From Rebecca billardiae RCC1528 (Eukaryota; Protista; Haptophyta): DNA of 64,000 nucleotides. The notes under the pieces were generated by a model. The model was not told where the DNA came from, did not search any database, and saw nothing but the letters and a program-made list of their open reading frames with translations. Position numbers and translations under genes: made by a program. Location: positions 248,001-312,000 of the forward strand of contig OZ251242.1 in assembly GCA_965240325.2 (NCBI GenBank), given 5' to 3'. Positions 1 to 64,000 of the stretch are shown piece by piece (the stretch's first letter is position 1; each line of letters starts with the position of its first letter).

Positions 1-337
1 GGCGTGTGGCGCGCCCCAGAGCCGCTGCTTACAGGCCGGTTCCCTGGCCAGGACCGAGGACGGTCGGTGACTTGGTGAGGGCGTGAGGCTCCTGATGATA
101 AATTGACGAACGCCGAGGTGAGCTTGTATCTAAAGTAGCAGTGATGACGATGCCCATTATTCGATGATGAACAAGACCAGAATGTTTGACGTTCAGGCGG
201 GATTGTACAAGTATTTCATTACAAGTACAGCAGCTGTTACATACTGTCCAGTAAAGTAAGTGTTTACCGTACCCACTCGGCTCGGGCCAAGCAACCCCAA
301 CGAGACCCATACGTAGCCCCTCATCTTGGCGCACGCC

Positions 338-1698
338 ATGGTGGCCCTTGACGCCGACGCCGAGGCGCGCGCGGCGACCACGTTCGAGGCGACGGAGGAG
401 CTACTCGACGAGACGCTCGTCGTCGCGCGGGCCGACTACGCCATCCTCTGGACCTTCCGCCCCGCCGCGACCGAGGACGAGAAGGACATGCTCACGTGCG
501 GCGCGTACCGATCCGTCGGTGCGCGGCCGCGGCTCGCGCGGCGGTTCGCGCGGGATGGGCGCGCGCGCGCGCGCCCGTCGCCGTGCCGACTCGCCCGCCC
601 TTCCCTGCGCCCGCGCGCGCGCGCGCCGCGCCCGCAGACGGCGTGCTGATGGAGGGCTCGAGCACCGTGACGTTTGCGCCCGCCGAGGGCGTGCTCGGCC
701 AAACGTGGAGCCTGGGCTCGCCCTTCTTCGCGCCGGTGGTGAGCGCGCTCGACGAGGTGCGCTTCCCGCGGAAGCAGCTCGCCATGTTCGAGCGCGTCCG
801 CTCGATCGCCGCCTTCAAGTTCGCCAACGGCGTGCTCGAGCTCGGCTGCAAGAAAGGGTGGGCGGAGCCGCCGCACCTCGACCGCGCGTCCGTGCTCCGC
901 GTCGAGAAGAAGCTGCCGCTGGCGGCGCAGCTCACGCTCGACCTGGAGCGGCCGGGGCTGCTCGAGCGCGTGCTCGCCGAGAGCGGCGCGCACTACGCGC
1001 TCTTCTACCTCTTCTACGAGCAGGTCGAGGAGCTCAAGTGCCGGCTGTACGCGTCGGAGGACGGCGAGCTGATGCGCCAGTCCCGGACTTTTCCGTTCAC
1101 GTCCGGAATGGGCGCGATCGGGATGGCGTGGGAGGCCAAGTCGAGCTTCTTCATCGCGGACGCGGTGGCGGCGGACCCGCGCAAGTTCCTGCGCCAGCCG
1201 CTCGCCGAGGTCTACGCCGTGCACTCCATCGCCTTCATCTGCTTCAAAAACGGGATCCTCGAATTTGGCAGCCGCGGGCGGTGGGAGGGGCACCCTGGAC
1301 TGCCTGAGGCGCTGATGCGCGAGCTGAGTGTCGAGGAGGGCGGCGGCGGCGGCGGCGGCGCGGCGGTGGCGGCGAAGGGCGGCGCGGCGGAGGGCGGCGC
1401 GGCGAAGGGCACGGACGCGCGCCCGCCCGGCGCCGAGCCGCGCGCCGAGGGCGCCGCGGCAGACGGCGACGCCGCGGCGGCGCAGGCGGCCGCGCCCGAC
1501 GCGCCCGCCTCGCGCGCGGAGGGGGCGGCGCCGGCGGCGGGGACCGCCAACGCGCCGGGCGCGGGGGCGGCCGACGCCGACGCTGCCGCCGGCGATACGG
1601 TGGTGGGCGCCGAGGGTGCGGCGGGCGCCCAGGCGGCGGCGGGCGGCGCTCTGGGCCCAGAGGCGTTGGCGGCGGCGGCGGCGGGCGCGCCAGAGTGA
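338..1698 (+). CDS. Protein with two tandem GAF-like (bHLH-MYC_N-like) domains and an Ala/Gly-rich tail; intron 519-637
   Basis: A GT..CAG intron joins exon 338-518 in frame to the 496..1698 ORF. Duplicated motifs: ADYAILW/AHYALFY, F.PAEGVLGQTW/F.SGMGAIGMAW, SIAAFKFANGVLELG/SIAFICFKNGILEFGS. Confidence 0.7.
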
Positions 1699-1896
1699 GC
1701 GCGAGTTGCAATTCGTCAGTCAGAAATCATTCGATCTGAGAAATCGCGCGAGGAGCGTTTTCTATTTTTCGCGGCGCGGCGGCGGAGATTTAAATTAGTA
1801 GCAGGTGCGCAGATTCGTCGATTTATTGCGCGAATCCGCATTCAAACGGCATCACCAGCGCGCTGCGCGCTCCGAGCGTGCCCGCCGCGCGAGACG

Positions 1897-4800
1897 ATGC
1901 CGACGCCCGCGTCGCACCACCTGGGCGAGCTGGAGGAGCTGCGCCGGCTGACGGCGCTGTGCCGGGAGGAGCAGGTGGCCGAGCCCGCGCGAGTCGTCGA
2001 CGCGCTCGCCGCGCACCTCTCCTCCGCCCGCCGCCACGGCCGCGCCGACGGCGAGGCGCGGCAGCTTGCGCTCTCGGCTCTCGCGTTCCTCGCGCGCGCC
2101 GAGCGCACGCACGAGCTGATCGCGCAGCCCGCGCTGCTGCGCGACGTGTGCGCGGCGCTCGTGCACACCGAGCCCCCCGCCGCCTCCGAGTGGGCCGCGA
2201 TGTGCCTGCGCTACCTCAGCCGCCGCCCGGCCACGCGCGCGCTCATGCGCACCGCGGCGGGCGGCGGCGTCGACGTCCTCGCGGTGCTCGCGAGCTGCCT
2301 GCTCGAGGCGGGCACCGAGCCGAAGACGCGCTCGTGGGCGGTGAGCGCGATCGCGTACTTTGCGCGTGACGCGCCCTGCCGCGCCGAGCTCGGCGCGGCG
2401 GCGGAGGCCGTCGGCGCCGGCGCCGATTCGGACGCGGCGCTCGGCTCGCGGCTCGCGGAGGGACTGGTGTGCGCGCTGCGCTCGGAGGATGAGGACCTGG
2501 TGGTGTGGGCGGCGGAGGCGTGCGCCAGCCTCGCGCAGGACGACGGCTGCTGCGTCCGCCTCGCGCGCGCCGGCTGCGTCGACGCGGCCTCGTTCCTCGC
2601 GCTCCGGCCGCGGCCGCAGCTACCGGCCGTGGCGCGCCGCTGCGCGCTCGAGCTTCTGGGGCTGTTCGGCCGCTCGGCGGAGGCGCGGTCGGAGATGGCG
2701 GCGCTCGGCGTGCACACCGCCGCGCTCGCGCTGGTCGAGTCGGGCGAGTGCGTCCCCTGGGCGCTCGCGCTGCTCAGCGCGCTGTGCGCCGACGAGAAGG
2801 TGGCGGCCTCGGTCGCGGCGCGCGCTGAGCCAGTGCTCGGAGTTCTGCTGGCGCCGCGGCAGGAGGAGGCGGCGCGCGAGGCGGAGGCGTGCCTCGCGTG
2901 CCTCGCCGCGTTCGCCGCACACCCGCGCGCGCGCTCCGCGCTGCGCGCGCGCGCGACCGACGCGCAGCGCGGCGCGGCGCGCTCGCTGCTCGAGCGCGCG
3001 CGCGCCGCGGGCGACGCGCGCGCCGCGGCGCGCGCGCAGGCGGCCGCGGCGGCTCTGGAAGAGCTGCGACCGGAGGCGATCTCGCGCACGCGCGCCGCCG
3101 CCGCCGCCGCCGCCGCGCCCGCCGCGCAGGACACCGCCGAGCCGGGCGGCGGCGGCGGCGCGCTCAGCACGCCGCGCGCGCGTGGCGGCGCGGCGCAGCC
3201 TTCCGCCCTCGGCCGCGCCGCCGCGTCTTCGGCCGCGCCGCGCGCCTCAGCCGCGCACAAGGGCGCGGCGACGGGCGCGCGGCCGCTGAGCGCGCGCGCG
3301 TCGAGCGGGTGCGGCCGCAGCGCGCCGCGCTCCGCGCTCGTCCCAGCCGGCGCGCCCGGCGCGGACGACGACTCGCCGCTCACCGCGACCATCCGATCGG
3401 GTCTCGAGGTCGCGACTGCCGCGGTCCACGCGCCGCCGCCGGTGCCGCCGTCGCGCGCCGCCGCCGCCGCCATCTCAGCCGCGGCCGCGGGCGGTCCGAG
3501 CACGCCGCAGCCGCCGCCGCTGGTGGTGCGCACGCCGTCCGCCGCGAGCGTGAACGGCGTGGGCGCGGGCGGCGGCGCGCCCACGCCCGCCGCCGCCGCC
3601 GCGGCGGCGCACCCGCCACCCGCCGTGCGCACGCCGTCCGCCTCGTGCGGCGCGGGTGGTGCGCCGCCGCTCGCCGCCTCGGCCTCTCCGCAGGTGCTGA
3701 CCGCGGCGCTGCGCGAGCGCGCGCGCGCGGCGGACGTGCAGGTGCACGCCGCGCACCTCGCCCTCGCCGAGCGCGGCGCGGCCACCTCCGCCCTGCTCGA
3801 GGAGCTCTCCGCCATGCGCTTTGCGCTCGACGAGAAGGACGCCGCCGCCGACGCGACAGAGGCCCGCCTGCGAGCCGCGGAGGAGGCGCAAGCGGCGCGC
3901 GAGGCGGCGCACGGCGCGGAGCTAGGCGATGCGCGCGCGCGCGCGGCGGAGGCGGAGGCGGCCGCGGCCGCGGCGCGGCGCGCGGCCGAGGCGGACGCCG
4001 CGCACGCGCGCGCCGAGGCCGACGCGCTGCGCGCCGCGCTCGTCGACGCCGACGCCGCCGCCGCAGACGCCCTCCTCGCCGCAGTCACCGCGGAGCGCAC
4101 GCGCGCCGACGCGGCCGTTGCGGACGCGCTCGCCGGCTGGCGCGAAGACCTGTCGCGCGCGCGCGCCGCGGCGGAGGCGGACACGGGCGCGGCGGCGCGC
4201 GCGGCCGCGGCGGCGGAGGCGCGCGCGGCCGAGGCGGAGGCCAACGCGGCCGCGGCGTGCGAGGCGTTGGGCGCGGAGGCGGCCGCGCGCGCCGCGGCGG
4301 AGGCGCGCGCGGCCGCCGCCGAGGCCGACGCGGACGCGGCGCGCGCCGACGCAGAAGCCGCCTTTGAGGCCGCGGACGGCCGCGTGCGCGAGGCGCGGGA
4401 GGAGGCGTCGCGCGCGCTGGACGCGGCGGCGGCGGCGCACGCCGAGAGCGCGCGGCACTCCGCCGCCGAGGCCGCGGCGCAGCTGCAAGAGGCGCGAAGC
4501 GCGCTCTCGCGCGAGGCGCGCGCGCGCGCCTCGCTCGCAGATGCAAACGCCCGCGAGCGCGCGGCCGAACGAGAGGCGCACGCTCGCGCACTCGCCGAGG
4601 CCGCGACGGAGGCGGCGGTGGCGGAGCGGCTGCGCGGCGCGGCGGAGGCGGACGCGCGCGCGGCGGCGGCCGCCGAGTCGCACGCCGCGCGCGTCGGCGA
4701 GGCGCGCGCGCGCGCCGACGCCGCGGAGCGCGACGCTGCCGAGGCGCGCGCGCTCGCCGCGGCCGAGGCCGACGCGCGCGCCGTGCTAGGCGCCGCGCGC

Positions 4801-6095
4801 GACGCAAAGGCGGGCGAGCTGGCGAGTGCGCGCGCGGAGGTGGCGGCGGTGCGCGCCGAGGCGGACGCGCTCGTGCGCCGGCTGCGCGCCGCGCAGGCCT
4901 CCGCCGCCGAGGCGGCGGCGGCGCAGGGCGCGCTGCGCGCCGAGCTGGCCGGCGCCGAGGCCGGCGCGGCCGACGCGCCCGCGCTACGCGAGGCTCTGGC
5001 CATCGCTCGCGCCGAGCGCGCGCGCGCGGCCGCTGGCGAGGAAAGCGCCCGCGCCGCGGCCGAGCGCGCGCTGGCGGCCGAGCGCGCGCGCGCCGAGGCG
5101 GAGGCGGGTGCGCTGCGCGCCGCGCTCGCGGACGCCGAGGGCCGCGCCGAGGCGGCCGCCGCCGAGGCGCGCGAGGCGGGAGCGGAGGTGCGCCCGCCGC
5201 GTGCCGACCCGCCCGCGCCGCGGCCGCGCGCGTGCGTGCGCGTGCGTGCGTGCGCGTGCGTGCGCGTGATGCGCGCCGCGCGCGCGGCGGCTGCTGCGCC
5301 CTCGCGTGCCGCAACGCGGCGGTGCGCCGCCGTGCTCGCGCGCGCTCAGCCGGCCCGCTCTCACGTCCCCGCGCCGTGCGCCTCCCTGCCGCAGGACGCG
5401 CGCCGCGAGCTACAAGAAGCCACGCGCGCCGCGACGGCCACCACCACGCCTGCCGACGGCGGTCCGAGCGCTGAGCAGCACGGCCGCGCCGACGCGACTG
5501 ACGCCGCCACGCGGCATGAACGGTGCGGCGCGCCGCGCACGCGCCGCGCACGCGCCGCGCACGCGCCGCGCACGCGTGGCGAGGCGCGGCCGCCCGGCGC
5601 GCGCAGGCTCACGCGCGCGTGCGTGTGTGCCCCACCTGCCCCGCCGCCTGTGCGCGCGCGCGCAGTCACCTGCGCAGCGCGCGCGCGCGGCTGATGCGGA
5701 TGGAGGCGCGGTTTGTCGACGCGCTCGAGAACGATGGCGGCCGTCTGCGCGAGGAGCTGCAGCACACGCGCACGCTCACCGCCAAGGCGAGCACGCCGCC
5801 CGCGCACGCGCACCACCTCCACCGCGGCGGCGCGAGCGCGAGCGCGGGCGGCGCCGGCGCAGAGGGTGCGGCGCTGCGCGAGCGCCAGCTGGCCGCCTCG
5901 GCCGAGCCGCCGCGCGAGAGCGCCGCCGCCGCGTCTTGGCTCGGCGCGGGCGCGCTCGGCGGCGCGGCGCCGCAGCCGCGCGCATACCCCGTGCCCGCCT
6001 GCGAGGCGGAGGGCGGTGCGCACGGTGGTGGCTTGCTTGCCGCCGAGCTCCTGGCGGCGGCGCCGGGCCGGGGTGGAGGACACCGAGCTTGCTGA
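1897..6095 (+). CDS. Armadillo-repeat protein with low-complexity linker and long Ala/Glu/Arg coiled coil; probable introns 5188-5393 and 5523-5665
   Basis: ARM-like helical repeats (WAAMCLRYLS, WAVSAIAYFA, WAAEACASLA) and a heptad-rich C-terminal half. GTGCG..CAG introns keep the frame. The 3' end is uncertain (6095 or 6180). Confidence 0.65.
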
Positions 6096-6744
6096 GGCTG
6101 CTGACCTACTGCTGGACGAAGAGTGGCCCGGGCGCGGACGCGGGCGGTCGTGGCCGGAGTGTTATTATTACTTATTTTGAGCGCAGTGACGATGACTACA
6201 TTGACTATACGACGGACCGGACCGCGCCCGGCCCGCTGCGTGTCGCGTGACGATGTCGCGATGACGCAGGCGCACATCGTCATCGACATCGTGCGCGCGA
6301 TGTCATCACTGATAATATCGTCCGACAAATTGATGCTGAGTTTATATTTATCAAATAATTCGGGTCACCTACCCGGTCCCGGCCGGCCGCGCGCCATTAT
6401 TACAATAACAATATATATATATGATGACGACATATATCAATATCATATATATATCGATCGTCGCATCAGTTGAACTTCGGAATAGTCGTAGTATATCACA
6501 TTCACTCTGTCTGATGTCGTCGACACTGACAGTCCGAGCTGGACTACCCGTGCCGCCTCGCTCGCGGACCCCGCGGCGGACCGCGGCCACGGGCTGTCTG
6601 CGCGGGCCGTGGATTCGGAGCCGTCCGCGCACTCCGAAGCCAATGAGCAATTCGGTTTTGCCTTTTGGTGCAGCCAACGGCCGTCGCAGACGGCATTGCG
6701 GTCAATGGTCTTGCTGGCCATGCACTCGTAGCAACGCGTCCGGC

Positions 6745-7623
6745 CTAGCATTCCATCGCGAGCTCGTTGGCGGGCGGCACCCACGCGAACTCCGTGTCGT
6801 TGTGCCGTGCGTCGAAGGCGGCGACGGCCCGCGGCAGCGTCAGGTAGTGCCGGAGCGCGCGGCACATGCCGGCCTCGATCTCGAGCTCGTCCTCCGGCGC
6901 CGCCCACGGGAAGCTCGTGTCGCCCTGTTGCCGGTCGAAGGCGGCGGTTGCGGCGGGCAGCCCGCGCAGCTGGCGGCGCACGGGGCAGGCGTCCTCGTCG
7001 AGCTCGTCCTCCGGCGCCACCCACGGGAAGCTCGTGTCGCCCTGTTGCCGGTCGAAGGCGGCGGTTGCGGCGGGCAGCCCGCGCAGCTGGCGGCGCACGG
7101 GGCAGGCGTCCTCGTCGAGCTCGTCCTCCGGCGCCGCCCACGGGAAGTCAGCGTCGTTGTGGAGCCCGTCGAAGGCGGCAACGGCGTCCGGGAAGGCGGC
7201 GCGCATTGCGTTCTGCGGCGCGAACTCGTCGGCGTCGTCGAGCTCGTTGTCGGGAGCGGCGCACGGGAACTGGCTGTCGTTGTGCCGGAAGTCAAAGCGC
7301 GCGACGGCGCTGGGGAAGTCGGGCTCGTACTCGTCGTCGTCTTCGGGGACCCATGGGTAGTCGTTGTCGTTGTTCATCCAGTCGAACAGCGCCATGGCGC
7401 GCGCGAAGTCGTCCTCCTTCGTCTGGAACTGGAGCTTGCGCGCCGCGCCCGAGCTCGAGCCGAGCGAGTCCCGGCGCGCGCCGAGGGTGGGGCTGACGTA
7501 AACGTCGGCGGGCTTGTGGATCATCGAGCGGCAGTCGTGGTTGAAGTCGAAGCGCTGCAGCGCGCGCGGGAACTCCGGGTCGGTTGGGCCTAACATGGGC
7601 GAGATCTCCTCCATGGTCGTCAT
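6745..7623 (-). CDS. Intronless 292-aa acidic protein made of about 7 copies of an unrecognised 30-40 aa repeat
   Basis: Clean ATG-to-stop ORF with GC3-biased codons. Repeated motif [FL]PxAxxxFDxx(H)NDxxFPWxxPxxE. Confidence 0.8.
   Translation of the reverse strand: MTTMEEISPMLGPTDPEFPRALQRFDFNHDCRSMIHKPADVYVSPTLGARRDSLGSSSGAARKLQFQTKEDDFARAMALFDWMNNDNDYPWVPEDDDEYEPDFPSAVARFDFRHNDSQFPCAAPDNELDDADEFAPQNAMRAAFPDAVAAFDGLHNDADFPWAAPEDELDEDACPVRRQLRGLPAATAAFDRQQGDTSFPWVAPEDELDEDACPVRRQLRGLPAATAAFDRQQGDTSFPWAAPEDELEIEAGMCRALRHYLTLPRAVAAFDARHNDTEFAWVPPANELAMEC
6881..7147. repeat. 117-bp near-perfect tandem duplication (about 2.3 units) inside the acidic-repeat gene
   Basis: tcgagctcgtcctccggcgcc recurs at 6881, 6998 and 7115. 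Confidence 0.9.
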
Positions 7624-8554
7624 GCGGTCGGTCGTGCGGTGCGTGTGGTCGGGTTGCGTGGTTGCGTTGATCGCGAAGTGCCGAAGTCAAGGTTTGGGGT
7701 CGGTCGTGGGCGGAGGCCCCGGCCACTTCCGTTTGGCAAACAGTAGGCGCTGCTCTGTTGGCGAATCAGCAGCGCGCTTGCAGATGATGACTACGACGTG
7801 GGCTTGAAGTTCGCCTATCGGAAAGCCTGGAAGTCGAGACAGGACAGCGAAACTTCACGGCTCGGCTTGGGAGGCGTCAACCCGGCAAGCCCTTGGTGCG
7901 AAGATCACTTGCGGATGCGGGAATCGAAGTGCATTTTTCCTGCAATTGCGTGGCTTAAGACCTTGAAGGCGAACTCGAAATACCGGGGGGGATTGACGAC
8001 ACAAGTTACCGCAACCTACCCACATGATGCGCTTGATTGTATACCGTCGAACTTTTTGACAACCTGCGAATCGTCATCATCACGATCTGCAAACTCGCGA
8101 TCACGATGCCGGCCGTCCTCGCTGCGGCTGTCGACGTCGCGCGTGTGCCTTGATGCCCGTGACCGAGTCCGCCGGGCGGCCGGCTTCTTCGTTAGCGGCA
8201 CACGCAGCTAGTGAAGCTCGTGACAGCGGCACCTATCACCTGCCATGGCCGGACCCACACTGAGCACCGCGCCTGACAGGCTTGGTGGCGCGGTGCGCCC
8301 GCAGCCGGCCGGCACTCCAGGTCGGTCGGAGCTGAGCCTCGAAGTCCGCCGCCCCGCCGGACACCGCGCCAGCCACCGCAGCCGGCGGACCGCGAGCCTC
8401 AGGCCGAGCTGACGCGGCGTGACACGCTTGCCACGCGGCGCCGATCGCGGACCGGCTCCACGCGCGACTGGCCTCGGCGACCTCGGCCGGGCTCTGTGGC
8501 CGCACGCCGCCGCGACTGCTGGCAGCCCTGCTGCGCCGTCAGCAGACTCGGCCG

Positions 8555-9210
8555 TCACGGTGGGCTGGCCGGCTGCGCGGCTGGCCGCGCCTCCGCCTCC
8601 GCCGCGCTCGCGCCATCGGGCGCGACCGGCGCCGTCGCGGCGGCCGCGGCGGGGTCGGGCGCGACCTTGGCGCGCCTGTACCCAGCGGACGACGACGAGC
8701 AGCGGGACGCACCCTCGCCCTCCGCGCCGCCGCACGCGCCGCCAGCGCTGCCGCACCGTGCCGCGGCGCTTTGTCTGCTGCTGGGCCCGTGCGCTTTCGG
8801 CGGCGTCGGCGCCGGCGCCGCCGCCGCCGCCGCCTTGTGCGACTGCGTGCGGAAGTGCAGCACGGAGGGCATGCCGTACTGCGCGAGCGGGCTCGAGCCG
8901 GCGGCGTGCTCCGCCGCGCCCTTCCCGCCCCACATCGGCTCCGTGCGCCGGCTGGGCGAGCTCGCGCCGAGCGGCGCAAGCAGCGAGCTTGCCGAGCCTG
9001 CCGACGTGCGCGACTGGATGGCGGGCGCCGAGAAGCGCACGGTGCGCTCGGTCGCGGGCGCGCCGGGCTCGGCGGCGGCGCCCGGGTCCGAGCGCGCGGT
9101 CTGCGGGCCGTACGCGCTGAGCAGGTACTCCTCCGACAGCTCCTTGCCCGACGCGTAGTCGTTGGCGATCGCGCGCATCAGCGCGATCAGCGCGTCCGGA
9201 CGCTGCGGGT

Positions 9211-9243
<33 letters not shown>

Positions 9244-12200
9244 CGAAGAGCTTCATCAGCCCGTTCGACTCGCGGCGGCGGAGGAAGAGCGCCTCCTCCC
9301 ACTTGCGCGAGCGGTCGTGCTCGACGGTGAACGTCTTCGCCTCCTTCATCTTGCTCACCTCCTGCGCCGCACGCACCGCGCGCACCGCGCGCGTGGGCGT
9401 GGGCGGGGGCGCGCGCGCGTGAGCGCCCGACACGCGCGGCGGGTGCGGCGCGGCCCCGTCCGGCGGGTGCGGCGGCGCGGCCGGCCGGCGCGCCGCGCGC
9501 GCGCACCTTCCACCACGGGAGGAACTCGACGAAGGAGATCTGCCCGTCCACGTCCGAGTCGAGCCTCGCCACCGCCTCGCGCAGCTCGGCGCGCGTCAGT
9601 TCAATCCCCATGTGCGCGAGGATGGACTCGAGCTCCGTCTTGGAGATGGTGCCGGAGCCGTCCACGTCGAAGGAGGCGAAGACCTTGCGCACGTCGTAGT
9701 CCTCGAACCACGAGGCGTACTCGTCGAAGCCGATGGAGCCCGAGCCGTCCTGGTCGAGCTCGCGCAGCGCCGCCTCGAGCTCCTCCCCCTCCAGCTGCGA
9801 GCCAATGCTCGCCATCAGCGCGCCCAGCTCGGACGCGTCGATGGTGCCCGAGCCGTCCTCGTCGAACTTGAGGAAGACCTTCTCGAGCCCGTGGCGCTGC
9901 CACCACGCGATGAACTCGGCGAAGGAGATGGTGCCGTTGGTGTTCACGTCGATGGTGGCGAGCACCTTGCGCAGCTCCGCCGTGCTCAGCGACTCGCCCA
10001 GGTCCTTGAGCAGGTCCCCCAGCTCGAGCGTCGAGATGGCGCCCGAGCCGTCCACGTCGTAGCGCTCGAACAGCGAGCGCACGCCGTTGCTCAGCACCAC
10101 CACGTAACGGTCGGCGGAGACGCCGCCCTTGCGGTCGTTGTGCAGCGCCTGCTGCGGGAAGAGCGTGGCGAGGGAGTGGTTCTTCGAGCGGTGCACGCGC
10201 TTCTCCGTCTCCACCGAGTAGATCTCGAGCACCAGCGCGGCGAGCAGCGACAGCATGATCGCGTTCGTGAGCAGCACAAACGAAATCAGATAAGTCCAGG
10301 TCACAAACCGGCCGCCGTCGCCGTTGAGCGCGTAGACGACCTCATTCCAGTTGGCGGAGAGGACGAGCTGGAGCAGCGTGATGATCCCGATCGTCGCGTC
10401 GTCGAACGACGGGCACCACGCCAGGCACGCCGCCGCCGTGCCCGCGTCCCAGTCCATCTTGCCGTGGAACGCCTCCAAGCCGATGATCAAATAAAAGTAA
10501 AACACCATCAGGATCGTGCCGAGGATCGTGCCGATCACCGGGCGCATCTGGCCGAAGGTGGCGGAGAGCACGCGCAGCTTGTGCGAGTGCGTGAAGACCG
10601 AGAGCGTGCGCGCCACGCGCAGCACGCTGAGGATGTGCAGCGCGCCCGCCGCCACCGGGTCCGCGGGCGCCGCGCCGAACGCGCTGATCAGCGCGACGCG
10701 TCCGCAGAGCACCAGCACCGACCCCGCCGCCATCGCGGTGTCGAGGCGGTTGCGCTCGCTCTCCCAGTAGCCCGCGGGCGAGTGCGCGGCGACCTTGAGC
10801 CCCCACTCCAGCGTGAGCACGCACACGTACCCCGCGTCGATCGCCAGCGCGCCGCCCACCGAGAAGTGCGTGCGCGTCGCCGGGTGCGCCTGCATCGCCA
10901 GCAGCACGACATAGGCGACGATCGTCCCGAGGACGCCCAGCTCGAACGGCTCGGAGGCGGTGACGGCGCGGAGCGCGTTGAAGCGGCGGCGGAGGCACGG
11001 GAGCAGCCGCGTCACGTCCTGCCGCGCCTCGCGCACGTCGAGCAGCAGCGCGTCGCTCAGCCGGATGAACTCGGCGGCGGTCACGGTGTTGTCCCCGTCT
11101 GCATCCAGCAGCTTGTACAGGAGCGAGCGCTCGGTCGCGGAGCCGCCCGGCTGCACGGCGGTGATGAGCTTGGTGAACTCGGGGACGGAGATGGCGCCCG
11201 AGTTGTCCTCGTCGACCAGCGCGAACGCCATGAGCAGACACCGCCGCTCCACCACCTTCTCCTCGAGCACCTTCAGCCCGTGGAAGCGCTTATAATAATC
11301 GAAGACGATCGCCACGATCGCCGGCATGATCACGATCGTGCCCACAAACACGAAGCCTGCGAAGTAGAGGAGCGAGGCGGGGTGCAGGTTGAGGGCGGGC
11401 CACATGACCGACGGGTAGTTCTCGCCCGTCATCAGCGTGAGCAGCGAGACGAACGCCAGGTCGAACGAGTCGAACGCGTTCGAGTCGTCGCCGTTGTGCG
11501 GAGGGCCCCGCAGGTTGGTTGCTGAGAAGAGGGTCACGCCGATGATCGAGTAGAGCAGCGTGAAGACGAGGCCGAGGAGGAGGAGGTCGCCGAGCGAGGG
11601 GAGCGTGTCGATGATCGAGAGCACCGAGTTGAAGCACGCCTTGTTCGTAAAGGGCAGATACAGCATGCGCAGCGGCCGGCTCCACCGCATGTACCCGACC
11701 GTGCCGCCGGACGCGAGGGCCACCACCAGGGCGAGAACCCAATCGACCGAGCACGCGAGCGCGATGGCGCAGCGGAAGTAGTTCTGGCGCTGCGCGGCGT
11801 GGGCGCGCGGCGGGGCGGGCGGCGGCGGGTCCCGCGCGCGGGCACGCGTGAGCGGCGGCGCGGCCGCGCCCGCGCCCGGCCCGCCTGGGCTCGCACCCCG
11901 CCGCCCGCCGCCCCTGGCCTGGCGGCGCCCACCCGCTGCCAGCCGGTGCGGCAGCTCGCGCCCTCACGCGCGCGCCGCGCGCGCTGCATGGCCGCCACGC
12001 GGCGCGGCGCACATTCTCGAGGATGGCGGCCCAGCGCTCGTAGCCAAAGTTGAACACCACGTCGAGCACGTACGCCGTCGCGCACACGCCCTCGATTGGC
12101 ACGAGCCACCACGCCCACGGCTGCGCGGCAGGGTGGGAGGAGAGCGGCGCGACGTGCGTGACTGGCGGCTCGAAGAAGGTGATGACGAGGTAGGTGGCGA

Positions 12201-13009
12201 TGCACAGCTGCACGAAGAGGCGCCAGCGCGGCTCGTGCGCGATCAGGAAGAAGGTGCGCGCGCGCGCCTCCTCCCACGCGATCGAGCCTGGGTCGATGCG
12301 CAGCACGGCCAGCTTGCACAGCGCCGCCGCGAGGCTGAGCCGCTCGTGCGCCGTGTAGTCGGAGGCGGCGTGCACCTCCTGCACGTGCCCCGTCGACGCG
12401 CGCGTCACGTTCTCGTCGAACGCGTCGCGGTCCAGCCCCAGCTCGTCGAGCGAGCGCGAGACCATCCGCTCGTACAGCCTGCGCGCGGGCGCGGCGCGCA
12501 GAGGCGCCGCGCGCGCGGGCGAGATGGCGAGGGCACGGGCGTGAGCGTGCGCAGATGGGCGCGGCTTGGTGGCTGCACGCTGCGCCACGCCGCGCGGGCA
12601 CGGGCGCGCGCACGCGCGCGCACCTCAGCTCGTCCTCCGCCTCCTGCAGCTGCCGGATGCGGTGGCTGAGCGAGCGTCGATACGAGCGCTTGCGTTTCGG
12701 GTTGATGCCGATGGCGGAAGAGAGCGAGCGCGGCTGGCCCCTGGCGATCTTACGCGGCCCGCCCTTGGCGGGCGCGTCCTCCTCCCCCTCCTCGTCCACC
12801 TCCTCCTCGCTCCCGTACTCGTCGTCCGCGACCTCCCTGGGAGCCGCCTCAACCGCCGGCAGGTTCTGATCGTTGTCAAAAGACACTGCGCGCACGGCGG
12901 GCTGCGGCCTGGGTTCGGCCCCGGCAGCGGCGGCGACGGCGTGCGCGTGGATGGAGACGTCGTCCTCCTGCCCCACATCCACCGCCTCGAGAGGCTCCGC
13001 TCCCCCCAT
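8555..13009 (-). CDS. TPC: Two-pore channel (TPC) with 2 linker EF-hands and 6 C-terminal EF-hands; introns about 12479-12623, 11790-12012, 9362-9506
   Basis: Two 6-TM units, S4-like RWSRPLRMLY and LRVAR..KLR, pore helices AFVSLLTLMTGENYP and IITLLQLVLSANWNEV, and DxDxSGxI loops. All introns are GTGCGC..CAG and frame-compatible. Confidence 0.88.
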
Positions 13010-13426
13010 GCGGCAAGCCGCGCGGGGCGCGCGGGCGTCAGGCGGCCACAACAGCCGCCCTGCTGCTGTGCGCAATTTCAATAGTGACTCGGCCGAATAA
13101 GCGCCGACCCGCGGGCCGCGATTGACGCGAACCGGCGAGTAGTTAGTGGAGCAACGGCCGGAAGCCTGAGACGGTGATATCGAAGTACCCGGCAAGTCGG
13201 TCCGTGACTATTCGTCTGATTTTGATCAGAAGGATCGGGGCCAAAAATGACTCGCAGATTGTACCCGCCCCATAATATGGGCGAAAAGTAACGCATGGAC
13301 ACGTCCTTGGGCTGGGTCGGCCGCTACAGCGCGTGCGCACTGCGCACGGCTTTTGATCAGCTTGGTCTCGGAAGCGCGCGAGTCCGCGTGAGCGCTGCGA
13401 AGTAACCAGGGCTTGAGCGTCCCCGC

Positions 13427-15382
13427 ATGACGACGCACGTGCTCGAGCTGCTGGAGGCGGCGCTGGCGGGGCTTCGCGGCGCGCAGGGCACGCCGCAGGC
13501 GCTCTCCGATTCGGACGAGGCGGCCCTGCTCGAGCGCGTGCGCGAGCTCCACGACCTCGCCCTCGCGCGCGCGGAGCGGCGGCGCCGCGTCGACGACCCG
13601 ACGGCCGCGGCGGCGCCGCCGCGGCTCGACGAGCTGCCGCGCGAGCTGTTGATGCGCGTGGTCGAGCTGATCGACGACCCGATGCACATTATCACACTCG
13701 CATGCACCTCCCGCCGGCTGCGCGCGCTCGACATCGAGCGCGTGCTCTGCGAGCGGCTCGTGCCACCGGGCGCGCGGGATGACGAGGACGGCGGCTGCGG
13801 CCTGAAGCCGGCCCGCGGGCTGGCGACTAAGGCGGCGGTCCGCTCGATCCCGGTGGCGCCGCCGCCGCCACCACTGCCCGCCATCCCGGTGAACGCCACG
13901 GAGCCGCCGGCGTGGCTGGGCGAGGGCGCGCCGTCGCGCCGCGTGGCGCTCGCCCTCGCGGTGGCGCGCGCGCGCTGCGTGTTCAGCCCGGCGCAGCAGC
14001 TGATCGCGGGGGACGAGTTCGTCTCGCTCGAGGTGGACGCGTCCGACGGCTCGCTCGCCGTCCGCGGGGGCAACGGCCTCAGCGGCCGCGACGTCCGCCA
14101 CGAGAATTCAGTCCGCAACGTGATGGGCCTTGGCCTCGAGAGCATTCTTGAAGGCGACGAGATGTACCGCAAGATTTTCATCGCGCGGCCGCGGCGCGTG
14201 TCGGCGCTGGCGACGGTGCGCGTGGTCGGCGTGGCGCTGGGCACCGAGCACGCCGGCGCGCTCGACGCGTGCGGCCGCGTGTACACGTGGGGCGACGGCG
14301 ACGGCGGGCAGCTCGGCCACGGCACGCTGGCGCAGCACGGCGCGCCGCGCGTCGTCGCGGGCTTGCTTGGCACGCCCGTCGTCGCTCTCGCGCTTGGCTA
14401 CCGGCACTCGCTCGCGCTGAGCGCCGGCGGCGCGCTGTACGCGTGGGGCAGCAACACCATCGGCGAGTGCGGCCTGGGCGAGCCCGTGGCCATCAAGTAC
14501 AACGGCGTCCACTACAACGGCCTGACGCTGCAGCCGACGCGCGTCGGCGGCGGCGCGCTCGCGGGCGCGCGCTGTGTGCGCGTGGCGACTGGCATGACAC
14601 ATAGCGTGGTCGTCGGCGCGGACGGCTGCGCGTATGCGTTCGGTTCGAATCGGGACGGCGCGCTCGGCCTCGGGGATCCCCTAAGGCCGGGCGGCCATCG
14701 CGCGCACACGCCCACGCGCGTCGCGCTCGACGCGCCGCCACCCGCCCTCGGCGGCGGCGGCGGCGGCGGCGGCGGCCCATCAGGCGCGGCCCCGCCCGCC
14801 GCCAAGCCGGGCGGCGCGCGCGCGCGCCCGGCGCGCGGGTCGAAGGGGAAGGAACCACCGCCGGCTGCTCGGGCGGAGCCGAGCGCGCCGCCGCCGCCCT
14901 CGCCGTCCGCGGTCGTCGAGGTCGCGTGCGGCCCGCGGCACACGATCCTGCTCGACCGGACGGGCCGCGTCTTCACGTGCGGCCACGGCGCGCTCGGCGT
15001 GCTCGGCCACGGCGACGCGCGCGACCGTCATGTGCCCACGCGCGTGGAGGGCGTGCTCGGCGACGCGGCGCAGGCGTGCGCGGGCCGCGCGTTCAGCGCG
15101 GTGCTCTGCGCGGACGGCAGCGCGTACACGTGGGGCTGCAACCAGTGGCAGTGCCTGGGGTACCCGCTCCGGCCCGGAGAAAACCCGGAGACGACGCTGC
15201 AAGACAGGCCGCGCGCGCTCGAGTCGAAGTTCACGCCGAACCGCGCGCAGTACAACGGCGGGCCGATCGCGGCGGTGGTGGGCTGCGGCTCGCGGATCCA
15301 CTTTGTGCAGCGCGCGGACGGCCGGGTGAAGACGCACGGCTTCGACGCGGGCGTGCGCCACGGCGACGACTACGAGGACGAG

Positions 15383-15417
<35 letters not shown>

Positions 15418-15430
15418 GAGTGACTACTGA
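13427..15430 (+). CDS. F-box plus RCC1-repeat protein with an acidic tail
   Basis: F-box-like LDELPRELLMRVVELI...LACTSRRLR. RCC1 repeats G.EH..ALD..GRVYTWGDGDGGQLGHG, YAWGSN..GECGLG, FTCGHG..GVLGHG. Confidence 0.88.
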
Positions 15431-16653
15431 AGTACGGTACGACGGCCGGTCGGCCGCAGTAGTACGAGTATAGTAAGGTACCCATACTATGTATTCTACT
15501 ACTTGTACTACTAACGCTAGCTGGGGGCTGGCCAGGGTAGGGCTGGAGGCTTCGGCCGCCAGCCTGATCACCCGGAGCCCGTTATTCTGGAAACCCACGA
15601 GAACAAAGGCACGACTTCACGCTGGGGACCAGCCCGTCGCGCGCTTTTATTTGACGCCCTCTGCGTTTGTTTGTTTGTCACCGGGTCACATATTGGCGCT
15701 TTGCGTACTCACATTCGCGCGAATCGCATCGGCGCATTCGTCGTGTCGCGAGTTCACACTTCACATTCGCACGAACCGTCACTTTCTCGCTAGACAATTC
15801 ACGAGCGAAAGGGCGCGCTGATAGTGGCACGCGGGTATCATCTTGCATTGGACTACGAGCATCGGAGCAACCTCGCGCGGCCTCGCATCGACGAGTCCCG
15901 TGAAGGACGACAAGGCGGAGAGCCCACGCCATTCCAAGGGTCGCCCTTGCGTTGACGTCTCGTTCGGTCGCGCGACGAGCGGCTCGCGTGCGGCGCCAAG
16001 CGAGCGACGCGGGGCGCGCGGCGGGCGCACGCGCGAGGCTGCCCACCACGCGCACGCGCGCGACCCCGCCGGCTCGGGCGACACGCCGCCGCCTCAGCTC
16101 GAGCACGAGCGCGAGGCGTGGCGCCGGCTCGGTGGGCGGCGGACGGCTCGACCTGCACTGCGGTGCCAGCGGATGAAGCGGCAAGCCCGGCGGGCGCATA
16201 CGCGCAGGTCCGCCCTCCACGCGCGAGCGCGCGACTGCGTGTTCCACGAGCTGCAGCAGGCGGCCGCGGGCTGGTCGGCGGCCGGCGAGGTCGGCGGAGT
16301 GCCGCCCGGCCCGCGTTCTCGCTTGGGCGCGGGCCACACTCTCACTCACAGCGCGGGGCGTGCTGCTGCAGACGGGCCAGTCATTGCAGCGCGCACTCCG
16401 TGGTCAGACGTGCACACGCGCGCGCGTCGTCAGCCCCGCCGCTGCGCCCCTGCGGCGCCGTTGGCAGCGTCGGAATTCCGAGCTCGGGCTACCGGCCCGG
16501 CGTGCCATCATGCGTTTCAGAAACAGGTTTCCAGCCCAAGTTGACGCGCAGCGCCAACCCATATTAAAAGGGGAATTTAAAACTAGCGCTACGGCGTCAG
16601 TAGTAGTTTATGATGATTATGATGTATGGCGGGCCGTAGGTCCGCCCCTTGTA

Positions 16654-17437
16654 CAGGGTCTCCAACATTAAACTGGACACTTTGGGCAGCAGCTGGCAGC
16701 GTACGGCCTGTGGCTGCCTCGCGCGGGGTCAGGAGCGGCCAGCTCGGCTCGTGTGCACCCCACTAGGTCTGTCTGCGACCGCGCATAGCCGGACAGCCCG
16801 CGTGGAGCACCCCTCTGGGTCATGCGGACAGTCGGCACAAGGCTGGTCGTGAGGGCCGTGAAGCAGCCGTGTGGCTTCTGCGCATGTCTGTAGCCAGCAA
16901 GCCCGCTCAAGGCCGCGCAGATATTATTACGTGGCATGGTCGATGACTATGCGGCATGCGCTCGACAGCCCTGGGCAAGCCCGGACGTAGCGCTACACCA
17001 GGAGTATATACGGCCCGATCGGACCAGCCTACCTGTTGCGCACCTCGCTTGCACAGCTGCTGCACAGCCCATCGATCGGCTCTGGCCGTGCAGGCAAGGG
17101 CTACAGTCGGCGCCACTACCCGCAGCGAACGCTGGAGACCCACCAGTGCGCGCACCAACCCGCCCGCCGCCAAATGCAACCGTGCGCCAGATACGAATTT
17201 TAGCAGGCATGCCACCCGCGGGGGCTCCGTGGACCTGTTCAGAGCCAACCGCTAGTCGGTTGAGCTGTACATCCAAGCCAGCCCTGGCCACACGCTGAGC
17301 GCGCCGCTCGCTGCACCCACACCCTGTCGTCATCCGAGGAGTAAGGTCCATGGCGCTCATGTGAGCCTCTGGCCCATCTCATCGTTAGCAGCCGTAGTCA
17401 GCAAAAATCAATGTCCGACCAATTGTTGGGGACCCTG
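16654..17437. mobile_element. Tc1/mariner-type MITE (784 bp)
   Basis: TIR cagggtc[t/c]ccaaca with TA TSD (16652-53, 17438-39). The empty site ccttgTAgtgccc is visible in the paralogue at about 61576. Confidence 0.92.
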
Positions 17438-18154
17438 TAGTGCCCGGGAAAAAGATAAGAAAAAGAAAATGAAAAAGAAAATCGCCTCGCAAAGAAAAGA
17501 AAATCGCCTCCCTCACTGCCGGGTCGCTTCGCTCACTACCGGGCGCCCTCGCAGCTCCCACTGGGGACGCTCGGCCGAAAACCATCTTGGCAATGGCGCG
17601 GAGCGCGTGGGCGGCGCGCCCCAAATCCAACGCCGGCGCGGACATCGTGAGGGGATTCCCGAACGGTGTTTTCGCCCGATTCGCGATTGCTGCCCTCGTC
17701 GTCTCGCGTGCAGGTCGAACGGGGGCTAAATCGACGCGTTGGAGCGGTACGCTCGGCGCGTCGACACGATCGTGCGACCTGGGGCGATCCTCGCCCGACG
17801 TGCACGTCGAAAGCTCGCACGGGCCATAGCATCATGCGCTGCGCAAGACAACCACCTCGCACGATCCACCGTCGCGCGTCGGGCTCGGTGCGGAAACGCA
17901 TTCATCACGAGGCGTCTCGCGGGCGGGAAGCGCCATCGCACGCGACGCAAGCTTTGGCGCGGCCTTCTGAACACCATAACCGGAATGCACACACCGGACT
18001 GTCGTCGCGTGCCCCGGTTGGCAAGGTCGGGCGCATGCAAATCCGTTTGCTACGGTCGGTGGTGTTCCAGAGCGAGCGATCATCTTTCATCTTTCACGCT
18101 CGCGAGCTCGCGGCCAAGGATCGCTCGGCGCTCGAGGACCCACGTCCGGCCTGC

Positions 18155-18756
18155 ATGGCGTCGACGGTGGCCAATGCGACGGAGGGAGTGCCGGACCTGT
18201 CGCGCGGAGCGGCGAGCGCCGACGAGCGCTTGGACCTGGACGCGCTGTTGCGCAGCGTGGCGGCCGTGCACGACGCCGACGCGACCTTCGCCGAGCCCAT
18301 CGTGCCCGGAGCGGACATTGGCATCCTCGCGACACACGATCTCAGCTGGCGACACGATGAGATGCTCACGATCTCCTCTGGCGGATTCGTCGGCGGCGAG
18401 GCGCTCGACTACGTCATCGCGGTCGAGATGCGGCACATGCAGCGCGTACGCGAGCTCGCGCGAAGCCACGGGCTGCCCGTCCCGCCCCGCGTGCTGCACG
18501 TTCCCTCGTGGGTGTGGACCTTGCTCATGGGCGCGGGCGTGTACGCGTGGGAGAAGGTGGCCGACATCTTTGCGCTCTTCGACCTGAACGAGTACGACGT
18601 GCTCTCCTTCATCATCAACCAGGACGGCAACCACGGGGCGCAGGGGGTCGTCGACTTGCGGCGCGAGATCATCGAGTACCGCGAGCCCCTGGGCGGAGGC
18701 GACATGATCGGCTTCGTTTCGAACGTGCAGCTGCTGCTCGCCGACGCGCACGAGGC
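18155..18756 (+). pseudogene. Ulp1/peptidase C48-like fragment
   Basis: GGFVGGEALDYVI...FDLNEYDVLSFIINQDGNH(G)AQGVVDLRREIIEYREPLGG resembles the Ulp1 HW...YDS core. The W codon appears as GGG and the catalytic-Cys segment is missing. Confidence 0.6.
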
Positions 18757-19495
18757 AGGTCCAAGCGCTCGTCGGCGCTCGCCGCTTCGCGCGACAGGTC
18801 CGGCACCCGCACGTTCGGCGGTATCAGGAGCTGTCGGCGGTGCGCGCGCGCGCAGTGCGAGAGCGTGTGCCACTCGCGATCGAGGACTGTTTTCGTGTTT
18901 AGCTCCAAGGACAAACCGTCACCGTCAGGCACACACGGGCACGCCGCCGTCGCACGCCTGATCAGTTGGCAGTGCGTGCGCGCAGTCGAAGGCTCGGCAC
19001 GATGACGAGTAGCACAGTGGGTGCAGGAATACACGCGCAATCACACTGTCGCTGAGCTCGCACCAGAGTCATCTGTCGCGTTATTATTCGTCAGTGAGTC
19101 GGGTAGCTCACAATCATCTCGGTATGATGTCGCATTGTTATTCGTAGTCATCCTGCCCGTCAAACCGCTATAAATAAAAGGCGCGTGAACCCGCTGGGGA
19201 AATATTGCGACAGCACTGGCACGGCCCGCCGACCCCCCCGCCCGCCAGGGCTGAGTTTACTACTTTACTCAACTTTACCTACTATATAGGCTACTATTGT
19301 ACGTCTTACTATCTATAATAAAACGCATATCAACGACACGGCCGTAGCCTATCTATCATAGTAGGCGGCCCGCTGTTTTTTTTTAAATTCCCCTTTATAA
19401 CGGGCTCCGGGTGATCAGGCTGGCGGCCGAAGCCTCCAGCCCTACCCTGGCCAGCCCCCTGTGAAAAGCGAGACCCGCGATCTCGCCACGAAATT

Positions 19496-21220
19496 ATGGG
19501 GCCGCCGCCTCGGTCGGCCGTCGTCACGGCGTGCGTCGTGGCGCTGGTAGTGCTGGGCGCGTGCGCGAGCCTGTTGGCGACGTGGCGCTCCACCGCGCCC
19601 AGGCCGTCGATCCCGGGTGGCTCGCTGACCGTCGCATCGCCTGCAAGCCGCGCCGAGCCGCGCGCGGCGCCGAACGGTACGCACGCGGACTTGGAAGCGG
19701 TCGCCGCCATCCTGGACCTGCACTTGATCAGGATCACCGCAATCGACCAGCTGCTGGACCTAGAGGAGGCCTCCTTCTCGTTCGAGCAGCTGGACGGGCA
19801 AGTGCCCGCGCTCATGCGCTTCATCGAGACGAGCACCAAGCTGAAGAAGATCACGCTCGGGCCGCCCGGCAACGGCACCGAGTGCATGCTTGTGCTCGCG
19901 AACAGGCTCCGGGCCAACTTCCCGCTCAAGCAGCTCAGCCTGAAGTGCGCGCGCGGGACGGCACGCCGAGTCCGCGCGTGTGCGCGCGGTCGACCGCGGA
20001 GGGCTGGCGCTGGCTCGTGCCTGACTCAGGGGTGCTCTCCTCCCAACCGCACGCACCGACGCACTGCGCACGCGCCCTTGGCCTTGCGCCCACCCCGCTG
20101 GGGCACAGGGACGGCACGTTCGGCTCGATGGACGTCTACACCGACTTCATGGATGCGTTGAAGACCAACACGGTGCTCGAAGAGATCGAGCTGGAGTGCG
20201 CGCTCCGTGCGGCGCAGCGCGGCAGCACGCCGCTCTGCATGAGTTGCTTTGGTGGGAGGCTGGGAGCTTCTCCTGTGACCTGTCCCCTGGCCTGGTGGTG
20301 GGAGGAGCAAGAGCAGGAGGGGGCGGGGGTGCGATCACAGCCACGGGCGCGGCAGCTGCCTGGGTACGCCCACGGCGCCGCCCACCTTTCACGGCGCGCC
20401 GCTGCACACTGGTGGCGACGTTGCACCTACCAGGCGTTGCCCCGACTACGGCTTGCTGGTAGATGCGCTTGTGGCCAACACCGCGCTCAAGTCAGTCGAC
20501 GCCGGGTGTGCGCAAACTGCCCCGCCGCACGCCACCCGCACCCGTGCCCCTCACTCCATCCCTTCGCCCCCCGGCTCTCCGCTCTGGCAGCACCACGCCA
20601 AGCACAAATGACGCGGTGAGTGCGCTGGCGAAGCCGTTCGAGACCAACCGGGTGATCGAGCACTTCAGCATGAGGTACGCGCGCCGCGCGTGCTGCCGTG
20701 ATGATGTGCGAGGCATGGCGTGGTGCCGTCGGTTTACACGCGTCGCTGCGTCCGAACGGCCCCACGCGCCCCCAACCCCGCGCGTAACCGATGCCTCCTC
20801 ATTCCTTCGCATGTGCTGCCTGCTATCGAAGCCCCAGCTGATTTGGTTGGATTAATGACATCGCATACGATCCATGGATCGCTGCATTCAAGATCAACGA
20901 CGTGCTGCAGGCGGTCGACTTGGGGTACGCGCAGCAGAACGGACGAGGCCCTGCGCGACGCGCGCGTCCGCTGCGCGGTCAGCTCCAGACAAGGCTGGGG
21001 CGCACCGCACGTGCTCCTAGGCAGCGCGCCGCGCCGGCCATGCCCGCAGCCTGCTCACTGACCTGGCTTGGCTGCCCTCCGCGCTTCGCCCGCGTACGCG
21101 CTCAACGCCCGAACCGCCTCCGCATTCTTCCCCTTACTGCATCTGCCTCGTGCCACACCCACAGTCTCGAGTCCGAGAAGGGGGCTACTCTTCACTCGCC
21201 AGGTTTCTGCGCTAGCTTGA
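19496..21220 (+). pseudogene. LRR gene copy 1 (N-terminal TM/signal anchor plus RI-like LRRs), in-frame TGA at 20839-20841
   Basis: Introns 19945-20108, 20196-20433, 20506-20590, 20675-20837, 20925-21049 (all phase 2) and 21094-21164. LRR motifs ALKTNTVLEEIEL, ALVANTALKSVD, PFETNRVIEHFSM, AFKINDVLQAVDL. Confidence 0.7.
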
Positions 21221-21493
21221 ACCAAGCGTGGCACACGTTTCCTCGCCGTCAGCACGACATCACATGCGACCACTGGCGCCGCTGAATCAATCCCAGCGCT
21301 AAGTCCCACCCACTGCAGCCACCAGCACGCAGGCAGCATATGCCCTCGCCCCGTCGGCGGCCCGCCGTGGCCCAGGCCTGCGGCGGCGGCGAACCGTCCG
21401 CGCGACTACGCTCTGGCGACTGGCGGTGGACTGGCTCGGGGCATGCCGTCACCCGCGGCGCCACTCGTTCAGCAAATGTTGCGCTGATCTGCT

Positions 21494-21933
21494 TAGAGGG
21501 GTCAGAGCCCCACTGGGGGGTGCGTGGCCCAAAATCCAACTTCCTGCCGTCTTGAGATGAGGCTCTCAAACTTCGGGATGTCAATCATTATTGGCGCCTG
21601 AAATGACCTGGGGTCACGCTGACAAGTTTTGCGAAAAAATGTCGTCACATACTGGAGATATACGACCTCAATCTCGACGACGCGATCTCGGCAACATTAG
21701 TAGGGGAGATACACGATCTCCAAGGTGATCTCGCTATTTGCACCAGAATCGCACCGTCTAGATCACATTTTGGCAGTCTGAAATTGGCATAGGCGGATTC
21801 TACACCCTGGAATTAAGCCTAAACGAACTTAAACGGACTCAAACAGTTAGAAACCGAGGAGATATTTCATATTTCGATATTTCGGGAGATTGTGTCACTC
21901 GGGAGTGTAACGGTCGGAGCTCTGACCCCACTA
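21494..21933. mobile_element. 440-bp MITE, TIR tag[a/t]ggggtcagagc, 9-bp TSD tgatctgct
   Basis: TSD at 21485-21493 and 21934-21942. Empty site gcgctggtctgctgaggcgcg at about 29627. Confidence 0.9.
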
Positions 21934-22805
21934 TGATCTGCTGAGGCGCGCGCATCAGCATCAGCATATTATTATTGCTGATGACGCCGCGGACTCGAGG
22001 AGTCGATCGTCACGACAGCATGTAACGTCATCATGCTGACGACTGCTACAGGTCGATGAGGGCAGAATAGGAGACAGAGGGCACTGTCTTTGAGACAAAG
22101 GCGGCGGCCCCGAGTGGCACGGCACTGGCGGCCCACAGTGTCACTGAGTCACTGAGTGCTCGGGGGCACAGTGGGCGTGGTGCATGGCGCCCGCCTCGCA
22201 CGCGCTACAGCGCCCGGTGAGGTGGACGCAAGTCTGTCGAGGCGCGTCACATGTGTGCCCAAGGTGCATGCCTGGCACCTCCGCTCGTTTGCCGGCCGCT
22301 CCGCTGCCCATGCCTGGCCTGCATGCACCCGAAACGTAGCCGCCAAACGTGCCCCGCCACTGTGAGACGCCCGCGAACCGCGATGCACGGTGCCCTTCAG
22401 TGACGTGAGCAAGGTAGTCTACTACTGCAAGGGGGCGCCAACCTGACGGCTGGCCATGCCATGGGAGGTAGTAGGGACGTCAGACACGCGCCAAGAGCCC
22501 ATGGGAAGCTTGCTCTCCCCAGTTGATGAGCTCGTCGGGCGTGCGCACGCGGTTTGTCTCAAAGTCCCCCCCCCCCCCCCCCCCCCCAAAGTGAGACAAA
22601 CTTGATGGTGCTCGTGCTCCTCAACGGCATAGAGTTAGCCCACGAGACTCGCAGCTTGAACTCTTCGTCTGATGCCCTCCACGACGACGTGCGCGAAGGG
22701 CGTGAGCGCCATCGTGGTGGAGCAAGGGGGAGCGCAAAACACGATCCGGGATTTTGTTTAGGCGGCACGCTGTGAAAAGCGAGACCCGCGATCTCGCCAC
22801 GAATT

Positions 22806-24562
22806 ATGGGGCCGCCTCGGTCCGCCGTCGTCACGGCGTGCGGCGTCGTGGCGCTGGTAGTGCTGGGCGCGTGCGCGAGCCTGTTGGCGACGTGGCGCTC
22901 CATCGCGCCCAGGCCGTCGATCCCGGGTGGCTCGCTGACCGTCGCATCGCCTGCAAGCCGCGCCGAGCCGCGCGCGGCGCCGAACGATACGCACGCGGAC
23001 TTGGAAGCGGTCGCCGCCATCCTGGACCTGCACTTGATCAGGATCACCGCAATCGACCGGCTGCTGGACCTAGAGGAGGCCTCCTTCTCGTTCGAGCAGC
23101 TGGACGGGCAAGTGCCCGCGCTCATGCGCTTCATCGAGACGAGCACCAAGCTGAAGAAGATCACGCTCGGGCCGCCCGGCAACGGCACCGAGTGCATGCT
23201 TGTGCTCGCGAACAGGCTCCGGGCCAACTTCCCGCTCAAGCAGCTCAGCCTGAAGTGCGCGCGCGGGACGGCACGCCGAGTCCGCGCGTATGCGCGCGGT
23301 CGACCGCGGAGGGCTGGTGCTGGCTCGTGCCTGACTCAGGGGTGCTCTCCTCCCAACCGCATGCACTGCGCTCGCGCCCTTGCGCCCACCCCGCTGGGGC
23401 ACAGGGAGGGCACGTTCTGGGACGGCTACAACGTCTTAGCGTCGTACCCCGACTTAATGGATGCGCTGAAGACCAACACGGTGCTCGAAGCGATCGAGCT
23501 GGGGTGCGCGCTCCGTGCGGCGCAGGGCTGCGCAGCGCTGCGACACGCCGCGCTGCATGAGTTGCTTTGGTGGGCGGCTGGGATCTTCTCCTGTCCCCTG
23601 GCCTGGTGGGAGCAGGAGCAGGACGGGGGGGAAGTGCGATCACAGCCACGGGCGCGGCAGCTGCCTGGGCACGCCCACTGAGCCGCCCACCTTTCACGGC
23701 ACGCCGCTGCACATGGGTGGCGACGTTGGGCCTACCAGGGGTTGCCCCTTCGACCGCTTTGCTCGCGAATTCATGCCAGCCGTGGACTTGCTGGTAGATG
23801 CGCTTGTGGCCAACACCGCGCTCAAGTCAGTCGACACCGGGTGTGCGCAATCTGCCCCACCGCACGCCACCCGCACCCCTGCCCCTCACGCCATCCCTTC
23901 GCCCCTCTGCCCTCCTATCTGGCAGCATCATCCCAGGCTACGACAGTGACGCGGTGAGTGCGCTGGCGAAGCCGTTCGAGACCAACCGGGTGATCGAGCA
24001 CTTCAGCATGAGGTACGCGCGCCGCGCGTGCTGCCGTGACGTGCGAGGCATGGCGTGGTGCCGTCGGTTTAAACGCGTCGCTGCGTCCGAACGGCCCCAC
24101 GCGCCCCCGACCCAGCGCTTAACCCGATAACCGACCCCTCCTCACTCCTACGCGTGTGCGCCTGCTATCGAAGCCCCAGAGTGATGGGTTGGATTGATGA
24201 CACCGCATACGATCCATGGATCGCTGCATTCAAGATCAACGACGTGCTGCAGGCGGTCGACTTGGGGTACGCGCAGCAGAACGGACGAGGCCCTGCGCGA
24301 CGCGAGCGTCCGCTGCGCGGTCAGCTCCAGACAAGGCTGGGGCACACCGCACTCGCTCCTAGGCAGCGCGCCGCGCCGGCCATGCCCGCAGCCTGCTCAC
24401 TGACCCGGCTTGGCTGCCCTCCGCGCTTCGCCCGCGTACGCGCTCAACGCCCGAACCGCCTCCGCATTCTTCCCCTTACTGCATCTGCCTCGTGCCACAC
24501 CCACAGTCTCGAGTCCGAGAAGGGGGCTACTCTTCACTCGCCAGGTTTCTGCGCTAGCTTGA
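22806..24562 (+). CDS. LRR gene copy 2 (intact, chimeric), 7 exons
   Basis: Same intron positions as copy 1, and the spliced frame is open. Last-exon frame (RQVSALA*) is supported by synonymous differences against copy 3. Confidence 0.78.
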
Positions 24563-24835
24563 ACCAAGCGTGGCACACGTTTCCTCGCCGTCAGCACGAC
24601 ATCACATGCGACCACTGGCGCCGCTGAATCAATCCCAGCGCTAAGTCCCACCCACTGCAGCCACCAGCACGCAGGCAGCATATGCCCTCGCCCCGTCGGC
24701 GGCCCGCCGTGGCCCAGGCCTGCGGCGGCGGCGAACCGTCCGCGCGACTACGCTCTGGCGACTGGCGGTGGACTGGCTCGGGGCATGCCGTCACCCGCGG
24801 CGCCACTCGTTCAGCAAATGTTGCGCTGATCTGCT

Positions 24836-25275
24836 TAGAGGGGTCAGAGCCCCACTGGGGGGTGCGTGGCCCAAAATCCAACTTCCTGCCGTCTTGAGAT
24901 GAGGCTCTCAAACTTCGGGATGTCAATCATTATTGGCGCCTGAAATGACCTGGGGTCACGCTGACAAGTTTTGCGAAAAAATGTCGTCACATACTGGAGA
25001 TATACGACCTCAATCTCGACGACGCGATCTCGGCAACATTAGTAGGGGAGATACACGATCTCCAAGGTGATCTCGCTATTTGCACCAGAATCGCACCGTC
25101 TAGATCACATTTTGGCAGTCTGAAATTGGCATAGGCGGATTCTACACCCTGGAATTAAGCCTAAACGAACTTAAACGGACTCAAACAGTTAGAAACCGAG
25201 GAGATATTTCATATTTCGATATTTCGGGAGATTGTGTCACTCGGGAGTGTAACGGTCGGAGCTCTGACCCCACTA
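24836..25275. mobile_element. Duplicate of the 440-bp MITE carried in the tandem unit
   Basis: Same sequence and same TSD as 21494-21933. Confidence 0.9.
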
Positions 25276-26151
25276 TGATCTGCTGAGGCGCGCGCATCAG
25301 CATCAGCATATTATTATTGCTGATGACGCCGCGGACTCGAGGAGTCGATCGTCACGACAGCATGTAACGTCATCATGCTGACGACTGCTACAGGTCGATG
25401 AGGGCAGAATAGGAGACAGAGGGCACTGTCTTTGAGACAAAGGCGGCGGCCCCGAGTGGCACGGCACTGGCGGCCCACAGTGTCACTGAGTCACTGAGTG
25501 CTCGGGGGCACAGTGGGCGTGGTGCATGGCGCCCGCCTCGCACGCGCTACAGCGCCCGGTGAGGTGGACGCAAGTCTGTCGAGGCGCGTCACATGTGTGC
25601 CCAAGGTGCATGCCTGGCACCTCCGCTCGTTTGCCGGCCGCTCCGCTGCCCATGCCTGGCCTGCATGCACCCGAAACGTAGCCGCCAAACGTGCCCCGCC
25701 ACTGTGAGACGCCCGCGAACCGCGATGCACGGTGCCCTTCAGTGACGTGAGCAAGGTAGTCTACTACTGCAAGGGGGCGCCAGCCTGACGGCTGGCCATG
25801 CCATGGGAGGTAGTAGGGACGTCAGACACGCGCCAAGAGCCCATGGGAAGCTTGCTCTCCCCAGTTGATGAGCTCGTCGGGCGTGCGCACGCGGTTTGTC
25901 TCAAAGTCCCCCCCCCCCCCCCCCCCCCCCCCCAAAGTGAGACAAACTTGATGGTGCTCGTGCTCCTCAACGGCATAGAGTTAGCCCACGAGACTCGCAG
26001 CTTGAACTCTTCGTCTGATGCCCTCCACGACGACGTGCGCGAAGGGCGTGAGCGCCATCGTGGTGGAGCAAGGGGGAGCGCAAAACACGATCCGGGATTT
26101 TGTTTAGGCGGCACGCTGTGAAAAGCGAGACCCGCGATCTCGCCACGAATT

Positions 26152-27898
26152 ATGGGGCCGCCTCGGTCCGCCGTCGTCACGGCGTGCGGCGTCGTGGCGC
26201 TGGTAGTGCTGGGCGCGTGCGCGAGCCTGTTGGCGACGTGGCGCTCCATCGCGCCCAGGCCGTCGATCCCGGGTGGCTCGCTGACCGTCGCATCGCCTGC
26301 AAGCCGCGCCGAGCCGCGCGCGGCGCCGAACGATACGCACGCGGACTTGGAAGCGGTCGCCGCCATCCTGGACCTGCACTTGATCAGGATCACCGCAATC
26401 GACCAGCTGCTGGACCTAGAGGAGGCCTCCTTCTCGTTCGAGCAGCTGGACGGGCAAGTGCCCGCGCTCATGCGCTTCATCGAGACGAGCACCAAGCTGA
26501 AGAAGATCACGCTCGGGCCGCCCGGCAACGGCACCGAGTGCATGCTTGTGCTCGCGAACAGGCTCCGGGCCAACTTCCCGCTCAAGCAGCTCAGCCTGAA
26601 GTGCGCGCGCGGGACGGCACGCCGAGTCCGCGCGTATGCGCGCGGTCGACCGCGGAGGGCTGGTGCTGGCTCGTGCCTGACTCAGGGGTGCTCTCCTCCC
26701 AACCGCATGCACGGCGCTCGCGCCCTTGCGCCCACCCCGCTGGGGCACAGGGAGGGCACGTTCTGGGACGGCTACAACGTCTTAGCGTCGTACCCCGACT
26801 TAATGGATGCGCTGAAGACCAACACGGTGCTCGAAGCGATCGAGCTGGGGTGCGCGCTCCGTGCGGCGCAGGGCTGCGCAGCGCTGCGACACGCCGCGCT
26901 GCATGAGTTGCTTTGGTGGGCGGCTGGGATCTTCTCTCCTGTCCCCTGGCCTGGTGGGAGCAGGAGCAGGACGGGGGGGAAGTGCGATCACAGCCACGGG
27001 CGCGGCAGCTGCCTGGGCACGCCCACTGAGCCGCCCACCTTTCACGGCACGCCGCTGCACATGGGCGGCGACGTTGGGCCTACCAGGGGTTGCCCCTTCG
27101 ACCGCTTTGCTCGCGAATTCATGCCAGCCGTGGACTTGCTGGTAGATGCGCTTGTGGCCAACACCGCGCTCAAGTCAGTCGACACCGGGTGTGCGCAATC
27201 TGCCCCACCGCACGCCACCCGCACCCCTGCCCCTCACGCCATCCCTTCGCCCCTCTGCCCTCCTATCTGGCAGCATCATCCCAGGCTACGACAGTGACGC
27301 GGTGAGTGCGCTGGCGAAGCCGTTCGAGACCAACCGGGTGATCGAGCACTTCAGCATGAGGTACGCGCGCCGCGCGTGCTGCCGTGACGTGCGAGGCATG
27401 GCGTGGTGCCGTCGGTTTAAACGCGTCGCTGCGTCCGAACGGCCCCACGCGCCCCCGACCCAGCGCTTAACCCGATAACCGACCCCTCCTCACTCCTACG
27501 CGTGTGCGCCTGCTATCGAAGCCCCAGAGTGATGGGTTGGATTGATGACACCGCATACGATCCATGGATCGCTGCATTCAAGATCAACGACGTGCTGCAG
27601 GCGGTCGACTTGGGGTACGCGCAGCAGAACGGACGAGGCCCTGCGCGACGCGAGCGTCCGCTGCGCGGTCAGCTCCAGACAAGGCTGGGGCACACCGCAC
27701 TCGCTCCTAGGCAGCGCGCCGCGCCGGCCATGCCCGCAGCCTGCTCACTGACCCGGCTTGGCTGCCCTCCGCGCTTCGCCCGCGTACGCGCTCAACGCCC
27801 GAACCGCCTCCGCATTCCTCCCCTTTCTGCATCTGCCTCGTGCCACACCCACAGCCTCGAGGAGCAGCCTCACTCGCCAGATTTCTGCGCTCGCGTGA
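26152..27898 (+). CDS. LRR gene copy 3 (intact), 7 exons
   Basis: Near-identical to copy 2 up to about 27810, then divergent. Ends RQISALA*. Confidence 0.78.
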
Positions 27899-28111
27899 AC
27901 CAAGCGTGGAACACGTTTCCTCGCCGTCAGCACGACATCGCATGCAACCACTGGCGCCGCTGAATGAATCCCGGAGTCCCAGCGGCACGGCAGCCACAGG
28001 CAGGCAGCAGATGCCCTTGGCCGGGCCTGGGCCGCAGCGGCGGCGTCAGTCGACTCCGACGACGCTCTGGCCGCGGCAGACTGGCGTGGGACTAGCTGGA
28101 GAGCTGGGCAT

Positions 28112-29606
28112 GCCACCAACCGGTCCAGACCTCGGGATTTGCCAGCCCAAACCCAAAACTCTCCTCAGGCTTGCAAACCAAGCCCCCCAAAACCCCTCGC
28201 GCGGCGAAAGGCACCGTCCCTTAGGAGTCGATGCCTTCCGGGAGCTCTTTGAATACGCGTTGCGCGATGCGCGGGCACTCCCGGACAGCCGCCGCCAAGA
28301 AGGCCAGCTGCGCGCGCCCTCCTCGGTCGTCCGCCGCGGCGCGTGCGCGTCGAGGCGCATGACGGGCTTTGCCGTGCACGTCGTGCCCGTGCGCGCGGCT
28401 CATGCACGTCTCACGACCGAGATGCATGTCTTGCGCGCCCTCCTTTGGCTCGCACTGCGGTCTCCTCGTCGACAGCCTTGTGATCACGCGCGCCGCCATT
28501 TCAACCGGTTGCTGGCCTGCCAGCTGTCGAGCGTGCGTGTGCGGTCTGATCGATGTCGGCATGGCTGCCGGCGAAGCAGTGATGTTGAGTACACCCATAC
28601 CCATCTCGCAGAAGCGAAAAAGCTGACCTTTGAATGCCCCAGGGGCGCACGCGTGCCCATCACGCTCGTCGGACAGGCCTTCTCCAGAACTGCGCTTGCC
28701 ATCCGGCAGGTCTCTGCGCGCGGAGAGGGCGGCGAGGGCGTCGACGAGGCGGCACGATTGCTGCCTACGGGTCTTCTGGCTCCCACAAAGTGCCCGCGCA
28801 CGGCTGTCACGCCCGCATGCGGCCTTGGGAGCGCTGCGCAGGCGGGCCCTCGCGTCGCCCAGTGCTCGCCATCCCGTTTTGGGGGGCTTGGTTTGCAAGC
28901 CTCAGGAGAGTTTCCGGGTGGAAATCGGGGCGCCGCGCTCCCGGACTCAGCTGAACGCCGCCGCCGCCGCCACCTCGCTCGCGCCTACCGCCGCCAGGGC
29001 GAGGCCGCGCGACGTCCAGTAGAGCTTCCGATGGGACGCAGCGGGGCGGTAGCGAGGCTGCGAACTACTGTAGCATGCGTGTGGCGCAGCGCTTTGCGCC
29101 CTCGCACCTCGAAGGTCAGCTTGAGGCCCGCGCGAGCGCGAGCTTGCGCCGCCGCCACATTCTGCAAGTGACATGGGCGCCTTGCCTCCCGAGGCAGCAG
29201 AGAGGCACGCACGCGCGGGAAGCCGCTGGGCACCATGGCGCGCGTCTACGACCGTACTGTAACATGGCTCACGCCTTCCTGGGATGCGCGCCTCGGGTTG
29301 CTCTCAGCGCGCGCATACTTTGCGGGGATGACAGCACGGCTAAAGTGAGAGGCGGCGCACACGTCCGTGCGGGCTCAAGGCGCGGAGAAGATGGGCAGAC
29401 GCGAGTCGCCCGGTGCAGGGCGGCGCAGAAAGGCGCTATGCCTCTGCACGACGGCGTGCGCCATCGCCGCGTGCACGTCTACGACCACGGCGGCGCGGCA
29501 GCCGGCGGCGCCTCGCGGCGGATGGCTGTGGCGGCGCACGCGGCGCACGCGGCGGGTTTTGAATTTCCGAGTTTCCCAAATCCTGAGGTCTGGACCGGTT
29601 GGAGGC
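28112..29606. mobile_element. 1.5-kb non-autonomous TIR element flanked by AT
   Basis: TIR gcc[a/t]ccaaccggtccagacctc[g/a]ggatttg. AT at 28110-11 and 29607-08. Absent from the homologous flank of copies 1 and 2. Internal 36-bp IR pair at about 28157-28193 and 28877-28913. Confidence 0.85.
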
Positions 29607-29886
29607 ATCACCCGCGCCGTTCAGCAGCGCTGGTCTGCTGAGGCGCGCGCAACCCGCGCATCCGCAGCGCATTGTCGTTCGTCATGGACGGGACTCGATG
29701 AGTCGATCGTCACGCCATGTAACGTCATCATGCTGACGACTGAGGCGCTGTGTTAATTAATAACGCGGCCTGTCGCCTATAGTAGTATTTAGCCGTTGAC
29801 GAACCACTGCTGGAGCTGGAGCCCATTGTCAGGACCGCGCGCCCGACCGAAGGTGCTGCGCATCAGCTCGCCGCGCGCGAGCAGCC

Positions 29887-31400
29887 ATGCGGTCCAACCT
29901 CGCGGCGCTCGGCGCGCTACTCCTGCTCGCGGCGCAAGCGCACGCGCTCGCCGGCTTCGGCTCGCGCGCCCGGCCGGCTGGCCGCGCCACCGCGCGCATG
30001 GCGGCACCCTCGCCCCTCGCCGCGCTCGCCAGCGCGTTTGGCAACGCCGTGAGTCAGCTCGGCGTGAGCGCGCCGGGCGCGGCGGCGCCCAGCCCGCCCG
30101 CCGTGCAGCGGCTGCTCGAGCTGGTCAAGGCGGGCGCGGAGCGCGAGGCGATCGAGGCGGCGATTGACGAGCTCCCCCCTTCCCCGCCCGCCGCCGCCAT
30201 CGACGGCCGCTGGCAGCTCGAGTGGACGTCGGAGAAGGAGGTGAACTTCCTTCGCGAAAAGGGCCTTTTTGGAACGCCGTGCGTCGGCGTGGTGCAGGAC
30301 GTGCGACTCGAGGCGGGCGCGCTGGAGAACCTGGTGCTCTTCGAGGACGGCTGCCTCCGCGTCGGCTCCACCGCCGCGCGCGCCGACTCCGACCCGAGCG
30401 GCCGCCGGGTCGACTTCAAGTTTGGCACGTGCGCCGTGCGGCGCGGCGGTCTTGAGCTCCCACTTCCGCCGGTGGGCGAGGGCTGGTTCGAGACGGTGTA
30501 CGTGGACGGGCGCGTGCGCGTCTCGCGCGACGTGCGCGGGGACTCGTCGGTCTCCACGTACCTCGGCCCCACCGAGCTCTTCTCCACCGACGACGCCGAC
30601 CTCGACGCCGAGCGCGCGGTCGCGCTGCTCAAGCGCGCGGCGGCGACGCGAGCGGTCGGCGGCGACGCGGTCGTCGGCGCCCTGCTGGCGCTGGAGCGGC
30701 GGATGCGGGAGGCGTCGAAGGCGGACGCGGGCGTGGCGAGCGCGCAGCTGCAGGCGCTGGATGGCGCGTGGCGCCTCGTCTTCACCACCGGCACCATCGA
30801 CACGCAGAAGGCGACCGGCCAGCGTGCGCGCACCGCGCGCACCGCGCGCACCGCGCGCACCGCGCGCCGCGCGCCGCCGCGCCACGCCGCGCGCCTCTGC
30901 GGTCGCGCCTCGCGAGCCGCGCCTCGCGACGGCTCACGCAGCCGCGGCCGGCGTTCGTCGCCCCCGCGCGCGCCGCAGGCATCAACTACTTCCCGGTCAA
31001 GGCGGTGCAGACCTTCGACACCGCGCCCAGCCCGATGGCCATCTCGAACGGCATCTTCCTCAGCGAGGCGGACGGCGCGAAACCGCTTGTGCGCTTCTTC
31101 GGCCCGTTCGAATGGCTCCCCTCCGCGGGCGGGATGCGCAGGCTCGAGTTCGACTTCGACCGGATCGAGCTGCTCGGCGGCGCGGCGAAGTTCGACCTCG
31201 GCCGCGGCAAGGCGGCCGAGCTCGGCGCCAAGTCGGGCCTCGGCAGCAAGAACAACGAGGAGCGGCTGCAGAAGGGTCAGAAGCCCTTCTTCGCGTGGGC
31301 GTACGCAGACGGCGAGATCGCGACCGCGCGAGGCGGCGGCGGCGGCATCGCGCTCTGGCGGCGGACCGTGTCGCCGGACGCGCCGGCTGGCGCGGACTGA
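29887..31400 (+). CDS. Plastid lipid-associated protein with two PAP-fibrillin domains; intron 30824-30978
   Basis: Signal peptide followed by AGF and a transit-like segment. IDGRWQLEWTSEKE, GWFETVYVDGRVRVSRDVRGD, LDGAWRLVFTT, YADGEIATARGGGGGIALW. Confidence 0.88.
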
Positions 31401-31751
31401 GCGCGGCGCGGCGCCGTCGCAGGTGCAGGCGGCACGTGGCACGTGTCGTCGTCGTCGATCATCGGCGCTATAACTTCGTTACACTGCGCGCGCTTAATTA
31501 CTTCGTCGTCAAGCTGGCGCCTGGCGGTGTCGTCGCGTGCCCGCATCATGCGCGCGCGTGACATACGACGACGACAGCAGTCATCACGACGACATCAGTC
31601 ATCACGGCGGCGCGCGGCGCAGTATCATAGCAGCAGGCGGTACTCGGCATCACGGCAGCAGCGGCGGCGCCGGGCCCAGCAGCCTATACGGCACGTCCAG
31701 CGCGCGGATCGGACGGGGATCGCCGCGCGCATCAACTCGCTCCGTTATTAC

Positions 31752-31754
<3 letters not shown>

Positions 31755-31841
<87 letters not shown>
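31755..31841. repeat. (TA)n microsatellite
   Basis: Seen directly. Further TA tracts at about 33818-33868, 39344-39398 and 40385-40432. Confidence 0.97.
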
Positions 31842-31844
<3 letters not shown>

Positions 31845-31846
31845 TA

Positions 31847-33805
31847 AACTTTTCTGAGGATAGCGCACCAGCTAAATCCCTTGACCGTCATCCGGGCCGA
31901 AGTGGCGCAAAATGGCGGATGCCCCCTTTGGACGCCCTTCCGCGCCTTCGAGCGGCTCGTGCGCGTCGGGAAGTGCGCCGAAGCGTATCCGGAGCATGCT
32001 CCATCGACGCGTCGCACTGCCGGGCCCTCGCATGCGAGCCCATGCCGACGTCTGAGTGCGCCTCGCTGCGCACGGTACAGCTTGACGGTACATGGCACGA
32101 TTGGGGCCGCGAGCAGCCTCGTGCGCGCGACCGAGCCAGAGGTGGTCGTCAAGAGTAGCACGAGCGGCGGCACACGAGCGGGGCTGGTCGTTGCCGAATA
32201 TCTGACGCACCAATCGACCTCGCCCAGCGCCATCTGCTCGTTTGTGCACGTGTTGGAAAGGATGAGCAGCTGCGTGCAAACGCCGAGCGCGCAGATGAGG
32301 CGTGGGCGAGCGAAGGGGCGGCGAGGGCCGGCGCGTGCGCGCGCGTAAATTCGAGCCTCCCCATACGCATCGAAACACACCGCGCTCGCTCGTCGAGCTG
32401 CGCACGGGTATCGGTGCGCGCGCGCCAACGCGGCGCGCCGTGCACGCGCCCGGCGAACGCACACCTGCTCGCGCGCGCACGCGCACGTGATGGACCGAGG
32501 AGGTCGCGCGAGCATGCGCGATGTGTCTGGATGGAGCGTGTATGAGGTGTAGGCTGCGCTCCGCACGCGCTCCGCCACCGTGCACCGCGCTGCCCCTCGT
32601 CCACGCGATCGCCGCCGAGCCCAGATTCAAACGCGCGCGAGCCCGCGAGCGCGCCTCCGAGCAGCGCTTGCAGCGATCGTGTCGAAGGCTTGGCGAGAGG
32701 CAGATGTGCATGGCAAGTAGCGCAATGGGGGTGCCCATCACGCACACACACCCGCGCACGCTCGCTGCACCACCTCGTCGTGCCCACATTCAGCGCGCGG
32801 GGCGCACTTTGCGCCTCGAGCAGCTGCCGAGCGGCTCCCGCGCGCGGCGCGCGCGGCGAGTAGAACTCAGCCAATGGTCCGAGGGCGAGCCGGCCGAGCG
32901 TCGTGCGTGACGCACATGGACCTGGTGCAACGCCGCGTACCACTCGCAGCCACCATCGCGCCCGTACCAGCGAGCTGTGGCCGCCGCCGACACCCCAAAG
33001 CAGCCCAGCCGTCAGCACGCGACAGCCGACGAGCGCGCGACGCGCGCGTGCACCACCGTGATGAGCACGGATGAGCGCGCGCGCCCGTGTCGTAGCTCAG
33101 GTGGGGTCCCCCGATCGCACGCACCACCGCGCTGCCACGCCTTCGACCATCTTGTGTCACCACGCGGGCACACGCCGGGCAGGCGGCGGGGGCAGCCCGC
33201 TCGGCAAACGGTCAGCGCGCAGCGAGGATGGAGTCCGGCGAGGGGCGACCGGAGTGTCCGGCGCGACGGAGATGGTCCACGCCGTGGTCGCCGACGCGAT
33301 CCTCACCACCTCCGAGGCCGTGGTGGCCGCCCGGGAGAAGGAATGCTCCCAGTCGCACCCTTTGCAGTGCTCCTTTGCGCGTGCACGCAACGGCGAGGAG
33401 CGGAAGCGTTAGAGGGCATTTTTTGTGCAGTTCAGGCGTTCTTTCCCCAAAATGTAGAATGCGCGGAGAAGTGCCTTCTAACGATTTTCGTGTGCAGCCG
33501 TGCCGCGCGCGCGAGGAAGGCCACATGCGGCTCCTTGCACATCTGCTGCAGATCGGCTCGTGCTCGGCGAGCGCGGCGAGGAGGAAGGTGCGCGCTCGCG
33601 AGCTGGCGCACCTGGGAGACCTCGCGGCCTCCGAACAGAAAGAGCGCGTCGAGCGCAACGCCGCAGGTCGCACGGTCGCGATCTCGCGAGAGCGGTGGTG
33701 CGAGGGCGGGCCTCGCCATCGCGCGTTTCTGCGTCCAAACGCGGCCTCCGTGAAATCCGGATGACGGTCAAGGGATTTTGCTGGTGCGCTATCCTCAGAA
33801 AAGTT
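31847..33805. mobile_element. 1.96-kb non-autonomous TIR element, TA-flanked and embedded in (TA)n
   Basis: About 50-bp TIR aacttttctgaggatagcgcaccagc[t/a]aaatcccttgaccgtcatccgg. TA at 31845-46 and 33806-07. No recognisable transposase. Confidence 0.88.
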
Positions 33806-33816
33806 TACACATATAA

Positions 33817-33870
<54 letters not shown>

Positions 33871-34026
33871 GCTGCTATATACGATACGAAGCGAGTGTCA
33901 CAGCAGGCCTGACGATGCATGATGACTACTGTCACTGATGCATATGATCGGCTACGCCGATCTTCGGGTAGTGAACAACGAAGTTGGGGGCGCACGGCCC
34001 TAGTGGCTAGTGCTCAGAGTCACCGA

Positions 34027-35198
34027 TCACGCAGCTTGTGAATGTGAGCAGCAGCCGCGGCTTGTGACGACACGGTCGGACGGTCGGACGGTGCCGGTGC
34101 GGCGGGGGCAGCGGCGGCGCGACGGCGTCGGCGGTGGCGCGCTCGCACAGCGTCCTGCAGCACGTAAGCGCAGCGTGGGCTGCGTGTGCAGCAGCTCGCC
34201 GCTCAGCTCCCGCCGCTCCACGCCGCCGCAGCGGCGCGCGCGGCGCGCGCCCGCTTCGGCCGCGGCCGCGCCCGCCACCGTCCGTCGCGCCGCCGCCAGC
34301 TGCTGCGCCGTCGGTGACGGCGGCGGGTCGAGTGCGGAGAGGAGGTGGATGAGCCAGTGCAGCCCGGACTGCGTGACGTCCACGTCCACCACCGCGTCCT
34401 CCTTCGCCACCGCCATCTCCTCCGCCCGCCCCGCCCCCCAGCGGCGGTCCCACCACCCAGGCGGCGACCGGCCCGGCGCGCGCTGCGGGCGCCCGCGCGC
34501 CGCCGCTGCCGTCGGCGGCGGCGATCGCGGCGGCGAGCGGCGATCGCGGCAGCCCGTCGGGCGGCGGCGGCGGCGCGCCGCCGCCCTCCGCTCCGCCCTC
34601 CGACGCCGCCCTCCGACGCCGCCCTCCGACGCCGCCCTCCGACGCCGCCCTCCGACGCCGCCCTCCGACGCCGCCGCCTCCGATCCGCCCCGCCGCCGCC
34701 GGGCGACTGCGCTCGGATGACGAACCGGCTGGGCGGCAGCGACCAGCCGCGTGGGCGGCGTGACGCGACGCGCTCTCCGCCGCTGACGGAGGAGTTGACG
34801 GAGGTCGTGCGCGCGAGGTCGGCGGCGGTGTGCGCGGCGGCGCTGGGCGAGTGCGCCAGCCTCTCGGGCAGCACATGCCCCGCCGCGCGCCCGCCGCCGC
34901 CCAGGCTCCCGCGCTCGGCCTCGCGCCGCACCGCCGCGCGGTCCGAGTGCAGACGCCTGTCGACCGGATAGGTCAGATTTGCGACGCAGCCTGCGGAGAG
35001 GGTGGCGCATGCGGCGGGCTCGGCGGGGTCGAGCGCGCAGTGCGCGATCACCTCGAGCAGCAGCTGCGCCACCCCGTACGCGCGCAGCATCGGCGCGTCC
35101 GGTCGCATCACCCGTGCAGTCCGGTCGCCAGCAAGCCGCGGAGCCGCGGCGGCGGCGGCACGCGGGCGGCCGCCGCCGGCGAGGGTGAGGACGGACAT
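34027..35198 (-). pseudogene. Uncharacterised, apparently frameshifted coding region
   Basis: Protein-like segments (AYGVAQLLLEVIAHC; EEMAVAKEDAVVDVDVTQSGLHWLIHLL) lie in different frames. Confidence 0.35.
34595..34672. repeat. 13-bp minisatellite (gccctccgacgcc) x6
   Basis: Six perfect units seen directly. Confidence 0.92.
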
Positions 35199-36278
35199 GC
35201 CATTCGGCGCACCTCCCTCGACTGCGCCGCCACCATCGCCCTCGCTCCCTTCAGCCGCCTCCCCCGACGCCTCCGCCTCCGCCTCCGCCGCACCGACGCC
35301 GCCGCACCCGCGGCACTTTGCCGTTGGATCGTCGTCACCGAGCCGTCACGCGCAACTTTTCGTGCCGATCATCATTATTGATCAGAGTCTGTCCAGGACA
35401 GCGTACACCCATTTGAATCAGAGAGCTCTTATTGATCGCAGATAGAGCACAAACGCGTCGATTCATACCCGCATTGGCTTTGAATCAGTTGGCAATACGG
35501 GGTGAGGAATCTTGAATCACAACCGTGATTATTGACCTTTCCGCTCAGGCTGTCCAGGACACACTCACCACACTATTCTAGCGCAGTTCTCTTAAGAGAA
35601 GAGGGATGCGTCTAATCTAAAACGCTGTTTTTCAGAAGCGCGTGAATCAAAGCTGACGACCCAACCTATCGTTTCTATGGTTGGCGAGCTGTTTCAGGCT
35701 CTTACAATTCAGGCATCTTACTATGACGGAATGTTCTAACACACGGCTGGTGTTATGTGCTATTCCACCCTGCATTCCCCTAAGTGTTACTATCGTTAAA
35801 ATTAGCATCTACTACAAACGCAATCATTGCGGCAGCGATATCCACTCATACGCGGTGGCCACCTACCGAAAAATCCCCAAAATCCTGCGCGCATCCTCTT
35901 TTTGATTTTGCGGAGCACGTGCGCCGCCCCCCCCCCGGCTTTCGCTCACGCTCAGACCTTTCGGGGGGGGGGCCGTGCGCCATAACTACTCACTGAGTAA
36001 CTCTCTAACTACTCTGCGATCTGCGCGCTCATTGCCAGCAGACTCCCGGGCCGCTGGGGCCTGGCTGCTGGGCGGTGCTGGCCCGGGCACCGGCACGACT
36101 GAACCGTATACTCAGACTGGCCACCGCCGCCGCGCGTCCTACCGCGCCGCACAGCCTACGACGTCCCTTCAGTCGACGCCATGAGAGCCCACTGAGTCCA
36201 GGCTGCGCGCCGATCACCCGATGATGCCGTGATGCAGATGATGCCGATGCGGCGATGACGCCGCCGGTCGTCCGAGCA

Positions 36279-39016
<2,738 letters not shown>

Positions 39017-39508
39017 GCGCGCGCAATCACGCCCCCGCCCGCCCGCCGCGCGCACGGCCGGCTGCCGCGGCAGCCGTGAGCCGAAACTCGCGGCTCGGGT
39101 GCTGGCCGGTGCTGCCGCATGGCGCAGTGAGCACGTCTCGCGCGCGCGCGCCGAGGCTGCGACCAGCGATGTGCTGCGTGCCGCGTGTGTGGCCGTTGGG
39201 CCGGCGCACAGTCTGCGGTCCGAGATGTGATGGAATCGGTTGGCCCACGCATGACCGTATCAAACCGTTGCTTACCAGCGCTAAGCTAAGACTATTCGAC
39301 GTCAGCGGCGGCCGGCGACGATCGGTCTGCGGTGCACACATCCATATATATATATATATATATATACATATGTATAATATATATATATATATAATATAAC
39401 CAGAACCGAATTCGGATCCGGGATCACGGTGATGCCGCAGCGCCATTGTCGGCCGCGGATGAGTGACGTCCGAATATGAGTGCACACTCAACGTAGTACG
39501 TACCTTGA

Positions 39509-40022
39509 TGCCCCTGGCAAGATATGTGCTCGTCGATGAGATGGATGGCCGAAATATGGTATTCGATTATGTGCCTGCCTCCAGTGCAGATATTGCCTAC
39601 ATATATGGCGAAAATATTGGCTTCATTGCGGACCCGCGCGCGCGCGCCCGCGAGCGCGCAGTCCCAACTCTCACGCCTGGTGTCACTACAGTACTCACAA
39701 CGTCAGCCAGTCGTCAGAGCTGCCGCTTGTTGTACCTGAGCATCAGCGAGCCCTGCAGCATGCCTTCTGCGAGTCGCCGAACATGATCTTTAGCAGCAGA
39801 GCCACGTACGCGCTCGCACGCAGCCGAGCTCGGCAGTGAGAGCAAAGCCGATGTGCGCGGATGGACGTCTGGACGAGTAGACGGCGGCTCTGCGGGCGGT
39901 CCGCGGCGTCTGGATGCAAGATGCCCCAGTGAGATATTGCAAGATATGTGAAAAATATCCCCTCGCAGATTCGCGCTGGGAATATATGTGAAAAAAATAT
40001 GTCACATATCTTGCCAGGGGCA
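39509..40022. mobile_element. About 514-bp MITE
   Basis: Perfect 20-bp TIR tgcccctggcaagatatgtg. TSD is not clear. Confidence 0.78.
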
Positions 40023-40051
40023 ATACGTACCCCCGCGGAAGGCGGAACAGT

Positions 40052-40055
<4 letters not shown>

Positions 40056-40102
<47 letters not shown>
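40056..40102. repeat. (GT)n microsatellite
   Basis: Seen directly. Confidence 0.97.
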
Positions 40103-40104
<2 letters not shown>

Positions 40105-40144
40105 TACTATATAGATAAGATATAACTCAGCAGAGTAAGAATAA

Positions 40145-40203
40145 GAGACGCACACAGCTCAGGCAGGCGAGACGCCCGCCAACTGTCACCGCCCATGAAG
40201 CCG
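40145..40203 (+). repeat. Dispersed repeat gagacgcacacagctcaggcaggcgag...actgtcaccgccca
   Basis: Other copies at about 56182-56350 and 60421-60562, and a degenerate one at about 53400. Confidence 0.8.
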
Positions 40204-40382
40204 TTACACTCGGCGATCCGTATTTATAGCGTCGTCCGTCTACGACATCACGCTGCTGCAGAAACCGCGTTATTGCCCGCCCCGGATTAATAATATCGGA
40301 TTATGGTGCAAGATTTCAATAATCTATACATATGACGACGCGACTGATGATGCTAGTAACGTTATTATCACGACGACTAACG

Positions 40383-40436
<54 letters not shown>

Positions 40437-40747
40437 CTGACATATATGGCGGGCCGTATATATATATATATATATATGTAATTTATTTTTCATTTAGCAT
40501 ATATATATACTTATTCCCACTCCGCCAGCGCCTGAGCCTGACTGAGGCTGAGTCACTGACTCAGAGTGGCCCAGCGCGAATCTGGCGGAATCTGCGAGGG
40601 GCTATTTATTTCGTCACATCTTACGCAATATCTCACTGACACTGGGCATCCTGCATCCTAAGACTGAGACTCGCCGCGCGGAGCCGCCGCCGTCCACTCA
40701 GACACTCAGTCCAGACTCCGCGCGGTCCAGAGTTCAGACCCGCGCCG

Positions 40748-40915
40748 CCACCCGTCCCAGAAAGCCTCTGAGCCCGTCTTCGGCTCAGCGGGCTCAAAAA
40801 CTTCGGAGCGAGGGTTTTGAGCTCAGTGACTATGAAATGGGCTGGCTACGAATAGCTGCGGGTATTCGTATTTTTCAATACCAGGGGCCTTGATGTAGGG
40901 GGCTGGGACGGGTGG
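40748..40915. mobile_element. 168-bp MITE (TIR ccacccgtcccag), uninterrupted copy
   Basis: 13-bp TIR, with a homologous copy at 41396-41974. Confidence 0.8.
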
Positions 40916-41395
40916 TCGACCGCGACACTTGCCCTTGGCCCCTTTGACTTTCTCCGTCTCCGGACCGTCTCGACCAGTACCGTAATACTATTAGTTAGGG
41001 AAAAGGCAGAACGACATTAACAGCCTAGCTGCTCTGGCAGTCGGCCAGTTCGTCGAGGACGACATCTTCGGCCGACTAGGGACGCGTCGAGCTGCTCGGC
41101 GAGGCCCGGTGACGGGTCCGAGCATCCGTGACGGACTGGCGAACGTTGTGAGTCTACGGTGTAAGTGAGTGACGGTGACACGAGCCACCGGATGCGTCAC
41201 GCGGACCGAGTTGGGACGACGACTGCGCGCTCCGGCGGGCGCGCGCGCGGGTCCGCATATATTTTGGCCATCATATATTTAGGCAGCGCAATATCTGCAC
41301 ATCCGGAATAGGGGCCTAAGGCCATTGTTCAGCAGCCCCCCCCGCCCCCCCCCCGGACTGTCGGCACACAACCCGAACACGGTCCAGTAGAAATG

Positions 41396-41974
41396 CCACC
41401 CGTCCCAGAAAGCCCGTGAGCCCGTCTTCGGCTCAGCTAGCGATCCCGGTTCGTCGTATAAAAAGTTCGCGAACGGGTTCACGAACGGGCCTTGTTCGTT
41501 CAGGTTCGCGTTCGTTCGCCACATCGGCTGGCCTCCGGGCGAAGTTCGCGAACTCGCGAACCGGTTCGCGAACTACGCGAACCTGTTCGGGCCCCATCAC
41601 CATCAATCTGCCATATGTAAGCGGCCAATCTCAAGGTAATCTTGGGTCGATATTCCAATATGATTTCCGCCAAACCGGGAGAATATTCAATATTTAATCA
41701 AGTTTTCCTATTAAATCGAATAAATACTCGGTTCGCGTACGGTTCGCGAAAGTTTGCGAGCGTTCGCGAGAGGGCCGTGGTTCGCGAACCAAGGTTCGTG
41801 AGTTCGTTCGCGAGGCCAGATTACACGAACCGGGATCGCTAGGCCCGCTCAGCGGGCTCAAAACATTCCATATGGAATGTTTTGAGCTCAGTGATTATGA
41901 AATGGGCTGGGAACGAATGGCTGCGGGTATTTTCAAATACCAGCAGCCTTGATGTAGGGGGCTGGGACGGGTGG
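41396..41974. mobile_element. Second copy of the 168-bp MITE, interrupted by an insertion
   Basis: Same TIR and internal sequence as 40748-40915. Confidence 0.8.
41438..41841. mobile_element. hAT-like MITE with many sub-terminal (g)ttcgcgaa(c) palindromes
   Basis: 16-bp TIR tagcgatcccggttcg. Degenerate 8-bp TSD ggctcagc. The empty site is visible in the 40748 copy. Confidence 0.85.
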
Positions 41975-41996
41975 AGAATCGGCGAACGTGGACAGG

Positions 41997-43690
41997 ATGG
42001 GGTTTTGTGCCGTGCCGGCGAGCTCGCATTGCCGCTGCGCGCACCATGCTCCCCTCTTTGCTGACGTGCTGCCAGACGAGTACTACTTCATCACACCCGA
42101 ACAGTCTGCAGTGCTGATTCTCGCTCTCGCGCTTGTCTTGATCTCATGCCGAGTCGTCAACGCTGTCCGGGCGCGGGCAAAAGAAGAGTGCATTCTACCC
42201 GAAGGGGCGGCACGGTCGGACGCAGAGAGCCCGCCCTTGGCCTGTGTCAAGCCGCACGGGGAGGCACAAGCTGACGGCTCAACGGGCCCAACGCCATCCA
42301 CGGAGCCACACGTCGAGCTGCACGTCATCAATCATGCCAAGTTCTTTCTCAACGCAGCCATCTTCTGCCTCCACGCGCTCCAGTCGGTGTCGGGCATGAC
42401 GAAGACTGGGTGGCATGCTGCGTACGCGGCTTGGGTCACGTCGTTTGCCATGATCACGTTTGCTTTCCTGAGCGGGGTCGTCTCGAAGGGCGAGCTCACG
42501 CCAGAGCGAGCGCAGCGCGTGATGTCCACCACCATGGCAACCTACGTAGTGCTCAACACGATTTGGAACCTCAATTTGCGCTGGGCATACGCCGCGTTCA
42601 CGAGCGCGGACGCATCCGATGTGGCCGTGCAGCTGCCCAACTGGTCGCTCAGTAAGCCATACGTCGCGTGGTGCGTGTGCCTGCCTGCCCTGTGGCAGAG
42701 ATGGTTGCTCAGCAGCCCCTGCGCTGACCTCCGGAGCACTCCCCCACCGCGGCGCGCAGGTATCTGGAGTGCTGGATGACGTGGAAGATGCTGCTGCCGT
42801 TCCTGCGAACGGTGCCCGACCGGCGTGTGCTCCTCGGCCTCGCGTGCTTCATCTCGTGGTATGGCGGGTACTGGATGATCCCCCGCCTTGGCTCGTGGCA
42901 CGGGGATACAGTCATCGGCATGCTACCTGCATTTATCCTTGGTGTGATCACGCCGTACTCGGCGTTCACGCAAGTCCGCCCGCAGATCCGGGGTGCTGCG
43001 GCCGCGCTGCACTGCCTCTGGATCTGCATCTGCGTGTGGCTGGCGTACGGCTTGCCCGACGAATGCGACGCTCCGACGCACGGCGGCCACTTCACCGCTG
43101 TGAGCCTTTACACGTGGTCGAAGCGCATGTCCCACCGCAGCTACTTCTCAGCGGAGGCACTCAGCGAGATCTGCGCTCACCATCAGGTGGGGGGCGTCGA
43201 GCCAGTGCCCCTGCGCCAGGCGTGCCAGCTGCGGTATTACTACTGGTGGACCTCGCGTGCCGCGTACCACCTGCTCGCGCTGCTGGTCGGGGGCTCATTC
43301 GTGCTGCTCATGCCCAACCGGCCGACTGCCTTCTCTCGCAGTGGGCGGCACGTGCTGTATGCGTACCTGATGCAACAGCTGTGCTTCCTTCCCTACGTCG
43401 GGCGCCTGTTCAATGCGCTGGGCGTGCGTGCATGCGCATCGCCGCTCATGCTGGTGCTGATCGCAGGGCTGAGCGTGAGCGCCACCTACCTCCTGACCAC
43501 TGCACCGGTGAGGCGTGCGCTCTGCTTTGCGTTTGAGCCCACGTGGCTGAACTGGCTGTGGAAAAAGCCGTACAAGCCGCTGCCGCATGTGCGCTCGGCC
43601 GTTCTGCTATGTGCCCTCACCTGGCTCGCCAGTGAACATCTCGTGCCGTTCCTGAGAGCCCAGGCTGGCTGTGGTGCCAGGGGCGAGTAG
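41997..43690 (+). CDS. Acyltransferase-3 (OafA-like) multi-pass membrane O-acyltransferase; intron 42671-42759
   Basis: INHAKFFL...CLH, SFAMITFAFLSG, PYVAW|YL and SGRHVLYAYLMQ match the AT3 motif order. Many TM helices. The start is uncertain. Confidence 0.75.
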
Positions 43691-43886
43691 TTCGGCTGCA
43701 TGAGCGGTCACTGGCAGATCGGGCGGGGGCGCGGTAGTTGTAGTAACTACGACTACTAAGTGACTGTACACTAATTAAACTATACCGCGAGTAGTTATAT
43801 ACTTATATATATATATACGTAGTCATGTCACACACATCATATATTAACGACGTGGTATGCAACGGGCAGGCGTCAGAGTCATCATA

Positions 43887-46800
43887 TATACTTATATATA
43901 TCGCTGCGTTTTTCCACGGGCCGGTCCGCCAGACCGCGAAACAATTCACGCATTTTCAGAGCGAGTCGCGGCTCCGCCTTCCCATTGGTCGGTTGGGGGG
44001 GGATCGAAAAATGAGCGGTCGCCAAAGTGAGACATATTATCTCAATACCATCAGGCGAAAGACTGGAATCAGGAAGAAAACGAGCCAATGGTCGTCCCGG
44101 AAGGCATGATGGCTTGGCCGCAATCTCCTTAGCATCTCAGCAATCTTCGCTCCTTTTTTGTGTCCTTCTCCACCTCCACGAGGCCTGGACGAGATCGCTT
44201 GCGAGCGGAAGGGCTTCGGGTCGAGACTCGAGTAGAGCGCGTCAAAGCGAGGGAGCCGCTGGCTCGCTGGCTCCGTGAGGTTCAAGGCAGCTAGCCGCCG
44301 ACGCTGATGGCGAAGACGGCGGCTGGCCAAGGGCCGTAAGGGCACCCAACTCCCAGTGCGGCCAGCTCGGAGGTTGAGGTGCCTCTGTCTGTCTCGTGGC
44401 CTCGCGACTCGCGTCCGGCCGGCGTGCTTCAAACGCTGCGCGAGGGCGCGACGTCGAGCGCTCTGCCTGGATGACTGGCGGCGATGCCGAACCCGGACGG
44501 CTCGCCGCTGAGCGGCGCGGGTCAAGGCTCTCCTGACACGCGCGTGAGTCCGCCAGGCTCGCCTCTTTCGCCTCTCGGCCCGTGCAATCGGCAGTTGCCA
44601 ACGCGGCGCGCGAGCTCACTCGTGCCGTGCGCGCCAGCAGCAAACGGAGCGCTCGGGCTGCTTGCACCGGGCACGCAGGGGCAAGCGTGGGCGCCCGCCC
44701 GCACTTTGGCTTGTAGGCCCCTACGGGCAGCCTCCATGTCCGCCTGACTCACTTCCGTTCCCGGCGGTCGGCTGCTCGACTCGTCGCGCGTCCGGTGGCC
44801 TCAGCCGAGCTGCGCTCGGCTCGCCCCCACCTCCGCCTCCACCTCCGCCTCGCCATCAGCACTGTCCGCCTCGCCCGCCGCCCGCCGCCCGCCGCGCGCC
44901 GCCCGCCGCGGCGCCCCGTCATGCCCGCACCCTCGCCTCCCGCGTCTTCGGCGACGGGCCACTCACCGCGGGCACTCACGGAGGCGAGCACAACAGAGGC
45001 GCCCCAACCTCCGCACTGGGAGTTGGGTGCCCTTACGGCCCTTGGGCTGGCGATGGTCGCAACTCAAGTGGGATTGGGGATTGGAAGATGGGCTGAAAGA
45101 CCAGGCATCGTATTCAACTCCAGCCGACCAACACTGCAGCTCTGTGATGCGGGCCCGGCCACTGTACTGTACACGGCAGGCCCCGGGCTTGCGTCGCGCC
45201 GCAGGTTGGGGTCGCCGGCCTTCCTATAGGCGCTCACCACGGCTCTTGCGACGGTGACGGTGACATGGATGAAGACGATGGCGACGCCTTTCACCACGCT
45301 GCCTCTGCGTGGCCAGACTGGCTGCGCAGTCGATCGGCCGGATGCACATCAAAAGGGTGGTGGCGGGCCGGTCCGCGGCGGGCAAGCTCATCATGTCGTT
45401 AGGGCCTGGCGTCCGCGGCATGTGCCGTTTTCACCTCCCGCAGGTCGCATTTGAGCTGATGGAGTTATGCGGCGACGTCCTCAAGACCGGGCCAGATGAT
45501 CACAGCGTGGAGTGCAACGCTTGTTTTGCCGGGCGGTGAGCCGCGCGTGTTGATTCGCCGCGAATGATCGCTCGGCGACGACGACTACCGCTCGTCGACT
45601 ATACGGGATTACGGCCGCGTACGTACTGCTATAATAACGGCGGTATAACTATCGGACCGTGTAGTAGTACCGGCGGGCCGTGGCGCGCCGCCGAGTCGTG
45701 CCGATTCCAGGACGTTATTTCGCCTATTCGTTCCGACGACTCATCCGACGTCGGCGGCCCGCGCGCGCATGTTAGCCCGTTATTATTACTCGTCGTTGTT
45801 CACCTACTTCCTGAACTCCTCATCCCGATCCGAGTCCGACTCAGAAGTCAGTGTCAGATCCGGGCGCTGCGCCATCAGTGCGGGCGGCGTCACCACTTCT
45901 GTCGCCGCCGGCGGAACGTCTCCGCCGCCGGTCGGACCGGCGCTAGAAGTCGTAGATGAATTGCTGGCGCTGTTGCTAGATCCGAGTATCCGTCAGACGT
46001 GATGGCACCGTGTCCCGTGATGGGACATGAGTCTGGTCCGGCGGCGGCACTCGCCAATCGCGAAAGTTCGACACGCGGTGACTGCATGCTCTGATGATGA
46101 TCGTCATCTGTATATTGAGTGACTGGCGGGCAGCAGAGTGACGACGACGCCCACCGCGCTGTCGTCCGTCTAGTGCCAAGCTCCCAAGAGTCGTCGCGGG
46201 CCTTTGACGCGGGGCGCCGTGCGCACCGGCGCTGCAATAACTCGCCAACTCGGCATCGTCACGAGTCTGCACGGGCCTCGGCCGATTTGGTGAACCCAGC
46301 GGCGTGCACTGCCGCGAGCGTGCTGCCCGGGCTGACCTTGGATTCGATGCCAGAGTGATAAGACATGACAATTCCATAGTCTGTGCTTGCCCTCCCCACT
46401 ACCCGCGTACGCCGCGAGTGCCTCCGTACGAGTTCATGGCCGCGTAGAACGGCGCACCGTGCGGCGGGCGACGAGGCCGCACTCGTGAGCTGCATGCTGC
46501 ATCCAGGCAACGCCTTGGACGCGTACCTGTGCTTCCTGAGAAGGCGGGCCTCACGCCTGGCTGCGCTGGTGTCGGTGGACGCCCTGAGCTTCACCGCAGC
46601 CAGCCCACCCTGGGCGTCGACAACCTTGTTTACAAACCGTGCCGTGCAGGAGCCCGCTCCCACAAGCTGCTCTCACAGTGAGCCGCAGCTGGGACATCCA
46701 TCTGTTCGGCCTCCTCGCTGGGGAGCGTCAGGTCGAGCGCCGGAACTTCCGACTTGCGCGAGCCCAGCAGCCGGCCGAGCGGCGCCCAGCCGCGCGCGCT

Positions 46801-47366
46801 CTCCCCCTCCGCGCGGCGCAGCGTGAATGAAGGCGGGCGCGCACGACGTTGATTGAGAAAGAGCTCCTCCTCCTGCACGCGCAGGCTCCACAGCACAAGC
46901 GCGCCCGATGCGAAGAGGAAAGCATCGAAGGGTGCGGGCAGCGCGTGCTCGTCGCGCTCCCACTGAGAGCACGACGTGGGCAACGTGAACGTCACGTGCC
47001 GACGGGCGTCGGTCAGACGACGTGGACGGGAGGCGAGCAGCGCGGCGGAGGAGACGTGGGTGCCAGTGAGCGTGCACGGCGCGGACGGCTCCCCGCCGCA
47101 GGGCGGCGTCGTGTGCTCGCCCGCCGGCCGCCTCTCTAGGATCCTCAGAATCCTCAGAAGTCCGCCTCGCCGGGCCGCGTTGAGAGCCCCAACTGAAAAC
47201 TCCCAAGGGGGGCTTCCAGGTCTTGCATCTGAAGACCACGATCTCCGTCCGATCTTCGTTTAGTCTATTGGTGCGACGAAGCAGGAATATGATTTTCTTT
47301 TGTCCTCCGCGTGTCGATCTCGCCGGCTCGCAAGCCAAGCCTTTCAGAAACGCGGCGATAAGTATA
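43887..47366. mobile_element. Decayed TIR element of about 3.5 kb
   Basis: Imperfect TIR tatacttat..cgc[t/c]gcgttt at both ends in TA context. The interior has only broken ORFs and contains a P-like MITE. Confidence 0.45.
44328..45044. mobile_element. P-superfamily non-autonomous element (717 bp)
   Basis: TIR caagggccgtaagggcacccaactcccagtgcgg. 7-bp TSD ggctggc at 44321-27 and 45045-51. Confidence 0.9.
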
Positions 47367-48102
47367 TACAGGCCCGCGCAGGGTAGTCCCCGCTGACAAC
47401 GCCGGCGATTGTTCGTCGTCAGACGTAATTCACGATGATGACTATCAGTAGTATTAGACACTGCTATATATATATTATATATATACTACACTAGTCGGCT
47501 AGTAATTAATAATATTAAAATTAACTGTACTGCTGTGATCATCATGCATCTAACTAATCGAATTTTGAGACTGCTGACTACGGCTGCTGAGTGGGCGATG
47601 ACACAAGAGTGCGCTAACGGGTAAACGGCACGACCACCCTTTCTTTCTATTTGCTACAGAGTCAGCAATGGCGGGCTCAGTCGCCGTGTGGCGCGGCGGC
47701 GCGCGGCCCGGAGAGCCGCTGGCGAGTCGGCCGCACGGACGGCACGAGTGCGCGCGCACTCTCGGGTCAAAGGCGGACGGAGGCGGCCGCGATGGGAGGC
47801 ATGACCCGCGAGCCCGAACGAGCGTAGGCGAGGCAGAGCTCAGCCGCCCCATGTCTTGGCGCACGCCATGCGGCTGGCGTCGCTGCGCGCGCGTGTTCGC
47901 GCGCTGATGGCTGCGACGCGATGGCGGCCGGCCGCCGCGAAAACGTCCGTACTGATCGACTCCGCAGCCCGCCGTGTACGACTCCAACCACGGCGGCGAT
48001 GGCTGGTCGGTGGCCCGCGACTGCAGAGCGTCAACTGCTCGACCCTGCCGCGCGGGCGGTACCGCCACCGGCTGCGATGTCGTGATGAGTCGATCGTCAG
48101 GA

Positions 48103-48870
48103 TCACGGCTCGCCGTCCCCGCCGCTCGAGCGCAGTGTGAAGAGCGCCGCTGCGCCGGCGATCGCGACGACTGCGTCGAGGGCGCCGTTGACGAGCTCCG
48201 CCTGCGGCGCGCCATCAAAGGTGAAGTAGTGCCACAGGCTCACGCCGCCGTTGTACACGCCGAGCGCGAGCGCGACGCCCGCGACCGAGCGCGCCGCGCT
48301 CGAGCGCAGCGCCTCGCCGCGCCCCTTCCCGCTCAGCTTGTCCTCCAGGGCGGCAACGTTGGCCATGTCGTCGCGCACGCGCGCCTGCGAGGCGAGCATG
48401 TCCTTGCGCAGCGCGGCGGTCTTGCGGTTGTACTCGTTCATCGCCGCGAGCTTCTGCTCCGCCATCCCCTCCGAGATGCGCTCGGCCAGCACCGCCGACA
48501 CATTGGCGTAGTCAGCGTTGATCTCCGAGCCCAGCGTCGTCAGCAGGGTCGCGCCGCGCGCGCGCATGGCCTCGAGGTCGGCGTCGGTGACGTTGAGCTC
48601 GGAGGCGCCGCGCCGCTTGAGCTGGTCGATCACCGCGTCCAGCTCGTTCACCAGCATCAGGCTCATGTCGTCCTCCGGCTCGAGGCGGCTGTCGCTGCCG
48701 GCGGGGCCATCCGGCGGCGCGCTCGCGCGCACGCGGCTTGCTGCACAAGCTGGCGCGTGGCGGACGGCGAGGCGGGAGCGCATGAGTGCGCGCGCGCCAT
48801 CGAGGCCAAAGGACGCGCCCGGCGTCGCCGCGAGCAAGGCGAGCGCCGCCGCCCAGAGCGGGGTGTGCAT
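48103..48870 (-). CDS. Probable plastid-targeted coiled-coil protein with two C-terminal TM helices
   Basis: Signal peptide ending GAS-F, Arg/Ala/Ser-rich transit segment, helical middle and hydrophobic C-terminal pair. Confidence 0.7.
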   Translation of the reverse strand: MHTPLWAAALALLAATPGASFGLDGARALMRSRLAVRHAPACAASRVRASAPPDGPAGSDSRLEPEDDMSLMLVNELDAVIDQLKRRGASELNVTDADLEAMRARGATLLTTLGSEINADYANVSAVLAERISEGMAEQKLAAMNEYNRKTAALRKDMLASQARVRDDMANVAALEDKLSGKGRGEALRSSAARSVAGVALALGVYNGGVSLWHYFTFDGAPQAELVNGALDAVVAIAGAAALFTLRSSGGDGEP

Positions 48871-49165
48871 GCGCGCGCGTCCGCCTGCTGTGCGGCCTGC
48901 CGCCCTCATCGTCGCTTGATGATGGCTTGCGAGCGCGGCGCGCGGCCGTCCGGTAACTCGGTATGGGCGTAAGACGTTTCCGAAAATCGATATGATCACG
49001 GGCGAAAGTGGGCCGCAGTTTTCAGGGGAGAGACGAGGGACGAGGCCGTTTTATTGTTTTTTTCCCGCGCCTTTGCTGACTTCGCTGCACCCCGTCTGGG
49101 GGCGCCGTCGTCTGCGTCAGTCAGACGTCAGCAAAGTTACGGTCGGAGAGATCAGAGACCAGCTG

Positions 49166-52100
49166 TCATCGGTCGCTGGCGCCGGCCGCGACGGCGGCCA
49201 CGCGAACGGCGGGCGAAGCCGGCGTCGTGGCGTAGAGCACGCCACCGCCGCCAGACACGCCGCCTGTGCTGTGCCGCCGCCCGCCGCCGGGCATCGGCGT
49301 TCCGACGCGCACCTCGGCAACGCGGGCGTCAACGCCGTGAAGTCCGTGAGCGCGCGCCTCAGCAGTCTGCCGCTGCGCGCCGCCAACGCCGTGCGCGGCA
49401 GCGGCAGCAGCTGCGGCAGCTGTCGGCGCTGGTGCCGCCGGCGCCACAGCAGGCGGGGGCATGCTGGCGGCGCGTGCGACCGACGCGCCACTCGCCGCCA
49501 TCGGCGCGCGCGCCATACCCCGCTGCCACGGGCGCAGCTCAGCGCCGCCGCGCGCCGCGCTGGAGCTCACCTTGCTTCCGCTGCCCTCGGCCGCTGCCGA
49601 GCCGGCGCGCGCCGCCGGCGCTCCGCCGCGCTCGGCGCGCGCCGCAGGGTGTGCGCTGTCTGCACCCGGTGCACCGGGTGCCACCCCGGCGCCAGCGGCC
49701 GCTCCGAACGCCTCGGCGAGGCTGAGGCTGACCCTCCGGGTGGCACGGCCGGACGCCGGCGCGGCTGGCGACGACTGCTGCGCGCCCGCGGCCGGCGGCA
49801 GCGGCAGTGATTGGGCGAGGGCCAGCGGGGGGTCCGCCCGGGACAGCGGCCGCGGCCGCGGCACCGGCGAGAGCGCAGCAGAGCTGCCGACGGCTGCCGC
49901 CGTGCCAGGCGGCGTCCGCGGCGGTGGCGGCGGCGTCCGCTGCGCCGCCTGTTGCGGCGGCGTCTGTGGCGTGTGCGGCGGCGCCCGAGCGCTGCCAGCC
50001 GCGCGCCTGGCTCCGCCCGGCGGCGTGTCCGGCGGCGCTGCTGTGGCGCCGCCGCCCGCGGCGCGATGCTGCGCTGCCATCGCGAGGGCGCGCCTCGGCA
50101 AGCCAAGAGCGGGCGGCCCGGCGGCGGCGGCGGCAGCGTCGGCCGCTCGCCGTGCGGAGGACGCAGGCTCGCTCTGCCGTCGGCGCAGCGGTGGTAGCTC
50201 CGCCGCCGCCGGCGGCGCGTCAGGGACTGGGCATGCGCCAGCCGCCGCCGCCGCCGCCGCGCACGCGCCGCCGCGCGCAGTGGCGGTGGCGCCGCCGCCG
50301 CCAGCGCGCGCCGCCGCGCCCGGCTGCGGCGACGCGCGCCCAGCCTCCGCCTTCGCCGCCGTCTTCGCGCGCGCCGCCGCCGCCGGCGGCGAGTGCTGTG
50401 TGGCAGGCTTGAGCGCGCGCGCGGGCGCGGCCGGCGCTGGGTCGATGCCGTTCAGAGCGGCGATTACGTCGAGGACTCGGCGGTACCGGAGCTGGTCGCC
50501 CTGCAGGAAGGGCGGCAGCACGACGCGCGAGCGGCCGGTGCGGAGCACGCGCCGCGCGCGGTCCATGTCCGCGAGCGAGAGCCGCGCGGAGCACAGCAGC
50601 CGGAAGTCGAGGCTCCAGCGGCGGCGGAGCAGCGCAACGGCTCCGTCGAGGTACGCCTGGTCCTTGGCGAAGCTTCCGGGAACTTTCGTGTCCACCAGCC
50701 CGCGCTTCACCCGGACGGCCTCGCGCCACCGCTCCGCCGGGCACGGCACGAACCGAGCCAGCTCGCGCCACAGCGCGGCGAACCCGACGTGGGCCGCGCG
50801 CGCCGCCGCCCAGTAGTGCAAGCATGGCCGCCACAGCAGCGCATCTGCGGCCGCGTCGGCGTCGGCGGCCGCGCCGCCGCCGCCGCCGCCTGCGGCCGCG
50901 CCGCCGGCCGCCGCCGCCGCCGCCGCCGACGGCGCGTCCGCGCCGCCCGCCGGCGGCTGCCGCCGCGCCGCCGCGCCGCCCGCCGGCGTCGCCGCGGCCG
51001 CCGCGACGAAGGGCACCGCCGCCGCGAAGACGGTGTGCAGTGCAGCGAGTCCCTCCTCCGTCGCCAGGAGCTCGCGACTGGCCGCGCCGCTAAGTCCGTA
51101 CGCCTCTCGGGCGCGGGCGCTCGCGGCCCAGGGCTGCGCGCCGTCGTTGACCCACCTGAGGAGGTGCGTGCCGACCTCGTGGTCGAGCACGCAGCCGAGC
51201 TCGGCGAGCGTCTCGAACGGGCCGCACAGCAGCAGCTGCGCACGCCACGGGGCGCCGGGGCGGGCGGGCGAGGGGTGCGGTGCGATGAGCGCGCGCGCGG
51301 CGGTCGGCGCGCGCAGTGCGCAGCTGCTGCTCGCTGGCCTCAGCACGAGGAGAAAGCCCCGCGTGCGCGCGTCTATGCGCCCGCGTCCGCGCGTCCCTCA
51401 GGCCGGCCCATCGCCGCGCGCGGCAGCACCACCCACCGCCTAGCAGCCCCGACCGCCGCCCATCACACGCACTGAACAGGCGGTGGGCGCGCCGAGCGTG
51501 GCTGGCGCGCGCGCGATCGCGCGTAGTTGCGGCGCTCGGGCGGCGCAGCGCAGCGCGCACGTGGTAGTGGCCGCGCCCGCGGCGCAAAATGCGGATGCCG
51601 TGGCCGGACTGCGCGGAGGCGGCGGCGTCGAGGTAGGCGACCGACAGGCGGAGCGGGCCACCGCCCGCGCCGGCGGCGCTCGCCGGCGGCAGCGCAGCCG
51701 AACCACTGAGCGCGCCGGCTGCGTCAGCGGCTGTGTCCGCGCCCGCGCCCGCGCCGGCGGCGGCCGCGGCGGCCGGTGCGGCGGCCGACGAGCCCAGCGC
51801 GCCAGCCGCCGCCCATGGCTCGGCGCCGCCCTCGGCGCCGTCGTCGCGCTCGGCGGCGCCGGCCCCACTGCGCCGACCGCTGGCGGCGCTGCCGCCGCCG
51901 CTCCCGCCGCCCGCGCCCTCGCCCGCACCGCCGCCCGCGGCGCGCTCGCGCGAGCTCGGCTTGGCGGCAGCGGTGCGCGCGGGCTCGTACAGCGCGCCCT
52001 CCAGCCCGAGGCGCCCCACGTACGTGCGCACCGCGCGCAGCACCGCCGCCTCGCCCAGCGGCACCGGCACAGGTCCCTTCCTGGCCTCGGCGCGCCGCGC

Positions 52101-53234
52101 CTGCGCCGCCGCCCAGCGAGTTAGGACGGTCTCAGCGAGGGCGAGGTGCTCGGTGGAGGGCGCGGAGTGCGCGAGCCACGCGCGCGTGAGCGACGGGTCG
52201 AAGCCCTCGTCCGCGCCCGCCACGCCGCTCTCGCCCTCCTCGCCCTCCGCGCCCACGACAACCACCACATCCGCGCCGCCGTCAGCACTCGGCGCGCCAC
52301 CGCCGCCGCCGCCGCCACCCGCCGCCGCTGCCTCGGCATCCGCGTCGGCTGCGAGCTCATCCGCGCTCGGCGGCGGGGCGTACCGGAACACCGGGTCGGC
52401 GTCCACGCCGTTCGGGTTCGCGAGGAACGCCGCGCGCGCCTCCGCGTGATTCGTCGGCACAAGCCTTGCCACGAGGCACGGAGCGCGCCGTGCCCAGGCC
52501 CTGGGCCCAGTGGCGCCGCCGCCGCCGCGCGGCGATGTAGGCGGCGACGCGTCGGCGTCGGCGAGGGCGGCACCACCCATGCCACCGCCACCGCGAGCGC
52601 CCAGCGCGTGCGCGCGCGTGGCCACGTGTGACGCCGTCGCAGGTGGCGCTCTAGTCATTTGGCGCGCTGGCGCCGTCGCCGAGAGCGAGGGCGCGCCGTG
52701 CGCGGGCGGCGTGCGCGGGGGCGAGCCCTCCGGCCGCGCGGTCTTCGCCGTCCTTGGCGCAGGTGCCACCGTCGCCGGCGGCGTGAGCGGCGACGTCGTC
52801 GGCGCCGCCCCCGCAGGGCTGGTCAGGCTCCGGGCGATGGATGCGGCGGCGGCAGCGACGGCGCGCGCGCCCGATGCGGGCGGCGCCGTCGCAGCGAGCG
52901 CGGCGGGCGAGGTGGCCGACGCGGCGGGCTCGATGCAGATCGTCGAAGTCACGCGCGGTGGCATGGGCGTACGCGGGCGCTCGGCGCGTTTCAGCGGCCT
53001 GGGCGCGCCGGCAGCGGGCGGCGCCGCGCCTGCACCTGCACCCGCGCCGCCGCGCACGGCCGCAGCAGCGTGCGCAAGCCAGGCCGCGCGCGCTCCGGAG
53101 GGCAGCGTGCGGCCATCATCGGCACGTGCGTTGACGACGAGAGGCAGCGCCGTGTCGAGCAGCCGGTCCGTGCTCGGCGAGCTGCCGACGCCGCGTGGCG
53201 CCGACGGCGACAGGACGCTCGGGGCGGCTGCCAT
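49166..53234 (-). CDS. MATCAP/KIAA0895-family (DUF1704) tubulin tyrosine carboxypeptidase-like metallopeptidase; probable intron 51236-51560
   Basis: LVPTNHAEARAAF...DPVFRY, VLDHEVGTHLLRWVN (HExxxH), ATEEGLAALH, RVKRGLVDT..PGSFAKDQAYLDGA. Confidence 0.85.
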
Positions 53235-53767
53235 CACGCCCTGGTGTGGCGCACCGCACTGGCAGCCACGGCCAAACGCAACGCGAAAAATGCCGGGCGC
53301 CGCTTGCGCGGTGGTTACGCGTGCCAGCTGCCAGCAGAAGTAACCGCCCGAACTTCAAACTACCAATACAGTTATTGACACTTTACTAACTAAGAACAAG
53401 AGACGCACACTGACAGTGATCATGAGTCTCACGCAGCTCAAACAGGCGATCGATCACGTACAGTCTAAGTCCGCGCACGATCGGCGGCCGTAATGAATCG
53501 AATATGGATGCACTCGATTCGGGACACGGTCGGGGCTGCCGCATGCGTCGCGCGCGCGACGCCGCGCGGCCCGCCGCTGATCGAACGACGTCGACGACGG
53601 TTTTTGCGCGCCGCCGGGCGTAGCGTGCGACTTCTGTCGCCGGAATATCGCATTCGCGGGAGTATCCGTAGCGCGCGCCGGGGGCAGATGGCTGCTACGC
53701 AGCCCGCACCTATGCCGTCCACGCCCCTCGCAGTGCTCGGCAGAGCCCCCCCCCCTTCGCTGCGGCC

Positions 53768-54394
53768 TCAAAGCCGCTTGAGCACCGTCAGCCCGTTGTT
53801 GTTCTCAAATCGCTTCTCCAGCGCCCACTCCGACGCGTTGGCCTCCAGAAATTCGGTCACGGCGGGCCAGAGGCCCTTCTCGATCTCGGACCGCGGGTAC
53901 CCGCTCTCACGCGCCTGCCGCGCAATGTCGTGCTTACATCGGATCGATTCGCCCAGGTCTGCGTCCACCGTTGTGTCGTGCAGAAGGATCCACCGTTTGG
54001 TGCCCGGCGCGTGCGCGGCGAGCTCGCGCTTGAGGTGGGCGTAGACGTGCCACGTGTCTATGAAGAGGAGGTCGCGCTCGGGCACGGCGACCGTGGCCGA
54101 GTCGCCCTGCACGAAGCGCGCGTCCACGCCCACCTGCTTCGCCAGCGCCGCAGGCTCGTCGTACGCGCACGGTGCAATGTCGACGCCGATCAGTGAGCGT
54201 CGGCCATCGCTGCCGCGCGCGGCGAGACCGTCGAGGAGCGCCCAGGTCGATACGACGCCGCGGACGCCCATCTCGACGACTGAGTCGACGCGGCTCGCGT
54301 ACTCGCGCAGGGTGGGCAGGTGCTCGTTGATGTCGGACGGGCGCGCGCAGAGCGCCTCGTATCGCGCCTTGATCGTTCCCGCCGCCGCCGCCAT
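53768..54394 (-). CDS. Intronless class I SAM-dependent methyltransferase (Methyltransf_24-like)
   Basis: SDINEHLPTL, EMGVRGVVSTWA, DLLFIDTWHVY..LKREL, ILLHDT, GLWPAVTEFL, NNNGLTVLKR. Confidence 0.88.
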   Translation of the reverse strand: MAAAAGTIKARYEALCARPSDINEHLPTLREYASRVDSVVEMGVRGVVSTWALLDGLAARGSDGRRSLIGVDIAPCAYDEPAALAKQVGVDARFVQGDSATVAVPERDLLFIDTWHVYAHLKRELAAHAPGTKRWILLHDTTVDADLGESIRCKHDIARQARESGYPRSEIEKGLWPAVTEFLEANASEWALEKRFENNNGLTVLKRL

Positions 54395-54859
54395 TTTCGA
54401 GGCACAGCCAACACGATGCTCACCCTACGAACGAGCCCACATTCTCTCAACTCCTGACTCGCGTGACTGGTCATTGGTCAAAGACAGTGACTCTCGGTAT
54501 CCTGGGGGGTAAGCTAAGTCGCGCGGACTGTCACGTGTGACGTGTCTGGCGACTGTCCGGCGCCCGTGACACTGACCGTGTCCCGCCGACCCCCGGCCCC
54601 GGGAGCCGCCCGCGCAGGCACGAGCAGCCGGCCTGACGCCCTGAGCGCGTCGAGCCGGACCCCGGCTCCGGGGACCTCCTGGCTCCTGCGCGGGGCCCAC
54701 CGGGGGCGGACAGCACACGGTGGGTCCATGGCGCGGGCCGAAACGTATGCCCACTGCCCGCGACCACCACCCACTTCGCGGCCCCGTGCGCGGCCCTGCC
54801 CCGCCGGCCGCGCCGACAGGCGCCCAGAGGCGTCGGCGCGGGTTGGCGGTGCCTCGACC

Positions 54860-55524
54860 TCAGACTGGCAGCCGCGACTTGTTGACTAGCCGGTCGGTGA
54901 CGGAGCGGACGAAGGGCATCTGCAGCAGGTTGCCGATGACGGGCATGTTCCGCAGGAACGCGAGCACCACGGGGAAGAAATCGCCGAACAGATTGAGGAA
55001 CCCAAAGCCCTCGACGATCAGACCGAAAAAGGACCAGCCTAGAAACACCATGCAGACGCCGCCCAGGAAGCATGCCGTGCCCTTGACCTTGCGGCGCTGG
55101 AAGAAGAAGCGGCCGGTCTTTTTGAGGCCGATGATCATCGGCACGCCCGCGAGGAAGAGGAGCTGCGCGCCGCGGCGCGCGCACGCCATCGCACGCCTGC
55201 ACAGTGAGGGCGCGCGGTGGCGCGGGGCCACACGGGGGCAGGGGGCTGCACGCGTGCGCCCGGGCGCGCGCATGGGCGCGCACGTTGCCCATCGCAAGCA
55301 GCGTGCGGTCGAACAAGAAGAGGACGCCAAGCATCGTGAACAGGACCCCAACGCCCGTCAGGCCGATGCCGATCTCTGCGCGAGGTTCCGCGCGCGCACG
55401 CGCGTCGGCTCGGCTGCGAGCGACGCCGGCGCATGACGGCGGGCTCCGAGGCGCAAGCGGCGCGCGGTGGTGGGCACGGTGGGCTGTGCGTGCACGCGCA
55501 GCGCGTACTTCTCAAGTCGTCCAT
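54860..55524 (-). CDS. GOT1: Golgi transport protein Got1/GOLT1; exons 55524-55509, 55375-55284, 55162-54860
   Basis: Spliced product MDDLRKIGIGLTGVG..LGVLFLFDRTLLAMGNLLFLAG..IIG.KKT.RFFF..EGFGFLNLFGDFFP..LPV. Confidence 0.95.
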
Positions 55525-57302
55525 GATGCCGGCCGGCGCCTCGCGGCTGGCCGGCGCCGCCTCGGCCTCGCTCGGCGGCAGCGCTCCCGCCGCGAGGATG
55601 CCCGATCGCGCTGCGGCGCCAGCGGCCGCTGCACGAGCGGCTTGAACCCGGCTCTGACTTCGGAGCCTGCTTGCCGCGGGTGGACGGTTACGGTACGATG
55701 GCGGCCGCCGTCGCTCTAAACCATGCCTTTGAAGTAGGCTGATAAAGTCCTTGGTCAAGCGCTGGTGATGAAGCGGCGGGGTGAGCGGATTTGACTCCTT
55801 GGCACGCACCCTACGTCACCTGCGCTGCCACCCTGAGTCGCTCGCGCTGCACCCGCACTGCGCGCAGTCAAATTACGCAATGCTCGTCCTGATGAGCCTG
55901 CTGCTGCCGCAGCAGTCACTAGTCTAATTCATTAGCGGGCGCGGCCGGCACGCCAGCGTTGCCTCCCGATCTGAGCTCAGCCGAGCCCGATTCTGAAGCG
56001 GCGTCACCAGTCCATCGCCAGCGGCAGCTTGCGCCAGCGGTCGGGCTACTAGTGACGCATGGGCCACCGAGCTCTGAGCGGCCGCGCACTCAGTCAGCAC
56101 ACCGCGTCTCCGAGACCGGCGCAGAACGCGCGCAGCGCATGCGAGAGAGTCGTGCACTCAGTTGCAGTTTAACTCAGAATACGAGACGCACACAGCTCAG
56201 GCAGGCGAGGTCGACGCCCGCCAACTCAAACTGTCACCGCCCATGAAGCCGTCGCCTAAGTAGAATTTACTGACTATACGATGCAGTAACTAGCGCGTAC
56301 TAGGGCCGGCCGTCGGAAGCCATTCATTCAGCCGTCCGCCTGCGAGGCCACCGAGAGTGCCATGTGCTGGACAGGCGTCACCCTGCAACCGCTCGGCGGG
56401 CCGATCGGATGACCGATGAACTGTCAGGGGCAGTTGCCGCAATGATTCACTCCTGCTGAGCCTGATCATGATGCTGTGACCTTGCCATTGACTCCGCATG
56501 ATACAATCGGCGGTACTGAGTGTCATCAAGGGGGTGTCATGAGGCACAGCACTGGCACTGCAGCATGAGCAGTCAAGAGACATACAGTACGGTCTTGTGT
56601 CAGGTGATCACTGATCAGTCAGACAGTCTGCGGCCTTCGGCCGACGACGAGGAGCCACCGGACCGGGTCCGGCCTTCTCGTTCTGTTCCGCTGAACCGTA
56701 TGATTGTAGCCGAACTTCAAGCGGTGTGCCTGCAGACTGATGAGTGATAAGTAGTACGTATGAAGGAGGCAGTCCTAGCAAGCAGGCTGCTTCAGATACA
56801 AAATACTAGCAGTACCTATAATACTACTAGCCAACTACCATCCGTTGCAAGCCCCGCAGTCGACTACCCGGGCGCAGTATGGGCTAACAGGGCGGGTAAG
56901 ATGAACGGGCGGCGGGCGGCTCCGCCAGATATGACATATGTGAATCTGAATAGAGAGCACAGGCGCGGCGGCCGGCGCGTCGGGGAAAGAGCAGCATGTG
57001 AGTGGGTAGCCGGACAGGCAGGCGGCAAATGTTGGTCACTGTCCGGGTGGCGGAAAGCGCCGCTGCCGCTGCCCTATGCAAAAAGCGCCCAGCACAGGCG
57101 CGCGCTGCAGGCGCGCGCGGTCATATTGAAAAAAGCCGTGCTTGCGGGTATCCAGATACACGCACCAACCAACAATCGAGGATATCATAGTACGCCGGGA
57201 GCCCCTGGCCCACCGCGAACAAAACGAGGTCAATAGCAGGTACGCGGACTGCCCACGCGTTGCTCGGCGCGCTTGCTTGGTTGGGGCTCGGCTGCCGCGG
57301 CC

Positions 57303-57831
57303 ATGCAGAGCTGGGGTGGGTTGCGCGTGTGCAGCGCGCTGCTGCTGCTGCCACTGGTCGTCCGCGGCCAATGCAGCCTCGATGCCGTCGCCGCCGATGT
57401 CTTCGGTCCCGCATCGGCGGCCGACACCATCGAGCTGGTGGTTGGCAGCCCCGCCGGCGACACGTACACGTGCAGCGCCGACAAGGCTGGCAACTTCGTC
57501 TCGTGCGTCGTCCCCGAGGCAGGGCGCAGCCCGAAACTGAGTGGTGAGGCGCGCGTCTCCATCCCCAACGACGGAAGCACCCCGATCCTGCTCTTCTGCG
57601 ATCCAGACGAGCGCTCGAGCCACCTTTTCCAGGACAGCGCCCGCCGGCGCCTCCAGGCGCACGACGCCCGCTTCTTCTGCTCAACCTCCTCAACGGTCAC
57701 GGGTGACAAGCTGCCGTCGGACAACCCATGTGCGTACGAGCCGAGTGCCCGCCGGCAGCTGCAGACCCCCAATTTGCCGCCCCCGCCGCCGCCCTCGCCG
57801 CCGCCCTCGCCGCCGCCGCCGCCACCGCCCG

Positions 57832-57865
<34 letters not shown>

Positions 57866-57867
57866 TC

Positions 57868-57901
<34 letters not shown>

Positions 57902-57916
57902 CTCGCCGCCGCCCTC

Positions 57917-57949
<33 letters not shown>

Positions 57950-58617
57950 ACCGCCACCTTCGCCTCCTCCCTCGCCGCCGCCGCCGCCGCCGCCCTCGCC
58001 ACCACCGTCGCCGCCGCCCCTGCCCCCACCCGACTACTGCGTGGATCGTCCGCTCTTCTGCTTTGGGGTGTGTGCGCAACTGCCCTGCCTGCGCTCGGCT
58101 GGCCCCGCCCTGCCTGTGCGCCGTGTGCCCAGCGTGCCGGGCGCGTGCTTGCACTGGTGCGCCCGTTGACGCGTGCCTTCGCCCCCCCCCCGCGCCGTCC
58201 CGCCGCCGCGCCCGCCGACGTGCAGGTTGGGCGGGCCACGCGCGATGTCGTGTCGACCACGTTCTCCCGACTGCTGTGCAAGACCACCTCCCTGCTGGGC
58301 GGCGCAGCGTGCGCCCCTTGAATCAGCAGCACGGATCGAGACAATTTACCGTGATGGAGCCGGCTACTTCCTTCGCCCCGGCCGTGATCCGGCCGCAGTG
58401 GGGTCCAGGTGGAGAGATCAGTTGTCAGCCGCCTGGGTCACGCACCTGCAGGTGTGGATGGACGGGCTGCAGGACGGGGCAAGCAAGCCGCGCGCGCATT
58501 CTCCACCGCCCACCGGGCAGCGCAGCGTCTCCCAACTACTGCTACGCAGCTGATCGTCGTCAGAGGGCGGAGGGGTGTTCCGCCCGGGGGCGTGGACGCG
58601 TGCGTGTCGTGGAGTGA
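57303..58617 (+). CDS. Secreted Cys-containing protein with an extensin-like (S)PPPP tract; 3' structure unresolved, possibly decayed
   Basis: Signal peptide MQSW...LVVRG-Q, RRLQ motif twice and a Ser-Pro(n) tract at about 57777-58031. Downstream frames are broken. Confidence 0.55.
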
Positions 58618-59735
58618 GCACCGAGCGACTGCCGATTGGCCAGCAGGCAGCAGCATGCGGACAGCGCGCCGGCTACACAGTCGACCAGGCCAGCACGTCA
58701 GCCGACTGAGGCGGCGGGTGCGGCGGGCGGACGATGTCACTCGCTCGTCGCAGCGCAGTAGTGGTCGGCTGCCCAAGGCCCGACCACACGCGCGTACGCG
58801 CGAGCTGCCATGATTTCATAAATAATTATAAAGACACAGTCACAGGCCGATGGCTGAGCCTGATGGCATCCGGCATGACCTGACTCCTGAGACCGACGGC
58901 GGCCTGCCCGCGACATGGGTCCCGGCGGCGGCGGCACCCGCGGCCGCTCTGGCTGATTGGCTGATACTTCTGTCGAAGTACTGATTGGAGGCGGAGGATG
59001 TGAGCGCGCTGGCCGCGGATGAGGGAGTCGTCCGGTCCGCACTGTATTAAACTCATCAATTGATTCGTCAGAACTGTGTACAGGCAGTTCGTCGTCACTC
59101 TATAATCTATTACTACACAGACATATCGCGCGTGACTTACTAATACTGACTAGTGACTGGCTCTGATGGCTTCGTTCAGACCCTGAAATTGAATGACCCC
59201 TGCCAGAGACGGGCACCGTGAGCTCCTTCGTCATCGTGAAGTCACTCGTGAAAACTGCACAGGAGGACCCCAATGGATGATTGGATGCCTGCTTGAGATG
59301 ATCGGACTTCAGAGCGACGATTAGTGGGCTAATTCAAGCACTACTTTCTCTACAATAGTTCAGACTCTATTTTTACTACTATGCATTTACCCATAGTCAG
59401 ATTCTGGTTAGAACACGGTCCGGGAGCGATCCGGATGCACCCGCAGCTATTGAAAATAAGTATATGTCATGCCGGACTGGGTAAAAAGCTACGAAAATAG
59501 AGTCTGAAGTAGTATGGTCACAAACTGATTTTCATACCCTGGGCACTGATTGGCCATCCATAGCAACCCAGGGACACTTCGGGCGCGTTCATTCGGCCGC
59601 AGGAATGCGAATAAGATCATTTTGGTACGCCCGGTTTCTATGACCGGACTGGCAGCCTGGGTCAGCCGGAGCCAGAGCCCGGACGCTATGATAATAAGTA
59701 TGCCGAGTCCTGCTGAAGTCCATCCATGCATGAAC

Positions 59736-59934
59736 CAAGGGCCGTAAGGGCACCCAACCCCAGTGCGGAGGTTGGGGTGCCTCTGTTCTATTCATCAACA
59801 AGTTGGTTCATGAACCATGAAAAACATTTGGGAATACGGCCTTTGCATTTACCCGCCCTTTGGCCGAGAAAACAGAGGCACCCCAACCTCCGAGCGGCCG
59901 CAAGTGGGAGTTGGGTGCCCTCATACTGCCCTTG
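59736..59934. mobile_element. P-superfamily MITE (199 bp), same family as 44328-45044
   Basis: Same TIR. 7-bp TSD catgaac at 59729-35 and 59935-41. Confidence 0.9.
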
Positions 59935-61027
59935 CATGAACGGTCATCTCCTCAGCCTACTATGATGTCGTCTATATATATACGTAGCATCTGACCGAGC
60001 GAGTAGGCGGAATGGCGATTGCGGTATCATCGTCCATATCGTGCTGAGAGTGAGACCATAATTATCGCGCCTGTCGTCACTGCATGAAAAATAACGCGGA
60101 CGATGCATCAACTCGTCGCAATTAGTGACAATTACCCTAGCTAGATTAGACTGAAAGTGATACAATATGGTAGTTATGGTCGTCTGGGGCCTGCAAATGC
60201 CATCGCAGCGCGCGCCCATCCCCTCCAGCGGCCGCTGCGGGCGCCTGATGAGATGGTGGATGGAGACAGGCGGAGTGATGCGCCACGGCGGTCATGAGTC
60301 CGTGAATGAGCTGTAGTGTGCGTCTGCTCTTATTCATGGTCAACTGTATCAGAGCATGGAATGTTCTGTCCTGCTGTTCCCTCGCGGAAACAGTACAGTT
60401 CGTCACTATACTGAGAAAAAGAGACGCAGACAGCTCAGGCAGGCGAGATTCAGATTGACGCCCACCAACCATTACCAACTGTCACCGCCCACTCGTCAGA
60501 CTAGCCGTCGCCGATGGTAGCGCGCCGTCGAAAGATTCGTTCAGCCCTCCGCCTGCGAGGCCTGGATGAGGGCTGCGGCCGCCTTGCCTCGCGCCAGCGC
60601 CCGTCCGTCCCAAAACGTCGTCGTCCGACGAACTCTCCGACAGGGCGCCGATGCAACAGCGCGCCGACAGCCAGGGTAACGACAGGATTAGGATATATGT
60701 AGTATATATCACTAAGTATGCGGAATGTGGAGCCCCACTGTCGGTTGGGGAAGGTGTGTATCGTCCAGCGGCATGACTGGGGTAGCATATCACACAGAAG
60801 GCCTGCCCTCAGGTGATATGAGCTGACCCAGAATGATTGAGTGAATGTGGCAGCGTGTCGGCCTCACCGTGTATTAGCCGTTTATAATAACAGTCTTGAG
60901 CAGTGTAGTATGGGGGTACTTCAATCACAATCAGCATCATGATCACAGAATGATATCTGAGGAGAAGTTTCAAGTTCGAGGACGGACGGTGACCGGGTGT
61001 GAACGGTCGCTCGTCGCCGACGCGATA

Positions 61028-61532
61028 CAGGCAATCGCGGGCAATAAGAAGTCAGAGATCTCACGGCTAGCCTCGGTTTCTTAGCCGTTCGGTAGCCCGA
61101 GCGCCTACGGAGTCTCAGTTTCTTAGCTAGGTCCGCCCGCCGCGCAGGCGCGGGGGGCGCAGGGGGGCAGGGCCCCCCGCTGAGTCTTTAGGCCCGGCCG
61201 GCGAGGCCGACGAAAAATTTGGGCCTTTTTGGAGCAAATCTGGCATGATGTTGCATGGATGCTGCGGTGCACTGGCCAGGAGTCAGTCATCAGGAGAAGT
61301 CGGGACTTGGCCTGTACTCGTAGTCGGGCCGCGCGCCGCGTCCCCGACGGGCCGACTGCGCCTCGCCCCTCGGCGGACCACTCGTCAGCCGGGACGACGT
61401 AGTCCCGGTTTCTTAGTGTGACTATGCGTATAGCGAACCAGCCAATCGCTAGCCTCAGTTTCTAGGCCAGATCCGCAGATAGCAAGCCCCAGTTTCTTAA
61501 CGTGACAGCTCCTTATTGCCCGCGATTGCCTG
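61028..61532. mobile_element. Tc1/mariner-type MITE (505 bp)
   Basis: Perfect TIR caggcaatcgcgggcaataag with TA TSD. Internal repeats of c[a/g]gtttct(t)ag. Confidence 0.9.
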
Positions 61533-61553
61533 TAGGATGTTTTCAAAAAAGGA

Positions 61554-63152
61554 ATGGCGGGCCGTAGGTCCGCCCCTTGTAGTGCCCGGGAAAAAGATAA
61601 TAATAAGAAAACGAAAAGTGGCGGGCCGTAGGTCCGCCCCTTGTAGTGCCCGGGAAAAGATAAGAAAAGAAAAGGAAAAGAAAATCGCCTCGCAATGAAA
61701 AGAAAATCGTCTCGCTCACCACCGGGCGCCCTCGCAGCTCCCACTGGGGACGCTCGGCCGAAAAAGAGTTGCGTCATGGCGCGGAGCGCGTGGGCGGCGC
61801 GCGCCAGATCCAACACCGGCGCGGACATCGCGTGAGGACTCCCGAGACGTGTCTTCGCCCGATTCGCGATTGCTGCCCTCGTCGTCTCGCGTGCAGGTCG
61901 AACGGGGGCCAAAGTCGACGCGTTTGGAGGTACGCTCGGCGCGTCGACACGATCGTGCGACCTGGGGCGGTCCTCGCCCGACTTGCACGTCGAGCGCTCG
62001 CAAGGGCCAAAGTATCAAGCGCTGCGCACGACAACCAACTCGCGCGATTCACCGCCGCGCGTCGGGCTCGGTGCGGAAAGGCCCTCATCACGAGGTGTCT
62101 CGCGGGCGGGAAGCGCCATCGCGCGCGACGCAAGATTTGGCGCGGCCTTCTGAACTCGATCGCCGGAATCCTCGCACCGGACTGTCGTCGCTCGCGGTCC
62201 CTCAGCCGAAAGCCCACGTCCGCCTGCATGGCGTCGACGGTGACCAATGCGACGGAAGCGCAGGGCCAACGGCGTACGACGCGCAGCGGACGCACCTCCC
62301 GGGTCTGTCGCCGTGGCAGCAACCGCGTCTTCGCGAATTGGCGACCCTCGCCGCAGCGCGACGCAGACAAGCCCGTGATGCCATCCGCAGAGAGATGAAT
62401 CGTCGAGCATGCAGCATTGACGCGCCATCCTCGTCCATGGCGCAGGCGCTGCGGGACGAGGAGGAAGTCGGCACGCCGGTGACGGATGCGCTGCGATTCA
62501 TGTGCCCACGTGAGCAGCTCGTGCCCACTCTCGATCGCGAGTGGCACACGCTGTCGCTGTGCGCGCGCGCGCGCACAACCAACAGCTTCTCGTGTCGCCG
62601 AGACACGCGGGCGCCAGACCTGTCGAAGAGGCGAAGAGCGACGACCGCGTGAACGTCAACGCGCTCGTGCTCAGCGTGGCGGCCGTGTACGACGTCAACG
62701 CGACCTGCGCCGAGCCCATCATGCCCGGAGCAGACATCGGCAAGCATCCTCGCAACGACCGCTCTCGGCTGACGGCAGGAGGACATGCACATGATCTACT
62801 CTGGCGGCTTCGTCGGCGGCGAGGCGCTCGATTACGCCATCGCGGTCGAGATGCGGCACATACAGCGCGTACCCGCGCTCGCGCGGAGCAACGGGCTACC
62901 CGCCCCGCCCCGCGTGCTGCACATTCCCTCGTGGGTGTGGGCCTCGCTGATGCGCACAGACTCGTGTACTCAGTACTGACGTGCCACGCGGGAGAACTTC
63001 AGGTGTCACTGGTCCTCGCCCTCGGACTGATGTGGATCCGTCACCCACGGCCACGAGCGAATTTGGAAAGACGCGAACTCGCAGAGAAACATCGCGACAG
63101 CACTGGCACGGCCCGCCGAGGCGACCCCCCCCCGCGGGGCCCGCCCGCCAGG
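61554..63152 (+). mobile_element. Dispersed element copy B with frameshifted Ulp1-like remnant and a tandemly duplicated left end
   Basis: Homologous to 16626-19252. The hairpin unit occurs twice (61555, 61619). SGGFVGGEALDYAIAVEMRH..PRVLHIPSWVW. Confidence 0.75.
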
Positions 63153-64000
63153 GCACAGTTTGTTGGGCCGCGCGAATTTCACCGCCGCGGAAAGCCGGGG
63201 CGGATAGTCCCCCTCAGGGCACCATCAGGGCGGGGGGTTTGATGGTCGTAGATGACTCTTCTTCAGGCCTTGGCATCGCTGGGCGACTCGTATCCACCTC
63301 TCTCCAGCTCCTGTTGTCCCTGCTTCCGCATGGCCTGTGTCTGTGAAGTGTGAACTCTGTGATCGACGTGCCACCGGCCGAGACCGTGCACGGGGCATTC
63401 AAGACAAGTGCATAATGCCGTCAGGGGGAGGCCGGAGTTGTCGGTGGTGGATGTTTGCGCATCGTTCATGGAATGCCGTCAGCGCTCGCAGCTCGCATGT
63501 AGTTTCGCTCGCCGCTCCAGGGCCAGCGTCTCCGCTCCTGTGTTAGTATACCAGCCAGGCATTACGGTGATTGCTTTTTGAATTGGGATTTTTCTGCAGC
63601 TTCTGTCGTGTATGGCTCTGGAGCTCTTCCAAGGGGGTGTCTGCAAGGATCGGATGGGCTCGAGAGCTCGCGCACGCGCTGGCAGCCTCCCTCCGAAGGC
63701 TACGTGCACTGCTCGCGTTCACTCATCCAGGAGCGCAGGGTAAGAATCCGAGCAGGGCGCCCGCGCGGGCGGGCGTACGATCAAAGATCACAGCAGCGGT
63801 CGCTTGCACAAGCCAAACGACAATGGAGGTACATTACAGGCGCCAATGTGCGTAGATACCTCAAGCACGTACATGTCACACAATCCGCAACGCCACACGC
63901 GCCGTCGCGCCCGTGGTGTCCGCGTGGGCGCTCCCTCGTTGTGCGAGAGATGGCCCACGCTGGGAGCGATGGGCAGCCATCTCGCGAGCCGCGGCAACGC

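Follow-up and report, generated by a model that had tools for sequence, protein, structure and literature searches.

The polygalacturonase-inhibiting proteins (PGIPs) of plants are small proteins that consist of LRRs only, carry a secretory signal at the N-terminus and lack a signalling domain; their genes stand in short tandem arrays that vary at ligand-contacting positions. The repeats of PGIPs are plant-specific extracellular LRRs of 24 aa with Cys-rich caps, and a ligand is known. The PGIP family appears in PMC10278945. Brown-algal ROCO and LRR-kinase genes carry one LRR per small symmetric exon, occur as clustered paralogues and vary at solvent-exposed positions (Zambounis et al., 2012, PMC3341825; PMC11378527). 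In Ectocarpus these LRR exons are 72 nt long (24 aa) and number hundreds; they are nearly identical to one another, have demonstrably been shuffled and are joined to ROC-COR or kinase domains (PMC3341825; PMC11378527). The RI-type LRR exons of vertebrate NLR genes and of ribonuclease inhibitor always have their borders at one place of the beta-strand (Hoss et al., 2019, PMC6642158). Those of the NLR genes are 171 nt long with two repeats each and are frame-neutral, and splicing drops a repeat module, as shown for NLRP3 exon 5 (PMC6642158). The locus described here is a three-copy orphan family whose gene design has already been described in brown algae and in vertebrate NLRs.

Gene models and encoded protein

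Three tandem copies of a small LRR gene lie side by side on the + strand of the window, the whole 64,000-nt stretch of DNA analysed from this GC-rich alga:

19496-21285, + strand: copy c1 (version A); exons 19496-19944, 20109-20195, 20434-20505, 20591-20674, 20838-20924, 21165-21285
22806-24627, + strand: copy c2 (chimera, with version B from the 5′ end as far as intron 5 and version A beyond); exons 22806-23254, 23405-23503, 23739-23840, 23926-24012, 24180-24266, 24507-24627
26152-27963, + strand: copy c3 (version B); exons 26152-26600, 26751-26849, 27087-27188, 27274-27360, 27528-27614, 27855-27963

In the splice model each copy comprises six exons, and the introns are GT-AG and of phase 2 in 15 of 15 cases across the three copies. 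This bears out the architecture proposed in a preliminary description of the locus, one RI-like LRR per exon with phase-2 introns. Its exon numbering, which stopped at 4, has to be extended to six, exons 5 and 6 also varying at their 5′ ends, and the end of c3 is moved from 27898 to 27963. The CDS is open in c2 (945 nt) and c3 (933 nt) and would measure 900 nt in c1 if read through; GC3 is 0.85 against a GC2 of about 0.46-0.47, and intron GC is 0.72. The lengths of exons 2-5 (87/99, 72/102, 84/87 and 87 nt) are all multiples of 3, so that each of these exons is droppable in frame. Throughout, the phase-2 border falls at one position of the repeat, directly behind the LxxLxL strand and 2 nt of the split codon.

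Copy c1 alone is interrupted:

20839-20841, + strand: in-frame TGA, first full codon of exon 5, c1 only

By direct reading of the sequence, an alternative acceptor 6 nt upstream of c1 exon 5 leaves the frame unchanged and does not rescue the reading of the TGA. Skipping of exon 5 in c1 would leave exons 4 and 6 joined in frame; unless it is skipped, c1 is, as its sequence reads, truncated after exon 4 or a pseudogene.

The first exon encodes the N-terminal part of the protein:

22806-23252, + strand: exon 1 product (149 aa), with a hydrophobic segment, a Ser/Thr/Ala/Pro/Arg-rich stretch, a helical cap and two RI-like LRR units

The hydrophobic segment (aa 8-27) is preceded by Arg and reaches Kyte-Doolittle values of 2.5-2.7 over 19 aa; the Ser/Thr/Ala/Pro/Arg-rich stretch occupies aa 30-61 and, after the helical cap, the two LRR units occupy aa 89-149. 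Exons 2-5 contribute one degenerate repeat each. Every unit contains the helix, the Asn and the LxxLxL strand, the N being nearly invariant. Compared with the RI consensus LxxLxLxx(N/C)xLxxxGxxxLxxxLxxNxx (28-29 aa), exons 2-5 lack a conserved xx(N/C)xL loop, and the units measure 24-34 aa; with exon-start loops devoid of the structural Asn and Leu of canonical RI repeats, regular LRR packing there would not be assured. A 39-aa Cys-containing tail closes the protein, the rest of the CDS of about 300 codons being leader and LRR units. No signalling domain (ROC-COR, kinase, NB-ARC) was found in this CDS, nor any Pfam domain in an exon-wise scan. The product would be a protein of about 300-314 codons composed of a hydrophobic targeting or anchor segment, a Pro/Ser/Ala-rich stretch, about six degenerate RI-type LRRs and the short Cys-containing tail.

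When exon 1 was compared with 1.84 billion proteins using phmmer, a Death-domain protein with an LRR_6 array was matched (E = 2.2e-7), and BLASTP placed aa 89-149 in register with two consecutive 28-aa LRR_6 repeats. This match in register with LRR_6 arrays points to membership in the RI-like LRR class (Pfam LRR_6 / RNI-like superfamily); together with the hydropathy of the N-terminal segment it upholds the earlier description of a small tandem family of RI-like LRR proteins with an N-terminal hydrophobic segment. When exon 1 and the exons one by one were scanned with Pfam LRR models, no family match appeared, even with E <= 10 allowed; the exons fall short of the Pfam model in length and do not share its phase. 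Among named Atlas clusters LRR_6/TMOD-LRR come closest, which is a lead only, and a single-sequence AlphaFold2 model of exon 1 only was uninformative (pLDDT 44).

We consider it very improbable that the units are not LRRs at all and belong to another alpha-helical repeat (HEAT/alphaRep-like). A 28-position exon-unit profile does give designed alphaRep proteins the top PDB scores, but these matches span just a 12-residue helix motif, summed over many repeats, and tropomodulin and LRRC34 are also among the PDB matches. A profile of the exon units picks up canonical exons with one LRR each in other parts of the genome, and these agree in border, phase and GTACGCGC donor. These exons, the N-x-x-L-x-x-L-x-L half of each unit and the LRR_6 register of exon 1 favour an LRR.

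Bipartite plastid-targeting leaders are found in algae with red-lineage complex plastids. If the N-terminus were such a leader, a signal peptide followed by a transit-peptide-like Ser/Thr/Ala/Arg-rich stretch, the LRR protein would reside in the plastid or periplastid space and not at the cell surface. Of the 32 residues that follow aa 8-27, about 80% are S/T/A/P/G/R; 4 are basic and only 1-2 acidic. In addition, a neighbouring fibrillin gene fits an alga with complex plastids. By eye, however, no aromatic residue or Leu stands at an obvious +1 of the signal-peptide cleavage site, and the Pro/Ser-rich stalk of a surface protein would look alike; plastid targeting seems unlikely to us.

History of the tandem array

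Between the ATG and intron 5, copies c2 and c3 hardly differ; thereafter c2 becomes c1-like. Among variable columns, c2 agrees with c3 up to 24406 (193 columns, with 5 private exceptions) and c1 agrees with c2 from 24470 onwards (83 columns). Copy c2 is a very recent unequal-crossover chimera. The elements concerned are:

24407-24469, + strand: unequal-crossover breakpoint interval in intron 5 of c2; 63 nt
22772-22805, + strand: 34-nt leader before the ATG, also at 19462-19495 and 26118-26151; conserved in c1, c2 and c3, and the point where A/B homology begins
21286-22771, no strand: inter-copy spacer, duplicated unchanged between c2 and c3 (24628-26117)

The spacer consists mostly of two dispersed repeats, at about 21493-21933 and 22038-22757, and in each copy a transposon lies less than 50 nt upstream of the ATG, abutting the 5′ leader. 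Versions A and B differ by 0.7% in exon 1, whereas the introns of the central block are 5-11% diverged, so that the near-identity of exon 1 reflects homogenisation of the 5′ end and not selection alone. As the 5′ part of intron 1 is also conserved, gene conversion is the probable cause.

An old duplication would have given rise to version A (c1) and version B (c3), whose introns now differ by about 8%. Later the 5′ end (leader, exon 1 and start of intron 1) would have been homogenised, probably by gene conversion, and, very recently, an unequal crossover within intron 5 would have produced both the chimera c2 and the doubled, transposon-filled spacer. The locus is in this respect a clean textbook case of tandem-array growth, with an old pair, 5′ homogenisation and a crossover chimera mapped to 63 nt.

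A genome-wide search returned no further copies and no other donors of loop sequence beyond c1, c2 and c3, and no orthologue was found in public proteins (1.84 billion) or metagenomes; judged from these searches, the gene is species-specific and forms a lineage-specific tandem array. There were likewise no other copies of the repeat exons in the genome, which answers in the negative the search for paralogous exons that had been proposed. Within the gene no exon duplication or shuffling was detected, its introns being without similarity to each other (z <= 1) and its exons weakly alike by motif. Of the idea that the gene is exon-modular and open to shuffling, the frame-neutrality of exons 2-5 therefore stands, but unrelated introns and old exons give no sign of shuffling or skipping. 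The one-repeat exon with a phase-2 border after the beta-strand appears to be common to RI-like LRR genes of this genome in general, inherited and not invented here.

Divergence at exon starts and its interpretation

Divergence was compared between two versions only, A (c1) and B (c3), c2 being no independent version up to intron 5. The introns are 7.7% diverged (48/621 substitutions), the helix/strand cores (last 48 nt of exons 2-5) 2.6%, and the exon starts 25.4% (35/138) plus 45 gap columns, the in-frame indels there measuring 12, 30 and 3 nt; exon 6 stands at 11% plus a 12-nt indel. By Fisher's test the excess of the starts over the introns is clear (p = 7e-8), and the cores differ from the introns at p = 0.011. 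The variable pieces are the following:

23406-23456, + strand: variable loop at exon 2 start; 17 aa in c2/c3, 13 aa in c1 (20110-20148)
23740-23787, + strand: variable loop at exon 3 start; 16 aa in c2/c3, 6 aa in c1 (20435-20452)
23927-23947, + strand: variable loop at exon 4 start; 7 aa in c2/c3, 6 aa in c1 (20592-20609)
27856-27882, + strand: variable start of exon 6 in c3; 9 aa, against 13 aa in c1 (21166-21204) and c2; 12-nt in-frame indel

The preliminary description had reported near-identity of exon 1 and cores and had quoted loop peptides differing by +4, +10 and +1 aa; the divergence values agree with the former and the peptides are exact, while the splice model confirms that the variable positions directly follow the LxxLxL strand. 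An even spread of divergence over introns and cores, with which that description had contrasted its reading, is not seen. The remainder of exon 6, the Cys-containing tail, carries more replacements. All variable pieces share one position of the repeat, the strand-to-helix loop, and would thereby lie along a single edge of an LRR solenoid.

The exon indels (3, 3, 12, 30, 3 and 12 nt) are all multiples of 3, and those of the introns (14, 10, 5, 6, 3, 8 and 1 nt) are not confined to such multiples. Frame-preserving indels and conserved cores show that both versions were kept under coding constraint. In this single A/B comparison the cores have a pN/pS of 0.6, the exon starts one of 1.9 and exon 6, where 12 differences are nonsynonymous and 1 is synonymous, one of 3.0. 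The values above 1 are not significant, with 4.2 (starts) and 1.0 (exon 6) synonymous differences and partly ambiguous alignments. Synonymous divergence of the cores (1 change/42 sites) lies below that of the introns, so that micro-conversion or codon bias may contribute beside protein-level selection. Divergence is also raised in the final 40 nt of the introns (12.7%), a hint that mutation or recombination acting locally near the acceptors plays a part.

Could recombination alone have produced this pattern? Patchy gene conversion would then have homogenised exon 1, the cores and the 3′ end, with old divergence persisting elsewhere, and the mosaic would be uninformative on protein selection. 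Exchange between copies demonstrably occurs, given the near-identity of exon 1 and the first part of intron 1 and the clean chimera c2, and synonymous sites of the cores have diverged very little. Such a mosaic, however, needs four conversion tracts of about 50 nt, each running from just past the loop exactly to the donor site, and leaves unexplained both loops more diverged than introns and exon indels that are all in frame. We regard it as quite improbable.

Relaxed constraint deserves more weight, although we still think it rather unlikely. The gene would be a young, decaying orphan in a transposon-rich region, with tolerant loops and functionally meaningless A/B differences. The in-frame stop of c1, the transposon insertions adjoining every 5′ leader, the failure to find orthologues in public proteins or metagenomes, the loop pN/pS not significantly above 1 and loops without the conserved Asn/Leu of RI repeats all speak for it. 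Against it, loop divergence is three times that of the introns, which argues against pure neutrality because neutral change should not exceed the intron rate; moreover, all six exon indels are in frame, intron indels are not, and cores are conserved below the intron rate.

The reading that we favour, and hold to be somewhat probable, is that of a lineage-specific LRR array with the A/B history given above, in which conserved cores bear rebuilt loops as a putative binding edge. Since the A/B split, helix and strand of each repeat would have been held by purifying selection, and the strand-to-helix loop at each exon start rebuilt by frame-preserving indels and dense replacements. The loops would form one edge of the solenoid, a binding surface differing between A and B, and the product may be a secreted or membrane-tethered binding protein, receptor-like or of inhibitor type; version A would now be truncated by its stop, or on its way out. 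The loop differences suggest diverging binding surfaces. As to the term "diversifying" used before, the loop rate does exceed the intron rate, the single pairwise comparison gives a pN/pS of 1.9 that is not significant, and version A has a premature stop; as drawn from these alignments, a diversifying receptor is plausible. A role in sensing viruses, bacteria or mates is pure conjecture. We give little credence to the further proposal of a new small surface or secreted recognition scaffold of algae, loop-based and tunable by splicing, that acts against viruses or bacteria or in mating, in which variable-length loops replace the Asn-ladder loop and set specificity and exon skipping yields shorter isoforms, for example by bypassing the exon 5 stop of c1. 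To our knowledge, the recognition and defence molecules of this algal group are essentially unknown. If the loops are a real binding surface, the locus would be a compact natural case of LRR specificity evolving by loop-length remodelling and not by concave-face substitutions.

Comparison with known LRR systems

Like plant PGIPs, the gene encodes a small LRR-only protein without signalling domain in a tandem array. No sequence relationship to PGIPs was found; the repeats here are RI-like and of 28 aa, not 24-aa LRRs, and a ligand is on record only for PGIPs.

With vertebrate NLR genes the locus shares RI-class repeats, a constant border in the beta-strand and frame-neutral exons. It differs in having one repeat per exon of 72-102 nt and an N-terminal hydrophobic leader instead of a NACHT or signalling domain, and alternative splicing is known only for the NLR genes.

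Another locus of the same genome (C37) has the same border, LxxLxL plus 2 nt followed by GTACGCGC/GTGCGCGC, the same phase 2 and the same ALxxALxTNTxLxxLxL core. Loci of the C37 type carry, however, near-identical amplified exon-plus-intron units with the canonical xGNxLTDxS loop and large N-terminal domains, whereas here the gene is small and the repeats are old, with idiosyncratic loops of 6-17 residues in place of the canonical one.

Brown-algal ROCO and LRR-kinase genes likewise belong to algae, with one LRR per symmetric exon, clustered paralogues and variation at exposed positions, and, like the present gene, are proposed as candidate recognition receptors. From the class of shuffling one-LRR-per-exon receptors the present gene has the single-repeat exons of symmetric phase, and neither the exon amplification nor the signalling domain: compared with Ectocarpus, its four repeat exons are old and dissimilar, its introns are unrelated, an effector domain is lacking, and its variation arises by change of loop length, not by point substitutions on the concave face.

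Gene models of the three-copy array

Between positions 19462 and 28080, one unit occurs three times head to tail with a period of 3310-3348 nt, and each unit contains one gene on the + strand. The splice model was derived from conserved GT...AG pairs and checked in the three copies, termed c1, c2 and c3. The preliminary description had assigned four exons to each gene and had placed the end of the family at 27898; six exons are found in every copy, and c3 ends at 27963.

Predicted genes of the array
c1, + strand: exons 19496-19944, 20109-20195, 20434-20505, 20591-20674, 20838-20924, 21165-21285; CDS 900 nt
c2, + strand: exons 22806-23254, 23405-23503, 23739-23840, 23926-24012, 24180-24266, 24507-24627; CDS 945 nt
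c3, + strand: exons 26152-26600, 26751-26849, 27087-27188, 27274-27360, 27528-27614, 27855-27963; CDS 933 nt

All introns are of the GT-AG type and lie in phase 2 (15/15 in both cases), and the donor is GTGCGC, GTGTGC or GTACGC. Third codon positions of the predicted frame have a GC content of 0.85 (GC3) vs 0.46 at second positions (GC2) and 0.72 in introns, a contrast that is a strong coding signature for a GC-rich genome. The protein begins with a strongly hydrophobic segment encoded by exon 1 (aa 8-27; Kyte-Doolittle 2.5-2.7), followed by a stretch of about 32 residues, net positive in charge, in which Ser, Thr, Ala, Pro, Gly and Arg abound; this N-terminus may act as a signal anchor followed by a stalk, as a signal peptide that is cleaved off, or as a bipartite leader for plastid targeting. 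A helical cap and two repeats complete exon 1. As had been proposed, each downstream repeat sits in its own exon between phase-2 introns, one in each of exons 2-5, and exon 6 encodes a tail of 35-39 residues with two cysteines.

The reading frames of c2 and c3 are open throughout. That of c1 is interrupted as follows:

20839-20841, + strand: in-frame TGA, first full codon of c1 exon 5

Alternative acceptors that would rescue this stop, or remove the long loops of version B (that of c3), were sought, and every candidate site either disrupts the frame or retains the stop. The c1 product would end after exon 4 at most, unless exon 5, the skipping of which would preserve the frame, is left out; reading of the TGA as selenocysteine is unlikely.

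The array is flanked by two genes, and the nearest Atlas clusters of the second one are from diatoms, which would fit a photosynthetic protist with a red-lineage plastid.

13427-15430, + strand: RCC1-repeat gene, long single ORF
29887-31473, + strand: PAP/fibrillin plastid-lipid-associated protein gene

Array history and dispersed repeats

In a comparison of all alignment columns, c2 matches c3 from the leader through 24406 and c1 from 24470 on, the whole 1.5-kb spacer included. This switch, which falls in intron 5, marks c2 as a chimera produced by recent unequal crossover and leaves only two independent versions, version A (c1) and version B (c3). At 23059 (exon 1, codon 85), c2 has CGG (Arg) vs CAG (Gln) in c1 and c3, a private change that postdates the crossover; c2 has about five private differences in all. 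The poly-C tract of a spacer repeat (22565-22585 and 25912-25935) differs in length between otherwise identical spacers and is among the very few differences of that same period.

Homology between A and B extends from 34 nt before the ATG to about 100 nt past the stop, and divergence is uneven along the gene. Conservation extends from exon 1 into the start of intron 1, which makes gene conversion a better explanation than selection for the identity of the 5' end.

Divergence between versions A and B
Exon 1: 0.7%
Intron 1: 5.3%, 5' part nearly identical
Intron 2: 9.3%
Intron 3: 10.6%
Intron 4: 6.3%
Intron 5: 2.9%

Dispersed repeats lie directly beyond both ends of this homology and also fill the spacer, which consists mostly of two of them:

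21493-21933, again at about 24835-25275: spacer repeat 1, at least 6 copies, 93-95% identity
22038-22757, again at about 25380-26103: spacer repeat 2, at least 30 copies, 85-95% identity

Spacer repeat 2 stops 15 nt short of the conserved 34-nt leader, so that c2 and c3 have a transposon at the expected promoter site. Just upstream of c1 there are other dispersed repeats (18756-19270 and 19385-19459; dozens of copies, 88-98% identity). These reach to within about 35 nt of the ATG, so that A and B carry unlike transposons at almost the same site. Directly after the last copy lies an element of about 740 nt (28163-28906) with inverted ends of about 30 nt; it has dozens of genome copies at 96-99% identity and looks like a young MITE-like transposon.

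The genome-wide search for paralogous exons that the preliminary description had called for was run, and it added no copy of the gene, or of any variable exon piece, to the three of the array. A kinase gene at another locus (L007), among the weak exon 1 matches in the same genome, was regarded as a chance match. No relatives turned up in a metagenome scan.

Repeat identity and position of the loops

Pfam searches with exon 1 and every single exon reached no family, LRR included, and revealed no other domain. When 1.84 billion representative proteins were searched exhaustively by phmmer, exon 1 gave three weak matches, all to unrelated long repeat proteins. One of these (P0002; E = 2.2e-7) combines a Death domain with a long array of LRR_6 repeats, and BLASTP placed aa 89-149 of exon 1 in register with two consecutive 28-residue repeats of the ribonuclease inhibitor (RI) type in it. 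Upon aligning the units of exons 2-5 with both exon 1 units, a recurring core, xxLxxALxTNxxLxxhxL, is obtained, with a nearly invariant Asn. A profile of the exon units, searched against the same genome, recovered canonical one-LRR exons elsewhere (GNxLTDVSALAEALRTNTSLQxLDL), which end exactly as the array exons do, with LxxLxL plus 2 nt of a split codon and then a GTACGCGC donor. At one such locus, L022 (G000:C37:226500-230500), a large first exon is followed by near-identical one-LRR exons about 424 nt apart.

L022 1212, 1638, 2060, 2488: ends of one-LRR exons, each with LxxLxL plus 2 nt before GTACGCGC

Weak profile matches suggest L022-like genes on contig C15 as well, at about 984-1037 kb and 1341-1346 kb.

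Given the in-register match, the recurring core and the canonical exons with the same borders, we accept the predicted protein as an RI-like LRR protein; genes of this type in this genome generally have one repeat per exon and phase-2 introns. An LRR fold of the whole protein is what we infer from these comparisons. By hhalign, the exon-unit profile aligned with the LRR_6 protein in the correct register, weakly (probability 19%). A PDB sequence search with exon 1 returned chance-level matches only; with the exon-unit profile, designed alphaRep proteins scored highest, and tropomodulin and LRRC34 reached only E ~0.3. The alphaRep matches span only a 12-residue helix motif and were judged spurious. 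Single-sequence AlphaFold2 prediction of exon 1 alone was unusable (pLDDT 44), and the ESM Atlas look-alikes (scores 0.88-0.91) are leads only.

In the alignment, the exon starts correspond to the xxNxLxDxG segment of canonical RI-type units, that is, the loop leading from the beta-strand into the helix. The canonical Asn and Leu of this loop are missing in the array gene, and loop length is 6-17 residues. As the same repeat position is altered in every unit, the loops would, given established LRR architecture, line one flank beside the concave face of the solenoid.

Divergence at exon starts and comparison with other LRR genes

The peptides previously quoted for the exon starts of A and B proved exact (DGTFGSMDVYTDF vs EGTFWDGYNVLASYPDL for exon 2, RCPDYG vs GCPFDRFAREFMPAVD for exon 3, TTPSTN vs IIPGYDS for exon 4), as did their length differences. 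The first codons of exon 5 and the first 9-13 residues of exon 6 likewise differ, so that 5' ends vary in 5/5 downstream exons.

Substitutions between versions A and B
Exons 2-5 pooled, exon starts: 35/138 (25.4%), plus 45 gap columns; Fisher p = 7e-8 vs introns
Exons 2-5 pooled, last 48 nt of each exon (helix end and strand): 5/192 (2.6%); Fisher p = 0.011 vs introns
Introns: 48/621 (7.7%)

The near-identity of exon 1 and the repeat cores between copies was thereby borne out (0.7 and 2.6%), and divergence is not spread evenly over introns and cores: cores lie below the intron rate and loops above it. The exon indels measure 3, 3, 12, 30, 3 and 12 nt, all multiples of 3 as the claim of in-frame indels implied, vs 14, 10, 5, 6, 3, 8 and 1 nt for those in introns, which indicates that both lineages were kept in frame after their separation. 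The loop-variable tandem LRR array is real and statistically supported.

Evidence from codons is thin: the pN/pS estimates, which depend on 1-4 synonymous changes and on alignments that are ambiguous in part, amount to 0.6 for cores, 1.9 for exon starts and 3.0 for exon 6, none of them significantly above 1. Divergence is raised in the last 40 nt of the introns too (12.7%), and synonymous sites have diverged less in cores than in introns; a local mutational or conversion component may contribute to the pattern. Two paralogue versions that differ by frame-preserving loop remodelling at every exon start are suggestive of diverging binding surfaces, a reading drawn from a single A-vs-B comparison in which version A carries a stop codon.

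The repeat exons are frame-neutral, and exon skipping would be possible in principle in the array genes; skipping of RI-type exons has been demonstrated for human NLRP3 (PMC6642158). No sign of exon shuffling was found: introns compared with each other within the gene are unrelated (z <= 1), and its repeat exons share only motif-level similarity. Similar block lengths (intron 1 + exon 2 + intron 2, about 489 nt; intron 4 + exon 5 + intron 5, about 490 nt) had prompted a reading as a recent exon-cassette duplication within the gene, which was rejected as the introns lack similarity.

The gene design of the array is already known. In Ectocarpus, ROCO genes contain 222 exons of 72 nt (PMC3341825) in amplified cassettes, whereas the array gene has unrelated introns and dissimilar repeat exons; it differs likewise from other LRR families of its own genome, such as that of L022 with its near-identical one-LRR exons.
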